From positions 704,038-736,037 of the forward strand of contig NZ_AP026695.1 of assembly GCF_025998175.1 (NCBI RefSeq): a stretch of DNA of 32,000 bases, written 5' to 3'. Under the pieces are notes generated by a model. That model was given only the letters and a program-made list of their open reading frames with translations. It made no database searches and had not been told where the DNA came from. This document shows, piece after piece, positions 1-32,000 of the stretch. Position 1 is the first letter of the stretch; each line of letters starts with the position of its first letter. Made by a program: the position numbers and the translations under genes. The DNA comes from Nitrosopumilus zosterae (GTDB taxonomy: Archaea > Thermoproteota > Nitrososphaeria > Nitrososphaerales > Nitrosopumilaceae).

Positions 1-92
1 AAATCAAAATTCCAAAACGTTCTGATGTTGCAAGAGATCTTATGAATTCCACTTCGCGCAATGAAATAAAACTATATCTTAAAGATTTTTAA
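1..92 (+). CDS. 3' end of a gene entering from the left edge (partial, product unknown)
   Basis: Frame 3 is open from the window edge for 29 codons (IKIPKRSDVARDLMNSTSRNEIKLYLKDF*) in a stop-rich AT-rich sequence. No family recognised. Frame 1 (stop at 43-45) is an alternative. Confidence 0.25.
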   Translation, partial: IKIPKRSDVARDLMNSTSRNEIKLYLKDF

Positions 93-543
93 AATTTTCA
101 ATGATTTTTGGGTTTGCTTTTAGAAAAGTAATAAATTTTCTTAACTGTCGAATTGTTTTTGGATTTAAGTGGTGCTCTATTCCTTCTGTGTCCTGATTTG
201 CAGTATCATACCCTACACCTAAAATTTCAAAAAACTCTAACAAAATTCCGTGGTTTTGTCTTATTCCCTCAGCTATTTGTGAACCTTTTGCTGTAAGATT
301 GATTCCGTGATATTTTTCATATTCTAAAAATCCTCCCTCGTCTAATCTTTGAAGCATTTTGGTTACACTTGGTGCACTCACATTCATGTATCTTGAAATG
401 TCTAATGTTGTGGCATATCCCTTTAATTCTACAAGTTCTGAAATAATTTCTAAATAATCTTCCATTCTTGCACTGGAACGGGTTCTTTCTGTTTGATGGG
501 CTGCTTTAATTGAATCTAATCTCTTGGAATTTTTAGATTTCAT
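79..543 (-). CDS. DtxR/MntR-family metal-dependent transcriptional repressor
   Basis: MEDYLEIISELVELKGYATTLDISRYMNVSAPSVTKMLQRLDEGGFLEYEKYHGINLTAKG is a typical DtxR-type wHTH plus dimerisation helix. The true start may be the internal Met at 465 (MEDYLE...). Confidence 0.85.
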   Translation of the reverse strand: MKSKNSKRLDSIKAAHQTERTRSSARMEDYLEIISELVELKGYATTLDISRYMNVSAPSVTKMLQRLDEGGFLEYEKYHGINLTAKGSQIAEGIRQNHGILLEFFEILGVGYDTANQDTEGIEHHLNPKTIRQLRKFITFLKANPKIIENFKNL

Positions 544-677
544 GCGTTCGTTGTAATTACGTTAAATCTAGTATAATTGAGTGTCTTTTCAATAAACTGT
601 GGTTATTCTTTGTTGACTTGAGTGTGATGGTAGTTGATCTTAGAATGTTAACTATTTTTTTATAAATCATAATTGGT

Positions 678-1028
678 ATGGTAGACCCTCTAAAGGAACG
701 ACTAGCTAATTTAAAAAAAATATCTGATTCAGCCAAACGTAGAGCCAATTTATATACTGACATTGCTAAAATTGATAGCAAACATACCAATTCTTCACTG
801 GGTGCACTTCAGAAAGCTCCCGCTCCAGGCAAAAAACTCCAAAAAATTGGATTTTTGATGTTGTGGATTCCCGAACCCACTGGTGTCACTTGTGCTGTTG
901 GTGGTCCGATGATTGTTGCAGGAAGATATCTTGACAAAAAATACAATGGTTCTACTATTCACGATATTGGTCATGAAACAAAAAATACCCTTTCATCAAT
1001 TAGTGACTTTAAGAATTCGATAATGTGA
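678..1028 (+). CDS. hypothetical protein (116 aa)
   Basis: ORF with plausible composition, divergent from the DtxR gene. No family recognised. Confidence 0.45.
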   Translation: MVDPLKERLANLKKISDSAKRRANLYTDIAKIDSKHTNSSLGALQKAPAPGKKLQKIGFLMLWIPEPTGVTCAVGGPMIVAGRYLDKKYNGSTIHDIGHETKNTLSSISDFKNSIM

Positions 1029-1052
1029 CAGTTTTTAAAAGATAAAAAGAGA

Positions 1053-1580
1053 TTATGGCGGAACCATTGGTCTTACAAGATTCCCGATACCTGATTCTGT
1101 CAAAACATGGTACTCCCAAGTTCCCCATATTGACCATTCAGGATTATCTCTGTATCGAGGGTCGGTCTCATGTACTATCAGATAGTTGTAATGACCGTTG
1201 TCATCGTATCCGTGACAATTGATGTGATTTTGTATCCAGCCAGAATCCATGAAAGGATCATTCTCAAAGTTTCCTCTGAAATTTACTACATAATCACATA
1301 CAGTCAAGGTGGAAGAATCCAACTCCTCTACTGAATCAACAGTTCCCTGGATGCGCCCATCTCCAAGATCCCAGTACCAGTCCCCAAGATTGTCGTACGC
1401 ATAAACTGATGTATAGTGACCGTTTACTGTAACTCCTTTGTCTGGAATTCCGTTGTTATCTTTGTCTTTTTTGGATTGTTTTTCATGTCCTGGAACGATC
1501 GTTCCAGCATCAGCAGATACAATAAATCCTGTACTTGCTAGCATTATTGCAGCTAGTATAATTGCCATTGTTTTAATCAT
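1053..1580 (-). CDS. secreted hypothetical protein
   Basis: An internal Met gives a signal-peptide-like N-terminus (MIKTMAIILAAIMLASTGFIVSADA). There is an Asp-rich DKDNNGIPD motif and the protein is Trp/Tyr/Asp-rich. The track ORF extends to 1637, but that extension looks non-coding. Confidence 0.6.
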   Translation of the reverse strand: MIKTMAIILAAIMLASTGFIVSADAGTIVPGHEKQSKKDKDNNGIPDKGVTVNGHYTSVYAYDNLGDWYWDLGDGRIQGTVDSVEELDSSTLTVCDYVVNFRGNFENDPFMDSGWIQNHINCHGYDDNGHYNYLIVHETDPRYRDNPEWSIWGTWEYHVLTESGIGNLVRPMVPP

Positions 1581-1730
1581 TAAAGTTATGAAATAAACAA
1601 AATAGTTAAAGATGATCTTAAAATTTGAAAATATCACAAATTTTAAGCAAGCCTATCTTCCTATCATAGATTGTCACAGTAGATATTAGACAAATTAACG
1701 TATTTTAAAAGGATTGAAATTAATTAACTC

Positions 1731-2222
1731 ATGACAACTAGATCCCAAGTATTAATTCCTATTTTTATTGCAGCTGTAATCATTGGCATTGTTGGATTGA
1801 TGTCGATTCCAAGTGAAAGTAAATTGGAATCTGTTGAATTTCCTAGAGGGACAATAAAAGTTGATGATGTTCCCTTGCAGGTACAGATTGCTGACACTGA
1901 ACCCAGACGTGTTCGTGGTTTAATGTTTCAAGATGAACTTCCATATGATCAAGGTATGATTTTTGTATTTGAACAATCTGGATTATACTCTCTTTGGATG
2001 CTTAACATGCAATTTTCGCTTGACATGATTTGGTTTGATGAAGACGGCAAAGTGGTTCATATCGAAAAAAACATACCTCCGTGCAAAAGTCCGTTAGAAA
2101 TCACTACATGTCAAAGTGTCATACCTGATAATGAGGCAATATATGTTCTTGAAGTAACATCTGGTTTTGTTGAACGAAATAATATTACAAAAGATTCTAT
2201 GTTAACTATTATTTCTATTTGA
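1731..2222 (+). CDS. DUF192-family protein with N-terminal membrane anchor
   Basis: RGLMFQDELPYDQGMIFVF...LWMLNMQFSLDMIWFDEDGKVVHI matches the DUF192 (COG1430) signature as I remember it. Confidence 0.7.
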   Translation: MTTRSQVLIPIFIAAVIIGIVGLMSIPSESKLESVEFPRGTIKVDDVPLQVQIADTEPRRVRGLMFQDELPYDQGMIFVFEQSGLYSLWMLNMQFSLDMIWFDEDGKVVHIEKNIPPCKSPLEITTCQSVIPDNEAIYVLEVTSGFVERNNITKDSMLTIISI

Positions 2223-2254
2223 TTTTAAAAAAGCTTATCTGAGATGTACATAAA

Positions 2255-2905
2255 ATGATTCTGATGAAGAAAATAGTCTTGATTTCGGCAATTGCAGGAT
2301 TTGTGATTGTTGGTCTTGTTTCTTCTCTATTGCTTTCTCCAAATTCATTGGACGCTAAAACTTCAATGCCTGTCTATGAAATTGATTTTACTTTTTATGA
2401 TGTCGAAAAAATTCAAAAATCTCTTAATGAGCATAATGTTTTCATGTCTACTCCAAGTGCAATCACTGATCATACAATAGATCAGTATTGTACTTTTTTT
2501 GATTCTACAAACACAAAAAGAACCGTAGAGTATTGTACTACTACAGCACTCTTAAACTCTGATGGAAAAACTATTGGAAATCTAAACATGGGTGGAACCA
2601 CCTACAATCCTATCATGGCACTTGCTATTGTGGATGCATCACCATTTTTGAATTCAAAAGCAGACGAGGTTGACATTATTTTTCAAACTATGATTGAAAC
2701 ATTGGTCTGTACTTGCTGGGAAGACCGTCAGCCTGGGGGATTTGAATCTGTATCAGAATGGATTGATGTTGCCCAAGAGAAATATGCTGAATCATCTCAA
2801 ACCACCATCAAATCTGAGATTAATGGTTTAGATAACAAGAGGCTGATTTTGGAGATTACATCCACAGGTAAATCATATCTATGGACATTAATTGTACTAA
2901 AGTAG
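2255..2905 (+). CDS. membrane-anchored/secreted hypothetical protein
   Basis: N-terminal hydrophobic helix (KKIVLISAIAGFVIVGLVSSLLL) followed by a Cys-containing soluble domain. No family recognised. Confidence 0.55.
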   Translation: MILMKKIVLISAIAGFVIVGLVSSLLLSPNSLDAKTSMPVYEIDFTFYDVEKIQKSLNEHNVFMSTPSAITDHTIDQYCTFFDSTNTKRTVEYCTTTALLNSDGKTIGNLNMGGTTYNPIMALAIVDASPFLNSKADEVDIIFQTMIETLVCTCWEDRQPGGFESVSEWIDVAQEKYAESSQTTIKSEINGLDNKRLILEITSTGKSYLWTLIVLK

Positions 2906-2933
2906 TCTGATTATATACTGCGAAATTCTTTGA

Positions 2934-3710
2934 TTGACGATTACAATGATTGATCAATTTTGGTTAATTCTTTTGGGATTCGCAGCAGGCATTCTAGGAT
3001 CTATGATTGGTCTTGGTGGGGGAATTGTTATAGTTCCTGTATTGACATTTCTGGGATTTCCACCTACGACTGCAGCAAGTAACAGCCTTTTTGCTGCATT
3101 AAGCAATGCGGTTGCTTCTACAATTTCATATTCTAAACAAAAAAGAATAGAAATTTCTTTAGGGTTAAAATTTGGATTGCTCTCAATTCCTGGAACTGTT
3201 TTGGGTGCAATGATCTCAACTGATGTGGCACCGGATCTTTTTAAAATATTATTTGGATTTGTTTTGATAGCATCGGCAGCGTACATTTTTTTAAGAAAAC
3301 AAATTGAACCTAAAGAAAAAGCACTATCAAAACAAATAATGATCTTTGCAGTGGGTGCAAGTTTTTTTGCAGGAATTATCTCTTCATTTTTTGGGATAGG
3401 TGGTGGTATAATCTTTGTACCATTAATGGTTGTTGGAATGGGGATGGCAATGAAAAGAGCGGCCCCTACATCTCAATTGATATTATTATTCGCTTCTTTT
3501 TCTGGAGTAATTTCTCACAGTATTTTAGGCCATCCTGATTTTATGCAGGCAGGATTTTTGGCAGCTGGTTCTTTTGTGGGTGGATTGGTTGGCGCACGCT
3601 TGTCTATTGATATACGTGAAAGATATTTGCAAATAATTGTCTCTGTTGTAGTGCTGATTGCTGCAGGAAAACTTTTTCTGGATTCACTTTCTGGTACTTT
3701 TGGATTTTAG
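2934..3710 (+). CDS. TauE/SafE (DUF81) family anion exporter, membrane protein
   Basis: Two-fold internal repeat of Gly-rich TM segments (GSMIGLGGGIVIVPVL and SSFFGIGGGIIFVPLM), about 8 TM helices. TTG at 2934; ATG at 2946 is an alternative start. Confidence 0.85.
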   Translation: MTITMIDQFWLILLGFAAGILGSMIGLGGGIVIVPVLTFLGFPPTTAASNSLFAALSNAVASTISYSKQKRIEISLGLKFGLLSIPGTVLGAMISTDVAPDLFKILFGFVLIASAAYIFLRKQIEPKEKALSKQIMIFAVGASFFAGIISSFFGIGGGIIFVPLMVVGMGMAMKRAAPTSQLILLFASFSGVISHSILGHPDFMQAGFLAAGSFVGGLVGARLSIDIRERYLQIIVSVVVLIAAGKLFLDSLSGTFGF

Positions 3711-3775
3711 CCTTGTTGTGCTTTTATACTTTTTTTGTAATTACAAAATGTTCTTCAGGTCTTTTGATCTTAGAG

Positions 3776-3810
3776 CTGGGGAGACTAGTCGGCTTCCCGG
3801 TTTTGTTTTA
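3776..3810. terminator. GC-rich hairpin plus T-tract between convergent genes
   Basis: 8-bp stem, 3776-3783 (ctggggag) pairing with 3793-3800 (cttcccgg) including two G-T pairs, with a 9-nt loop. It is followed by ttttgtttt. It lies between the TauE gene (+) and the hotdog-like gene (-). Confidence 0.35.
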
Positions 3811-4260
3811 TCTAGGTGGTTCTTTCTTTATTCTGTAAATGTTTCTTTTTGAAATAACAATGGTCTCTCCTTCTTGATTGGTTCCTTCATAATCAATTCC
3901 AATCTTTCCATATTCTTCATCAATGTCATCTTTTTGTGAGATTGTGAATTTTAATTTCAAAACTTGATCAGTGTACAATGTCTTTAGAAATCTTGTGTTT
4001 CTGTTTTCCCATCCTGGATCCCCATCTGTTCCAACAAAAATAATGTGATTCCCATAAATCTGACTCAATCTTGTAAATTCTCCTTCCATTCTGGATAGAA
4101 TTGCCCTTCCAGAAACAATCTTTTCTTTTTCTTTTTGTCCATCTTCTAGGAATGCATTTCTAACTCTTGAAAAATTCAAATATTCTTCTAATTCTTTGTT
4201 TGAAATACTACACGTGGAATAAAACGAGTCTCCTACTTTGAATTCTGAAAATTTTTTCAT
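3808..4260 (-). CDS. hypothetical protein, possible hotdog-fold (MaoC-like) protein
   Basis: The N-terminus FSEFKVGDSFYSTCSISNKELEEYLNFSRVRNAFLED resembles the MaoC/hotdog N-terminal pattern but lacks the usual NP[IL]H. The start lies 2 nt after the stop of the upstream SDR gene. Confidence 0.55.
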   Translation of the reverse strand: MKKFSEFKVGDSFYSTCSISNKELEEYLNFSRVRNAFLEDGQKEKEKIVSGRAILSRMEGEFTRLSQIYGNHIIFVGTDGDPGWENRNTRFLKTLYTDQVLKLKFTISQKDDIDEEYGKIGIDYEGTNQEGETIVISKRNIYRIKKEPPR

Positions 4261-4262
4261 TC

Positions 4263-6032
4263 TTATCTTGTTTCATCAACACAGAAAACAATTTCTGCTG
4301 ATGATAAAGCATTATCAGTGACTAGAAAATTAAATGCATCTGCAATTCTTTGGTTGTTTGGCTCTGTACCTGTCACTGAACCTGGAAAAATTGTAAACAT
4401 TCTGATTTTTGAATTTAGAACGTCACTAAGTTCTTGGTTAACTGTGGTTGTAAATGGTCTTAACGCTCCTCTGAAAACCTCTACTTGTGCTCTTTGTATT
4501 CCTGTTACTTTCTTTCCAACTGGCAAATCTGGCCCAATTATCATGATTGCTCCTTTGGCATCTTTGTAAAGACGAGGATCATTAGCTCCTCCTGGAACAA
4601 ATTGTTCAAGTGCTCTTTGTGCAACTGTTGCTGGAGTTGAAATGAATTTTTCAGTTAAAGCCTCCCATTCTGCTCTGGATACTTCTGTTAATTTTGGTAT
4701 GTCTGGTAGTTTTCCAGTTACGTGAATAACTCCTAAAATATCCCCGATGTTTGTTTTTGCTGTGTTTAACCACCTTGCGACTTCATCGGGATTTTTGATG
4801 TCCACTATATGGGAGTGGAATTTGCTGCTGATGTATTCTTGTAATTCTGAGGGTGTGTCTTGAGAAATAAAGCATGCTACTTTTCCACCATTTTTCTCTA
4901 CATGTTGTGCTAAAAATTCAATTCTTTCGGCATCTGCTTTGTCTGTTGCATCAATTGTAAACACGACTGCTTTTCCGGTAAAGTCTGGTTGATGTACACC
5001 TGGTGCGGTAGTCCCTATGTGTGGTTTAACTGGATAAAATACTCTGTCTCCAGGAATTACTTTTCCATTGATTATTTTTGCAATTTCATCGTCGCATAGA
5101 TTGAGAACTGTTTCAGCAACTTGTCCTTGTGAAAGAAATTCTCTGTTTGCAATCATGTGAGATGTGTTGTTTTGAACCTTTTCTGCAATGGTTTGAATTT
5201 TGTTTAGTAGATTGGTAAATGTTTCAGTTAATTTAGACACATCTTTGCCGTTTGCAAGTTTGGTTGCAGCATCAGTAATTCCTTTTTTAATTACACTTTC
5301 ATCTTCTCCTAATAATGGGAGCAATTCTCTGTTTGCTTCATCAACTTGCACTGGGGATAAATCTTCAAATCCACTTACACGCATAAACTCTGCTGCGGCT
5401 TTTGGGTAAACTGTTTTGTAAATTCTATCTGAATGCACTGGACCTGGATTTGTAGCGATGGATATGATTCCTTTATCTGTCAATTCCCATGACATTAATT
5501 CTGCTAATCTATTTTTTGCTCCTTGGGATGCAGTATATGGACTTCTGAATCTATAAGGTCTCTGTTCTAGCGGTTTTTCTTCTGTAAAGAATGTGGATAT
5601 TGTAATGATTTTTCCACCTTCTTTCATTACTTTTAGAGCCTGAACAGACCCCCAGAACGTACCTGTGAGATGAATTCCTATTGTACTTTTAAATTCATCA
5701 AGTGGGGCATTTGGAAAACACGTTACTGGTCCTGAGACTCCTGCATTGTTAATTATGTAATCTATAGTGACATTATTCTTTTTTAGTTCGTCAAACATGT
5801 TGTTCATTGCTGTCTCATCTGCAACATCAACTCCTGCAAAAATTCTAACTGATGCGTTTATTCCCTGAGGGATTCTTCCTTCAAGTTCCTTTGCTGCTTC
5901 TTCTAAGGGTTCTTTTCTTCTTCCAAGAATAATCACACTAGCTCCTTCTTCTATGAATTTTGTAGCTATAGCTTTGCCTATTCCTGTTCCGCTTCCTGTA
6001 ACAAGGGCAATTTTATTTTGGAATTTTGGCAT
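4263..6032 (-). CDS. two-domain short-chain dehydrogenase/reductase, malonyl-CoA-reductase-like (589 aa)
   Basis: N-terminal classical SDR: KIALVTGSGTGIGKA, IINNAGV, PYTASQGAKNRL, NPGPVHSDRIYKTVY. The C-terminal half (KAVVFTIDATD...) is Rossmann-like but has no Gly-rich loop. See finding. Confidence 0.85.
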   Translation of the reverse strand: MPKFQNKIALVTGSGTGIGKAIATKFIEEGASVIILGRRKEPLEEAAKELEGRIPQGINASVRIFAGVDVADETAMNNMFDELKKNNVTIDYIINNAGVSGPVTCFPNAPLDEFKSTIGIHLTGTFWGSVQALKVMKEGGKIITISTFFTEEKPLEQRPYRFRSPYTASQGAKNRLAELMSWELTDKGIISIATNPGPVHSDRIYKTVYPKAAAEFMRVSGFEDLSPVQVDEANRELLPLLGEDESVIKKGITDAATKLANGKDVSKLTETFTNLLNKIQTIAEKVQNNTSHMIANREFLSQGQVAETVLNLCDDEIAKIINGKVIPGDRVFYPVKPHIGTTAPGVHQPDFTGKAVVFTIDATDKADAERIEFLAQHVEKNGGKVACFISQDTPSELQEYISSKFHSHIVDIKNPDEVARWLNTAKTNIGDILGVIHVTGKLPDIPKLTEVSRAEWEALTEKFISTPATVAQRALEQFVPGGANDPRLYKDAKGAIMIIGPDLPVGKKVTGIQRAQVEVFRGALRPFTTTVNQELSDVLNSKIRMFTIFPGSVTGTEPNNQRIADAFNFLVTDNALSSAEIVFCVDETR

Positions 6033-6127
6033 TAGCTAAAATCCCAAAACTTTTGTGATATTTAATTCGATTGATCTCTGACTTTTTTCTTGATATCTTT
6101 ATTTGTGGGTATGATTCATGATTTTTA

Positions 6128-6364
6128 ATGCATGATACAGAGCCAGATACATTTGTTTATCAAACATGGCCTGAGAAATTTAGTGGAATGTTAAAAGCGA
6201 TTGGAATTGATTCAGAACCTAAAGAAATTGGTACTGATGATATTGAAAAAGGAGATTACTATAGCAGATATTTTGCTCATACAGCTAGAATGATAACTAA
6301 TAGGGGATGTCTTGATGTCAAAAACTCAAACATTGACACAATACAAATAATTCAAAAGGGATAA
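6128..6364 (+). CDS. hypothetical protein (78 aa)
   Basis: ORF only. It sits 4 nt upstream of the next co-directional ORF. No family recognised. Confidence 0.4.
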   Translation: MHDTEPDTFVYQTWPEKFSGMLKAIGIDSEPKEIGTDDIEKGDYYSRYFAHTARMITNRGCLDVKNSNIDTIQIIQKG

Positions 6365-6368
6365 AAAA

Positions 6369-6746
6369 ATGCAAGATCCAGATCCACTTCCTTGGGGCGC
6401 ATTAGATAGATTCCAAGCACATTTTATTGTAAAAAGAGACTCTGGGACTTCTGTTGGTAACTTTGTGGCAAAAACAAAACTAACCACAAAAGGTCATTTC
6501 GCTTCAAAGACTGTCGAAAAAGTTGAATGGGATGGGCCTGGAAGTTTGGCATCAAAACTCAATGCAGATGCTGAGCTAAATGAAATGATTGCAAAGCAAT
6601 CTGTTAAAGACGCAACAATCTATGTTGAACCCACTGACGGTGCTATCAGAATTAGAAATAAGTGGAATAATCATTTATCTTTTGGAATCACGAAAGATCT
6701 TTTTGAAATTTACGACAGAATAGCTGGCCACATAAAATCTGTCTAA
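6369..6746 (+). CDS. hypothetical protein (125 aa)
   Basis: ORF with balanced composition. No family recognised. Its stop codon overlaps the stop of the convergent endA gene. Confidence 0.5.
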   Translation: MQDPDPLPWGALDRFQAHFIVKRDSGTSVGNFVAKTKLTTKGHFASKTVEKVEWDGPGSLASKLNADAELNEMIAKQSVKDATIYVEPTDGAIRIRNKWNNHLSFGITKDLFEIYDRIAGHIKSV

Positions 6747-7279
6747 GCTTTCCACCAGTCTAACGCAAGAAAATCCACTTTGTTCTTTCCTTTTGGAATG
6801 GCTAAAATGAATTGCTTTCTAACGGTTGTAGCAAGTCGTCCTGCAAGAACAATTCCTGTTGCTGAAATTGATTCGTTTCTAGTGTACACTTGAATTAAAA
6901 AAGGCGCGTGATCAATTCCTGGACCTTTTTCATAAACTGCAAAGTCACAACCGAATTTTATTCCAGGATTGATGATGTATCCTTTGTCTCGAAAATTTTT
7001 GTAAACTAGATATTTTTTATCAAACTCATGAACTTCGTTTCTGCAAATGTCTGTCAATTGTTCTACGGTGATTTTTTGTTTTGATTTTCTAATGGTTATT
7101 TTTTTGTTTTCTAAAAGGTATAATCCTTCGATAAGATCCAAAATCAACGGTGCATCAATTTCATCAATTTTTGGTTTTGGTATCCCTATTGGTTTGCCAT
7201 AATATCCTTGACTGAAAAGTTTGCGTGAATCTTTGATATTCCACACAATGATTCTGTTTTCAATTAACTCACTTTTCAT
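6743..7279 (-). CDS. endA: tRNA-splicing (intron) endonuclease, catalytic-type subunit
   Basis: GYYGKP, LDLIEGLYLLE, YKNFRDKGYIINPGIKFGCDFAVYEKGPGIDHAPFLIQV and RLATTVRKQFILA are typical of archaeal EndA, including the catalytic His region. Confidence 0.8.
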   Translation of the reverse strand: MKSELIENRIIVWNIKDSRKLFSQGYYGKPIGIPKPKIDEIDAPLILDLIEGLYLLENKKITIRKSKQKITVEQLTDICRNEVHEFDKKYLVYKNFRDKGYIINPGIKFGCDFAVYEKGPGIDHAPFLIQVYTRNESISATGIVLAGRLATTVRKQFILAIPKGKNKVDFLALDWWKA

Positions 7280-7373
7280 TATTGTTCTGAAACGTTCTGT
7301 GTATATGAATTCTCTAGTTGTTTATGGAATTTTTAAAATATTAAAAATAAAGTAAAAATTTAGAGTGAATTGT

Positions 7374-8027
7374 TTATAGGCTCAATGCTAATAATATGAA
7401 AGAGTCAGATACTCTTTGACATTTGTCTGACATTTCTTCAATTCCTTCTATGACGTCTTTGATTAACATCAGTTCTTTTGTTGATGTAACCTCGTTTAGA
7501 AGTTTAATTGTTGCATCCCTATATTTTATGTCTATTTCTCTTTCTATTGTTTGTGTTTCTTGAGCCAATTCAATTGCATTTGCAGTGTTTGTGTTTAGGC
7601 TTCTAATGATTTCATTTAACTTGTAGACTTCATCGACAACAAGCTCGATTAATTTGGTGATGTCTTGATCAAGTTTTGAACTTTTTAGCGTAGCTGGCTT
7701 TACATTTGATAGTTTGAATGAAATTCCTGTGATGTAACCTGCGATCTCATCCATTGTATATGCTGTGTTTAGGAGATTTTCTCTATTCATGATTAATCCT
7801 CCTACATCTGCAACTTCTCTGGTGATCTTTCGTCTTAGGCTTTCTACTTCTTCTTCAATTGTAGAAATTTGCTCTAATGCGTTTTTAATTCCTGTCTTGT
7901 CTTTTTTCATCATAAGCTCAGGGAGTGTTGCTAGTTCTCTTGCAGCATTTAGAATTCTGTTTATTTCGTCTTGTAAAACTGCTATAGCCTTTCTTTTTGC
8001 TTGAACTTCAAGCTCTCCGCTATACAT
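7374..8027 (-). CDS. DUF47 / PhoU-like (TIGR00153-type) protein
   Basis: All-helical 217-aa protein. ISTIEEEVESLRRKITREV...RENLLNTAYTMDEIAGYI fits the DUF47 pattern (E-x-x-x-D helix, then D-x-I-x-D/G helix). Confidence 0.55.
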   Translation of the reverse strand: MYSGELEVQAKRKAIAVLQDEINRILNAARELATLPELMMKKDKTGIKNALEQISTIEEEVESLRRKITREVADVGGLIMNRENLLNTAYTMDEIAGYITGISFKLSNVKPATLKSSKLDQDITKLIELVVDEVYKLNEIIRSLNTNTANAIELAQETQTIEREIDIKYRDATIKLLNEVTSTKELMLIKDVIEGIEEMSDKCQRVSDSFILLALSL

Positions 8028-8092
8028 AACAGAATGTAAAAAATCTTCAGGTAATTTAAATCCTCTATGATTTTTGATGTTTTTTGAGCATG

Positions 8093-9859
8093 TTAAATCA
8101 AATTCTTATCATGTGCCACTTTTTTTTGCCCTCTGTACAGTGTGATGACTTCTTCATTAGTTGATGCGTCTTCTGCTGCTTTTTCTACTCTTATTTTTCC
8201 GGTAAATTTTGGAAATCTTAATGCAAGTCCTGCGCCTTTTCTAATTTTGTCTTCTGCTGCTTTGTGAATTGGACTAAGTGTAATTTCTGATGCCACTACT
8301 TCTACTACTAGCTCTGGTTCAAACCATACGTCTGCTTCCATCTCGCTAATGATGCGGGGATTTTTTTTGATTGTAACTTTTGGATGTAATATTTGATACA
8401 GCTGATCTAAGGATTCATCAGAAAATCCTGTTCCCACTTTACAAATACTTGGAAATGTATCATTGTCTTCATCATATGTTGCAAGCAACAACGTTCCATA
8501 ACTTCCCGTTCTTCTTCCTTTTCCAAAAAACCCGCCTATTACAACTAGATCCAAACTGTCTCCTAATTCGTTTTGATACTCTCGTTTTAACTTCAACCAG
8601 TAATTTCCTCTGGAACCTGCTTGGTATGGTTTATCCATCATCTTTAGCATCAATCCTTCGCTACCTGCATTGATGCCATTTTCCATAAAGTCTTCAATTT
8701 CGTTTTTGTTTTTGATTGTGGTCATTGGTATGTATTTTACAAATTCATCTTCTTTTACGACTTTTTCTAATTTCTCTCTTCTGTCTTTGTATGGTAATTC
8801 TAAACAGCTTTTGCCATTGCAATATAGAACATCAAATAAATTCACTGAAATTGGGTATTGTGTTACAGCTTTTTCTATCTTGTATTTTCTTCTCCTGTGC
8901 ATTAGCTCTTGAAACGGCAAAAATTCTCCGGTGTTTTCGTTCATTGCTACTGCTTCTGCTTCCAATATGATGTTGTCAGCTTGAACTGCTTTAGGAATTC
9001 TTTCTATGATGTCGGGATAATAACTTGATATGTTTTCTAAACTTCTTGAAAACAATACCACTTTTTCTCCTTCAATGTGAAGTTGTACTCTTTCTCCGTC
9101 TAGTTTGTATTCTGCGGCAAACTCAATTCCCATTTTCTCCATTGCTTCTTCTTCACTTTTTACTCTGTCTGCAAGCATGGGTCTAATTGGATTAAATAAA
9201 ATAATTTCAAATTTTTCTACTCCTTCAATTCCTTTTGTTGCAATTATTTCTGCAACCTTTCCCAAGTCGCTTGAAACATTGTATGCGTGCTCTAAACTTT
9301 TTCTATTTTCTTTACTTCCAGAAAACGCTATTGCCAATGCATCCATCACTGTGTTTTCCGCAATTCCTAATCGTAGCGTTCCTAACAAAATTTTCAAAAT
9401 GTAACTTGCTTCTAATGGGGTTGCATCATTTAGCAAACTTGAGATGTATTTCATTTTCATGTCTTGAGAACGAGAGCCTTCTAATTTTGCAATTTTGAAT
9501 AGCGTTTCATAGACTCTTTCTATTGTGATGTCTTCGACAAGAAATGTTGTTTGTGTTTTTTGTTCCAGTATTATGGATGCTGCTTGCCCCAAGTCTCCTC
9601 CTTTTCTATATTCGTCCTCGATTTTTTTGATTGGTATTCCTGAGGATTTTGAGATTGCCCTTATTGCAAGTTTTTCTGCAACGCCTAACTCAATGCCTTC
9701 AAAATCAGGTCTTAGTTTTCCTTGTAACAGATACACAATTTTTGAAATTATGTCGTGTGGTGTGTTCTCAAATAATTCCACTAAGAATTGTGTTAACTCT
9801 AATCTTTTTCTGGTTGATTCCATTTTGTAAAATGATTCAGCTAAAATAGAAAACTCCAC
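8093..9859 (-). CDS. lig: ATP-dependent DNA ligase
   Basis: Adenylation motif AEYKLDGERVQLH (KxDG), SEGLMLK, YWLKLK and DLVVIGGFFGKGRR motifs. A 588-aa length is typical of archaeal Lig. Confidence 0.95.
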   Translation of the reverse strand: MEFSILAESFYKMESTRKRLELTQFLVELFENTPHDIISKIVYLLQGKLRPDFEGIELGVAEKLAIRAISKSSGIPIKKIEDEYRKGGDLGQAASIILEQKTQTTFLVEDITIERVYETLFKIAKLEGSRSQDMKMKYISSLLNDATPLEASYILKILLGTLRLGIAENTVMDALAIAFSGSKENRKSLEHAYNVSSDLGKVAEIIATKGIEGVEKFEIILFNPIRPMLADRVKSEEEAMEKMGIEFAAEYKLDGERVQLHIEGEKVVLFSRSLENISSYYPDIIERIPKAVQADNIILEAEAVAMNENTGEFLPFQELMHRRRKYKIEKAVTQYPISVNLFDVLYCNGKSCLELPYKDRREKLEKVVKEDEFVKYIPMTTIKNKNEIEDFMENGINAGSEGLMLKMMDKPYQAGSRGNYWLKLKREYQNELGDSLDLVVIGGFFGKGRRTGSYGTLLLATYDEDNDTFPSICKVGTGFSDESLDQLYQILHPKVTIKKNPRIISEMEADVWFEPELVVEVVASEITLSPIHKAAEDKIRKGAGLALRFPKFTGKIRVEKAAEDASTNEEVITLYRGQKKVAHDKNLI

Positions 9860-9895
9860 TCTAACTCTCTACCAATCCTGAATAAAAGTTTGAAT

Positions 9896-10306
9896 CTAGA
9901 TGTATCTGAAAATTGTCGGCTTGTCTGATTTTGGAAGTTCAGAAACTAGTGCAAAATTGTATAACGGATACGCTTCTTTGTATTGTTTCATAAAACTCCA
10001 TGCAACATCGTGTGTTTTGAATTCTGTTCTAATTCCATCAATATGGCTTATCTTTCCAAACACATCAAATACTACAACAGAATATTGTTTTGGGCGATTG
10101 TGTGGCTTTGCTTTGAGCAACCATGCAAGGGCAAAAATAAAAACTGCCCCTAAAATCACATACTCTCCTGCTACTTTGAAAAATGCTAAAACTACTCCTG
10201 GTATGGTTTGTCCAAATAACACCGCCACAAAATTTGAAAATGATATCACTGCTAACGCTGTGAAAATATACGTTTTCCAATCAAAGAGCTTCTGAAAAGA
10301 ATTCAA
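9896..10306 (-). CDS. membrane protein, hypothetical (136 aa)
   Basis: Two predicted TM helices (IFTALAVISFSNFVAVLF and VILGAVFIFALAWLL) followed by a soluble tail. The antisense ORFs were rejected. Confidence 0.55.
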   Translation of the reverse strand: MNSFQKLFDWKTYIFTALAVISFSNFVAVLFGQTIPGVVLAFFKVAGEYVILGAVFIFALAWLLKAKPHNRPKQYSVVVFDVFGKISHIDGIRTEFKTHDVAWSFMKQYKEAYPLYNFALVSELPKSDKPTIFRYI

Positions 10307-10370
10307 AGATACAAAGAATACACTTCATTTTGATTTAACTATTTCCCATGATTTGCAAGATTTGAAATCC

Positions 10371-11507
10371 CTAATCTGGATCTTCGTAGTTCTCTTTTTT
10401 CTCGCCACTGGAGGATGCCTCTTCCATTGGTTTCATCTTTGCTTCAAGAACATCCATTCTTGCTCTGTATCCTTCAGCATATTCTAGTTCTGATGGGACA
10501 AGTGTCGCTGGGTGGATAAATCCTTGGCTTCTAATCGCAATTGCTTTCTTTGTTGCAATTTCTCTAATGTAATCCCAATCTGGAGTAGAGAATCCATCAA
10601 ATGGTCCCGTTAACTTTCCATTGTGCATGCTGAACACTAGTGCCTGTACAATTGGAATGCAAAAGTTGATTGTTGCAGCTGAATTTAGTTTTACAGGCAT
10701 TAATGGCATATTGTGACTTCCTCTTGTGTTTCCTGCAACATAATGTGGATTGTTAAACACACTTCCTACTTCTTCTGTTGCTGGAAAATTTTTTTGTGTT
10801 CTTACTAGACAAATTGGATCGTCTTTTCCAACATACGTTCCTGCAATGTTGTGTAATCTGTCAGTTGATGCATCTAAAATTGGTTCCCCATCTTTTGTGT
10901 ATACTGAATCTACAACATATCTGCCTGGATACATCAATGCAGCTTCAATTGTAGGCTTGTCTTGCCATAATTCAAGTTCTGCAATCTGTGCTTTTTCAAC
11001 ATCCATAATGTGCATCTTTACTCCTGCTGCAAGACTCTTGTTTACAATTAACCCTGTGTTACTTAGTGCATCTACAAACATTCTGTAAATTGGATAGTTG
11101 AATGCACCAGGTTCTGTTTTGTCTGCCGCAAACACAGTAAATGCTTCGTTTGGTCTTTCTTCGAATTCCATCTCTGCAACTCCAGGACCCATACCTTTTA
11201 CATTGCCTGAAAAAGAATCTTTAAGCAAATCTTGTCCTGCGCCATACAGTCCCTCTTCTTTTGCAACTTGAGTTCCCGCCATGAATGCATCCCATGCTAA
11301 TTTGTGAATTTTTTCATTATCCACACCATGAGTATGTGTCATGACAATGTGGGTATCATCTCCACAATAACCAATATAGTGATCAATTAGTAAATCCCCT
11401 GAATTCTTGACTGTGTTTCTAATTGCTTCAATTAGTCCATCACTGGGTTTTGTGTGGCCGCCTACTCCACCTACGTCTGCTTTGATAACGGAAACTGTAA
11501 TTTTCAT
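10371..11507 (-). CDS. fbp: bifunctional fructose-1,6-bisphosphate aldolase/phosphatase (class V FBPase)
   Basis: The N-terminus MKITVSVIKADVGGVGGHTKP and the overall 378-aa sequence are characteristic of the archaeal FBP aldolase/phosphatase. Confidence 0.95.
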   Translation of the reverse strand: MKITVSVIKADVGGVGGHTKPSDGLIEAIRNTVKNSGDLLIDHYIGYCGDDTHIVMTHTHGVDNEKIHKLAWDAFMAGTQVAKEEGLYGAGQDLLKDSFSGNVKGMGPGVAEMEFEERPNEAFTVFAADKTEPGAFNYPIYRMFVDALSNTGLIVNKSLAAGVKMHIMDVEKAQIAELELWQDKPTIEAALMYPGRYVVDSVYTKDGEPILDASTDRLHNIAGTYVGKDDPICLVRTQKNFPATEEVGSVFNNPHYVAGNTRGSHNMPLMPVKLNSAATINFCIPIVQALVFSMHNGKLTGPFDGFSTPDWDYIREIATKKAIAIRSQGFIHPATLVPSELEYAEGYRARMDVLEAKMKPMEEASSSGEKKENYEDPD

Positions 11508-11613
11508 ATTTTTTTATTTTTAATCCTTTGATTTATGTGCTTTTGACAAAGTTTCGTGATCTGAAATTAATTGAATTTTTTTAAATTTTTGTTCAAAAAT
11601 TCATAACAGTAAT

Positions 11614-11635
11614 AAATGCCCTCAGTTAGGCATTT
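11614..11635 (+). other. perfect 7-bp hairpin immediately upstream of the EF-1alpha start codon
   Basis: aaatgcc (11614-11620) and ggcattt (11629-11635) are exact reverse complements with an 8-nt loop. The ATG is at 11639. Confidence 0.3.
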
Positions 11636-11638
11636 CAT

Positions 11639-12937
11639 ATGGCAGATAAACCACACTTGAACCTGATTGTTACAGGACATATTGATAATGGAAAATCAAC
11701 TACTATGGGTCATTTTTTGATGGATCTTGGGGTTGTAGATGAAAGAACTATTGCAGCTCACGGTGCAGAATCAGAAAAGACCGGAAAAGGTGATACTTTC
11801 AAGTATGCTTGGGTTATGGATAACATTAAAGATGAAAGAGAGAGAGGTATTACAATCGATCTAGCTTTCCAAAAATTTGAGTCACCAAAGTACTTCTTTA
11901 CTTTGATTGACGCTCCTGGTCACAGGGACTTTATTAAAAACATGATTACTGGTGCTTCTGAAGCAGATGCAGCCATTTTAGTACTTTCAGCAAAAGAAGG
12001 CGAAACTGATACTGCAATTGCAGCTGGTGGACAAGCAAGAGAACACGCATTCTTGCTTAAGACACTTGGTGTAAGCCAACTAATTGTTGCAATCAACAAA
12101 ATGGATGCAGTAGAATACAAAGAAGACGCTTTTAATGCAGCCAAAGAGAAAGGTGAAAAATTAGTAAGATCTGTAGGTTACAAACTAGAGAACGTACCAT
12201 TCATTCCAGTTTCTGGATGGAAAGGTGACAATCTCGTTAAAAGATCCGAGAACATGGCTTGGTATAAAGGTAAAACTTTGCTTGAAGCATTTGATGACTT
12301 TACTATTGCTGAAAAGCCAGTAGGTAAACCATTACGTGTTCCAATACAGGACGTTTACACCATTACCGGTGTAGGTACAGTCCCAGTAGGTAGAGTTGAA
12401 ACCGGTATTATGAAAGCAGGACAAAAAATTATTGTCATGCCATCTGGTGCTCAAGGTGAAATCAAATCTATTGAGACTCACCACACAGAAATGCCATCTG
12501 CAGAAGCAGGTGACAACATTGGTTTCAACCTTAGAGGTATTGAAAAGAAAGATATCAAGAGAGGCGATGTACTTGGAACTCCTGATGCACCACCAATGGT
12601 TGCAAAAGAATTCAAGGCACAAATTATCGTTATTCACCACCCAACAGCAATTGCTCCTGGTTATACGCCAGTAATGCATGCACACACAGCACAAGTAGCA
12701 GCAACAGTTACTGAGTTCCTCCAAAAGATCAACCCAGCATCTGGCGCAGTTGAAGAAGAAAATCCAAAATTCCTCAAAGTTGGTGACTCTGCAATTGTTA
12801 AAATCAGACCGGTGAGACCAACTTGTATTGAAACATTCCAAGAATTCCCTGAAATGGGTAGATTCGCACTTAGAGACATGGGTGCAACTATCGCAGCAGG
12901 AATTGTAAAGGAAATTACCGAAGAGTACAAACCATAG
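11639..12937 (+). CDS. tuf: translation elongation factor EF-1 alpha
   Basis: GHIDNGKST, DAPGHRDF and NKMD GTPase motifs; full-length aEF-1alpha. Confidence 0.97.
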   Translation: MADKPHLNLIVTGHIDNGKSTTMGHFLMDLGVVDERTIAAHGAESEKTGKGDTFKYAWVMDNIKDERERGITIDLAFQKFESPKYFFTLIDAPGHRDFIKNMITGASEADAAILVLSAKEGETDTAIAAGGQAREHAFLLKTLGVSQLIVAINKMDAVEYKEDAFNAAKEKGEKLVRSVGYKLENVPFIPVSGWKGDNLVKRSENMAWYKGKTLLEAFDDFTIAEKPVGKPLRVPIQDVYTITGVGTVPVGRVETGIMKAGQKIIVMPSGAQGEIKSIETHHTEMPSAEAGDNIGFNLRGIEKKDIKRGDVLGTPDAPPMVAKEFKAQIIVIHHPTAIAPGYTPVMHAHTAQVAATVTEFLQKINPASGAVEEENPKFLKVGDSAIVKIRPVRPTCIETFQEFPEMGRFALRDMGATIAAGIVKEITEEYKP

Positions 12938-12948
12938 GCGGATCTTTT

Positions 12949-13257
12949 ATGACTCAAACCGCCCGTGTTAAACTCACTTCAACCAGTCTGCCAAAATTAG
13001 ATGGCGTCTGCGGTGAAATCATGGGTATTGGTAAAAAGACAGGCGTTAAGGTAAAAGGTCCAACACCACTTCCTGTAAAAAGATTGCATGTGGCAACTAG
13101 AAAATCTCCTTGCGGTAGCGGAACAGAAACTTATGAAAAATGGGAGATGAAAATGCATCGAAGAATTATCAATATCAACGCTGATGATAAAGCTATCCGA
13201 CAACTAATGAGGCTAAAGATCCCTGACGATGTTTACATTGAATTGTCCTTGACATAA
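12949..13257 (+). CDS. rps10: 30S ribosomal protein S10
   Basis: ARVKLTSTS...GPTPLPVKRLHVATRKSPCG...YEKWEMKMHRRIINI is the canonical S10 sequence. The tuf-rps10 arrangement is conserved. Confidence 0.95.
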   Translation: MTQTARVKLTSTSLPKLDGVCGEIMGIGKKTGVKVKGPTPLPVKRLHVATRKSPCGSGTETYEKWEMKMHRRIININADDKAIRQLMRLKIPDDVYIELSLT

Positions 13258-13286
13258 TCTGGTAGCCTTAAATTATAGAAATTTTG

Positions 13287-13493
13287 ATGATAAACATGGT
13301 TGAAAATTTTGATGATGATGAAATTGAGGAAACTCCTGTTGAAACATTTGATGTAAACTATTCTTGTCTGCGATGCGGAACCATAGTTTCAAACACTGAA
13401 CTATCAAGATTGCCTGAAATCAAATGTATCTGTGGATTTCGAGTATTTACCAAAGTAAGACCACCAGTAGTTAAAACAGTTAAAGCAATTTAA
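13287..13493 (+). CDS. rpoP: DNA-directed RNA polymerase subunit P (Rpo12/RpoP) with acidic N-terminal extension
   Basis: Zinc ribbon YSCLRCGTIV...IKCICGFRVFTKVRPP matches the RpoP/RPABC4 pattern. TTG at 13284 or ATG at 13296 are alternative starts. Confidence 0.75.
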   Translation: MINMVENFDDDEIEETPVETFDVNYSCLRCGTIVSNTELSRLPEIKCICGFRVFTKVRPPVVKTVKAI

Positions 13494-13494
13494 T

Positions 13495-13692
13495 TTATCT
13501 GTCTTTTTTGTAGCTGTGCTCTCTTTGTAAATGGGTTCTCATATCTTCCATGTTTGAGAAAAATTTGTTACACTCTTTACAATCATACTGCAAATCTTTG
13601 CCGTGAACAATCTGTTTGTGGTTCATTAACTCTTCTTCTTTTGAGAATTTTTTATCGCACAAATCACATTTTGTTTTTTTAAAAAATCCCAC
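13495..13692 (-). CDS. small protein with two tandem classical C2H2 zinc fingers (65 aa)
   Basis: CDLCDKKFSKEEELMNHKQIVH and CKECNKFFSNMEDMRTHLQREH both fit C-x2-C-x3-F-x5-[LM]-x2-H-x4-H. The 7-residue linker has a conserved Tyr. GTG start, 2 nt after the upstream stop. Confidence 0.8.
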   Translation of the reverse strand: MGFFKKTKCDLCDKKFSKEEELMNHKQIVHGKDLQYDCKECNKFFSNMEDMRTHLQREHSYKKDR

Positions 13693-13694
13693 GT

Positions 13695-14105
13695 TTATCC
13701 CAACTCTGATTTCTTTTCATCCCAACATCTTCTGCATAACTGTCCTTCAATCTTCCAATGTCCCTTTGGATTGTATCTGATTAAACCCATCTTTCCGCCA
13801 CATAATGAGCAAAAGTTTTTCTTTTTACCGTGACTTTCCTCTTTGTTGTCAAAACATTTCTTGCATAACAAACCCTCCATGTCCCATTGCCATCTTGGTT
13901 CCCACAAGTCTGTAATTTTCTGCGTCTCTCCGCATTCTACACATGGTTGTCTGACCTTGCCTTCATAGTATTCCTTTGATTTTTCAAAATGACAATCACC
14001 GCACAGCACCCCTTTGATGTTCCACTCTCTTTTCGGTTTGTGTTTGTGTGACAACTCTTTGTTGCAAATTGCACAGTATGATGGTTTTTTACTAAAAAAT
14101 CCCAT
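13695..14105 (-). CDS. triple zinc-ribbon repeat protein (137 aa)
   Basis: Three copies of C-x2-C...W-x-[IM]-[KE]-G-x-L-C-x2-C (YCAICNKE..WNIKGVLCGDC, PCVECGET..WDMEGLLCKKC, FCSLCGGK..WKIEGQLCRRC). Start taken at the internal ATG 14105 (MGFFSKKPS). The track extension to 14231 is low-complexity and overlaps a better small ORF in another frame. Confidence 0.8.
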   Translation of the reverse strand: MGFFSKKPSYCAICNKELSHKHKPKREWNIKGVLCGDCHFEKSKEYYEGKVRQPCVECGETQKITDLWEPRWQWDMEGLLCKKCFDNKEESHGKKKNFCSLCGGKMGLIRYNPKGHWKIEGQLCRRCWDEKKSELG

Positions 14106-14130
14106 TTTGATCCTTCTGATATGACTTAAT

Positions 14131-14139
14131 CTATAAATG
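14131..14139 (-). promoter_or_regulatory. TATA-like box for the triple zinc-ribbon gene
   Basis: The minus strand reads catttatag about 26-34 nt upstream of ATG 14105. That spacing fits an archaeal leaderless or short-leader promoter. Confidence 0.35.
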
Positions 14140-14169
14140 TAAACAAAATAAAAATAACAAAAAAATTGT

Positions 14170-14292
14170 TTATTGGCTAAGGATTTTCTCAAGAGCTTGA
14201 CTTGCATTAAGCATGCCGTTTCTCTTGGCAAATTCTTCGATCATTTTGTACTGTTTTTCTGTAAAACATACTGGCATTGAACGTCTTTCCAT
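14170..14292 (-). CDS. small ribbon-helix-helix (CopG-like) protein, 40 aa; below the ORF-track size cut-off
   Basis: My translation is MERRSMPVCFTEKQYKMIEEFAKRNGMLNASQALEKILSQ. It has a beta-strand then helix-turn-helix layout typical of RHH. An A/T-rich TATA-like stretch lies about 28 nt upstream. Confidence 0.5.
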   Translation of the reverse strand: MERRSMPVCFTEKQYKMIEEFAKRNGMLNASQALEKILSQ

Positions 14293-14367
14293 AAAGTGAT
14301 GTTGAATTTTTTACTAATATCTTTTTCTCTCGGAAAGGTATTTCAAACCATTTTTTCTATTCTGGCT

Positions 14368-14877
14368 GTGGTCAAGAAAAGGCAGATCTTAGTAATAGGA
14401 CACAATACAAGTGGGTGCACTCCGGAACATGAAAAAATTGCATATGATGTGGGAATGGAGGTTGCAAAATCCGGCTCTGTGTTGATTTGTGGAGGATTAG
14501 GCGGGGTGATGACTGCGGCAGCTCATGGCGCTAAGGATGGCAATGGTTTAACAGTTGGCATCATTCCTCAAAATGATCCTGCCATGGCCAATGAATTCTG
14601 TGATGTGGTCATTCCAACTGGAATGGGGCTTGCTCGTGATTTCCTAAATGCACTGTCTGCTGATGGCGTAATAATTATTGGAGGGGGTTCTGGAACTCTG
14701 TCTGAAACTACTGCTGCATATATGTACAAAAAACCAATGGTTGCAATTAGAAATTTGGGCGGTTCAGTTGAGAAGTTCATTGATGGTTTTATTGATCAAA
14801 GAGAGAATGTCAAGATAGTTGGCGTTGATACCCCCAAGGAAGCAGTAGAGAAAATTCTGGAGCTAATTGCTGCATAG
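14368..14877 (+). CDS. TIGR00725 / LOG-like (Rossmann, 'lysine decarboxylase-like') family protein
   Basis: ILVIGHNTSG...GSVLICGGLGGVMTAAAHGAKDGNGLTVGIIP...IIIGGGSGTLSE is the LOG/TIGR00725 pattern. I prefer GTG 14368 as the start. The track start at 14296 adds a hydrophobic 24-aa extension that would overlap the divergent RHH promoter. Confidence 0.8.
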   Translation: MVKKRQILVIGHNTSGCTPEHEKIAYDVGMEVAKSGSVLICGGLGGVMTAAAHGAKDGNGLTVGIIPQNDPAMANEFCDVVIPTGMGLARDFLNALSADGVIIIGGGSGTLSETTAAYMYKKPMVAIRNLGGSVEKFIDGFIDQRENVKIVGVDTPKEAVEKILELIAA

Positions 14878-14915
14878 GCATACAAAATTTGCTTGGAATG
14901 GAATCTGTTTCTAAT

Positions 14916-15785
14916 TTAGAAATTAGGAAGTTTAGGTTTTACTTTAACAGAAGACAATAACTCGCAAATCATTCGTGATGCTAAATGCGATGTGTTGTCT
15001 TGAATATCAAATTTAGGACAAACTTCCATCATGTCCATTCCCAATATCCCATCCTGTGTGATACTTTTTAGAAGAATTGATGCAGTGATTGGATTTAATC
15101 CCATAGGTACGGGAACTGAAACACCTGGTGCAAAGGCAGGATCTATACAATCCATGTCAAAAGACACGTAGATGTTTTTTCCTATCTTTGAGAGAATATC
15201 CTCGATTACCTGTTTGAAACCATAGTATTGAATATCGGCAGGTGAAAATACCGTGATTCCATATTTTTGTATGTTTTCGATCTCTTCTAATTCAGGACTA
15301 CGGATACCAATCATCACACTTGACTTGGGATCAATATACGGAAGACAGTCATACACAACTGAACCGTAAAAATTTCTGGTGGATGAAAGAAAATCTGGAT
15401 GTGCATCAAAGTAGACAAGAGAAATAGGTCCGCGTTTATTTCCCAATCCCTGTATGATGGATGCCGTAAGAGAGTGGTCTCCTCCAATAGTTATTGGCAC
15501 TTTTCCATCATAAGTTATTCTTTCATAGACTAGCGGGATATTTTCTCTAGATATATTTCCCAAGTCAAAGATTTTTGATTGAGCTTTTCCAGAATTTGTA
15601 TATGCCAAAGATTCCTTGTTGTTTTCTACGTATACGTCCCTTGTTCTTGAGATTTTCCTTATTCTGTCAGGCGCTTCTGAAGTCCCTTTTCGTAATGAAT
15701 GTGAATGAGATTCGTCGGAAATTCCAATAATCACATACTCTGACTCTTTGTAAGAATTGCAATTTGACCAGCATAATGTCTCCAT
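14916..15785 (-). CDS. speB: agmatinase / ureohydrolase (arginase family)
   Basis: Mn-binding motifs GGDHSLT, FDAHPDF and SFDMDCIDPAFAPG are intact. ATG at 15785 (METLCW...) is preferred over TTG at 15818. Substrate (agmatine versus another guanidino compound) is not decidable from the sequence. Confidence 0.85.
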   Translation of the reverse strand: METLCWSNCNSYKESEYVIIGISDESHSHSLRKGTSEAPDRIRKISRTRDVYVENNKESLAYTNSGKAQSKIFDLGNISRENIPLVYERITYDGKVPITIGGDHSLTASIIQGLGNKRGPISLVYFDAHPDFLSSTRNFYGSVVYDCLPYIDPKSSVMIGIRSPELEEIENIQKYGITVFSPADIQYYGFKQVIEDILSKIGKNIYVSFDMDCIDPAFAPGVSVPVPMGLNPITASILLKSITQDGILGMDMMEVCPKFDIQDNTSHLASRMICELLSSVKVKPKLPNF

Positions 15786-16686
15786 TATTTTTTCACCAAA
15801 ATCCTGGTGTCTTGCCAAGTGTTATGATTTAGACGCAACTGTATCACGAAATACTCAGTGTTAATTCGTGTAATTAAGGAATAAAGTAGTTGATTTCATT
15901 TAGCCCAAAGTCAATTGCAGATGATCATTCGTTTGAGAATCCAATGTATGGATTCACGATAACTCGACTAATTGCCTAGGGGGCAGATCCGCCTTTGTGC
16001 AATTTTTAGATTCATAAGAAATTACAATAACAATTTTTAACGAACATTTGGATTTCATGCTGATTTCACTATACATGTAGGAATCATTTTGAGAACATAA
16101 ATAAAAAAGAAAAAAGATTACACTAGAAATAAATTATTTAGTTTTATCTTTTTCAGATTTCTTTGCTTCTTTTTTTGCTTTGTTTGAGGTTTTACTCATG
16201 ACGTGCCATCTGGAAACAAGTAAATGAAGTAAAGCATAATTGACTTTATTCAGAACTAGGACAACCAAATTAATCTTGAATTTACAAATTCTTGTTTGCA
16301 GTTGGTTGCAGGTAATACAGATTGTGATAGTAAAACTTTGAGAACAAATCATTCATCTTGTTTAAATTCAAGAATTCCAACCCACATCTACTATGAGTTA
16401 TCAATATGATGACGACAATGATGACGTAGATTACGACTCTGACTATGATGAGGATTAACCGTCCTCTCATTTTCTTTTTTTAGGATCTTAACTTTCTTGT
16501 AGTTTGGTTTTCTGATTCTCTATTCATGAGTGTGATCCTTGTTTTGCTAAAAGAGATATTCCTAGGTTTGGAGTCTTTACGGTTTCCCTAAAATCTTGGG
16601 TAACTTGCCCTGATGGTTATAGCATCTATCCTAGCAATTTACTAGATTATGGCACATTGCCTATAATTTGAGGAATAAATGTAAAA

Positions 16687-16741
16687 ATCTCCATTTATTT
16701 TTCAAAAGCCAGGCATGAATTAAATGGAGATAAATGGAGAT
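16687..16741. repeat. three copies of the 11-mer TAAATGGAGAT (one inverted, two tandem direct)
   Basis: atctccattta at 16687-16697 is the exact reverse complement of taaatggagat, which occurs at 16721-16731 and again at 16731-16741. Confidence 0.8.
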
Positions 16742-16897
16742 GAATTTTTTTAAAAAAATACGTGAAAATATGATTTTCGTACAAAATAGCATTTTCATAC
16801 AGGACAAAATTTGGAAAAAGTGTGATATTGGGAATTTAGGGAATAAACCGATTGAACATCTTACACAACTGAGAAAAATGGACATCTGTATCAAGTC

Positions 16898-17107
16898 ATG
16901 AAAGTGTTGAGGGTTAATCGGTTAAGGGCTGCCATCCTTTCTGATGCAATTGATCAGATTGGAAAATTCAAGACAGTTGAAAGGTTGGTGAATTTGAATG
17001 CGGATAGAAAGCGACTTTGGTTAGATCAGATTCAATCTGTTGAGTCTAAAACAAAAAATGATTCTATGCCTATCTTATTAAGTCATTTTTATAAAGAGAC
17101 AATTTAG
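16898..17107 (+). CDS. hypothetical protein (69 aa), uncertain
   Basis: ORF only, 16 nt upstream of the AlbA_2 gene on the same strand. Charged, helical-looking sequence. No family recognised. Confidence 0.3.
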   Translation: MKVLRVNRLRAAILSDAIDQIGKFKTVERLVNLNADRKRLWLDQIQSVESKTKNDSMPILLSHFYKETI

Positions 17108-17123
17108 TAGATGTTCATAAAGT

Positions 17124-18089
17124 ATGATCGAAATTCCTGATGATGTTGAGCAATGGACTTATGGAAAGATTGTTGATTTGGTTAATGAAGGGTATGATGA
17201 AAATGATATTTTAGAAATTAAGCAAGACGTAAATGAAGATAGTGATAGATTTGCAAGATCAGTTTGTGCTTTTGCAAATACAAATGGTGGCACAATAATT
17301 TTTGGTATAGATAATAACAGAAAAAAACCATTACATCTTAATGACAGAATTTGTGGATTAGATGATTCTGATCAATTAAAGCGAAACATAATAGATAAAA
17401 TTAAACATATTCAACCCAGCATCCCGATAAAAAATTTGATTTTTCGAAAAACTAATATCAAATTACCAAACAAACGTGTAATTGTAATTTTAAAAGTAAC
17501 TCCCTCCTCAAGAAAACCTCACGAATGGAATCATGTTTTTTTGAAGAGATTGTCTGATGGAAATGAGCCAATGGATGTTACGGAAGTTAAACAGACAATA
17601 TTGGAATCTCAAAAGAATGAGAGATTACTAACTCTTCTTAGACAAGAAGCAGGTCTATTGCGTTATTTGTTCGAAAAATCAAAAAAACTTCTAGAAGAGG
17701 ATAAAATTCGTTTAACAACAATGTTTCTTAATACGATTCCTGTCGATACTGTAAAATATTTCATGCTTAACCAGTCTTTTCTTTATCCGGTACAATCGAC
17801 ACAATCTCTGATGAGGATTCTTGAAGTTGTTGAAAAAATGGAAAGCATTTCAAAAAAACATAGTACAACAAATATACTAAATGGTGATTTAAAAAAATCA
17901 CTGGAGAATCATATTGCTCTGGGATTACAAATTTTAATCCCTCAGGGACTGAAACATCTTTCGGAATTGGAAAACCATTTGGATGTAAAACTTATTCCTA
18001 CTATTGAAACCGAGGAATATGATCCCTTGTTTGATAAATTAGAAAATCCAAATGATAATTTGAATGATCAAACATCCAACAAATCATAA
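17124..18089 (+). CDS. AlbA_2 (Schlafen-like, 'divergent AAA') domain protein with unassigned helical C-terminal half
   Basis: ILEIKQDVNEDSDRFARSVCAFANTNGGTIIFGIDNNRKKP...RVIVILKVTPSSRKPH matches the AlbA_2 core (E-x-K, CAFAN-xx-GG-x-[IL]-x-G[IV]). The C-terminal 170 aa or so could not be assigned. Confidence 0.7.
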   Translation: MIEIPDDVEQWTYGKIVDLVNEGYDENDILEIKQDVNEDSDRFARSVCAFANTNGGTIIFGIDNNRKKPLHLNDRICGLDDSDQLKRNIIDKIKHIQPSIPIKNLIFRKTNIKLPNKRVIVILKVTPSSRKPHEWNHVFLKRLSDGNEPMDVTEVKQTILESQKNERLLTLLRQEAGLLRYLFEKSKKLLEEDKIRLTTMFLNTIPVDTVKYFMLNQSFLYPVQSTQSLMRILEVVEKMESISKKHSTTNILNGDLKKSLENHIALGLQILIPQGLKHLSELENHLDVKLIPTIETEEYDPLFDKLENPNDNLNDQTSNKS

Positions 18090-18247
18090 CTAACATCATT
18101 ACCTAGTCATTACCAAAAACAGCACAACTCACGTACGAATTGGGGGGCATTCTATTTTTACTCTTTGTCGATAAACTCGTTAGCACTTTGAAAACAAATT
18201 AAAAATTTATTCATGATGGATTTTTCAGTGTTTTTTACAGTCACAGA

Positions 18248-19393
18248 TTAGTCAGTCTGCATAGACACCAGTAATGGATCTGGCTTGTAAAACTCTCCAT
18301 GCTCTGTTGCAAGTTTGTTTAATTCATCTACAATGTTTTTGATGCCGATCTCTTTTGCAGTTTCAAACAATGGTTTTTTCAGACCCAGTCCCAACTGTGC
18401 CGCTTTTTCGATCTCTTCAATATCACTTGCACCGTTAGTCACAAGCCATGCGGCATTGTTAATAATATTTGCAACAAGTTGAATGGGATTGCATTTTTGT
18501 GCAAGTTCTTCTGAAAGCGCAACTCTCTCATATTTGTCATCAGAATACTTGTAAAACCCCTCCCCTGATTTTTGTCCGAGTTTTTTCTCATCAAACATTT
18601 TTTCAACTAGATGGTGTGGATTGATCACTTTTTTGTCTCGTAGATGCATCTCGACTGTTGCTTTGTGAATTACGTCCATTCCCGTAAAATCTGCCAGCTC
18701 AAAAATCCCCATTGGAAATCTCAGTTTGAATTTAACAGCAGAATCTATCTCCTCAAGGGTTGCACCTGTTCTGTCTTTGACAAAACATGCTTCATGAACC
18801 ATTGGGATGAACAATCTATTTATGATAAATCCTGGAACGTCTTTTCTACATAGTACGGCGATTTTGTTAACCGATTTGACATATTCTTGAGTTAAATCCG
18901 TGATTTTTTGCGATGTTTTTTCTCCCGGGATTATTTCTACCAGCTTCATTAACTGTGGTGGGTTGAAGAAATGGATTCCTATGAATTTGTCTGGGCGTGA
19001 TGTTGTGTTTGCAATTTCGGTGATTGGCAACGTACTTGTGTTTGATGCAAAGATTACCTCTGGGGCTGCAACTTTGTCCAGTTCTGCATAAACTGTTTTC
19101 TTCAAGTCCATTATTTCGGGAACTACCTCAATTACTAGTTCTGCATCTTTTACTGCTTCTGCCAAATCCACAATTGGCTTTATTCTTGCAAAAATTGAAT
19201 CTCCCTCATCCTTTGAAATTTTTTCTTTTGATACCAGTTTGTCCAAGCTCCATCTTATCTTCTCCATGGCTTTGTCCAAAAATTCCTGTTTGATGTCTCG
19301 TAAAACTACATTATATCCTGCTGTTGCAGAAACTTGGGCTATGCCGTGACCCATTACACCAGATCCTAAAACTGTGATATTTTTTATTGACAC
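18248..19393 (-). CDS. 3-hydroxyacyl-CoA (3-hydroxybutyryl-CoA) dehydrogenase, NAD-binding, with duplicated C-terminal domain
   Basis: ITVLGSGVMGHGIAQV Rossmann loop, SNTSTL, GIHFFNPP, PGFIINRL motifs, plus an extra C-terminal helical repeat. GTG 19393 (VSIKNITVLGSG) is the preferred start. The track ORF runs to 19486 with an implausible 31-aa leader. Confidence 0.9.
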   Translation of the reverse strand: MSIKNITVLGSGVMGHGIAQVSATAGYNVVLRDIKQEFLDKAMEKIRWSLDKLVSKEKISKDEGDSIFARIKPIVDLAEAVKDAELVIEVVPEIMDLKKTVYAELDKVAAPEVIFASNTSTLPITEIANTTSRPDKFIGIHFFNPPQLMKLVEIIPGEKTSQKITDLTQEYVKSVNKIAVLCRKDVPGFIINRLFIPMVHEACFVKDRTGATLEEIDSAVKFKLRFPMGIFELADFTGMDVIHKATVEMHLRDKKVINPHHLVEKMFDEKKLGQKSGEGFYKYSDDKYERVALSEELAQKCNPIQLVANIINNAAWLVTNGASDIEEIEKAAQLGLGLKKPLFETAKEIGIKNIVDELNKLATEHGEFYKPDPLLVSMQTD

Positions 19394-19603
19394 TGATTCT
19401 AAAAAATTGAGATCCTTTATAATGTATTTGACTATTGTTGTTCGATTTTGTAACTCAAAATTTTTTGAATCAAAATTGATCCTCAAAACGGTTTATGCCT
19501 CATAGTTTCAAATTTTAGATTATCTGTTAACATAATATGCTGTTCTTAGCTTGGTTGATTCAATAACACACATTGTTAGATGCTCTTTTTTTAAAAAAAT
19601 CAT

Positions 19604-20728
19604 GTGCCTCAAAAAATAAATTCATTTAATGATGCAAATAATTTAGATATTTATCGTGAATTATACGAAAATTCTCTTATACTTTTTAGAACCATTAATC
19701 TGAAAGGCGAGATTATAAACTGTAATAAGGCATATTCTCAAGCCATAGGATATTCTAAAAATGAGATTATTGGACAAAATATTTTTGCCCATACAGCTAT
19801 AGAAAGTCTTGACGAAATGACTGAAATGTTTAACACATGGAAGTCTGGAAAATGCTATTCTAATAAAGAAGTATGGCTGAGAAAAAGAAATGGCGAAAAA
19901 TTTCTAGGATTATTTAGCGCAAATAATCTTTATGATAATGGAGTGCTTGTTGGAAGCAACACTGCAATTCAAGACATTACTGAAATCACATTGTTAAAAC
20001 AAGAATTCAAACACATTAAGAGAAAAAGACAGGAAATAATGGGAGAATTGTCTGTCAGAATTGCACATGACTTGAAAAACCCTTTAAGTGTGATTAAAAA
20101 CTCCATTGAAATATTACAAACAAAAAATAAATCTTTGAATGAACAACATTTGAATTTGTTCCAAGCAATTAATCGTTCTATACTCCGAATGGATCATCAG
20201 ATTAACCAGGTGTTTGATTTTGTAAATCCAAAACCTCTGGATCTAGAAGAGTGTTCAATTGGAAAAATCATTGAATCTGTAATTTCAGAAATAATTGATA
20301 CTGCGAATGTAATAGTACAATTACCAGAAAATGACTGCATGATTAAATGTGATAAAACTAAAATGGAAAATGTCTTTGCCAATTTACTATTAAATGCAAT
20401 TCAAGCAATGGAAGGAAATGGCACACTTGCTATAACTCTGAATGAAAGTGACTCTCATACAAAAATACGAATTAAAGATTCTGGGCCTGGAATTCCTGAC
20501 GAATTAATCTCTAAAATTTTTGATCCTCTGTTCACAACTAGACAAATTGGAACTGGATTGGGATTGTCAAGTTGTAAAACCATTATTGAGCAACATGGCG
20601 GGAGTGTATCATTTGAAAGTAAAATAGGACAAGGTACTGTTTTTGAGATAGAATTGCCTAAATCTAAATTATCTCTCACAACAAATAACGCTAACTTTGT
20701 TTTAGAATCTGAAAAATTATATGAATAA
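19604..20728 (+). CDS. PAS-domain sensor histidine kinase
   Basis: PAS (GEIINCNKAYSQAIGYSKNEIIGQNIF), H-box ELSVRIAHDLKNPLSVI, N-box LLLNAIQAM, G-boxes DSGPGIP and GTGLGLS. GTG start. No response regulator nearby. Confidence 0.9.
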   Translation: MPQKINSFNDANNLDIYRELYENSLILFRTINLKGEIINCNKAYSQAIGYSKNEIIGQNIFAHTAIESLDEMTEMFNTWKSGKCYSNKEVWLRKRNGEKFLGLFSANNLYDNGVLVGSNTAIQDITEITLLKQEFKHIKRKRQEIMGELSVRIAHDLKNPLSVIKNSIEILQTKNKSLNEQHLNLFQAINRSILRMDHQINQVFDFVNPKPLDLEECSIGKIIESVISEIIDTANVIVQLPENDCMIKCDKTKMENVFANLLLNAIQAMEGNGTLAITLNESDSHTKIRIKDSGPGIPDELISKIFDPLFTTRQIGTGLGLSSCKTIIEQHGGSVSFESKIGQGTVFEIELPKSKLSLTTNNANFVLESEKLYE

Positions 20729-20800
20729 AATTTTGCTTATCTGTGCCCTTTTTCTCCAAAATAAGGGTATTTTCATGAAGTTGATCGTTATATAAAATCT

Positions 20801-20843
20801 CGAGGATTATACAGGATGTCTTGTATCGTTTTTAATGTATTTC
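20801..20843. repeat. copy A of a 43-bp imperfect direct repeat
   Basis: 35 of 43 positions are identical to 22881-22923 in perfect register (offset 2080 bp), including an exact 15-mer tttttaatgtatttc. Confidence 0.8.
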
Positions 20844-21013
20844 CTTCCTTTAGAATTTCAATAAATGCTGAATCAAAATTAACCTCATAAATGGTTCAAT
20901 TTTTTATGAGTTCAAACCAATACTTGTAAATTGACTATTTGGTCTGTGAACTTTCCTAGTTTAACTGACATCGCATACATCAAATTAAATAGATTGAAAT
21001 GATATGACTTTCA

Positions 21014-21877
21014 GTGTTTCACTTTGTTCTTTTTGGTCTTTTAACTCTTGGAGGCATAACATTTGATGATAATCTAATTTCTACGCTTACTGATCTTGAA
21101 AATATTACAAGTCAATTTGGAACTGATGTGCCAGTTACAGATTTGATTGGCTATTCTATTGGGATGGTGATTTATGGAATTTTCATCTGGAATTTCTATA
21201 GATTTCTTGCAAGACGTGAAATGATTCCTTTAAGATTAAAAAAATATCAAACAGATGGGAAAAAGATTACCTCGATCATAGCATATGTTTTCAAATACGT
21301 CATCATATTTCCATTAGTTATTTTAGTCTGGTTTGTTGTTTATTCCACCTTTTTGTTTTTCATGGCACCTGACTTACCTACAGAACATGTGTTTTTGATT
21401 GTCATCTCTTTGGTAGTTACAGTAAGAATATCTGCATATTACAAAGAAGATCTTGCAAAAGATTTTGCTAAATTAATTCCCTTTGCTTTATTGGGTATTT
21501 TTCTCACCAGTAACATTTTCTTTACTCCAAATGATATATTAGATAGGGCATATGGATTTGTTCCATTTTTAGGTAAAATCCTCGGCTTTGTAATTTATGC
21601 AATACTAGTTGAGTCTATTTTACGAATTTTATTTTTAACAAAACGAAAGATTTTGCCTGTTGCTGAAGAGAAATTAGCAGAACAAATTGAAGAACAAATT
21701 GACGAGAAGATAAAAGTCCATGTAGAAAAAATTGAAGAAAAACAGAAAAACTTAGAACAAAAGATAGAAAAAGAAACAGATGAAATTGAAAAGAAGATGG
21801 AAAAAGAATCTAATGAAATAAAGAAAAAACTTGATAAAGAAAACACTACTTCAAATAAGGATTCTATAGAAAAATAA
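21014..21877 (+). CDS. multi-pass membrane protein with Lys/Glu-rich coiled-coil C-terminus
   Basis: About 5 hydrophobic helices, then EKLAEQIEEQIDEKIKVHVEKIEEKQKNLEQKIEKETDEIEKKMEKE. GTG start. The stop is 2 nt before the CDF gene. Confidence 0.6.
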   Translation: MFHFVLFGLLTLGGITFDDNLISTLTDLENITSQFGTDVPVTDLIGYSIGMVIYGIFIWNFYRFLARREMIPLRLKKYQTDGKKITSIIAYVFKYVIIFPLVILVWFVVYSTFLFFMAPDLPTEHVFLIVISLVVTVRISAYYKEDLAKDFAKLIPFALLGIFLTSNIFFTPNDILDRAYGFVPFLGKILGFVIYAILVESILRILFLTKRKILPVAEEKLAEQIEEQIDEKIKVHVEKIEEKQKNLEQKIEKETDEIEKKMEKESNEIKKKLDKENTTSNKDSIEK

Positions 21878-21879
21878 CC

Positions 21880-22809
21880 TTGGCATCTGGGTCTACTAGA
21901 GCAGTTTATGCTGCCCTTTTTGGAAATTTGGGAATTGCAGTTACAAAGTTTATTGCAGCTGCAATGACGGGCAGTGCTTCAATGTGGGCAGAATCTTATC
22001 ACTCTACTTCAGATACTGTTAATCAAATTTTATTGTTATTGGGCATCAAAATAAGTAAAAAACCTGCTACTGATTTGCATCAATTCGGTTTTGGAAAATC
22101 CCAATTTTTCTGGTCATTTATTGTCGCTACTATGATTTTTGGAATATCTGGCATATTGTCACTTGAACAGGGATTCTCATCTTTGTTGGGAACGGGACAT
22201 CATTTTGAAAATCCTGTAATAAATTACATTGTACTTGCAATTGCATTTGGTTTTGAGGCAAATGCATTAAGAATTGCGCTAATTCAATTTAAAAAACCAA
22301 TTAAAGAGCGAGGTGAAAGTATACTACCTTCAACTTTGTATAATGAATTTAAAAATAGTAAAGATACTTCAATTCTAACTGTGGTGGTGGAGGATACTGC
22401 TGCATTGTTAGGAATTGGAATTGCAGCTGTGGGGATATTTCTTACAGACATAACTGAAAATACTGTATATGATTCTATAAGCTCAATTATTATTGGAATA
22501 CTGCTAATGTCGTTTGCTTTTTTCTTGGCCAAAGAAAACAGAGGACTGTTAATCGGAGAATCCATCTCTCCAGAACAAAGAAAACAGATTGTGGATATTG
22601 TTACTGCAATACCTGAAGTTAACAAAGTTGTCACCATAAAAACAATGCATCTTAGTCCTACTGTCATCATAGTTGGAATTGAAGTAAATTTGATTGATGG
22701 GCTGGATACCGATAAAATTGAGATAATAACTGATGTGATTGAACACAAAATTATGAAGATCCTACCAAATTCCAACAAAGAGTATGTTTTTGTAGAAATT
22801 GAACGATAG
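21880..22809 (+). CDS. cation diffusion facilitator (CDF) family metal-ion efflux transporter
   Basis: AALFGNLGIAVTKFIAAAMTGSASMWAESYHSTSDTVNQ (TM1-2 with the H-x-x-x-D metal site), six TM helices and a C-terminal cytoplasmic domain. TTG start. Confidence 0.88.
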   Translation: MASGSTRAVYAALFGNLGIAVTKFIAAAMTGSASMWAESYHSTSDTVNQILLLLGIKISKKPATDLHQFGFGKSQFFWSFIVATMIFGISGILSLEQGFSSLLGTGHHFENPVINYIVLAIAFGFEANALRIALIQFKKPIKERGESILPSTLYNEFKNSKDTSILTVVVEDTAALLGIGIAAVGIFLTDITENTVYDSISSIIIGILLMSFAFFLAKENRGLLIGESISPEQRKQIVDIVTAIPEVNKVVTIKTMHLSPTVIIVGIEVNLIDGLDTDKIEIITDVIEHKIMKILPNSNKEYVFVEIER

Positions 22810-22880
22810 TTATGTACAAAATCTATCTTTCATACATGACCAATATCTGGTAAGTATTTGTAATTTATGCTATGATTCTA

Positions 22881-22923
22881 AGAAGATTATAAATGATATT
22901 TCGTATCATTTTTAATGTATTTC
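22881..22923. repeat. copy B of the 43-bp imperfect direct repeat; overlaps the promoter of the C2H2 gene
   Basis: See copy A. tttttaatg (22909-22917) lies about 27 nt upstream of ATG 22940. Confidence 0.8.
22909..22917 (+). promoter_or_regulatory. TATA-like box for the 55-aa C2H2 gene (leaderless-type spacing)
   Basis: The A/T box tttttaatg is centred about 27 nt upstream of ATG 22940. Confidence 0.35.
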
Positions 22924-22939
22924 AAAATTTTATTATTTT

Positions 22940-23107
22940 ATGGGTTTGTTCAAACGTAAGAAAGACGATAAAAACAAGACAAAATGTGATGTCTGTGGAA
23001 CTGATTTGTATGATCCTGAACGATTGAAAAAACACCTGAAAAAAGCACATGGAAACGTACCTGCAAAGAAATTGGATCCGAATGCGGGTGACGGTGGAAC
23101 TTGGTAG
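22940..23107 (+). CDS. small single C2H2 zinc-finger protein, 55 aa; below the ORF-track size cut-off
   Basis: My translation is MGLFKRKKDDKNKTKCDVCGTDLYDPERLKKHLKKAHGNVPAKKLDPNAGDGGTW. It fits C-x2-C-x3-L-x5-L-x2-H-x4-H. The antisense track ORF 22922..23185 was rejected. Confidence 0.65.
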   Translation: MGLFKRKKDDKNKTKCDVCGTDLYDPERLKKHLKKAHGNVPAKKLDPNAGDGGTW

Positions 23108-23108
23108 C

Positions 23109-23387
23109 ATGGAACTAAGTTCTGGTCGGAAAGCTAGCCTTGTTTTTGTTGGCGCATTTGTTGCCGCAGGAATTGTTCTATCCACTATGGTTTTTCCCTT
23201 TTGGAATCTAATTCGTGAGGATGTGTTTGAAGAAGTGGTGATTTTAACAAATGATAACGGAGTATGCTATGTTGAAACTTCTGATAACATTCCAAAAACC
23301 ATTGAAAATTGCACCCTTGACTCTGGTGATAAAGCTACTATCAAGTTTGGTAACGGTCTTGCTTGGGCTACGATAGTTGCCCCGTAA
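23109..23387 (+). CDS. small membrane-anchored protein (92 aa)
   Basis: Start taken at ATG 23109, 1 nt after the C2H2 stop. One TM helix (LVFVGAFVAAGIVLSTMVFPF) followed by a small Cys-containing domain. The track start at 23049 would overlap the C2H2 gene. Confidence 0.55.
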   Translation: MELSSGRKASLVFVGAFVAAGIVLSTMVFPFWNLIREDVFEEVVILTNDNGVCYVETSDNIPKTIENCTLDSGDKATIKFGNGLAWATIVAP

Positions 23388-23424
23388 TCGATGATTTAAT
23401 ATTTTGAAAATATACTAAAAACAC

Positions 23425-23832
23425 ATGGACTGTATTTTCTGTAAAATCATCTCTGGTGATATCCCTGCAAAAATCATTAAAGAAACAAGTTATTCGATAT
23501 CGTTTTTAGACGCATTTCCACTTGCAAAGGGCCATGTACTTGTAATTCCAAAAAATCATCATCAAAAAATTCAGGATATGAGCGAAAAAGAAAACTCTGA
23601 TTTGTTTTCTCTTGTACATTCTATGATTTCAAAGGTTGACTCTATTACCGGTTCCACTTTACTTGCTATACATAACGGTAAAGATGCAGGACAGGAAGTA
23701 CCACATGTTCATGTACATCTAGTTCCAAGAAGCAAAGATGATTCTGCAGGAGCAATTCATTCCATGTTTAGTCATTCACTGAAACTATCTGACTCTGAAA
23801 TAGATGAGATATATGAAAAATTAAAAGTCTAA
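23425..23832 (+). CDS. HIT (histidine triad) family nucleotide hydrolase/transferase
   Basis: CIFCKII...DAFPLAKGHVLVIPK...VPHVHVHLVP is the histidine triad motif. Confidence 0.92.
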   Translation: MDCIFCKIISGDIPAKIIKETSYSISFLDAFPLAKGHVLVIPKNHHQKIQDMSEKENSDLFSLVHSMISKVDSITGSTLLAIHNGKDAGQEVPHVHVHLVPRSKDDSAGAIHSMFSHSLKLSDSEIDEIYEKLKV

Positions 23833-24545
23833 TACGGGTACAATCTTTCATTTGAATCTATATTTTCAACGATGATTGCTTTTGTTGGGCATGTCTCAGC
23901 AGCATTCATAATTTTGTTTACTCCGGCACCCTTTTGATTAATCACTGAGGATTTTGGATTTGACCTGCTTTCTTTATTGATTTCAAACACGTCTGGAGCT
24001 ATCATTTCACAACTACAACATCCAATACATCGACTTTTGTCTACATCTACGAAAAGATTTGGCTGTTTTTTGGGTTCTTGTGCTTTTTCATATTCCCCGT
24101 TTCTCCCGTCCGGACGAACCCGTGCATTATATTCCTCCCAAAATTTTCGCTCATACTCTTTCCAAAAATCAGGATCTCCTTCTTCGAACTCACGAGTGTA
24201 TTTACTCCAATCCTGTTCTGGAATGCCTCCGTCATCTGGTGCTCCCCATTGTGGCTTTTTCTTGTATCGTGTTTTGGTGTTTGGTTTTTCAGCATGTTTT
24301 TTCTGTGATGAACTGTTTTGATGATTGTGATTTTTCTTCAAAAAATTATAGGCCTCTGTAATTTTTTTAAATTCCGTGTCACTTACTGCATTTTTATTTT
24401 TGTCAGGATGCCATTCTAGTGCCAGCTTTCTGTATGCTGCCTTGATCTCGTCTTGTGATGAATCCTGATTCACATTCAATACCTTGATTGCCTGATATGT
24501 GTTCACTGAAGATAGAGATTTGTCATATGATAAAAATAATTGCAA
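23829..24545 (-). CDS. J-domain protein fused to a C-terminal ferredoxin-type Fe-S domain
   Basis: J-domain YQAIKVLNVNQDSSQDEIKAAYRKLALEWHPDKNK (HPD present). The C-terminus CIGCCSCEMIAPDVF...AAETCPTKAI is a CxxCxxC...CP ferredoxin motif. TTG 24545 or GTG 24506 as start. Confidence 0.85.
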   Translation of the reverse strand: MQLFLSYDKSLSSVNTYQAIKVLNVNQDSSQDEIKAAYRKLALEWHPDKNKNAVSDTEFKKITEAYNFLKKNHNHQNSSSQKKHAEKPNTKTRYKKKPQWGAPDDGGIPEQDWSKYTREFEEGDPDFWKEYERKFWEEYNARVRPDGRNGEYEKAQEPKKQPNLFVDVDKSRCIGCCSCEMIAPDVFEINKESRSNPKSSVINQKGAGVNKIMNAAETCPTKAIIVENIDSNERLYPY

Positions 24546-24557
24546 TGATGTTGGCTT

Positions 24558-24920
24558 TTATTCCAGTATTTCCTCATTTTCTGCTTTCCATGCAGGTTCA
24601 ACAATGCACAAAAATCTCAAATTCTCTGATCCCGTGTTTTTGATGCATTGCTTGGAATTTGGCGCAACATACGCTGAATCATCTTTTTCAAGCTCATATG
24701 CCTCCTCGTCCACATTCAGTCTTGCATTCCCGTCTAAAATGTAATAAATTTCAGATGATGCAAGTTTGTGGAGTTTGGAACTTTTTCCAGGCTTTAATGT
24801 GAACTGTGCCACACTGTAATTAATTCCACTTAGCGTGTTATGTGGATGAAAATACTGCTTGATTTTGGTTCCCTCATTTCCGTCAATAGGTTGAATCTCG
24901 GAATTTTTTCGTAATGACAT
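24558..24920 (-). CDS. cupin-domain protein (120 aa)
   Basis: KLHKLASSEIYYILDGNARLNVD...DDSAYVAPNSKQCIKNTGSENLRFLCIVEPAW is a cupin_2 / mannose-6-P-isomerase-type barrel. Confidence 0.8.
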   Translation of the reverse strand: MSLRKNSEIQPIDGNEGTKIKQYFHPHNTLSGINYSVAQFTLKPGKSSKLHKLASSEIYYILDGNARLNVDEEAYELEKDDSAYVAPNSKQCIKNTGSENLRFLCIVEPAWKAENEEILE

Positions 24921-24923
24921 TGT

Positions 24924-25379
24924 CTATATTATTTCTGAAACTTTGGATTTGAAATCTGATTCATACCATGTTGTTTTGTATGGTGCATTTTTTTTAGGCA
25001 ATATGTTTATTGCAATGTGGGAGAATGTCTTTTTCTTGTCAACTGAGCCATGAGTATGGAGTACATTTGCAGGTATGTGCACTACATCTCCTTCATTAAG
25101 TGATATCTTCTCTGTTCGTTTAATCTTGAAATTGGTTTTAGACGTGCCGTATTTTTTAAAAATCTCGAGACTTCCATTCCCTTTAACTGCAATTAATACT
25201 TGATTTCCATCATGCTGATGGAGTTTGGTTCTGGAACCTTTTTCAAAATGAACATGATAAATGTCTTGATCCTTTGATTTGATTTTCTCAGATATTACTT
25301 TCATCCATGTTTTACCTGTAAACCAATCTGGATTTACCTTTCTTTGGTCCCCTGTTCCAAAAATATTCGTTTTTTTCAT
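24924..25379 (-). CDS. cupin-domain protein (151 aa)
   Basis: WFTGKTWMKVI...HFEKGSRTKLHQHDGNQVLIAVKGNG...GDVVHIPANVLHTHG carries the cupin metal-site pattern H-x-H-x4-Q...H. Confidence 0.8.
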   Translation of the reverse strand: MKKTNIFGTGDQRKVNPDWFTGKTWMKVISEKIKSKDQDIYHVHFEKGSRTKLHQHDGNQVLIAVKGNGSLEIFKKYGTSKTNFKIKRTEKISLNEGDVVHIPANVLHTHGSVDKKKTFSHIAINILPKKNAPYKTTWYESDFKSKVSEII

Positions 25380-25380
25380 T

Positions 25381-25764
25381 TTAAATTCTACTCAAAATCT
25401 TCTTTTTCTTTTCTTGGAACTCTTTTTCAGTAAGGACTCCTGATTTTCTTAATTTTCCAAGTTTTTCAAGCAATCTCAAATCTTCTTCTGAACTTGATGT
25501 CATTTTTTTTGCAGACAAAATCCCTTCGTTTATTCTTTCAATACTCTTCTTTTGTAAAATCTCGCTTTCTTTTCGTGCTTTCTCGCTGAATTCTTTGCTT
25601 GCTTTAGAAGCTTGTTTTGCAGTTATTTCTCCTAATTCTACTGCTTCATCTAAAACATCGTCCGCCTTTTTGATTCCTTCTTGGATTGCCTTGTCTGCTC
25701 TTCTGAGAAATTTATCGATATATCCGCCTTTTTTTGATGTTTTTGATTTCTTTGAGGTTCCCAT
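25381..25764 (-). CDS. helical Lys/Glu-rich protein with C-terminal SHOCT-like motif
   Basis: The C-terminus LEKLGKLRKSGVLTEKEFQEKKKKILSRI matches the SHOCT pattern. The stop is 1 nt before the cupin start. Confidence 0.65.
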   Translation of the reverse strand: MGTSKKSKTSKKGGYIDKFLRRADKAIQEGIKKADDVLDEAVELGEITAKQASKASKEFSEKARKESEILQKKSIERINEGILSAKKMTSSSEEDLRLLEKLGKLRKSGVLTEKEFQEKKKKILSRI

Positions 25765-25827
25765 GAGTTTTTAATAATTTCAAATCTATTATTTCTTTCT
25801 TAGTCGAATTGGTTTAATAGCCTGGAT

Positions 25828-26550
25828 TTGTTAGAAAGAGTGATTTTGACAAACGACTATGATGTAAAGACTGTTGTGATAAGAAAAAACCTTGAAGAGG
25901 AGGATGCGCTGAAACTAGTGGAGCAAAAGAAAACAGACCCTTTCAAATCATTATTGTCCAGACCAAAAAAAGAGGACATTCATATCGATTCTCTAAAGTT
26001 GTGCTACGAGTCTTCCTTGATAGTATCAGGCAAGTATACTGCAAATTATTTTAGAAAAGCCATCCATTCAATCGATGTTGACTCAAATGTACATGGCGTG
26101 GTTTTAGGAGATGCCATCTTTCCAGTTCGCTCAAAATCTGGCCTGGAAAAGGCATTTGTTGGAAAAAAAGGAAAAAACAAAGTTGACTTGAGTTTAGAGG
26201 AACATGTTTTTGTTGAAGAAGAAGATGAGTTGACATTTGATCATCATGGACTTGAAATAGAATTACCATTTAAAATTGATTCAAAAACTATAGAGAATTA
26301 TCCTAAAAAAATTCTGGAAGGCGGCTCGTCTGTAATACGAAAGCCTGAATTCTCTTATGATTCTGTGATAGACAAACTACAGTTTCATCTAAAAAAACCA
26401 ATGGAGGAAGATGTCCGTGATCTGAAAGATGAATTCGTCTTGCATGATATTACAGAGGTGTACATTCCAATTTTTGAGGCAAGACTATCTGATCTTAAAA
26501 AGAAAGTTGAGATTATTCGAATTGACGCAGTAAGAAAAAAAATTCTATAA
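25828..26550 (+). CDS. hypothetical protein (240 aa)
   Basis: Long ORF with balanced composition and a TTG start. No family recognised. Confidence 0.55.
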   Translation: MLERVILTNDYDVKTVVIRKNLEEEDALKLVEQKKTDPFKSLLSRPKKEDIHIDSLKLCYESSLIVSGKYTANYFRKAIHSIDVDSNVHGVVLGDAIFPVRSKSGLEKAFVGKKGKNKVDLSLEEHVFVEEEDELTFDHHGLEIELPFKIDSKTIENYPKKILEGGSSVIRKPEFSYDSVIDKLQFHLKKPMEEDVRDLKDEFVLHDITEVYIPIFEARLSDLKKKVEIIRIDAVRKKIL

Positions 26551-26575
26551 TAGAACTCTAGATTTACTTGATGAA

Positions 26576-27397
26576 TTACAGTTTCACAATTTTTCTAAAC
26601 TCGTCATTGGTGTGAAATTTCTCAAAAGCTTTTTCCTCTTTTGCCCATGAGCGAATAATTTTTGGATTCTTTGCAATTGCCTGTTTTAATAGTTTTAATG
26701 CTTCAGGATCCATCCCAAGTTCAGCTTTGCTTCTTGATTTTGCATAAATGATGTTGACGTTGTCTTTGTGTTTTGATAAAATTTTGTCAAATATTTCAAT
26801 TGCATTTTCATGTTTGCCTAACTCTGCTAGCTCTATCCCTTTGTGGAAAAATGCATCCATGTGACTAGGATTGTTTTTGTAAACTTTGTCAAAACAATTT
26901 AGTGCCTCTTCATGTCTTTTTATTTTCCCTAGAATGATTCCCTTGTAGAATAATGCATTTGGTTTTCTTGGCTCAATTGTGATTGCTTTGTCTAACACTT
27001 GCAATGCCTCCTCATGTTCCTTTAGTTTGTCGAGTAGCACCCCTTTGTTGAAATAAGATGCAGCATGCTTTGGGTCTGCTTCTATTGCTTTGTCGTAACA
27101 TTCTGCTGCATCTTGAATGTTGTCCATCTCGGCCATTGCTATTCCCTTGTTGTTGTATGCTTGAGCGTCTTTTGGATTGATCTCTAGTAATTTGTCAAAA
27201 CACGTGATTGCATCACTATATTTTTTTATCTGGTTCAGTGCCAGTCCTTTGTTAAATATTGCTGAGGTGTTTTCTGGTTCTTGCTTTATCACTTTGTTAA
27301 ACAACGAGATGGCTCCCTTTGGTTGGTTTTTCTCAATTAGGGACATTGCATTGTACATCAGATCCTCTGAATTCTCTTTTCCGCCAAACAATCCCAT
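26576..27397 (-). CDS. tetratricopeptide (TPR) repeat protein
   Basis: About 7 consecutive 34-aa TPR units (e.g. AIFNKGLALNQIKKYSDAITCFDKLLEINPKDAQ and AYNNKGIAMAEMDNIQDAAECYDKAIEADPKHAA). Confidence 0.92.
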   Translation of the reverse strand: MGLFGGKENSEDLMYNAMSLIEKNQPKGAISLFNKVIKQEPENTSAIFNKGLALNQIKKYSDAITCFDKLLEINPKDAQAYNNKGIAMAEMDNIQDAAECYDKAIEADPKHAASYFNKGVLLDKLKEHEEALQVLDKAITIEPRKPNALFYKGIILGKIKRHEEALNCFDKVYKNNPSHMDAFFHKGIELAELGKHENAIEIFDKILSKHKDNVNIIYAKSRSKAELGMDPEALKLLKQAIAKNPKIIRSWAKEEKAFEKFHTNDEFRKIVKL

Positions 27398-27431
27398 GAT
27401 TTTTACAAAATGATACTGCTAATTACTTTTT

Positions 27432-27572
27432 TCAATAACCTTCTTCGCTTGAATCTGACTCCGCATCAATTTTCTCAAATGTCATGTCCTTTTTTTGACA
27501 GGATTCGCACTTCTCCATGATGCCAAATTCATTCCTGTATTGACCTTTCCCATCACATCTGAAACAGACCAA
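27432..27572 (-). CDS. possible 46-aa zinc-ribbon micro-protein (uncertain)
   Basis: My translation is (TTG)VCFRCDGKGQYRNEFGIMEKCESCQKKDMTFEKIDAESDSSEEGY. It has a CxxCxGxG knuckle plus a second CxxC and lies 34 nt upstream of the TPR gene on the same strand. The only full-length start is TTG. Confidence 0.3.
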   Translation of the reverse strand: MVCFRCDGKGQYRNEFGIMEKCESCQKKDMTFEKIDAESDSSEEGY

Positions 27573-27676
27573 CCTATTCTGTTGGGTTTAGATGCGAATT
27601 AAGGTTTACTGATAATGTGTGATTGATTCAGTTTCTATGCTGATTGGATCTAAATTAAGAGAAATAAAAAAAGACT

Positions 27677-28396
27677 CTACAGATGAGAACTTTTCATGTT
27701 AAGAAACACTTTCTGCTTGAGTTCTTTGAGTTGGTCATGGATAGTTTTCACTGCATCAGAATCTCCGTTATTGTATGCATCTCTAAGTTGTTGCATCAAA
27801 TCTAGAAATTGTGCCCTTGCAGCATCAACATCTGCATCTCCAGTTGGTTCAGAGAATTTCTGTTGGAATTTCTCAAACTTCTTTACAGTTTTCTCACCTT
27901 TCATTTCTTTCATTTTTGAATGATCAAATGTTTTGGTGACTGTGGTGAAGTTTGTACTGTCACCTGCATCTACAACAAAGATATTTTTGGTCATTGTTTC
28001 AGACTCATCTTTGTTCATACTGGTAATGGTCCATACAAGATATTTGTTACCTTCACCATCTTTTGCAATTCCAATGCTTGCCTTCATTGCATCCGTAACA
28101 CCATTACTTTCAGCAACGGATACTGCTTGACCTAGAGAAACTGTTACTTGATTTTTTAGCTCAGAGTGAGTCTCTTTTGTCATTTCTGCAGGAATTGCAA
28201 TTGATCCTGTAAATCCTTCAACTTGGATAGCCTTATTTCCATGATGTCCTTTTTTGTGGTCTTTTTCCCCACTCCATTTTGCATAATCTCCCCCTTCTGC
28301 CATTACACTTGGTAATGCCACAGTGAACATCAGGGCAAAGACTGCTGCAAACGCAGGAATCATGTACTTTGTTTTACTATTCATGGATGATTTCAT
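27677..28396 (-). CDS. secreted hypothetical protein, His/Lys-rich segment, possible PepSY-like core
   Basis: Signal-like N-terminus from ATG 28396 (MKSSMNSKTKYMIPAFAAVFALMFTVALPSVMA). KDHKKGHHGNK segment. SLGQAVSVAESNGVTDAMKASIGIAKDGEGNKYLVWTI is PepSY-like. Confidence 0.65.
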   Translation of the reverse strand: MKSSMNSKTKYMIPAFAAVFALMFTVALPSVMAEGGDYAKWSGEKDHKKGHHGNKAIQVEGFTGSIAIPAEMTKETHSELKNQVTVSLGQAVSVAESNGVTDAMKASIGIAKDGEGNKYLVWTITSMNKDESETMTKNIFVVDAGDSTNFTTVTKTFDHSKMKEMKGEKTVKKFEKFQQKFSEPTGDADVDAARAQFLDLMQQLRDAYNNGDSDAVKTIHDQLKELKQKVFLNMKSSHL

Positions 28397-28473
28397 ATAA
28401 TTTTGCATAAAAGGCGTTGTTATCAAGTGATACGTAACAATGTTACCTGATCTTTATCTTACTTGCTTCGTCG

Positions 28474-28674
28474 TTGGTTTTGTTGGTACAGATTTGCAAG
28501 GGTATTTGTGAGCACAAAAAGGCATTTTCGATGCCAAATAATTTACGTTATAACTCAGGACAGAAGAGGTGTGGTTTATGTGATTGTTATTTCTATACCG
28601 AAGACATTTCTTGTCCATGTTGCACTACCCGACTTAGGACAAAACCGCGAAACAAAAGATTACGGAATAAATGA
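28474..28674 (+). CDS. small Cys-rich zinc-ribbon protein with basic tail (66 aa)
   Basis: ICKGICEHKK...RCGLCDCYF...SCPCCTTRLRTKPRNKRLRNK contains 9 Cys arranged in pairs and a basic C-terminus. TTG start. Confidence 0.6.
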   Translation: MVLLVQICKGICEHKKAFSMPNNLRYNSGQKRCGLCDCYFYTEDISCPCCTTRLRTKPRNKRLRNK

Positions 28675-28760
28675 TGATGTGTTATGGAATCCATTTTTAG
28701 AGGCGACTTTATCTGGCACGTGAATATAGAGATCGAATTTACATTAGGAAGGATATTCTC

Positions 28761-29006
28761 TTGAAACTTTACGAATATGGTGAAATGAATCAAAGTAGAT
28801 TGATGAGTATATGTGGATTAAACAATGTAAAACACAAGGAAATTTTGGATAGCATGGTAAACAAACAGATGATTGAAAGAAAAGAAGAGCCGTGGGGGAA
28901 CAAAACCATCTACAAATACAAAATTTCTGAAAAAGGAAAGACGTTACTTGAAGAAGTTTTGCAGAGATATGAGGACCTGTTCCCAAGAGATAACGGAGAT
29001 GAATAA
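28761..29006 (+). CDS. winged-helix (HTH_45-like) DNA-binding protein; 5' end uncertain
   Basis: LYEYGEMNQSRLMSICGLNNVKHKEILDSMVNKQMIERKEE...YKISEKGKTLLE is a wHTH. The frame is open and protein-like from 28701 but has no canonical start before TTG 28761 (see finding). Confidence 0.7.
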   Translation: MKLYEYGEMNQSRLMSICGLNNVKHKEILDSMVNKQMIERKEEPWGNKTIYKYKISEKGKTLLEEVLQRYEDLFPRDNGDE

Positions 29007-29008
29007 AA

Positions 29009-29473
29009 ATGTCTAAAGATAATTCCAATAAAGACCGTGAAAATATTTTTGAAATATTGGATGGAATAATGTTTCAACTTAGCAGAACAAAAAAGATGTT
29101 TTTAATTATGATAATTACCACCTTAATAATTCCACCACTCTCCATAATTGCAATTACCAGTGTCTATGATTCTCCATATCAAGATAAATTCAGAGAAGAT
29201 TTTGACACCCGTCTGCAATCAAAACTTGATAATGATGAAATAACCGAAGACGAATACAATCTAATGAAGGAGAAATTCTCCAAGAAAACAAAACTAAATC
29301 CATTGCTTCGCCCTCCTCAGCTTGTGATATTCGTAATCTCAGTTGTTTGGTTGGGAATAGGAATAAGACAATGGTTTGTTATCTCAAAATGGGACAAGCG
29401 ATACCAACAATTCAAGGAAAAACAAAAAGAGATTGATAAGAAATTCGAAGATGACTCTGATGATGAAAAATAA
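29009..29473 (+). CDS. two-TM membrane protein with acidic tail (154 aa)
   Basis: TM helices MFLIMIITTLIIPPLSIIAITSV and LVIFVISVVWLGIGI. The loop contains DEITEDEYNLMKEKF (SHOCT-like). The start is 2 nt after the wHTH stop. Confidence 0.65.
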   Translation: MSKDNSNKDRENIFEILDGIMFQLSRTKKMFLIMIITTLIIPPLSIIAITSVYDSPYQDKFREDFDTRLQSKLDNDEITEDEYNLMKEKFSKKTKLNPLLRPPQLVIFVISVVWLGIGIRQWFVISKWDKRYQQFKEKQKEIDKKFEDDSDDEK

Positions 29474-29491
29474 ATTGGTTGTAAATTTAAA

Positions 29492-29881
29492 ATGAATAAA
29501 CTCAATATTTTATTTTTTGCAGCGGCCGTTACTACTGCCATTGCAGGAATAATTCATGTTGTTTTGGGAATTCCTTCAAACAATCTCAATAGTCAGGTAT
29601 TGTTTGTTGTGGGAGGCGCTACGCAGATCTTTTGGGCTGTCCCAATGATTAGAAAGTGGGGGACTGTCTGGTATGGGATAGGTCTTGGTGGAACATTGAT
29701 GTTTATTGCAATATGGGTGATTACTAGAATTCCTGATAACTTCATTACTGGACGTGGGGGAAGAATTAGTGATAATGGAATTCTAGTTGAAGCATTTCAG
29801 ATTGCTTTTGTTGGCATTGTAATTGCAATTCTTGTGTTGGACAGAAAATCATTTTCTAAAAAAGAAGGAAATGCGAATTAA
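29492..29881 (+). CDS. four-TM membrane protein (129 aa)
   Basis: Four hydrophobic helices. No family recognised. Tightly packed in the same operon. Confidence 0.65.
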   Translation: MNKLNILFFAAAVTTAIAGIIHVVLGIPSNNLNSQVLFVVGGATQIFWAVPMIRKWGTVWYGIGLGGTLMFIAIWVITRIPDNFITGRGGRISDNGILVEAFQIAFVGIVIAILVLDRKSFSKKEGNAN

Positions 29882-29884
29882 AAT

Positions 29885-30601
29885 ATGAGTTCTATGTCCC
29901 AGACCGTTAAACAAGTGCATGGCATACTTGATGTTCAAAATGTTTCCAAAGTTTACCAAACTGCTGCAGGAAAAGTTGTAGCTCTAAAAAATGTCAGTTT
30001 CTCCATTCCAAAAAATCAGTTTGTATCCATTGTTGGTCCTTCAGGTAGCGGAAAATCCACTTTGCTGAATATGATTGGGGCTTTGGATAAGCCATCTAGA
30101 GGTACTGTGTTGATGGATGGGATTGATATATTCAAGCTACCTGACAATAAACTAGCAAAGATTCGAAATACCAAAATTGGATTTGTATTTCAATCGTTTA
30201 ATTTGATTAACAGATCGACTGTTCAAAAAAATATTGAAATGCCTGGAATTATTTCTGGAATGGATAATGCAACTAGAACTAAACGTGCCCAAAGCATTCT
30301 AAAAAAACTCGGTATTTTAAAAAAAGCAAACCATAAACCAAATAATCTCAGTGGTGGGGAACAACAAAGAGTTGCAATAGGTAGAGCCTTGATAAACAAC
30401 CCTGCAATTATTCTTGCAGATGAGCCAACTGGAAATCTGGATACTGCTACTGGTGAAGACATTTTCCAGCTTTTAACAGAGCTGACAAAAAAATATTCCA
30501 GAACAGTTGTGATGATTACACATAATGTCGATTTGGCAAAAAGGACAGATCGATCAATATACATGAAAGATGGAGAAATTGAAAAAGATGTCTGCAACTA
30601 A
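29885..30601 (+). CDS. ABC transporter ATP-binding protein (MacB/LolD/FtsE-like)
   Basis: Walker A GPSGSGKST, Q-loop, signature LSGGEQQRVAIGRAL, Walker B ILADEPTGNLD, and the H-loop ITHN. Confidence 0.95.
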   Translation: MSSMSQTVKQVHGILDVQNVSKVYQTAAGKVVALKNVSFSIPKNQFVSIVGPSGSGKSTLLNMIGALDKPSRGTVLMDGIDIFKLPDNKLAKIRNTKIGFVFQSFNLINRSTVQKNIEMPGIISGMDNATRTKRAQSILKKLGILKKANHKPNNLSGGEQQRVAIGRALINNPAIILADEPTGNLDTATGEDIFQLLTELTKKYSRTVVMITHNVDLAKRTDRSIYMKDGEIEKDVCN

Positions 30602-32000
30602 ATCAAAAAATATATTTCTAAAGTTGTTGTCTGTTTCCTTGTTTGCAATACTGGTGATTTCTGTTTCGCCAACCTTTGCAAATGCTCAAACTTTTAGAAG
30701 CGATTGTTCTTCATCTACTACTACCCGGGTTGATGCAGATTACAACGGACCTGTTTTCCTTGATGCTTATTGGACTGACAGAAGTAGTTCTAGTACGAAT
30801 TCACTTAATCCCAATGAATTAGAAGTAGGGCCTGGGGAGGGACCATCAACTCTTGCCGCTGTATTTGTAAATCGTTCACCACTTGAACTGTATGCTGTTA
30901 CAGGATATTTGCGTCTACCAGACGGATTCAAGCCAGGTGGCACTAGTGCAGATCCTCAGGCAAAATCCTACTTTGCATCCACTTTCAGCAAAAGTATTGG
31001 AGACGTATCACAAGCGAGTTATTTTGCTAAACTAGTTGAAGGAGAAGTGTTTACCCTGTACTTTGATGTGGATATTACAGATGATGCCAAAGTTGGCTCG
31101 TATCTTAGTTCTGCAATCCTGGATTATTCTACTCCAGATCATGTGAGAAGCTGTAAATCTGCCTTGCTAAATGTGCCATTTATTTTACCTGGAAAAGTTG
31201 TTTTGGATCTAGGTACTGATAATAAACCACTGACCCCAAAGGTGCCAAATCCTATTGATTTTATAATTTCCAACACGGGAAGTTCTCCTGCAACTGGTGC
31301 AATTTTGACAATATTGAGTATTGGAGATGATAGCAATCGCTCATCAAGGGACAGTTCAAGCTCTACTGTTACCTTGCAATCATCTGAAACGGAATTGGTC
31401 AATCTTGGAGCTAATACGTTCAACATTGGAACTATTCCTGCAAATGGTTCTACGAGAATCTCAACAACAATATTTCCAGAAGCCACATCAGGCTCATCAG
31501 TTCAGAACATAAGTATCCAAATAACATATGGCAATGCCTATGGATACAAGCAGACTGAATTGTTAACTACCGGACTTGTAGTTTCGCCAAAACCATCCGA
31601 ATCGCCAATCATCGTATCAGTTGATACACAACATGATGAACCAGTAGTGACTGCAGGAATTGTTGAAAACATTATGTTCCAAGTTACCAACAATGGTGAC
31701 GATGAGATTACGGATCTGCTGCTTACTCTATCTGGGGAAACTACAGAAATGAAAATTATGGGAAAGTCAAAGTGGATGATAAGTTCTCTTCCTGTGGGTG
31801 AAACTTTTGAGTTTACCACTGATGTCTTTGCGTCAACTAACCTGATCAATACTCCTAGTTCCTTTAACATGAATCTGGATTACATCTCTGATGGAGAGTC
31901 TAGCTTGGATGCTGCAAATGTAGGAGTGTTTGTTTCTGGGAGCATAGAATTGACACTATATGATGTACAGGTTAGCAGTATTGGTGGTAAGTTGCATCTT
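30588..32000 (+). CDS. large secreted Ser/Thr-rich beta-rich protein (partial, runs off the right edge); possibly the extracytoplasmic part of the cognate ABC permease
   Basis: My translation shows a frame open for 471 codons with no stop. Signal peptide MSATKSKNIFLKLLSVSLFAILVISVSPTFANA. Repeated modules look like CARDB/DUF11 beta-sandwiches. The ATG overlaps the ATPase stop by 14 nt. It is absent from the track because the ORF is open-ended. Confidence 0.8.
   Translation, partial: MSATKSKNIFLKLLSVSLFAILVISVSPTFANAQTFRSDCSSSTTTRVDADYNGPVFLDAYWTDRSSSSTNSLNPNELEVGPGEGPSTLAAVFVNRSPLELYAVTGYLRLPDGFKPGGTSADPQAKSYFASTFSKSIGDVSQASYFAKLVEGEVFTLYFDVDITDDAKVGSYLSSAILDYSTPDHVRSCKSALLNVPFILPGKVVLDLGTDNKPLTPKVPNPIDFIISNTGSSPATGAILTILSIGDDSNRSSRDSSSSTVTLQSSETELVNLGANTFNIGTIPANGSTRISTTIFPEATSGSSVQNISIQITYGNAYGYKQTELLTTGLVVSPKPSESPIIVSVDTQHDEPVVTAGIVENIMFQVTNNGDDEITDLLLTLSGETTEMKIMGKSKWMISSLPVGETFEFTTDVFASTNLINTPSSFNMNLDYISDGESSLDAANVGVFVSGSIELTLYDVQVSSIGGKLHL

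Follow-up and report, generated by a model that had tools for sequence, protein, structure and literature searches.

A double-SDR protein as a candidate malonyl-CoA/succinyl-CoA reductase of ammonia-oxidising archaea

The bifunctional malonyl-CoA reductase (MCR) of Chloroflexus aurantiacus, Roseiflexus castenholzii and Porphyrobacter dokdonensis is built of two halves, each pairing a catalytic SDR with a pseudo-SDR: the alcohol-forming MCR-N (SDR1 + SDR2; 8AEW, 8HI6, 6K8V) and the aldehyde-forming MCR-C (SDR3 + extra domain + SDR4; 8A30, 8HI5, 6K8S). The malonate ligands of MCR-C were established by crystallography and mutagenesis (bioRxiv 10.1101/2023.03.21.533589; PMC10470521), and the same pentad is equally conserved in MCR-N (bioRxiv 10.1101/2023.03.21.533589). 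Arg773 of MCR-C is essential and closes the lid (bioRxiv 10.1101/2023.03.21.533589), and MCR loses its activity when the canonical catalytic Lys is mutated (PMC10470521; bioRxiv 10.1101/2023.03.21.533589). In Roseiflexus MCR, Arg41 of SDR1 binds the 2'-phosphate (PMC10470521). The extra, or lid, domain of MCR-C measures 150 aa and provides CoA contacts (e.g., Arg799; Arg1164 of SDR4 is also named), while MCR-N carries an insertion of ~55 aa (domain limits from PMC10470521).

Ammonia-oxidising archaea (AOA) are among Earth's most abundant autotrophs, and among aerobic routes of CO2 fixation their HP/HB cycle is considered the most energy-efficient. Papers of 2018 and 2020 give no gene for the malonyl-CoA, succinyl-CoA, succinic semialdehyde and acryloyl-CoA reductive steps, in line with a first-pass annotation of the DNA studied here, which held that the first two of these steps had no assigned gene in AOA; the activities in extracts, for which an enzyme is sought, depend on NADPH (2018 paper). 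In the Sulfolobales (Metallosphaera/Sulfolobus), the same HP/HB steps are catalysed by a malonyl-CoA/succinyl-CoA reductase of the aspartate-semialdehyde-dehydrogenase family. Its relation to the 589-aa protein described below is one of functional analogy only: fold and family are unrelated, and Pfam and NCBIfam detected no such domain in the latter. Hallam et al. (2006) tentatively named a C. symbiosum protein as an MCR candidate, very probably the orthologue of the 589-aa protein, and the idea pursued here is therefore not new.

The window, i.e., the whole stretch of 32,000 nucleotides of Nitrosopumilus zosterae (NZ_AP026695.1) that we analysed, encodes on its minus strand a double-SDR protein of 589 aa resembling one MCR half (4263..6032) and a putative accessory protein of 150 aa (3808..4260). 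A spacer of 2 nt (4261..4262) separates the stop codon of the former from the ATG of the latter (TAA-ga-ATG), in agreement with the sizes and gap first reported; the same spacer is found in 51 of 76 Nitrosopumilaceae loci with enough downstream sequence. All strings quoted in the first-pass annotation were located on the minus strand, namely the cofactor loop TGSGTGIG (5976..5999), the active-site segment TFFTEEKPLEQRPYRFRSPYTASQGAK (5514..5594) and PGPVHSDRIYKTVYPKAAAE (5388..5447), and its context genes are likewise present: a 3-hydroxyacyl-CoA dehydrogenase (18248..19486) and the FBP aldolase/phosphatase (10371..11507; FBPase_3, E 4e-152). HP/HB genes lying 12 kb off within the window are a weak pointer to the role of the 589-aa protein. 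Family and structure searches with two small upstream ORFs gave no match.

Computation shows the fold and architecture of the 589-aa protein and, within it, an intact cofactor site. Its AlphaFold model (pLDDT 86.5, pTM 0.88) consists of a catalytic SDR, a helical lid of ~95 aa and a pseudo-SDR lacking the Gly-rich loop. The N-half is a classical SDR, as had been claimed, with a Pfam adh_short match over residues 7-202 (E 5.5e-40) and TGxxxGxG and NNAG motifs. The lid, an insertion of four helices at residues ~205-298 (5139..5420, minus strand; H202-220, H227-240, H245-259 and H265-293 by DSSP of the model), occupies the same position as the extra domain of MCR-C and the ~55-aa insertion of MCR-N. 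The C-half (residues 341-589; 4266..5012, minus strand) has neither a Gly-rich loop nor a YxxxK motif with its Tyr and Lys, and in the model it folds Rossmann-like, with alternating strands and helices. The view of this half as a pseudo-SDR was strengthened by hhalign, which matched it to all four MCR SDR domains (probability 87-97%), SDR4 at E 1.2e-9 and SDR2, the most distant of the four, at E 4.3e-6. Sequence HMM searches of the PDB MCR chains did not detect the C-half, its likeness to MCR being visible to hhalign and Foldseek alone. In AOA orthologues, the pseudo-SDR retains strongly conserved patches (R453, W456 and EVFRGALRP at 518-526); a counterpart of Roseiflexus Arg1164 was also sought in it, and this marker was dropped, as Arg1164 varies even among canonical MCRs.

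When the model was compared with known structures using Foldseek, MCR-C and MCR-N were the only full-length matches (E 1.6e-28 to 3e-25, TMq 0.70-0.74), followed by a yeast two-SDR enzyme (E 5e-19) and by single SDRs (E 1e-14, TMq 0.37). Together with the malonate site of five residues, the inserted loop and the arginine for NADPH described below, this architecture supports the earlier suggestion, here by profile and structure comparison, of a likeness to MCR halves beyond generic SDR similarity; the MCR motifs and SDR + pseudo-SDR layout given in that suggestion were correct.

The cofactor loop (residues 12-19) and NNAG (residues 95-98) are unchanged in 70 AOA orthologues. Arg38 and Arg39 come after strand 2, and since, in the alignment to 8hi4, Arg38 falls on Arg41 of Roseiflexus MCR, the residue that binds the 2'-phosphate, NADPH use is predicted; the NADPH-specific Arg and an adenine-binding Asp are also conserved in the AOA orthologues. 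By alignment and in the AlphaFold model, the active-site segment reads T147...Y160-x2-R163-x2-Y166-T-A-S-Q170-G-A-K173 and contains a mobile loop (149-161, pLDDT<50). T147, Y160, R163 and Y166 align with the malonate-binding S719, Y731, R734 and Y737 of Chloroflexus MCR-C, and R203, within the AOA-invariant residues 196-215, aligns with R773. This pentad is invariant in the 70 orthologues, which come from both Nitrosopumilales and Nitrososphaerales, and computation shows that the protein keeps an intact site in which an omega-carboxy acyl group of short length would fit. Since the alcohol-forming MCR-N has the pentad too, these residues do not tell whether the substrate is a thioester or a semialdehyde.

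The classical SDR pattern Ser/Thr...Tyr-x3-Lys is incomplete: Thr147 and Tyr166 are present, and position +4 from the Tyr is Gln170. The catalytic Lys is indeed displaced, as had been noticed, with Lys173 at +7; both residues are invariant in the 70 AOA orthologues and common to all bacterial clade-mates. A polar Lys/Gln pair at +4/+7 was found only in MCR-C and the AOA-like clade, in swapped order (YxxxKxxQ in MCR-C, Lys741/Gln744, versus YxxxQxxK here), as was a loop insertion of 5-6 residues between Ser/Thr and Tyr: Thr147 to Tyr166 spans 19 residues, compared with 18 in MCR-C and 13 in MCR-N. The cofactor loop, the NADPH Arg, Thr/Tyr, both arginines and Lys173 remain invariant across ~50% sequence divergence.

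Sequence and structure do not decide between aldehyde-forming MCR-C and alcohol-forming MCR-N. With MCR-C (SDR3), the protein shares the order of catalytic SDR and pseudo-SDR, the NADPH arginine, the Ser/Thr-Tyr-Arg-Tyr-Arg pentad, the loop insertion, a helical insertion after PGPxxxxR, the Lys/Gln pair and the best Foldseek E value (1.6e-28). It differs in the order of that pair, in Thr for Ser, in a lid of ~95 aa versus an extra domain of ~150 aa, in an identity of ~18% over the structural alignment, in a C-half likeness seen just by profile-profile or structure comparison, and in being archaeal and unfused to an alcohol-forming half. MCR-N is of like size (549 vs 589 aa) and two-domain layout, with the same Thr-Tyr catalytic pair and carboxylate ligands; it has, however, the canonical YxxxK, no loop insertion, a shorter lid and, in SDR2, the domain farthest from the C-half. 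The scores are divided in the same way. The family profile favours SDR3 (83-84 bits) over SDR1 (74-75 bits), whereas hhalign of the N-half leans slightly to SDR1 (E 3.9e-34 vs 4.1e-28), and by Foldseek MCR-N comes out ahead both in rmsd (4.3-5.9 A vs 8-9 A for MCR-C) and in TMt (0.78). In an NJ/distance tree of 70 catalytic SDR domains, in which distances are saturated, the AOA-like clade showed no SDR3 affiliation (bootstrap 1% with MCR-C; any grouping at most 14%) and was no nearer to MCR-C than to MCR-N or generic SDRs.

Nearly all AOA carry the gene. As judged by two peptide patterns from the PGPVHSDRIYKTVYPKAAAE stretch, a relative is encoded in at least 554 species-level genomes, that of N. 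gargensis among them, and the 70 orthologues confirm conservation across AOA orders. Beyond the archaea, multidomain proteins of Ca. Deferrimicrobium, Binatia and Thermodesulfobacteriota MAGs are 32-37% identical across the whole 589 aa and share the pseudo-SDR and the signature motifs, including a 'VYP' after PGPxxxxR that is specific to the AOA-like clade. The YxxxQxxK signature thus shared defines a third clade besides MCR-C and MCR-N. Unlike the 589-aa protein, these clade-mates are fused to a further SDR pair, whose short-loop arrangement T-x13-Y-xxx-K is typical of MCR-N, and often to an enoyl-CoA hydratase, an MDR enoyl reductase and an acyl-CoA ligase; examples range from ~1135 aa (P0262/P0264) through 2552 aa (P0278) and 4553 aa (P0310) to 5572 aa (P0245). 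The MDR enoyl reductase, enoyl-CoA hydratase and AMP-forming acyl-CoA ligase were found fused or adjacent to the YxxxQxxK unit at three loci (P0278/L006, L007 and L005), and the same domains recur in the giant proteins P0310, P0292 and P0245 (the architecture of the two largest was mapped by local phmmer). This domain set is what a route from malonyl-CoA to propionyl-CoA needs, and the fusion of the clade to a second SDR pair and propionyl-CoA-synthase-type domains strengthens the MCR reading; the association is recurrent rather than universal, being absent at two loci (L088 and L089).

We therefore regard the 589-aa gene as the best available candidate for a missing HP/HB reductase of AOA. 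That its product is an NADPH-dependent malonyl-/succinyl-CoA reductase, stand-alone and built like one MCR half, is a proposal from sequence and model to which we give an even chance. Slightly short of even, we believe, are the prospects of the broader proposal, namely that this is the long-sought thaumarchaeal enzyme and the first of a third MCR-type clade with a relocated Lys, found also in bacterial single chains of up to ~6900 aa that hold all the activities for making propionyl-CoA from malonyl-CoA. On such a mechanism, malonyl-CoA and probably also succinyl-CoA would bind with loop 149-161 and lid 205-298 closing over them, as in MCR-C, and the pseudo-SDR would buttress and probably complete the substrate pocket. 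Hydride from NADPH would turn the thioester into a hemithioacetal, kept in place by Thr147/Tyr166. The carboxylate would be bound by Arg163 and Arg203, which would also help the hemithioacetal collapse to semialdehyde and CoA. Since the Gln +4/Lys +7 pair exactly mirrors that of MCR-C (Lys +4, Gln +7), it probably keeps its hold on the nicotinamide ribose. Separate enzymes, such as the Nmar_1110-type malonic semialdehyde reductase in AOA, would go on to reduce the semialdehyde.

The main rival to the acyl-CoA reductase reading, although we consider it unlikely, is an MCR-N-type semialdehyde reductase with a carboxylate pocket and no CoA site, which would convert succinic semialdehyde to 4-hydroxybutyrate or be an additional malonic semialdehyde reductase. 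The pentad is just as conserved in MCR-N, the catalytic Thr is that of MCR-N (T165) rather than Ser, the N-half hhalign and the Foldseek rmsd/TMt both favour MCR-N, and the succinic semialdehyde reductase of AOA is itself without a gene according to the 2018 paper. However, the loop insertion, the Lys/Gln pair, the bigger lid and the SDR4-like pseudo-domain point to MCR-C, the bacterial fusions already hold another unit whose short loop is of the MCR-N type, and the strongly conserved surface of the pseudo-SDR is hard to square with a small-molecule substrate. On the acyl-CoA reductase itself, we note that its canonical Lys is gone and that its lid is short beside the CoA-contacting domain of MCR-C; the catalytic-domain tree, and the lean of the N-half hhalign and Foldseek rmsd/TMt to MCR-N, are further points against it.

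It is also improbable, in our estimate, that the protein is an SDR of unrelated metabolism on an MCR scaffold (e.g., a 3-ketoacyl/hydroxyacyl-CoA or a cofactor/lipid-pathway reductase) or a catalytically impaired structural or regulatory protein. Generic SDRs score on par with MCR against the catalytic domain alone (glucose dehydrogenase 92.8 vs 83 bits), the tree gives no supported deep grouping, loss of Lys at +4 inactivates MCR, and the bacterial set of ligase, KR-like SDRs, hydratase and enoyl reductase could equally suit a module for beta-processing or reverse beta-oxidation. Nevertheless, MCR alone matches the full-length architecture, the invariance of the active-site and cofactor residues suggests that the enzyme is active and its substrate carboxylated, and the near-universal presence of the gene in AOA speaks against an unrelated role. 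A very remote prospect is an enoyl-thioester reductase, i.e., the HP/HB acryloyl-CoA reductase, in a FabI register where Lys binds the ribose and a Tyr one turn earlier protonates the enolate. FabI-type 'divergent' SDRs combine YxxMxxxK with a non-classical Gly motif and have no NNAG. The spacing Y166-x6-K173 equals theirs, yet the cofactor motifs here are the classical TGxxxGIG and NNAG, which places the protein outside that group. While the acryloyl-CoA reductase of AOA also had no gene in 2018, the Y-x2-R-x2-Y register aligns with MCR free of gaps, the two invariant carboxylate-suited arginines would have no role with acryloyl-CoA, and the bacterial fusions already contain an MDR enoyl reductase.

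Being specific, cloneable and conserved in nearly all AOA, the acyl-CoA reductase candidate makes the question directly testable through residues that can be mutated (T147, Y160, R163, Y166, Q170, K173 and R203). Among the papers searched, no assay was found; that no confirmation has been published since 2006 may reflect negative tests left unpublished. Metagenomic surveys would gain a marker for a step they now report as 'missing'. If the enzyme is active, its Lys/Gln swap would show in an instructive way that the SDR catalytic tetrad has exceptions. For engineering 3-hydroxypropionate production, both the bacterial mega-fusions and the unit itself, compact and single in function, would be of interest.

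The downstream 150-aa ORF had been labelled hotdog/MaoC-like and taken as a pointer to thioester chemistry. Pfam and NCBIfam returned nothing above threshold for it, and the label draws weak-to-moderate support from matches that are all sub-threshold: the family profile matched PDB best at MaoC-like 1q6w (E 0.069), hhalign gave a colinear alignment to the MaoC domain of E. coli PaaZ (E 0.02, probability 2.4%), and a poor AlphaFold model (pLDDT 52.8) retrieved hotdog/MaoC folds in nearly all of the top ~50 Foldseek matches (best E 3.7e-3, TM about 0.4). Like the MaoC-like hotdogs that dominate this list (A. fulgidus 1Q6W, NodN-like 4FFU, the PaaZ C-terminal domain), the protein is of similar size and has colinear landmarks, namely an N-terminal xVGD strand, an S-x3-N segment, an IVxG helix start and an RFxxP strand. 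The hydratase-2 motif S-G-D-x-N-P-x-H is absent, in contrast: in a low-confidence alignment, S31-R-V33-R-N35-A-F-L38 faces SGDHFYAH of PaaZ, with Val33 and Leu38 at the Asp and His positions, while the family keeps S31, R32, N35, F37 and L38 without exception. The protein is thus probably a MaoC-like hotdog without the hydratase Asp/His. A SnoaL_3 fold (36 of 38 members, best E 0.0028) is less likely, as two independent sequence matches and the Foldseek list favour MaoC.

The 150-aa protein is Nitrosopumilaceae-specific and dispensable: its gene is absent beside the 589-aa gene at three Nitrososphaerales loci and has gone or decayed in some 15 of 76 Nitrosopumilaceae genomes (~1 in 5), a distribution that marks it as accessory. 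Being neither general nor equipped with the MaoC Asp/His, it tells little of the core chemistry. It would be a lineage-specific, co-transcribed, non-catalytic protein, at most an accessory partner that binds acyl-CoA or modulates the reductase. The ORF may correspond to Nmar_1042 (arCOG08727, Thaumarchaeota-specific), which is named in a dark-matter list.

The SDR gene (4263..6032, minus strand) encodes a protein of 589 aa and is followed by an ORF of 150 aa (3808..4260, minus strand), the junction between them reading TAA-ga-ATG, in a Nitrosopumilus window with a GC content of ~35%. Databases name the former just "SDR family NAD(P)-dependent oxidoreductase" and the latter "hypothetical protein". 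The proteins closest to the 589-aa protein are Nitrosopumilus sequences, 92-97% identical. Its sole Pfam match was adh_short (E 5.5e-40, residues 7-202); Pfam gave no match in its C-terminal half and none in the 150-aa ORF.

An AlphaFold2 model of the 589-aa protein, built on an alignment of 70 orthologues (pLDDT 86.5, pTM 0.88), presented a Rossmann SDR (residues 1-~205 and ~299-330) carrying a four-helix insertion (~205-298), a short linker of low confidence (330-336) and a second Rossmann-like domain (~350-589). When this model was compared with the PDB using Foldseek, the only full-length matches were the two halves of the bifunctional malonyl-CoA reductase (MCR), i.e., the aldehyde-forming MCR-C (SDR3 and SDR4; E 1.6e-28 to 1e-26, TMq 0.70-0.74) and the alcohol-forming MCR-N (SDR1 and SDR2; E 6e-26 to 3e-25, TMq 0.71-0.73, TMt 0.78, rmsd 4.3-5.9 Å). 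Yeast MFE-2 came next, through its two-SDR domain (5e-19), and ordinary SDRs covered half of the query (E ~1e-14, TMq 0.37). Profile comparison with hhalign matched the C-terminal half to SDR1 (E 4e-10), SDR4 (1.2e-9), SDR3 (3.8e-9) and SDR2 (4.3e-6), confirming its assignment as a diverged SDR; this half is devoid of the Gly-rich loop and of the Tyr/Lys pair. The first-pass annotation had described a catalytic SDR joined to a pseudo-SDR, and these matches, with the missing loop and catalytic residues, therefore bear it out, in agreement with the published organization of MCR. All the sequence strings it quoted were found in the window, and we regard its observation as real and specific.

We then considered the active site. 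Published Chloroflexus and Roseiflexus structures and mutants identify Ser719, Tyr731, Arg734, Tyr737 and Arg773 as the malonate/malonyl ligands of MCR-C, with equivalents in MCR-N; Lys741 binds the nicotinamide ribose, and mutants of R734, R773 and Y731 are inactive. In a HMMER alignment, T147, Y160, R163, Y166 and R203 of the 589-aa protein fall on the malonate-ligand positions, and Arg38 on the Arg that binds the 2'-phosphate. All six were invariant (70/70 sequences) in a set diverging down to 47% identity and including Nitrososphaera gargensis. Loop 149-161, the sole long low-confidence segment of the model, corresponds in position to the mobile active-site loop of MCR-C. The exception to this conservation is the catalytic lysine: the position four residues after the Tyr is Gln170, and the Lys is found at +7 (K173), both invariant. 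MCR-C mirrors this pair (Y-A-V-S-K-A-G-Q), with its +7 Gln kept in 18/18 canonical representatives aligned, whereas in MCR-N the +7 position holds no polar residue. We predict, with good confidence, that the protein binds a malonyl- or succinyl-type moiety and NADPH.

An exhaustive search for relatives covered 1.8 billion representatives. In every close relative, the signature Y-T-x-[AS]-Q-x-x-K was present, the active-site loop was of the longer type and PGPxxxxR continued as "VYP", and this YxxxQxxK clade was monophyletic in 84% of neighbor-joining bootstraps. The 589-aa protein represents a novel form of MCR-type double SDR and defines a third clade, marked by its relocated catalytic lysine. 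The neighbor-joining tree gave the clade no supported placement relative to MCR-C, MCR-N or generic SDRs, and its likenesses to the two halves pull in different directions. The insertion in the loop, the Lys/Gln pair, a profile score of 83-84 bits versus 74-75, a pseudo-SDR nearer SDR4 than SDR2 and an enlarged lid point to MCR-C, whereas the Thr in place of Ser, the hhalign score of the N-terminal half and the Foldseek rmsd and TMt point to MCR-N.

Bacterial members of the clade are multidomain. They derive from generically annotated MAGs of Ca. Deferrimicrobium, Binatia and Thermodesulfobacteriota. In three proteins of ~1135 aa (P0262, P0264 and P0269), a YxxxQxxK double-SDR unit like that of the ammonia-oxidising archaea precedes a second SDR pair with the short-loop T-x13-Y-xxx-K active site typical of MCR-N. 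P0278 (2552 aa) consists, in this order, of an MDR enoyl reductase, an enoyl-CoA hydratase (ECH), the archaeal-like unit and a second unit, and its gene adjoins that of an AMP-forming acyl-CoA ligase. These parts are separate neighboring genes at another locus (L007), an MDR-ECH gene lies upstream of P0264 (locus L005), and in P0310, P0292 and P0245 (4553-6910 aa) the ligase is added within the one polypeptide. Together, these domains are a malonyl-CoA reductase plus propionyl-CoA synthase set, i.e., the segment from malonyl-CoA to propionyl-CoA; the association is recurrent, not universal. Since the fusions already have an MCR-N-like unit as well as an MDR enoyl reductase, the archaeal-like unit is most simply read as the aldehyde-forming acyl-CoA reductase.

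The best single hypothesis, to which we give an even chance, is that the 589-aa protein serves the HP/HB cycle as its acyl-CoA (malonyl-/succinyl-CoA) reductase. A semialdehyde reductase, for which the likenesses to the alcohol-forming MCR-N could speak and against which the composition of the fusions could be set, seems unlikely, and other roles take up the remainder. A C. symbiosum ORF, very probably an orthologue, was tentatively put forward as an MCR candidate by Hallam et al. (2006), who described an N-terminal SDR 32% identical to Chloroflexus MCR plus an extra C-terminal region. A literature search, with several key papers outside its reach, found no assignment or assay of the 589-aa protein.

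In the giant bacterial proteins P0245 (5572 aa), P0246 (5945 aa), P0292 (6910 aa) and P0310 (4553 aa), two MCR-type SDR pairs occur together with hydratase, acyl-CoA ligase and MDR reductase. Their N-termini resemble signal peptides, apparent transmembrane stretches separate the enzymatic blocks and long stretches hold no recognizable domain, giving each the look of an unusual "metabolic mega-enzyme" anchored in the membrane. Very unlike these metabolic fusions is P0265 (1465 aa), in which an archaeal-like YxxxQxxK double-SDR unit is joined to an HATPase_c domain (an ATPase of the histidine-kinase type) at the C-terminus, with a P-loop-like motif in the N-terminal region.

The 150-aa ORF, termed hotdog-like in the first-pass annotation, is probably a non-catalytic MaoC-like hotdog. 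Its family profile best matched the MaoC-like protein 1Q6W in the PDB (E 0.069), and its single NCBIfam match was to PaaZ, in the MaoC part (E 0.25). Although its AlphaFold model was poor (pLDDT 52.8), the Foldseek list obtained with it was almost all hotdog/MaoC (best E 3.7e-3, TM ~0.4); the alternative is SnoaL_3, for which the signal was weak. A colinear, low-probability hhalign alignment with the verified E. coli PaaZ MaoC domain (92 columns, E 0.02) put Val33 and Leu38 in the places of the catalytic Asp and His.

With the invariant peptides VHSDRIYK and VYPKAAAE, a relative of the SDR was found in at least 554 species-level genomes; the best 80 are all Nitrosopumilaceae. Among the 76 of these 80 loci with enough sequence, an intact 150-aa ORF (62-89% identical to the window copy, where found) follows the SDR in 59-61, at the identical distance of 2 nt in 51, and is missing or fragmentary in ~15, in several of which TauE directly follows the SDR. 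In N. gargensis and two further Nitrososphaerales contigs, it did not adjoin the SDR gene. Being patchy in Nitrosopumilaceae and not adjacent in Nitrososphaerales, it is therefore a conserved yet dispensable, lineage-specific addition, and we rejected this accessory partner as an argument for thioester chemistry.

Four loci (L019, L033, L049 and L076) retain only fragments of the ORF downstream of the SDR (partial tblastn matches, 28-110 residues), which suggests ongoing pseudogenization rather than assembly artefacts; in at least 11 other genomes it is cleanly missing. A TauE/SafE-family membrane protein gene (window 2934-3710, plus strand; 7862-8632 in the N. gargensis locus) is the convergent downstream neighbor of the SDR in Nitrosopumilus and N. 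gargensis alike, and in Nitrosopumilaceae the 150-aa ORF seems to have been inserted between this gene and the SDR. On the other side lie two small ORFs of 78 and 125 aa (6128-6364 and 6369-6746, plus strand), with no family or structure match and with counterparts at 5209-5511 and 5518-5925 in N. gargensis and at 5088-5773 in locus L003. They adjoin the SDR gene in 73-74/80 Nitrosopumilaceae and 3/3 Nitrososphaerales loci (33-45% identity), divergently in Nitrosopumilus and L003 but, in N. gargensis, directly upstream and in the same direction. In contrast to the 150-aa ORF, they keep their place beside the SDR gene across orders, which could reflect a functional link or mere conserved gene order. 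Judged by gene order, Nmar_1042, listed as a Thaumarchaeota-specific uncharacterized family (arCOG08727; present in 29 thaumarchaeal genomes and in no others; PMC6393860), may correspond to the 150-aa ORF or to either of these small upstream ORFs. Unrelated to the SDR finding, the window also encodes an SLOG cluster-4 (LDcluster4) protein (14296-14877, plus strand), a Schlafen/AlbA_2 protein (17124-18089, plus strand) and a fusion of a DnaJ domain with a single-cluster ferredoxin domain (23829-24545, minus strand).

Follow-up and report, generated by a model that had tools for sequence, protein, structure and literature searches.

A 40-aa ribbon-helix-helix-like protein and a coupled zinc-finger pair beside rpoP in Nitrosopumilus: neighbours in two probable transcription units

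Three very small genes lie in a row on the minus strand of a 32,000-nucleotide stretch of Nitrosopumilus zosterae DNA (the window, in the following), and the question they raise is whether they form one functional module or are just neighbours. The first-pass annotation had read them as a single co-directional module, besides leaving room for 'three independent small regulators'. We consider it rather probable that they make up two distinct transcription units which occur lineage-wide in ammonia-oxidising archaea, namely a 40-aa ribbon-helix-helix (RHH)-type gene and a zinc-finger operon.

The three ORFs, together with the 2-nt gap and the GTG start given for the last one, are confirmed. They encode, in the order of reading, a 40-aa RHH-like protein (MERRSMPVCFTEKQYKMIEEFAKRNGMLNASQALEKILSQ; 14170..14292; identified by its ATG ORF, its homologues and an AF2 fold), a 136-aa protein with three Cys4 zinc modules (13695..14105; ATG ORF) and a 65-aa two-finger C2H2 protein (13495..13692; GTG ORF, Pfam zf-C2H2), all three being basic (pI 8.7-9.0). 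The row does adjoin rpoP, the gene of RNA polymerase subunit P (13284..13493; Pfam Zn_ribbon_RPAB4 E=9e-4, under cut-off), as had been noted, but rpoP is on the plus strand and convergent, so that the two genes do not share a direction, the stops of rpoP and the C2H2 gene being 1 nt apart. On the other side, a divergent plus-strand gene of the SLOG cluster-4 family (14368..14877; Pfam LDcluster4 E=2.7e-44, from ORF residue 28) adjoins the 40-aa gene in 55 of the 70 loci in which both are present; its ORF opens at 14296, and the GTG at 14368 is likely to be the start, which is uncertain. Rfam and tRNA scans of the whole window gave zero matches, and a literature search on C2H2, RHH or small zinc-finger proteins of ammonia-oxidising archaea found no characterisation.

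Conservation and transcription units

All three ORFs are genuine genes under purifying selection, with pN/pS values of 0.14 (40-aa gene), 0.12 (136-aa gene) and 0.11 (C2H2 gene). They are present in 78-80 of the 80 Nitrosopumilus/Nitrosarchaeum genomes, and also in Nitrososphaera, and the homologues of their products number 247, 244 and 298, respectively. The 40-aa gene, on the conservation of which the first-pass annotation had also made its reading depend, is found in 78/80 loci with 76-100% identity, its frame being intact in 76 of these 78 (ATG start, 39-41 codons) and its variation falling mostly at third codon positions; identity between the window protein and those of Nitrososphaera-like loci is 54-67%. 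Its homologues are annotated as 'hypothetical protein' in public genomes, and gene callers readily overlook or shorten such a gene. The 178-aa ORF of the window's ORF track, which had been taken to read this region in the wrong frame, does overlap the 40-aa gene at its 3′ end, in a different frame, but it is read in the frame of the 136-aa gene, with the start placed too far upstream, at a TTG. The 136-aa gene starts with ATG in 80/81 loci, and 63 of 80 relatives have an in-frame stop within 60 nt 5′ of this ATG. The C2H2 gene starts with GTG in 50, TTG in 19 and ATG in 10 of the 81 loci examined.

The gene arrangement, on whose conservation the first-pass annotation had made its reading depend, is syntenic in relatives, both in 78-80/80 Nitrosopumilus-type loci, where the 136-aa gene, the C2H2 gene, rpoP and S10 are adjacent, and in Nitrososphaera-like loci. 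In 79/80 Nitrosopumilus loci rpoP is adjacent and convergent to the C2H2 gene; the zinc-finger pair is adjacent in 38 soil loci, and rpoP is convergent in 16 of these, which are Nitrososphaera-like. At the Nitrososphaera locus L118 (the exact proteins of which sit in clusters with NCBI members named Nitrososphaera sp.), rpoP and the C2H2 gene share a 4-nt overlap. The linkage of the zinc-finger pair to rpoP may simply reflect an old gene order that has been kept.

The distance between the stop of the 136-aa gene and the start of the C2H2 gene, 2 nt in the window, is -1 to 5 nt across 81/81 loci, and, as judged from this spacing, the two genes are a translationally coupled bicistronic operon. 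A TTTATA box (14132..14137, minus strand), 27-32 nt 5′ of the ATG of the 136-aa gene, would be the promoter element of this operon; a TATA-like hexamer is found at -30 to -36 in 57/59 loci, and the spacer between the 40-aa and 136-aa genes contains a conserved block, GTTTACATTTATAGAATA. The 40-aa gene appears to have signals of its own. A conserved element, GAGAAAAAGATATTAG (14314..14329, minus strand), with a BRE plus TATA-like ATATTA look, lies 28 nt 5′ of its ATG; the consensus is TTCCAAGAGAAAAGGATATTAG, with a column identity of 60-99% over 77 loci, and Nitrososphaera orthologues carry an equivalent AGAAAGAGTTATAATCTTGC element upstream. Position and sequence suggest that GAGAAAAAGATATTAG is the promoter of the 40-aa gene, and its distance from the ATG implies that the mRNA is probably leaderless. 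Just 3′ of the stop codon, an oligo-T tract (14141..14165, minus strand) is probably an archaeal terminator: 56/59 short spacers have five or more consecutive T no further than 37 nt from the stop, and the sequence of these spacers is strongly conserved. A bacterial promoter/terminator scan is uninformative here, the host being an archaeon.

How far these signals separate the genes can be weighed against the proposal that the three are, after all, one functional module, with the RHH protein acting as a dedicated repressor of the zinc-finger operon in an autoregulated cassette of the antitoxin or CopG type. RHH proteins often regulate adjacent genes, and the genes are co-directional, with a spacer of 49-71 nt in 59 of 79 Nitrosopumilus-type loci; moreover, in five Nitrososphaera-like loci the 40-aa gene is found on the same strand, 0.6-2.4 kb upstream of the pair. 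In the other 20 of the 79 loci, however, the spacer reaches 107-2459 nt, and the long spacers hold unrelated ORFs, which at one locus are transposase-like (as read from sequence). At L118 an opposite-strand P-II-like gene (also read from sequence) splits the 40-aa gene from the pair, and in several long soil loci with the pair the 40-aa gene is absent nearby or on the opposite strand. Furthermore, promoter and terminator are separate and conserved, and the operon promoter has no copy of the conserved element of the 40-aa promoter. A single module with a dedicated repressor is, on this evidence, rather unlikely, and the 40-aa gene is probably a monocistronic unit, so that the three genes would be neighbours in two transcription units. 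Of what the first-pass annotation had offered, the single module gives way, only the zinc-finger pair being an operon, and 'three independent small regulators' comes closest, with the correction that the two zinc-finger genes are coupled to each other.

The 40-aa protein

The AF2 model of the 40-aa protein (pLDDT 83) has an extended segment (residues 1-11) followed by two helices (12-24 and 30-39), i.e. the beta-alpha-alpha layout of about 40-50 residues typical of RHH proteins; being the model of a monomer, it cannot display the intermolecular sheet. Most of the top 50 Foldseek matches in the PDB are RHH proteins (MazE-mt1, MazE9, NikR, CopG, Arc, ParD, AtaR, TacA, CdbA and ORF56 among them), with TMq of 0.54-0.72 and E-values that all exceed 1 because the query has only 40 aa. 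An hhalign comparison with six RHH sequences gives P=1e-3 and a probability of 20%, in the correct RHH register. The window protein has no match in Pfam or NCBIfam searches; the NikA-like model PF21983, an RHH family, is matched by 18 of 40 homologues at sub-threshold level (best E=0.018), and no RHH family model of Pfam or NCBIfam reaches its cut-off for the protein or its homologues. The earlier designation as RHH-like is therefore borne out by layout, fold list and register, with no single match being significant. Pro7 and Cys9, in the presumed strand, are invariant. Fold and register, as modelled, fit an RHH DNA-binding protein, for which DNA binding is predicted.

Other identities were considered. 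A kinship of the 40-aa profile with the VapW antitoxin (E=0.0037 over 15 residues) was set aside, the VapW paper being silent on RHH and DNA binding, and so was a structured RNA or sRNA overlapping the gene (RNA fold z-score -0.4; no Rfam match). A PHROGs scan of the protein returned only unnamed families, with E>0.01.

The 40-aa protein would dimerise and serve as a small transcriptional repressor, probably of its own promoter and possibly of the divergent SLOG gene. A repeated operator for it was sought across the window, and the promoter copy alone turned up. As a separate observation, a CCAAGAGAAA repeat is present at -41 and +64 of the 40-aa gene.

The coupled zinc-finger pair

The first gene of the operon encodes a protein for which a triple repeat with 12 Cys had been described, as is the case, and a length of 137 aa, which becomes 136 since the stop codon had been counted. 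Each module follows CxxC-x20-22-CxxC, with an internal [KR]-x-P-[KR]-x2-W-x-[IM]-x-G-x-L-C-x2-C motif. The 12 Cys, four per module, are invariant among 20 diverse homologues, as are the W, K/R and P positions of each module, and the three modules are mutually homologous (hhalign P 1e-7, 8e-13 and 2e-9). Their assignment to zinc ribbons did not survive: a ribbon needs beta-hairpin knuckles only, whereas in the AF2 model (pLDDT 82) the helices begin at residues 36, 82 and 125, coinciding with the second CxxC pairs C35/C38, C81/C84 and C124/C127. Since each second CxxC opens an alpha-helix in the model, the modules are predicted to be treble-clef-like (LIM, HNH, uS14-like), and not zinc ribbons. 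The fold matches are of the LIM, RING, IBR, FYVE and HNH types, which are treble-clef classes, at TM-scores of just 0.2-0.3.

In Pfam and NCBIfam, every match falls short of the model's cut-off for the 136-aa protein, whose modules are not covered by the curated families, and a PDB sequence search with its profile gave no significant match. The family is narrow, with 124 representatives in 1.84 billion clusters, mostly from ammonia-oxidising archaea. DUF4428 (PF14471) scores 18.4 bits (E=0.002), under the gathering cut-off of 27.8, and 17-22 bits in distant relatives, one homologue having a precomputed PF14471 match; by sequence, the relation would be distant at best. The matches to uS14 are equally below cut-off, with 18.5 bits against 54 for NCBIfam PRK05766 (E 0.0013) and 14.6 against 27 for Pfam Ribosomal_S14 (E 0.028), and hhalign with uS14 sequences (P 5e-5 and 1e-4) requires a 9-residue gap. 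Membership in uS14/eS29 was rejected on these scores, on the presence of three modules and on the location outside the spc operon. A c-type cytochrome was rejected as well: there is a lone CxxCH (C35-G-D-C38-H39), in which some homologues have Y in place of H39; MGFFSKKPSYC, the N-terminal sequence, is short, basic and without a hydrophobic signal-like stretch that would suit export; and the matches to Cytochrome_C7/c3 and to PDB cytochromes are sub-cut-off, an artefact of the Cys pattern.

The 136-aa protein could instead be an enzyme or a machine component, i.e. a degenerate HNH/EndoVII nuclease, or a uS14-like RNA binder on the ribosome or RNA polymerase, with the C2H2 protein as its partner. 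In BFVD, its fold is matched best by HNH and Endonuclease VII proteins (E 3e-4 to 1e-3), module 1 reads CxxC...HxHxP...N...LCxxCHxxK, a pattern that resembles that of HNH, and the weak uS14 matches, as well as the neighbours of the pair in the window (rpoP, S10 and EF-1alpha), point in the same direction. The candidate HNH residues (H20, H22, N29 and H39) are, however, confined to module 1, modules 2 and 3 having no His at these positions, and the His residues vary among homologues: the Nitrosopumilaceae homologues P0072 and P0084 have lost both H22 and H39, the distant 50%-cluster representatives P0371 and P0378 have Y or F in place of H20 and H22, and the Nitrososphaera operon orthologue (L118) has Y in place of H22. 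With the candidate His residues so variable, an active HNH nuclease is unlikely, and the Pfam HNH model gives no match either. As all of the matches are sub-cut-off and may mirror only a shared treble-clef fold, we regard an enzyme or machine component of this kind as very unlikely.

The partner is of a familiar type. The tandem classical C2H2 fingers that had been recognised in the 65-aa protein are substantiated by zf-C2H2 (PF00096), which it matches with 40.6 bits against a cut-off of 25.2 (E=2.6e-10), and by a spacing within the consensus: the fingers, at residues 9-30 and 38-59, both read C-x2-C-x3-F-x5-[LM]-x2-H-x4-H, and are joined by the 7-residue linker GKDLQYD, which is not TGEKP and has Tyr at position -2 from the next Cys. 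Zinc ligands and F/L/M positions are conserved in about 100 orthologues of two orders, between which the finger helices EELMxHxQ and GMEQMRDH..K.HSY are also conserved, and the protein aligns with KZNF, Zif268 and CTCF chains over both fingers and the linker. The recognition positions -1, 2, 3 and 6 are rather acidic (K/E/E/N and N/E/D/T), which, by sequence, would suit a protein or RNA ligand no less than DNA. Some homologues are publicly named 'C2H2-type zinc finger protein'; the names RpoP and HypF given to others are wrong.

With 16 Cys and 4 His ligands in 201 residues, making five predicted Zn sites, the two proteins might simply store or buffer zinc, as the first-pass annotation had suggested, or serve as a redox-sensitive zinc switch. 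Such a store would not need the W68-E-P-R-W-Q-W74 stretch, the K/R-P-K motif and the finger helices, non-ligand surface residues which are invariant or conserved across orders; the Cys residues are spaced as in structural fingers and not as in metallothionein clusters; and no metal transporter or metal regulator is linked to the pair within the window. This role is highly improbable. More plausibly, the 136-aa and 65-aa products would be made in fixed proportion and would act as a joint small zinc-finger factor, with five Zn per pair and nucleic-acid binding; that they form a complex is suggested by gene coupling alone. The C2H2 fingers would provide recognition, and the triple treble-clef protein would be a second binding or adaptor subunit, by analogy with LIM-only proteins. 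Because the linkage to rpoP persists, what they target probably has to do with transcription or RNA. A bolder version, which we hold to be quite unlikely, is that the coupled pair, as a factor peculiar to ammonia-oxidising archaea, works directly with the transcription apparatus, as a eukaryote-type tandem C2H2 DNA reader with a LIM-like triple treble-clef adaptor, and has been by rpoP since before the split of Nitrosopumilales and Nitrososphaerales, while the ultra-conserved 40-aa RHH protein is a global regulator like aCcr1 or CdrS, for which the nucleotide-level constraint in the first 24 codons of its own gene would be the operator.

Significance and comparison with known systems

No DNA-binding module is commoner in eukaryotes than the classical C2H2 finger, but in archaea, to our knowledge, such fingers are rare and have hardly been studied. 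In the present case, purifying selection acts on a two-finger C2H2 protein that belongs to the core genes of an archaeal group of global importance and is apparently always co-translated with a partner from a family without a curated model; the gene pair is lineage-wide and uncharacterised, while its fold classes are known ones. Should the two proteins bind DNA or RNA polymerase, archaeal transcription would gain a eukaryote-style factor, and a tractable minimal system of 65 + 136 aa would become available, while the 40-aa protein would rank among the smallest RHH regulators known. If all are ordinary small regulators, the practical value is a better annotation, the 136-aa family needing its own model.

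With RHH repressors (CopG, Arc/Mnt, the NikR N-domain and NikA; about 40-60 aa) the 40-aa protein shares its size and its layout, i.e. an N-terminal strand segment, a helix, a G-x-x-[N/S] turn and a second helix. It is shorter than CopG, which has 45 aa, differs in its invariant Pro7 and Cys9, and, in contrast with known RHH systems, no toxin or cell-division gene lies beside its gene. Small archaeal RHH regulators that are stand-alone and highly conserved are known in aCcr1 of Sulfolobales and CdrS of Haloarchaea (PMC9976878, PMC7617429), and the 40-aa gene is, likewise, stand-alone, small and very highly conserved.

The modules of the 136-aa protein have in common with treble-clef systems the CxxC knuckle, the loop and the second CxxC at a helix N-terminus. 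As in the LIM-only proteins LMO2 and LMO4 they are in tandem, but they are three independent Cys4 modules and not paired fingers. The sequence matches to DUF4428, uS14 and EndoVII are weak, each under its cut-off; compared with uS14, each module has an extra 9-residue P-K-x-x-W-x-I-x-G insertion, and, compared with HNH/Endonuclease VII, the catalytic HNH residues are not conserved in the family.

The 65-aa protein shares with the Krueppel/TFIIIA-type C2H2 proteins the full finger pattern, twice, the 7-residue linker and the Tyr two residues before Cys, and aligns in register with ZNF568, Zif268 and CTCF. It differs from them in having two fingers only and no other domain, no TGEKP, the H-x4-H spacing and acidic helices, and in being encoded in an archaeal operon. 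The archaeal viral protein AFV1p06 has a single C2H2 finger, and no homologue of its family was found in Thaumarchaeota in the study that described it (PMC3541406); the 65-aa protein would therefore represent a different archaeal C2H2 lineage.

Three genes in two transcription units

The three consecutive minus-strand genes described in the first-pass annotation were all recovered from a reading of that strand over 13200-14800 and from the ORF listing, namely the 40-aa gene (14170-14292, ATG start), the 136-aa gene (13695-14105, ATG start) and the 65-aa C2H2 gene (13495-13692), which starts with GTG 2 nt past the stop of the 136-aa gene. In the ORF track the 136-aa gene appears as a 178-aa ORF, its start having been set too far upstream, at a TTG; an in-frame stop is found within 60 nt upstream of the gene's ATG in 63 of 80 relatives. 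The genes do adjoin rpoP, as had been noted, with 1 nt between the stops of rpoP and the 65-aa gene, but rpoP (13284-13493, encoding a 69-aa RpoP-like protein; Pfam Zn_ribbon_RPAB4, E=9e-4) lies on the plus strand with EF-1alpha (11639-12937) and S10 (12949-13257), and is therefore convergent with them. On the other side, the gene of a SLOG cluster-4 protein (E=2.7e-44) is divergent from the 40-aa gene, with an arginase-family gene behind it. Farther out the genes are those of an ordinary core chromosome (tRNA-intron endonuclease, DNA ligase, FBPase), and Rfam and tRNA searches of the whole window returned no match.

Among 80 species-representative genomes searched by tblastn, the 136-aa and 65-aa genes were found in all and the 40-aa gene in 78. 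The 40-aa ORF is indeed a gene: it is intact (ATG, 39-41 codons) in 76 of the 78 loci, has 247 homologues and shows a pairwise pN/pS of 0.14, next to 0.12 for the 136-aa gene, 0.11 for the 65-aa gene, 0.17 for rpoP and 0.03 for S10. The 136-aa and 65-aa proteins have 244 and 298 homologues, respectively; all named ones come from Nitrosopumilus, Nitrosarchaeum, Cenarchaeum, Nitrosopumilaceae or Nitrososphaera, under names such as 'multiple Zn finger protein', 'C2H2-type zinc finger protein' or 'hypothetical protein'. Some gene callers cut the 40-aa gene to 35 aa (start at Met6) or lengthen it to 58 aa, and several JGI records give the C2H2 protein the wrong names 'DNA-directed RNA polymerase subunit RPC12/RpoP' or 'HypF', or call it 'KRAB domain-containing zinc finger protein' (clusters of the homologues P0500 and P0155).

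That all three genes form a single RHH-regulated module is suggested by their lying in a row on one strand, a description that stands; the junctions, however, divide them into two transcription units. In 81 of 81 loci, -1 to 5 nt separate the stop of the 136-aa gene from the start of the 65-aa gene, and the two therefore constitute a translationally coupled operon, the second gene starting at the conserved MGFF position with GTG (50 loci), TTG (19) or ATG (10). The spacer between the 40-aa and 136-aa genes measures 49-71 nt in 59 loci and is strongly conserved (TAA-AC..TTTTTTGTTATTTTTATTTTGTTTACATTTATAGAATA), with an oligo-T tract, at which archaeal transcription usually terminates, then a TTTATA box 30-36 nt ahead of the 136-aa gene's ATG; in 20 other loci it extends to 107-2459 nt and holds unrelated ORFs or, in locus L078, ORFs that read as transposase-like by sequence. 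Upstream of the 40-aa gene a conserved block, TTCCAAGAGAAAAGGATATTAG, ends about 23 nt before the ATG, and an equivalent element, AGAAAGAGTTATAATCTTGC, precedes the Nitrososphaera orthologues. From the TATA-to-ATG distances we infer that the mRNAs would be leaderless or near-leaderless. The SLOG gene adjoins the 40-aa gene in 55 of 70 loci, so that this junction also tolerates insertions.

A scan of metagenomes with distant family members gave 80 contigs, mostly from soil. In 38 of them the C2H2 gene directly follows the triple-module gene, and in 16 of these 38 rpoP lies convergent right behind the pair; the 40-aa gene is found 0.6-2.4 kb upstream on the same strand in five contigs. In contig L118 the order is 40-aa gene, an opposite-strand P-II-like ORF (read by sequence), a 145-aa triple-module gene, a 67-aa C2H2 gene and rpoP, the last two overlapping by 4 nt (L118 4624-4627), and exact-sequence look-up placed its proteins in clusters with NCBI members named Nitrososphaera sp. 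Since the pair and convergent rpoP recur in these contigs, the pair and its position beside rpoP appear to predate the split between Nitrosopumilus-type and Nitrososphaera-type ammonia oxidisers. Synteny in relatives holds for the pair; the 40-aa gene is just loosely linked to it. In the remaining 42 contigs the family members are paralogues in unrelated settings, including triple-module paralogues of soil ammonia oxidisers without a following C2H2 gene (L081-L160, e.g. L119, L130 and L148, ~3980-4420), one example lying upstream of a ~250-aa ORF for a putative exported thioredoxin/DsbA-like protein, as judged by sequence.

With the rpoP and C2H2 stops 1 nt apart (13484-13510) or overlapping, the 3' ends of the two genes must overlap as antisense. 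The last C2H2-gene codons, AAAAAAGAC, read GTCTTTTTT on the rpoP strand, possibly an rpoP terminator; synonymous entropy falls at the 3' end of both operon genes, to 0.41 over the final 5 codons of the C2H2 gene and to 0.44 over the final 4 of the 136-aa gene.

The proteins of the zinc-finger operon

The three-copy module with 12 Cys that had been recognized in the 136-aa protein is borne out, all 12 Cys being invariant in an alignment of 20 homologues (60-88% identity), as are W28, W68-E-P-R-W-Q-W74, G-L-L-C-K-x-C-F-D and W117...G-Q-L-C-R-x-C-W-D, and the three ~45-residue modules being mutually homologous (hhalign probability 94-98%, P 1e-7 to 8e-13). The zinc-ribbon assignment is not supported: in the AlphaFold model (pLDDT 81.7; helices 36-47, 82-97 and 125-135) the second CxxC of every module opens a helix, which we take, from zinc-finger classification, to be the treble-clef arrangement and not that of a ribbon. 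A treble-clef-like fold is therefore well supported by the model. Foldseek against the PDB placed LIM domains first (LMO2, LMO4, Lhx3; E 3e-3 to 3e-2), then RING, IBR, FYVE and archaeal 30S ribosome chains (~57-60 residues), with the low TM-scores (0.2-0.3) that a beads-on-a-string arrangement would give.

A nuclease or a ribosome-associated protein would be a rival reading, in keeping with matches to viral models of HNH and Endonuclease VII proteins (E 3e-4 to 1e-3) and with the alignment of modules 2 and 3 to uS14/eS29 (hhalign P 5e-5 and 1e-4, with hand-entered uS14/eS29 sequences), in which both modules carry a 9-residue insertion. The matches to Ribosomal_S14, NCBIfam S14, phrog_888 (1.3e-4) and DUF4428 (18.4 bits against 27.8) are all below cut-off, and a PDB sequence search with the 136-aa profile gave no significant relative. 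With just 124 cluster representatives among 1.84 billion in an exhaustive profile search, the family is narrow, and it has no curated model. It comprises proteins with three modules, proteins with two modules and a low-complexity N-terminus, proteins of ~60 aa with a single module and a conserved C-terminal tail YPG-x-H-V-R-V (P0456-P0476), and a few of 350-450 aa in which the zinc module precedes GRAM-like and SHOCT domains (P0440, P0473, P0480, P0446).

The C2H2 fold class of the 65-aa protein is certain, and its tandem classical fingers had been read correctly: Pfam zf-C2H2 matches two stretches (40.6 bits, cut-off 25.2; E=2.6e-10), and both fingers and the linker align in register with ZNF568, Aart, PRDM9, Zif268 and CTCF in a PDB sequence search. 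Both follow C-x2-C-x3-F-x5-[L/M]-x2-H-x4-H; between H and C, a 7-residue linker (GKDLQYD) places Tyr two before the next Cys but is not TGEKP. A zinc buffer is an unlikely rival reading of the pair. The finger-helix surfaces (K-F-x-K-x-E-E-L-M-x-H-x-Q and F-x-G-M-E-Q/D-M-R-D/T-H-x-K/R-x-H-S-Y) are conserved over ~100 orthologues including Nitrososphaera, which argues for a single conserved binding partner. The helices are rather acidic, and DNA, RNA and protein are therefore all possible partners.

The motif M-G-[FL]-F-x-K-K stands within a few residues of the first CxxC, on its N-terminal side, in the 136-aa (14091-14105) and 65-aa (13678-13692) proteins and in a third tiny zinc-finger ORF of 55 aa (MGLFKRKKDDKNKTKCDVCGTDLYDPERLKKHLKKAHG..., 22940-23107, plus strand; motif at 22940-22960, MGLF-x-KK), whose one finger is C2H2-like (zf-C2H2 sub-threshold, E=0.0024); distant two-module relatives (P0405-P0421) begin M-K-F-x-F-K-K-K. 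The motif could serve as a peptide arm, or else act in the mRNA as a 5' signal. Elsewhere in the window, a 46-aa ORF with CxxC-x16-CxxC (MVCFRCDGKGQYRNEFGIMEKCESC..., 27432-27572, minus strand) is a candidate gene that weakly matches the DnaJ CXXCXGXG region (E=0.017), and a 1.3-kb stretch without an ORF of at least 90 aa or an RNA-family match (15819-17123) precedes the gene of a Schlafen/AlbA_2-domain protein (17124-18089, E=8e-19); the stretch may be variable or once-mobile.

The 40-aa protein and its gene

The 40-aa protein, with its almost invariant core RSMPVCFTEKQYKMIEEFAKRNGMLNASQALEKIL, is probably an RHH protein, as had been proposed, on the basis of modelled fold and register and without a significant family match. 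In its AlphaFold model (pLDDT 83.4) an extended N-terminus leads into two helices (12-24 and 30-39), and RHH proteins make up nearly all of the top Foldseek PDB matches (MazE-mt1, MazE9, NikR, VapB, CopG, ParD, CdbA, AtaR, TacA, Arc, ORF56), TMq being mostly 0.6-0.7 and all E-values >1. When aligned by hhalign with hand-entered sequences of CopG, Arc, Mnt, NikR, ORF56 and MetJ (P=1e-3, probability 20%), the strand, helix A and G-x-x-N/S turn fall in the right register. Pfam NikA-like, which we take to be an RHH family, is matched by 18 of 40 homologues (best E=0.018).

The synonymous sites of the gene are unusually conserved (pS 0.37 vs 0.62-0.72 in neighbours), with a synonymous-codon entropy of 0.34-0.40 in the first 24 codons (codons 2-24, 14221-14289) vs 0.83 in the rest and with the non-preferred CGT, TAC, ATC, GCC and AAG fixed, which suggests a DNA- or RNA-level element within the coding sequence; no RNA-structure signal was detected at the gene (z=-0.4). 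A direct repeat, its core reading CCAAGAGAAA on the gene strand, has one copy 41 nt before the ATG (14324-14336) and the other, 105 nt away, in codons 22-25 (14219-14231). Both copies are present in 48 of 75 loci (background 0.16 per kb) and are not kept in Nitrosarchaeum-type loci; they could be an operator pair, or the coincidence of a BRE-like stretch with A-K-R-N codons.

Proposed roles and known systems

The 40-aa RHH protein may act as a small dimeric repressor on its own promoter region, and possibly on the SLOG gene too. The pair would form one basic, nucleic-acid-binding factor (pI ~9) with five zinc ions. Its C2H2 protein could serve as the reader, and the triple module could bind alongside it or act as an adaptor subunit. 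The position beside rpoP and the likeness to uS14 and LIM point towards transcription or RNA, but as leads and not as evidence.

Public genomes already have the three genes called, and the fold classes are known. A literature search on C2H2, RHH and small zinc-finger proteins of ammonia-oxidising archaea turned up no work on any of the three. The novelty lies in the family of triple-module proteins and in its constant pairing, within one operon, with a tandem C2H2 protein. A 2013 paper on the viral C2H2 protein AFV1p06 reported no homologue of that family in Thaumarchaeota (PMC3541406). Small essential RHH regulators are found in other archaea, aCcr1 and CdrS (PMC9976878, PMC7617429), and compare with the 40-aa protein as functional analogues only.
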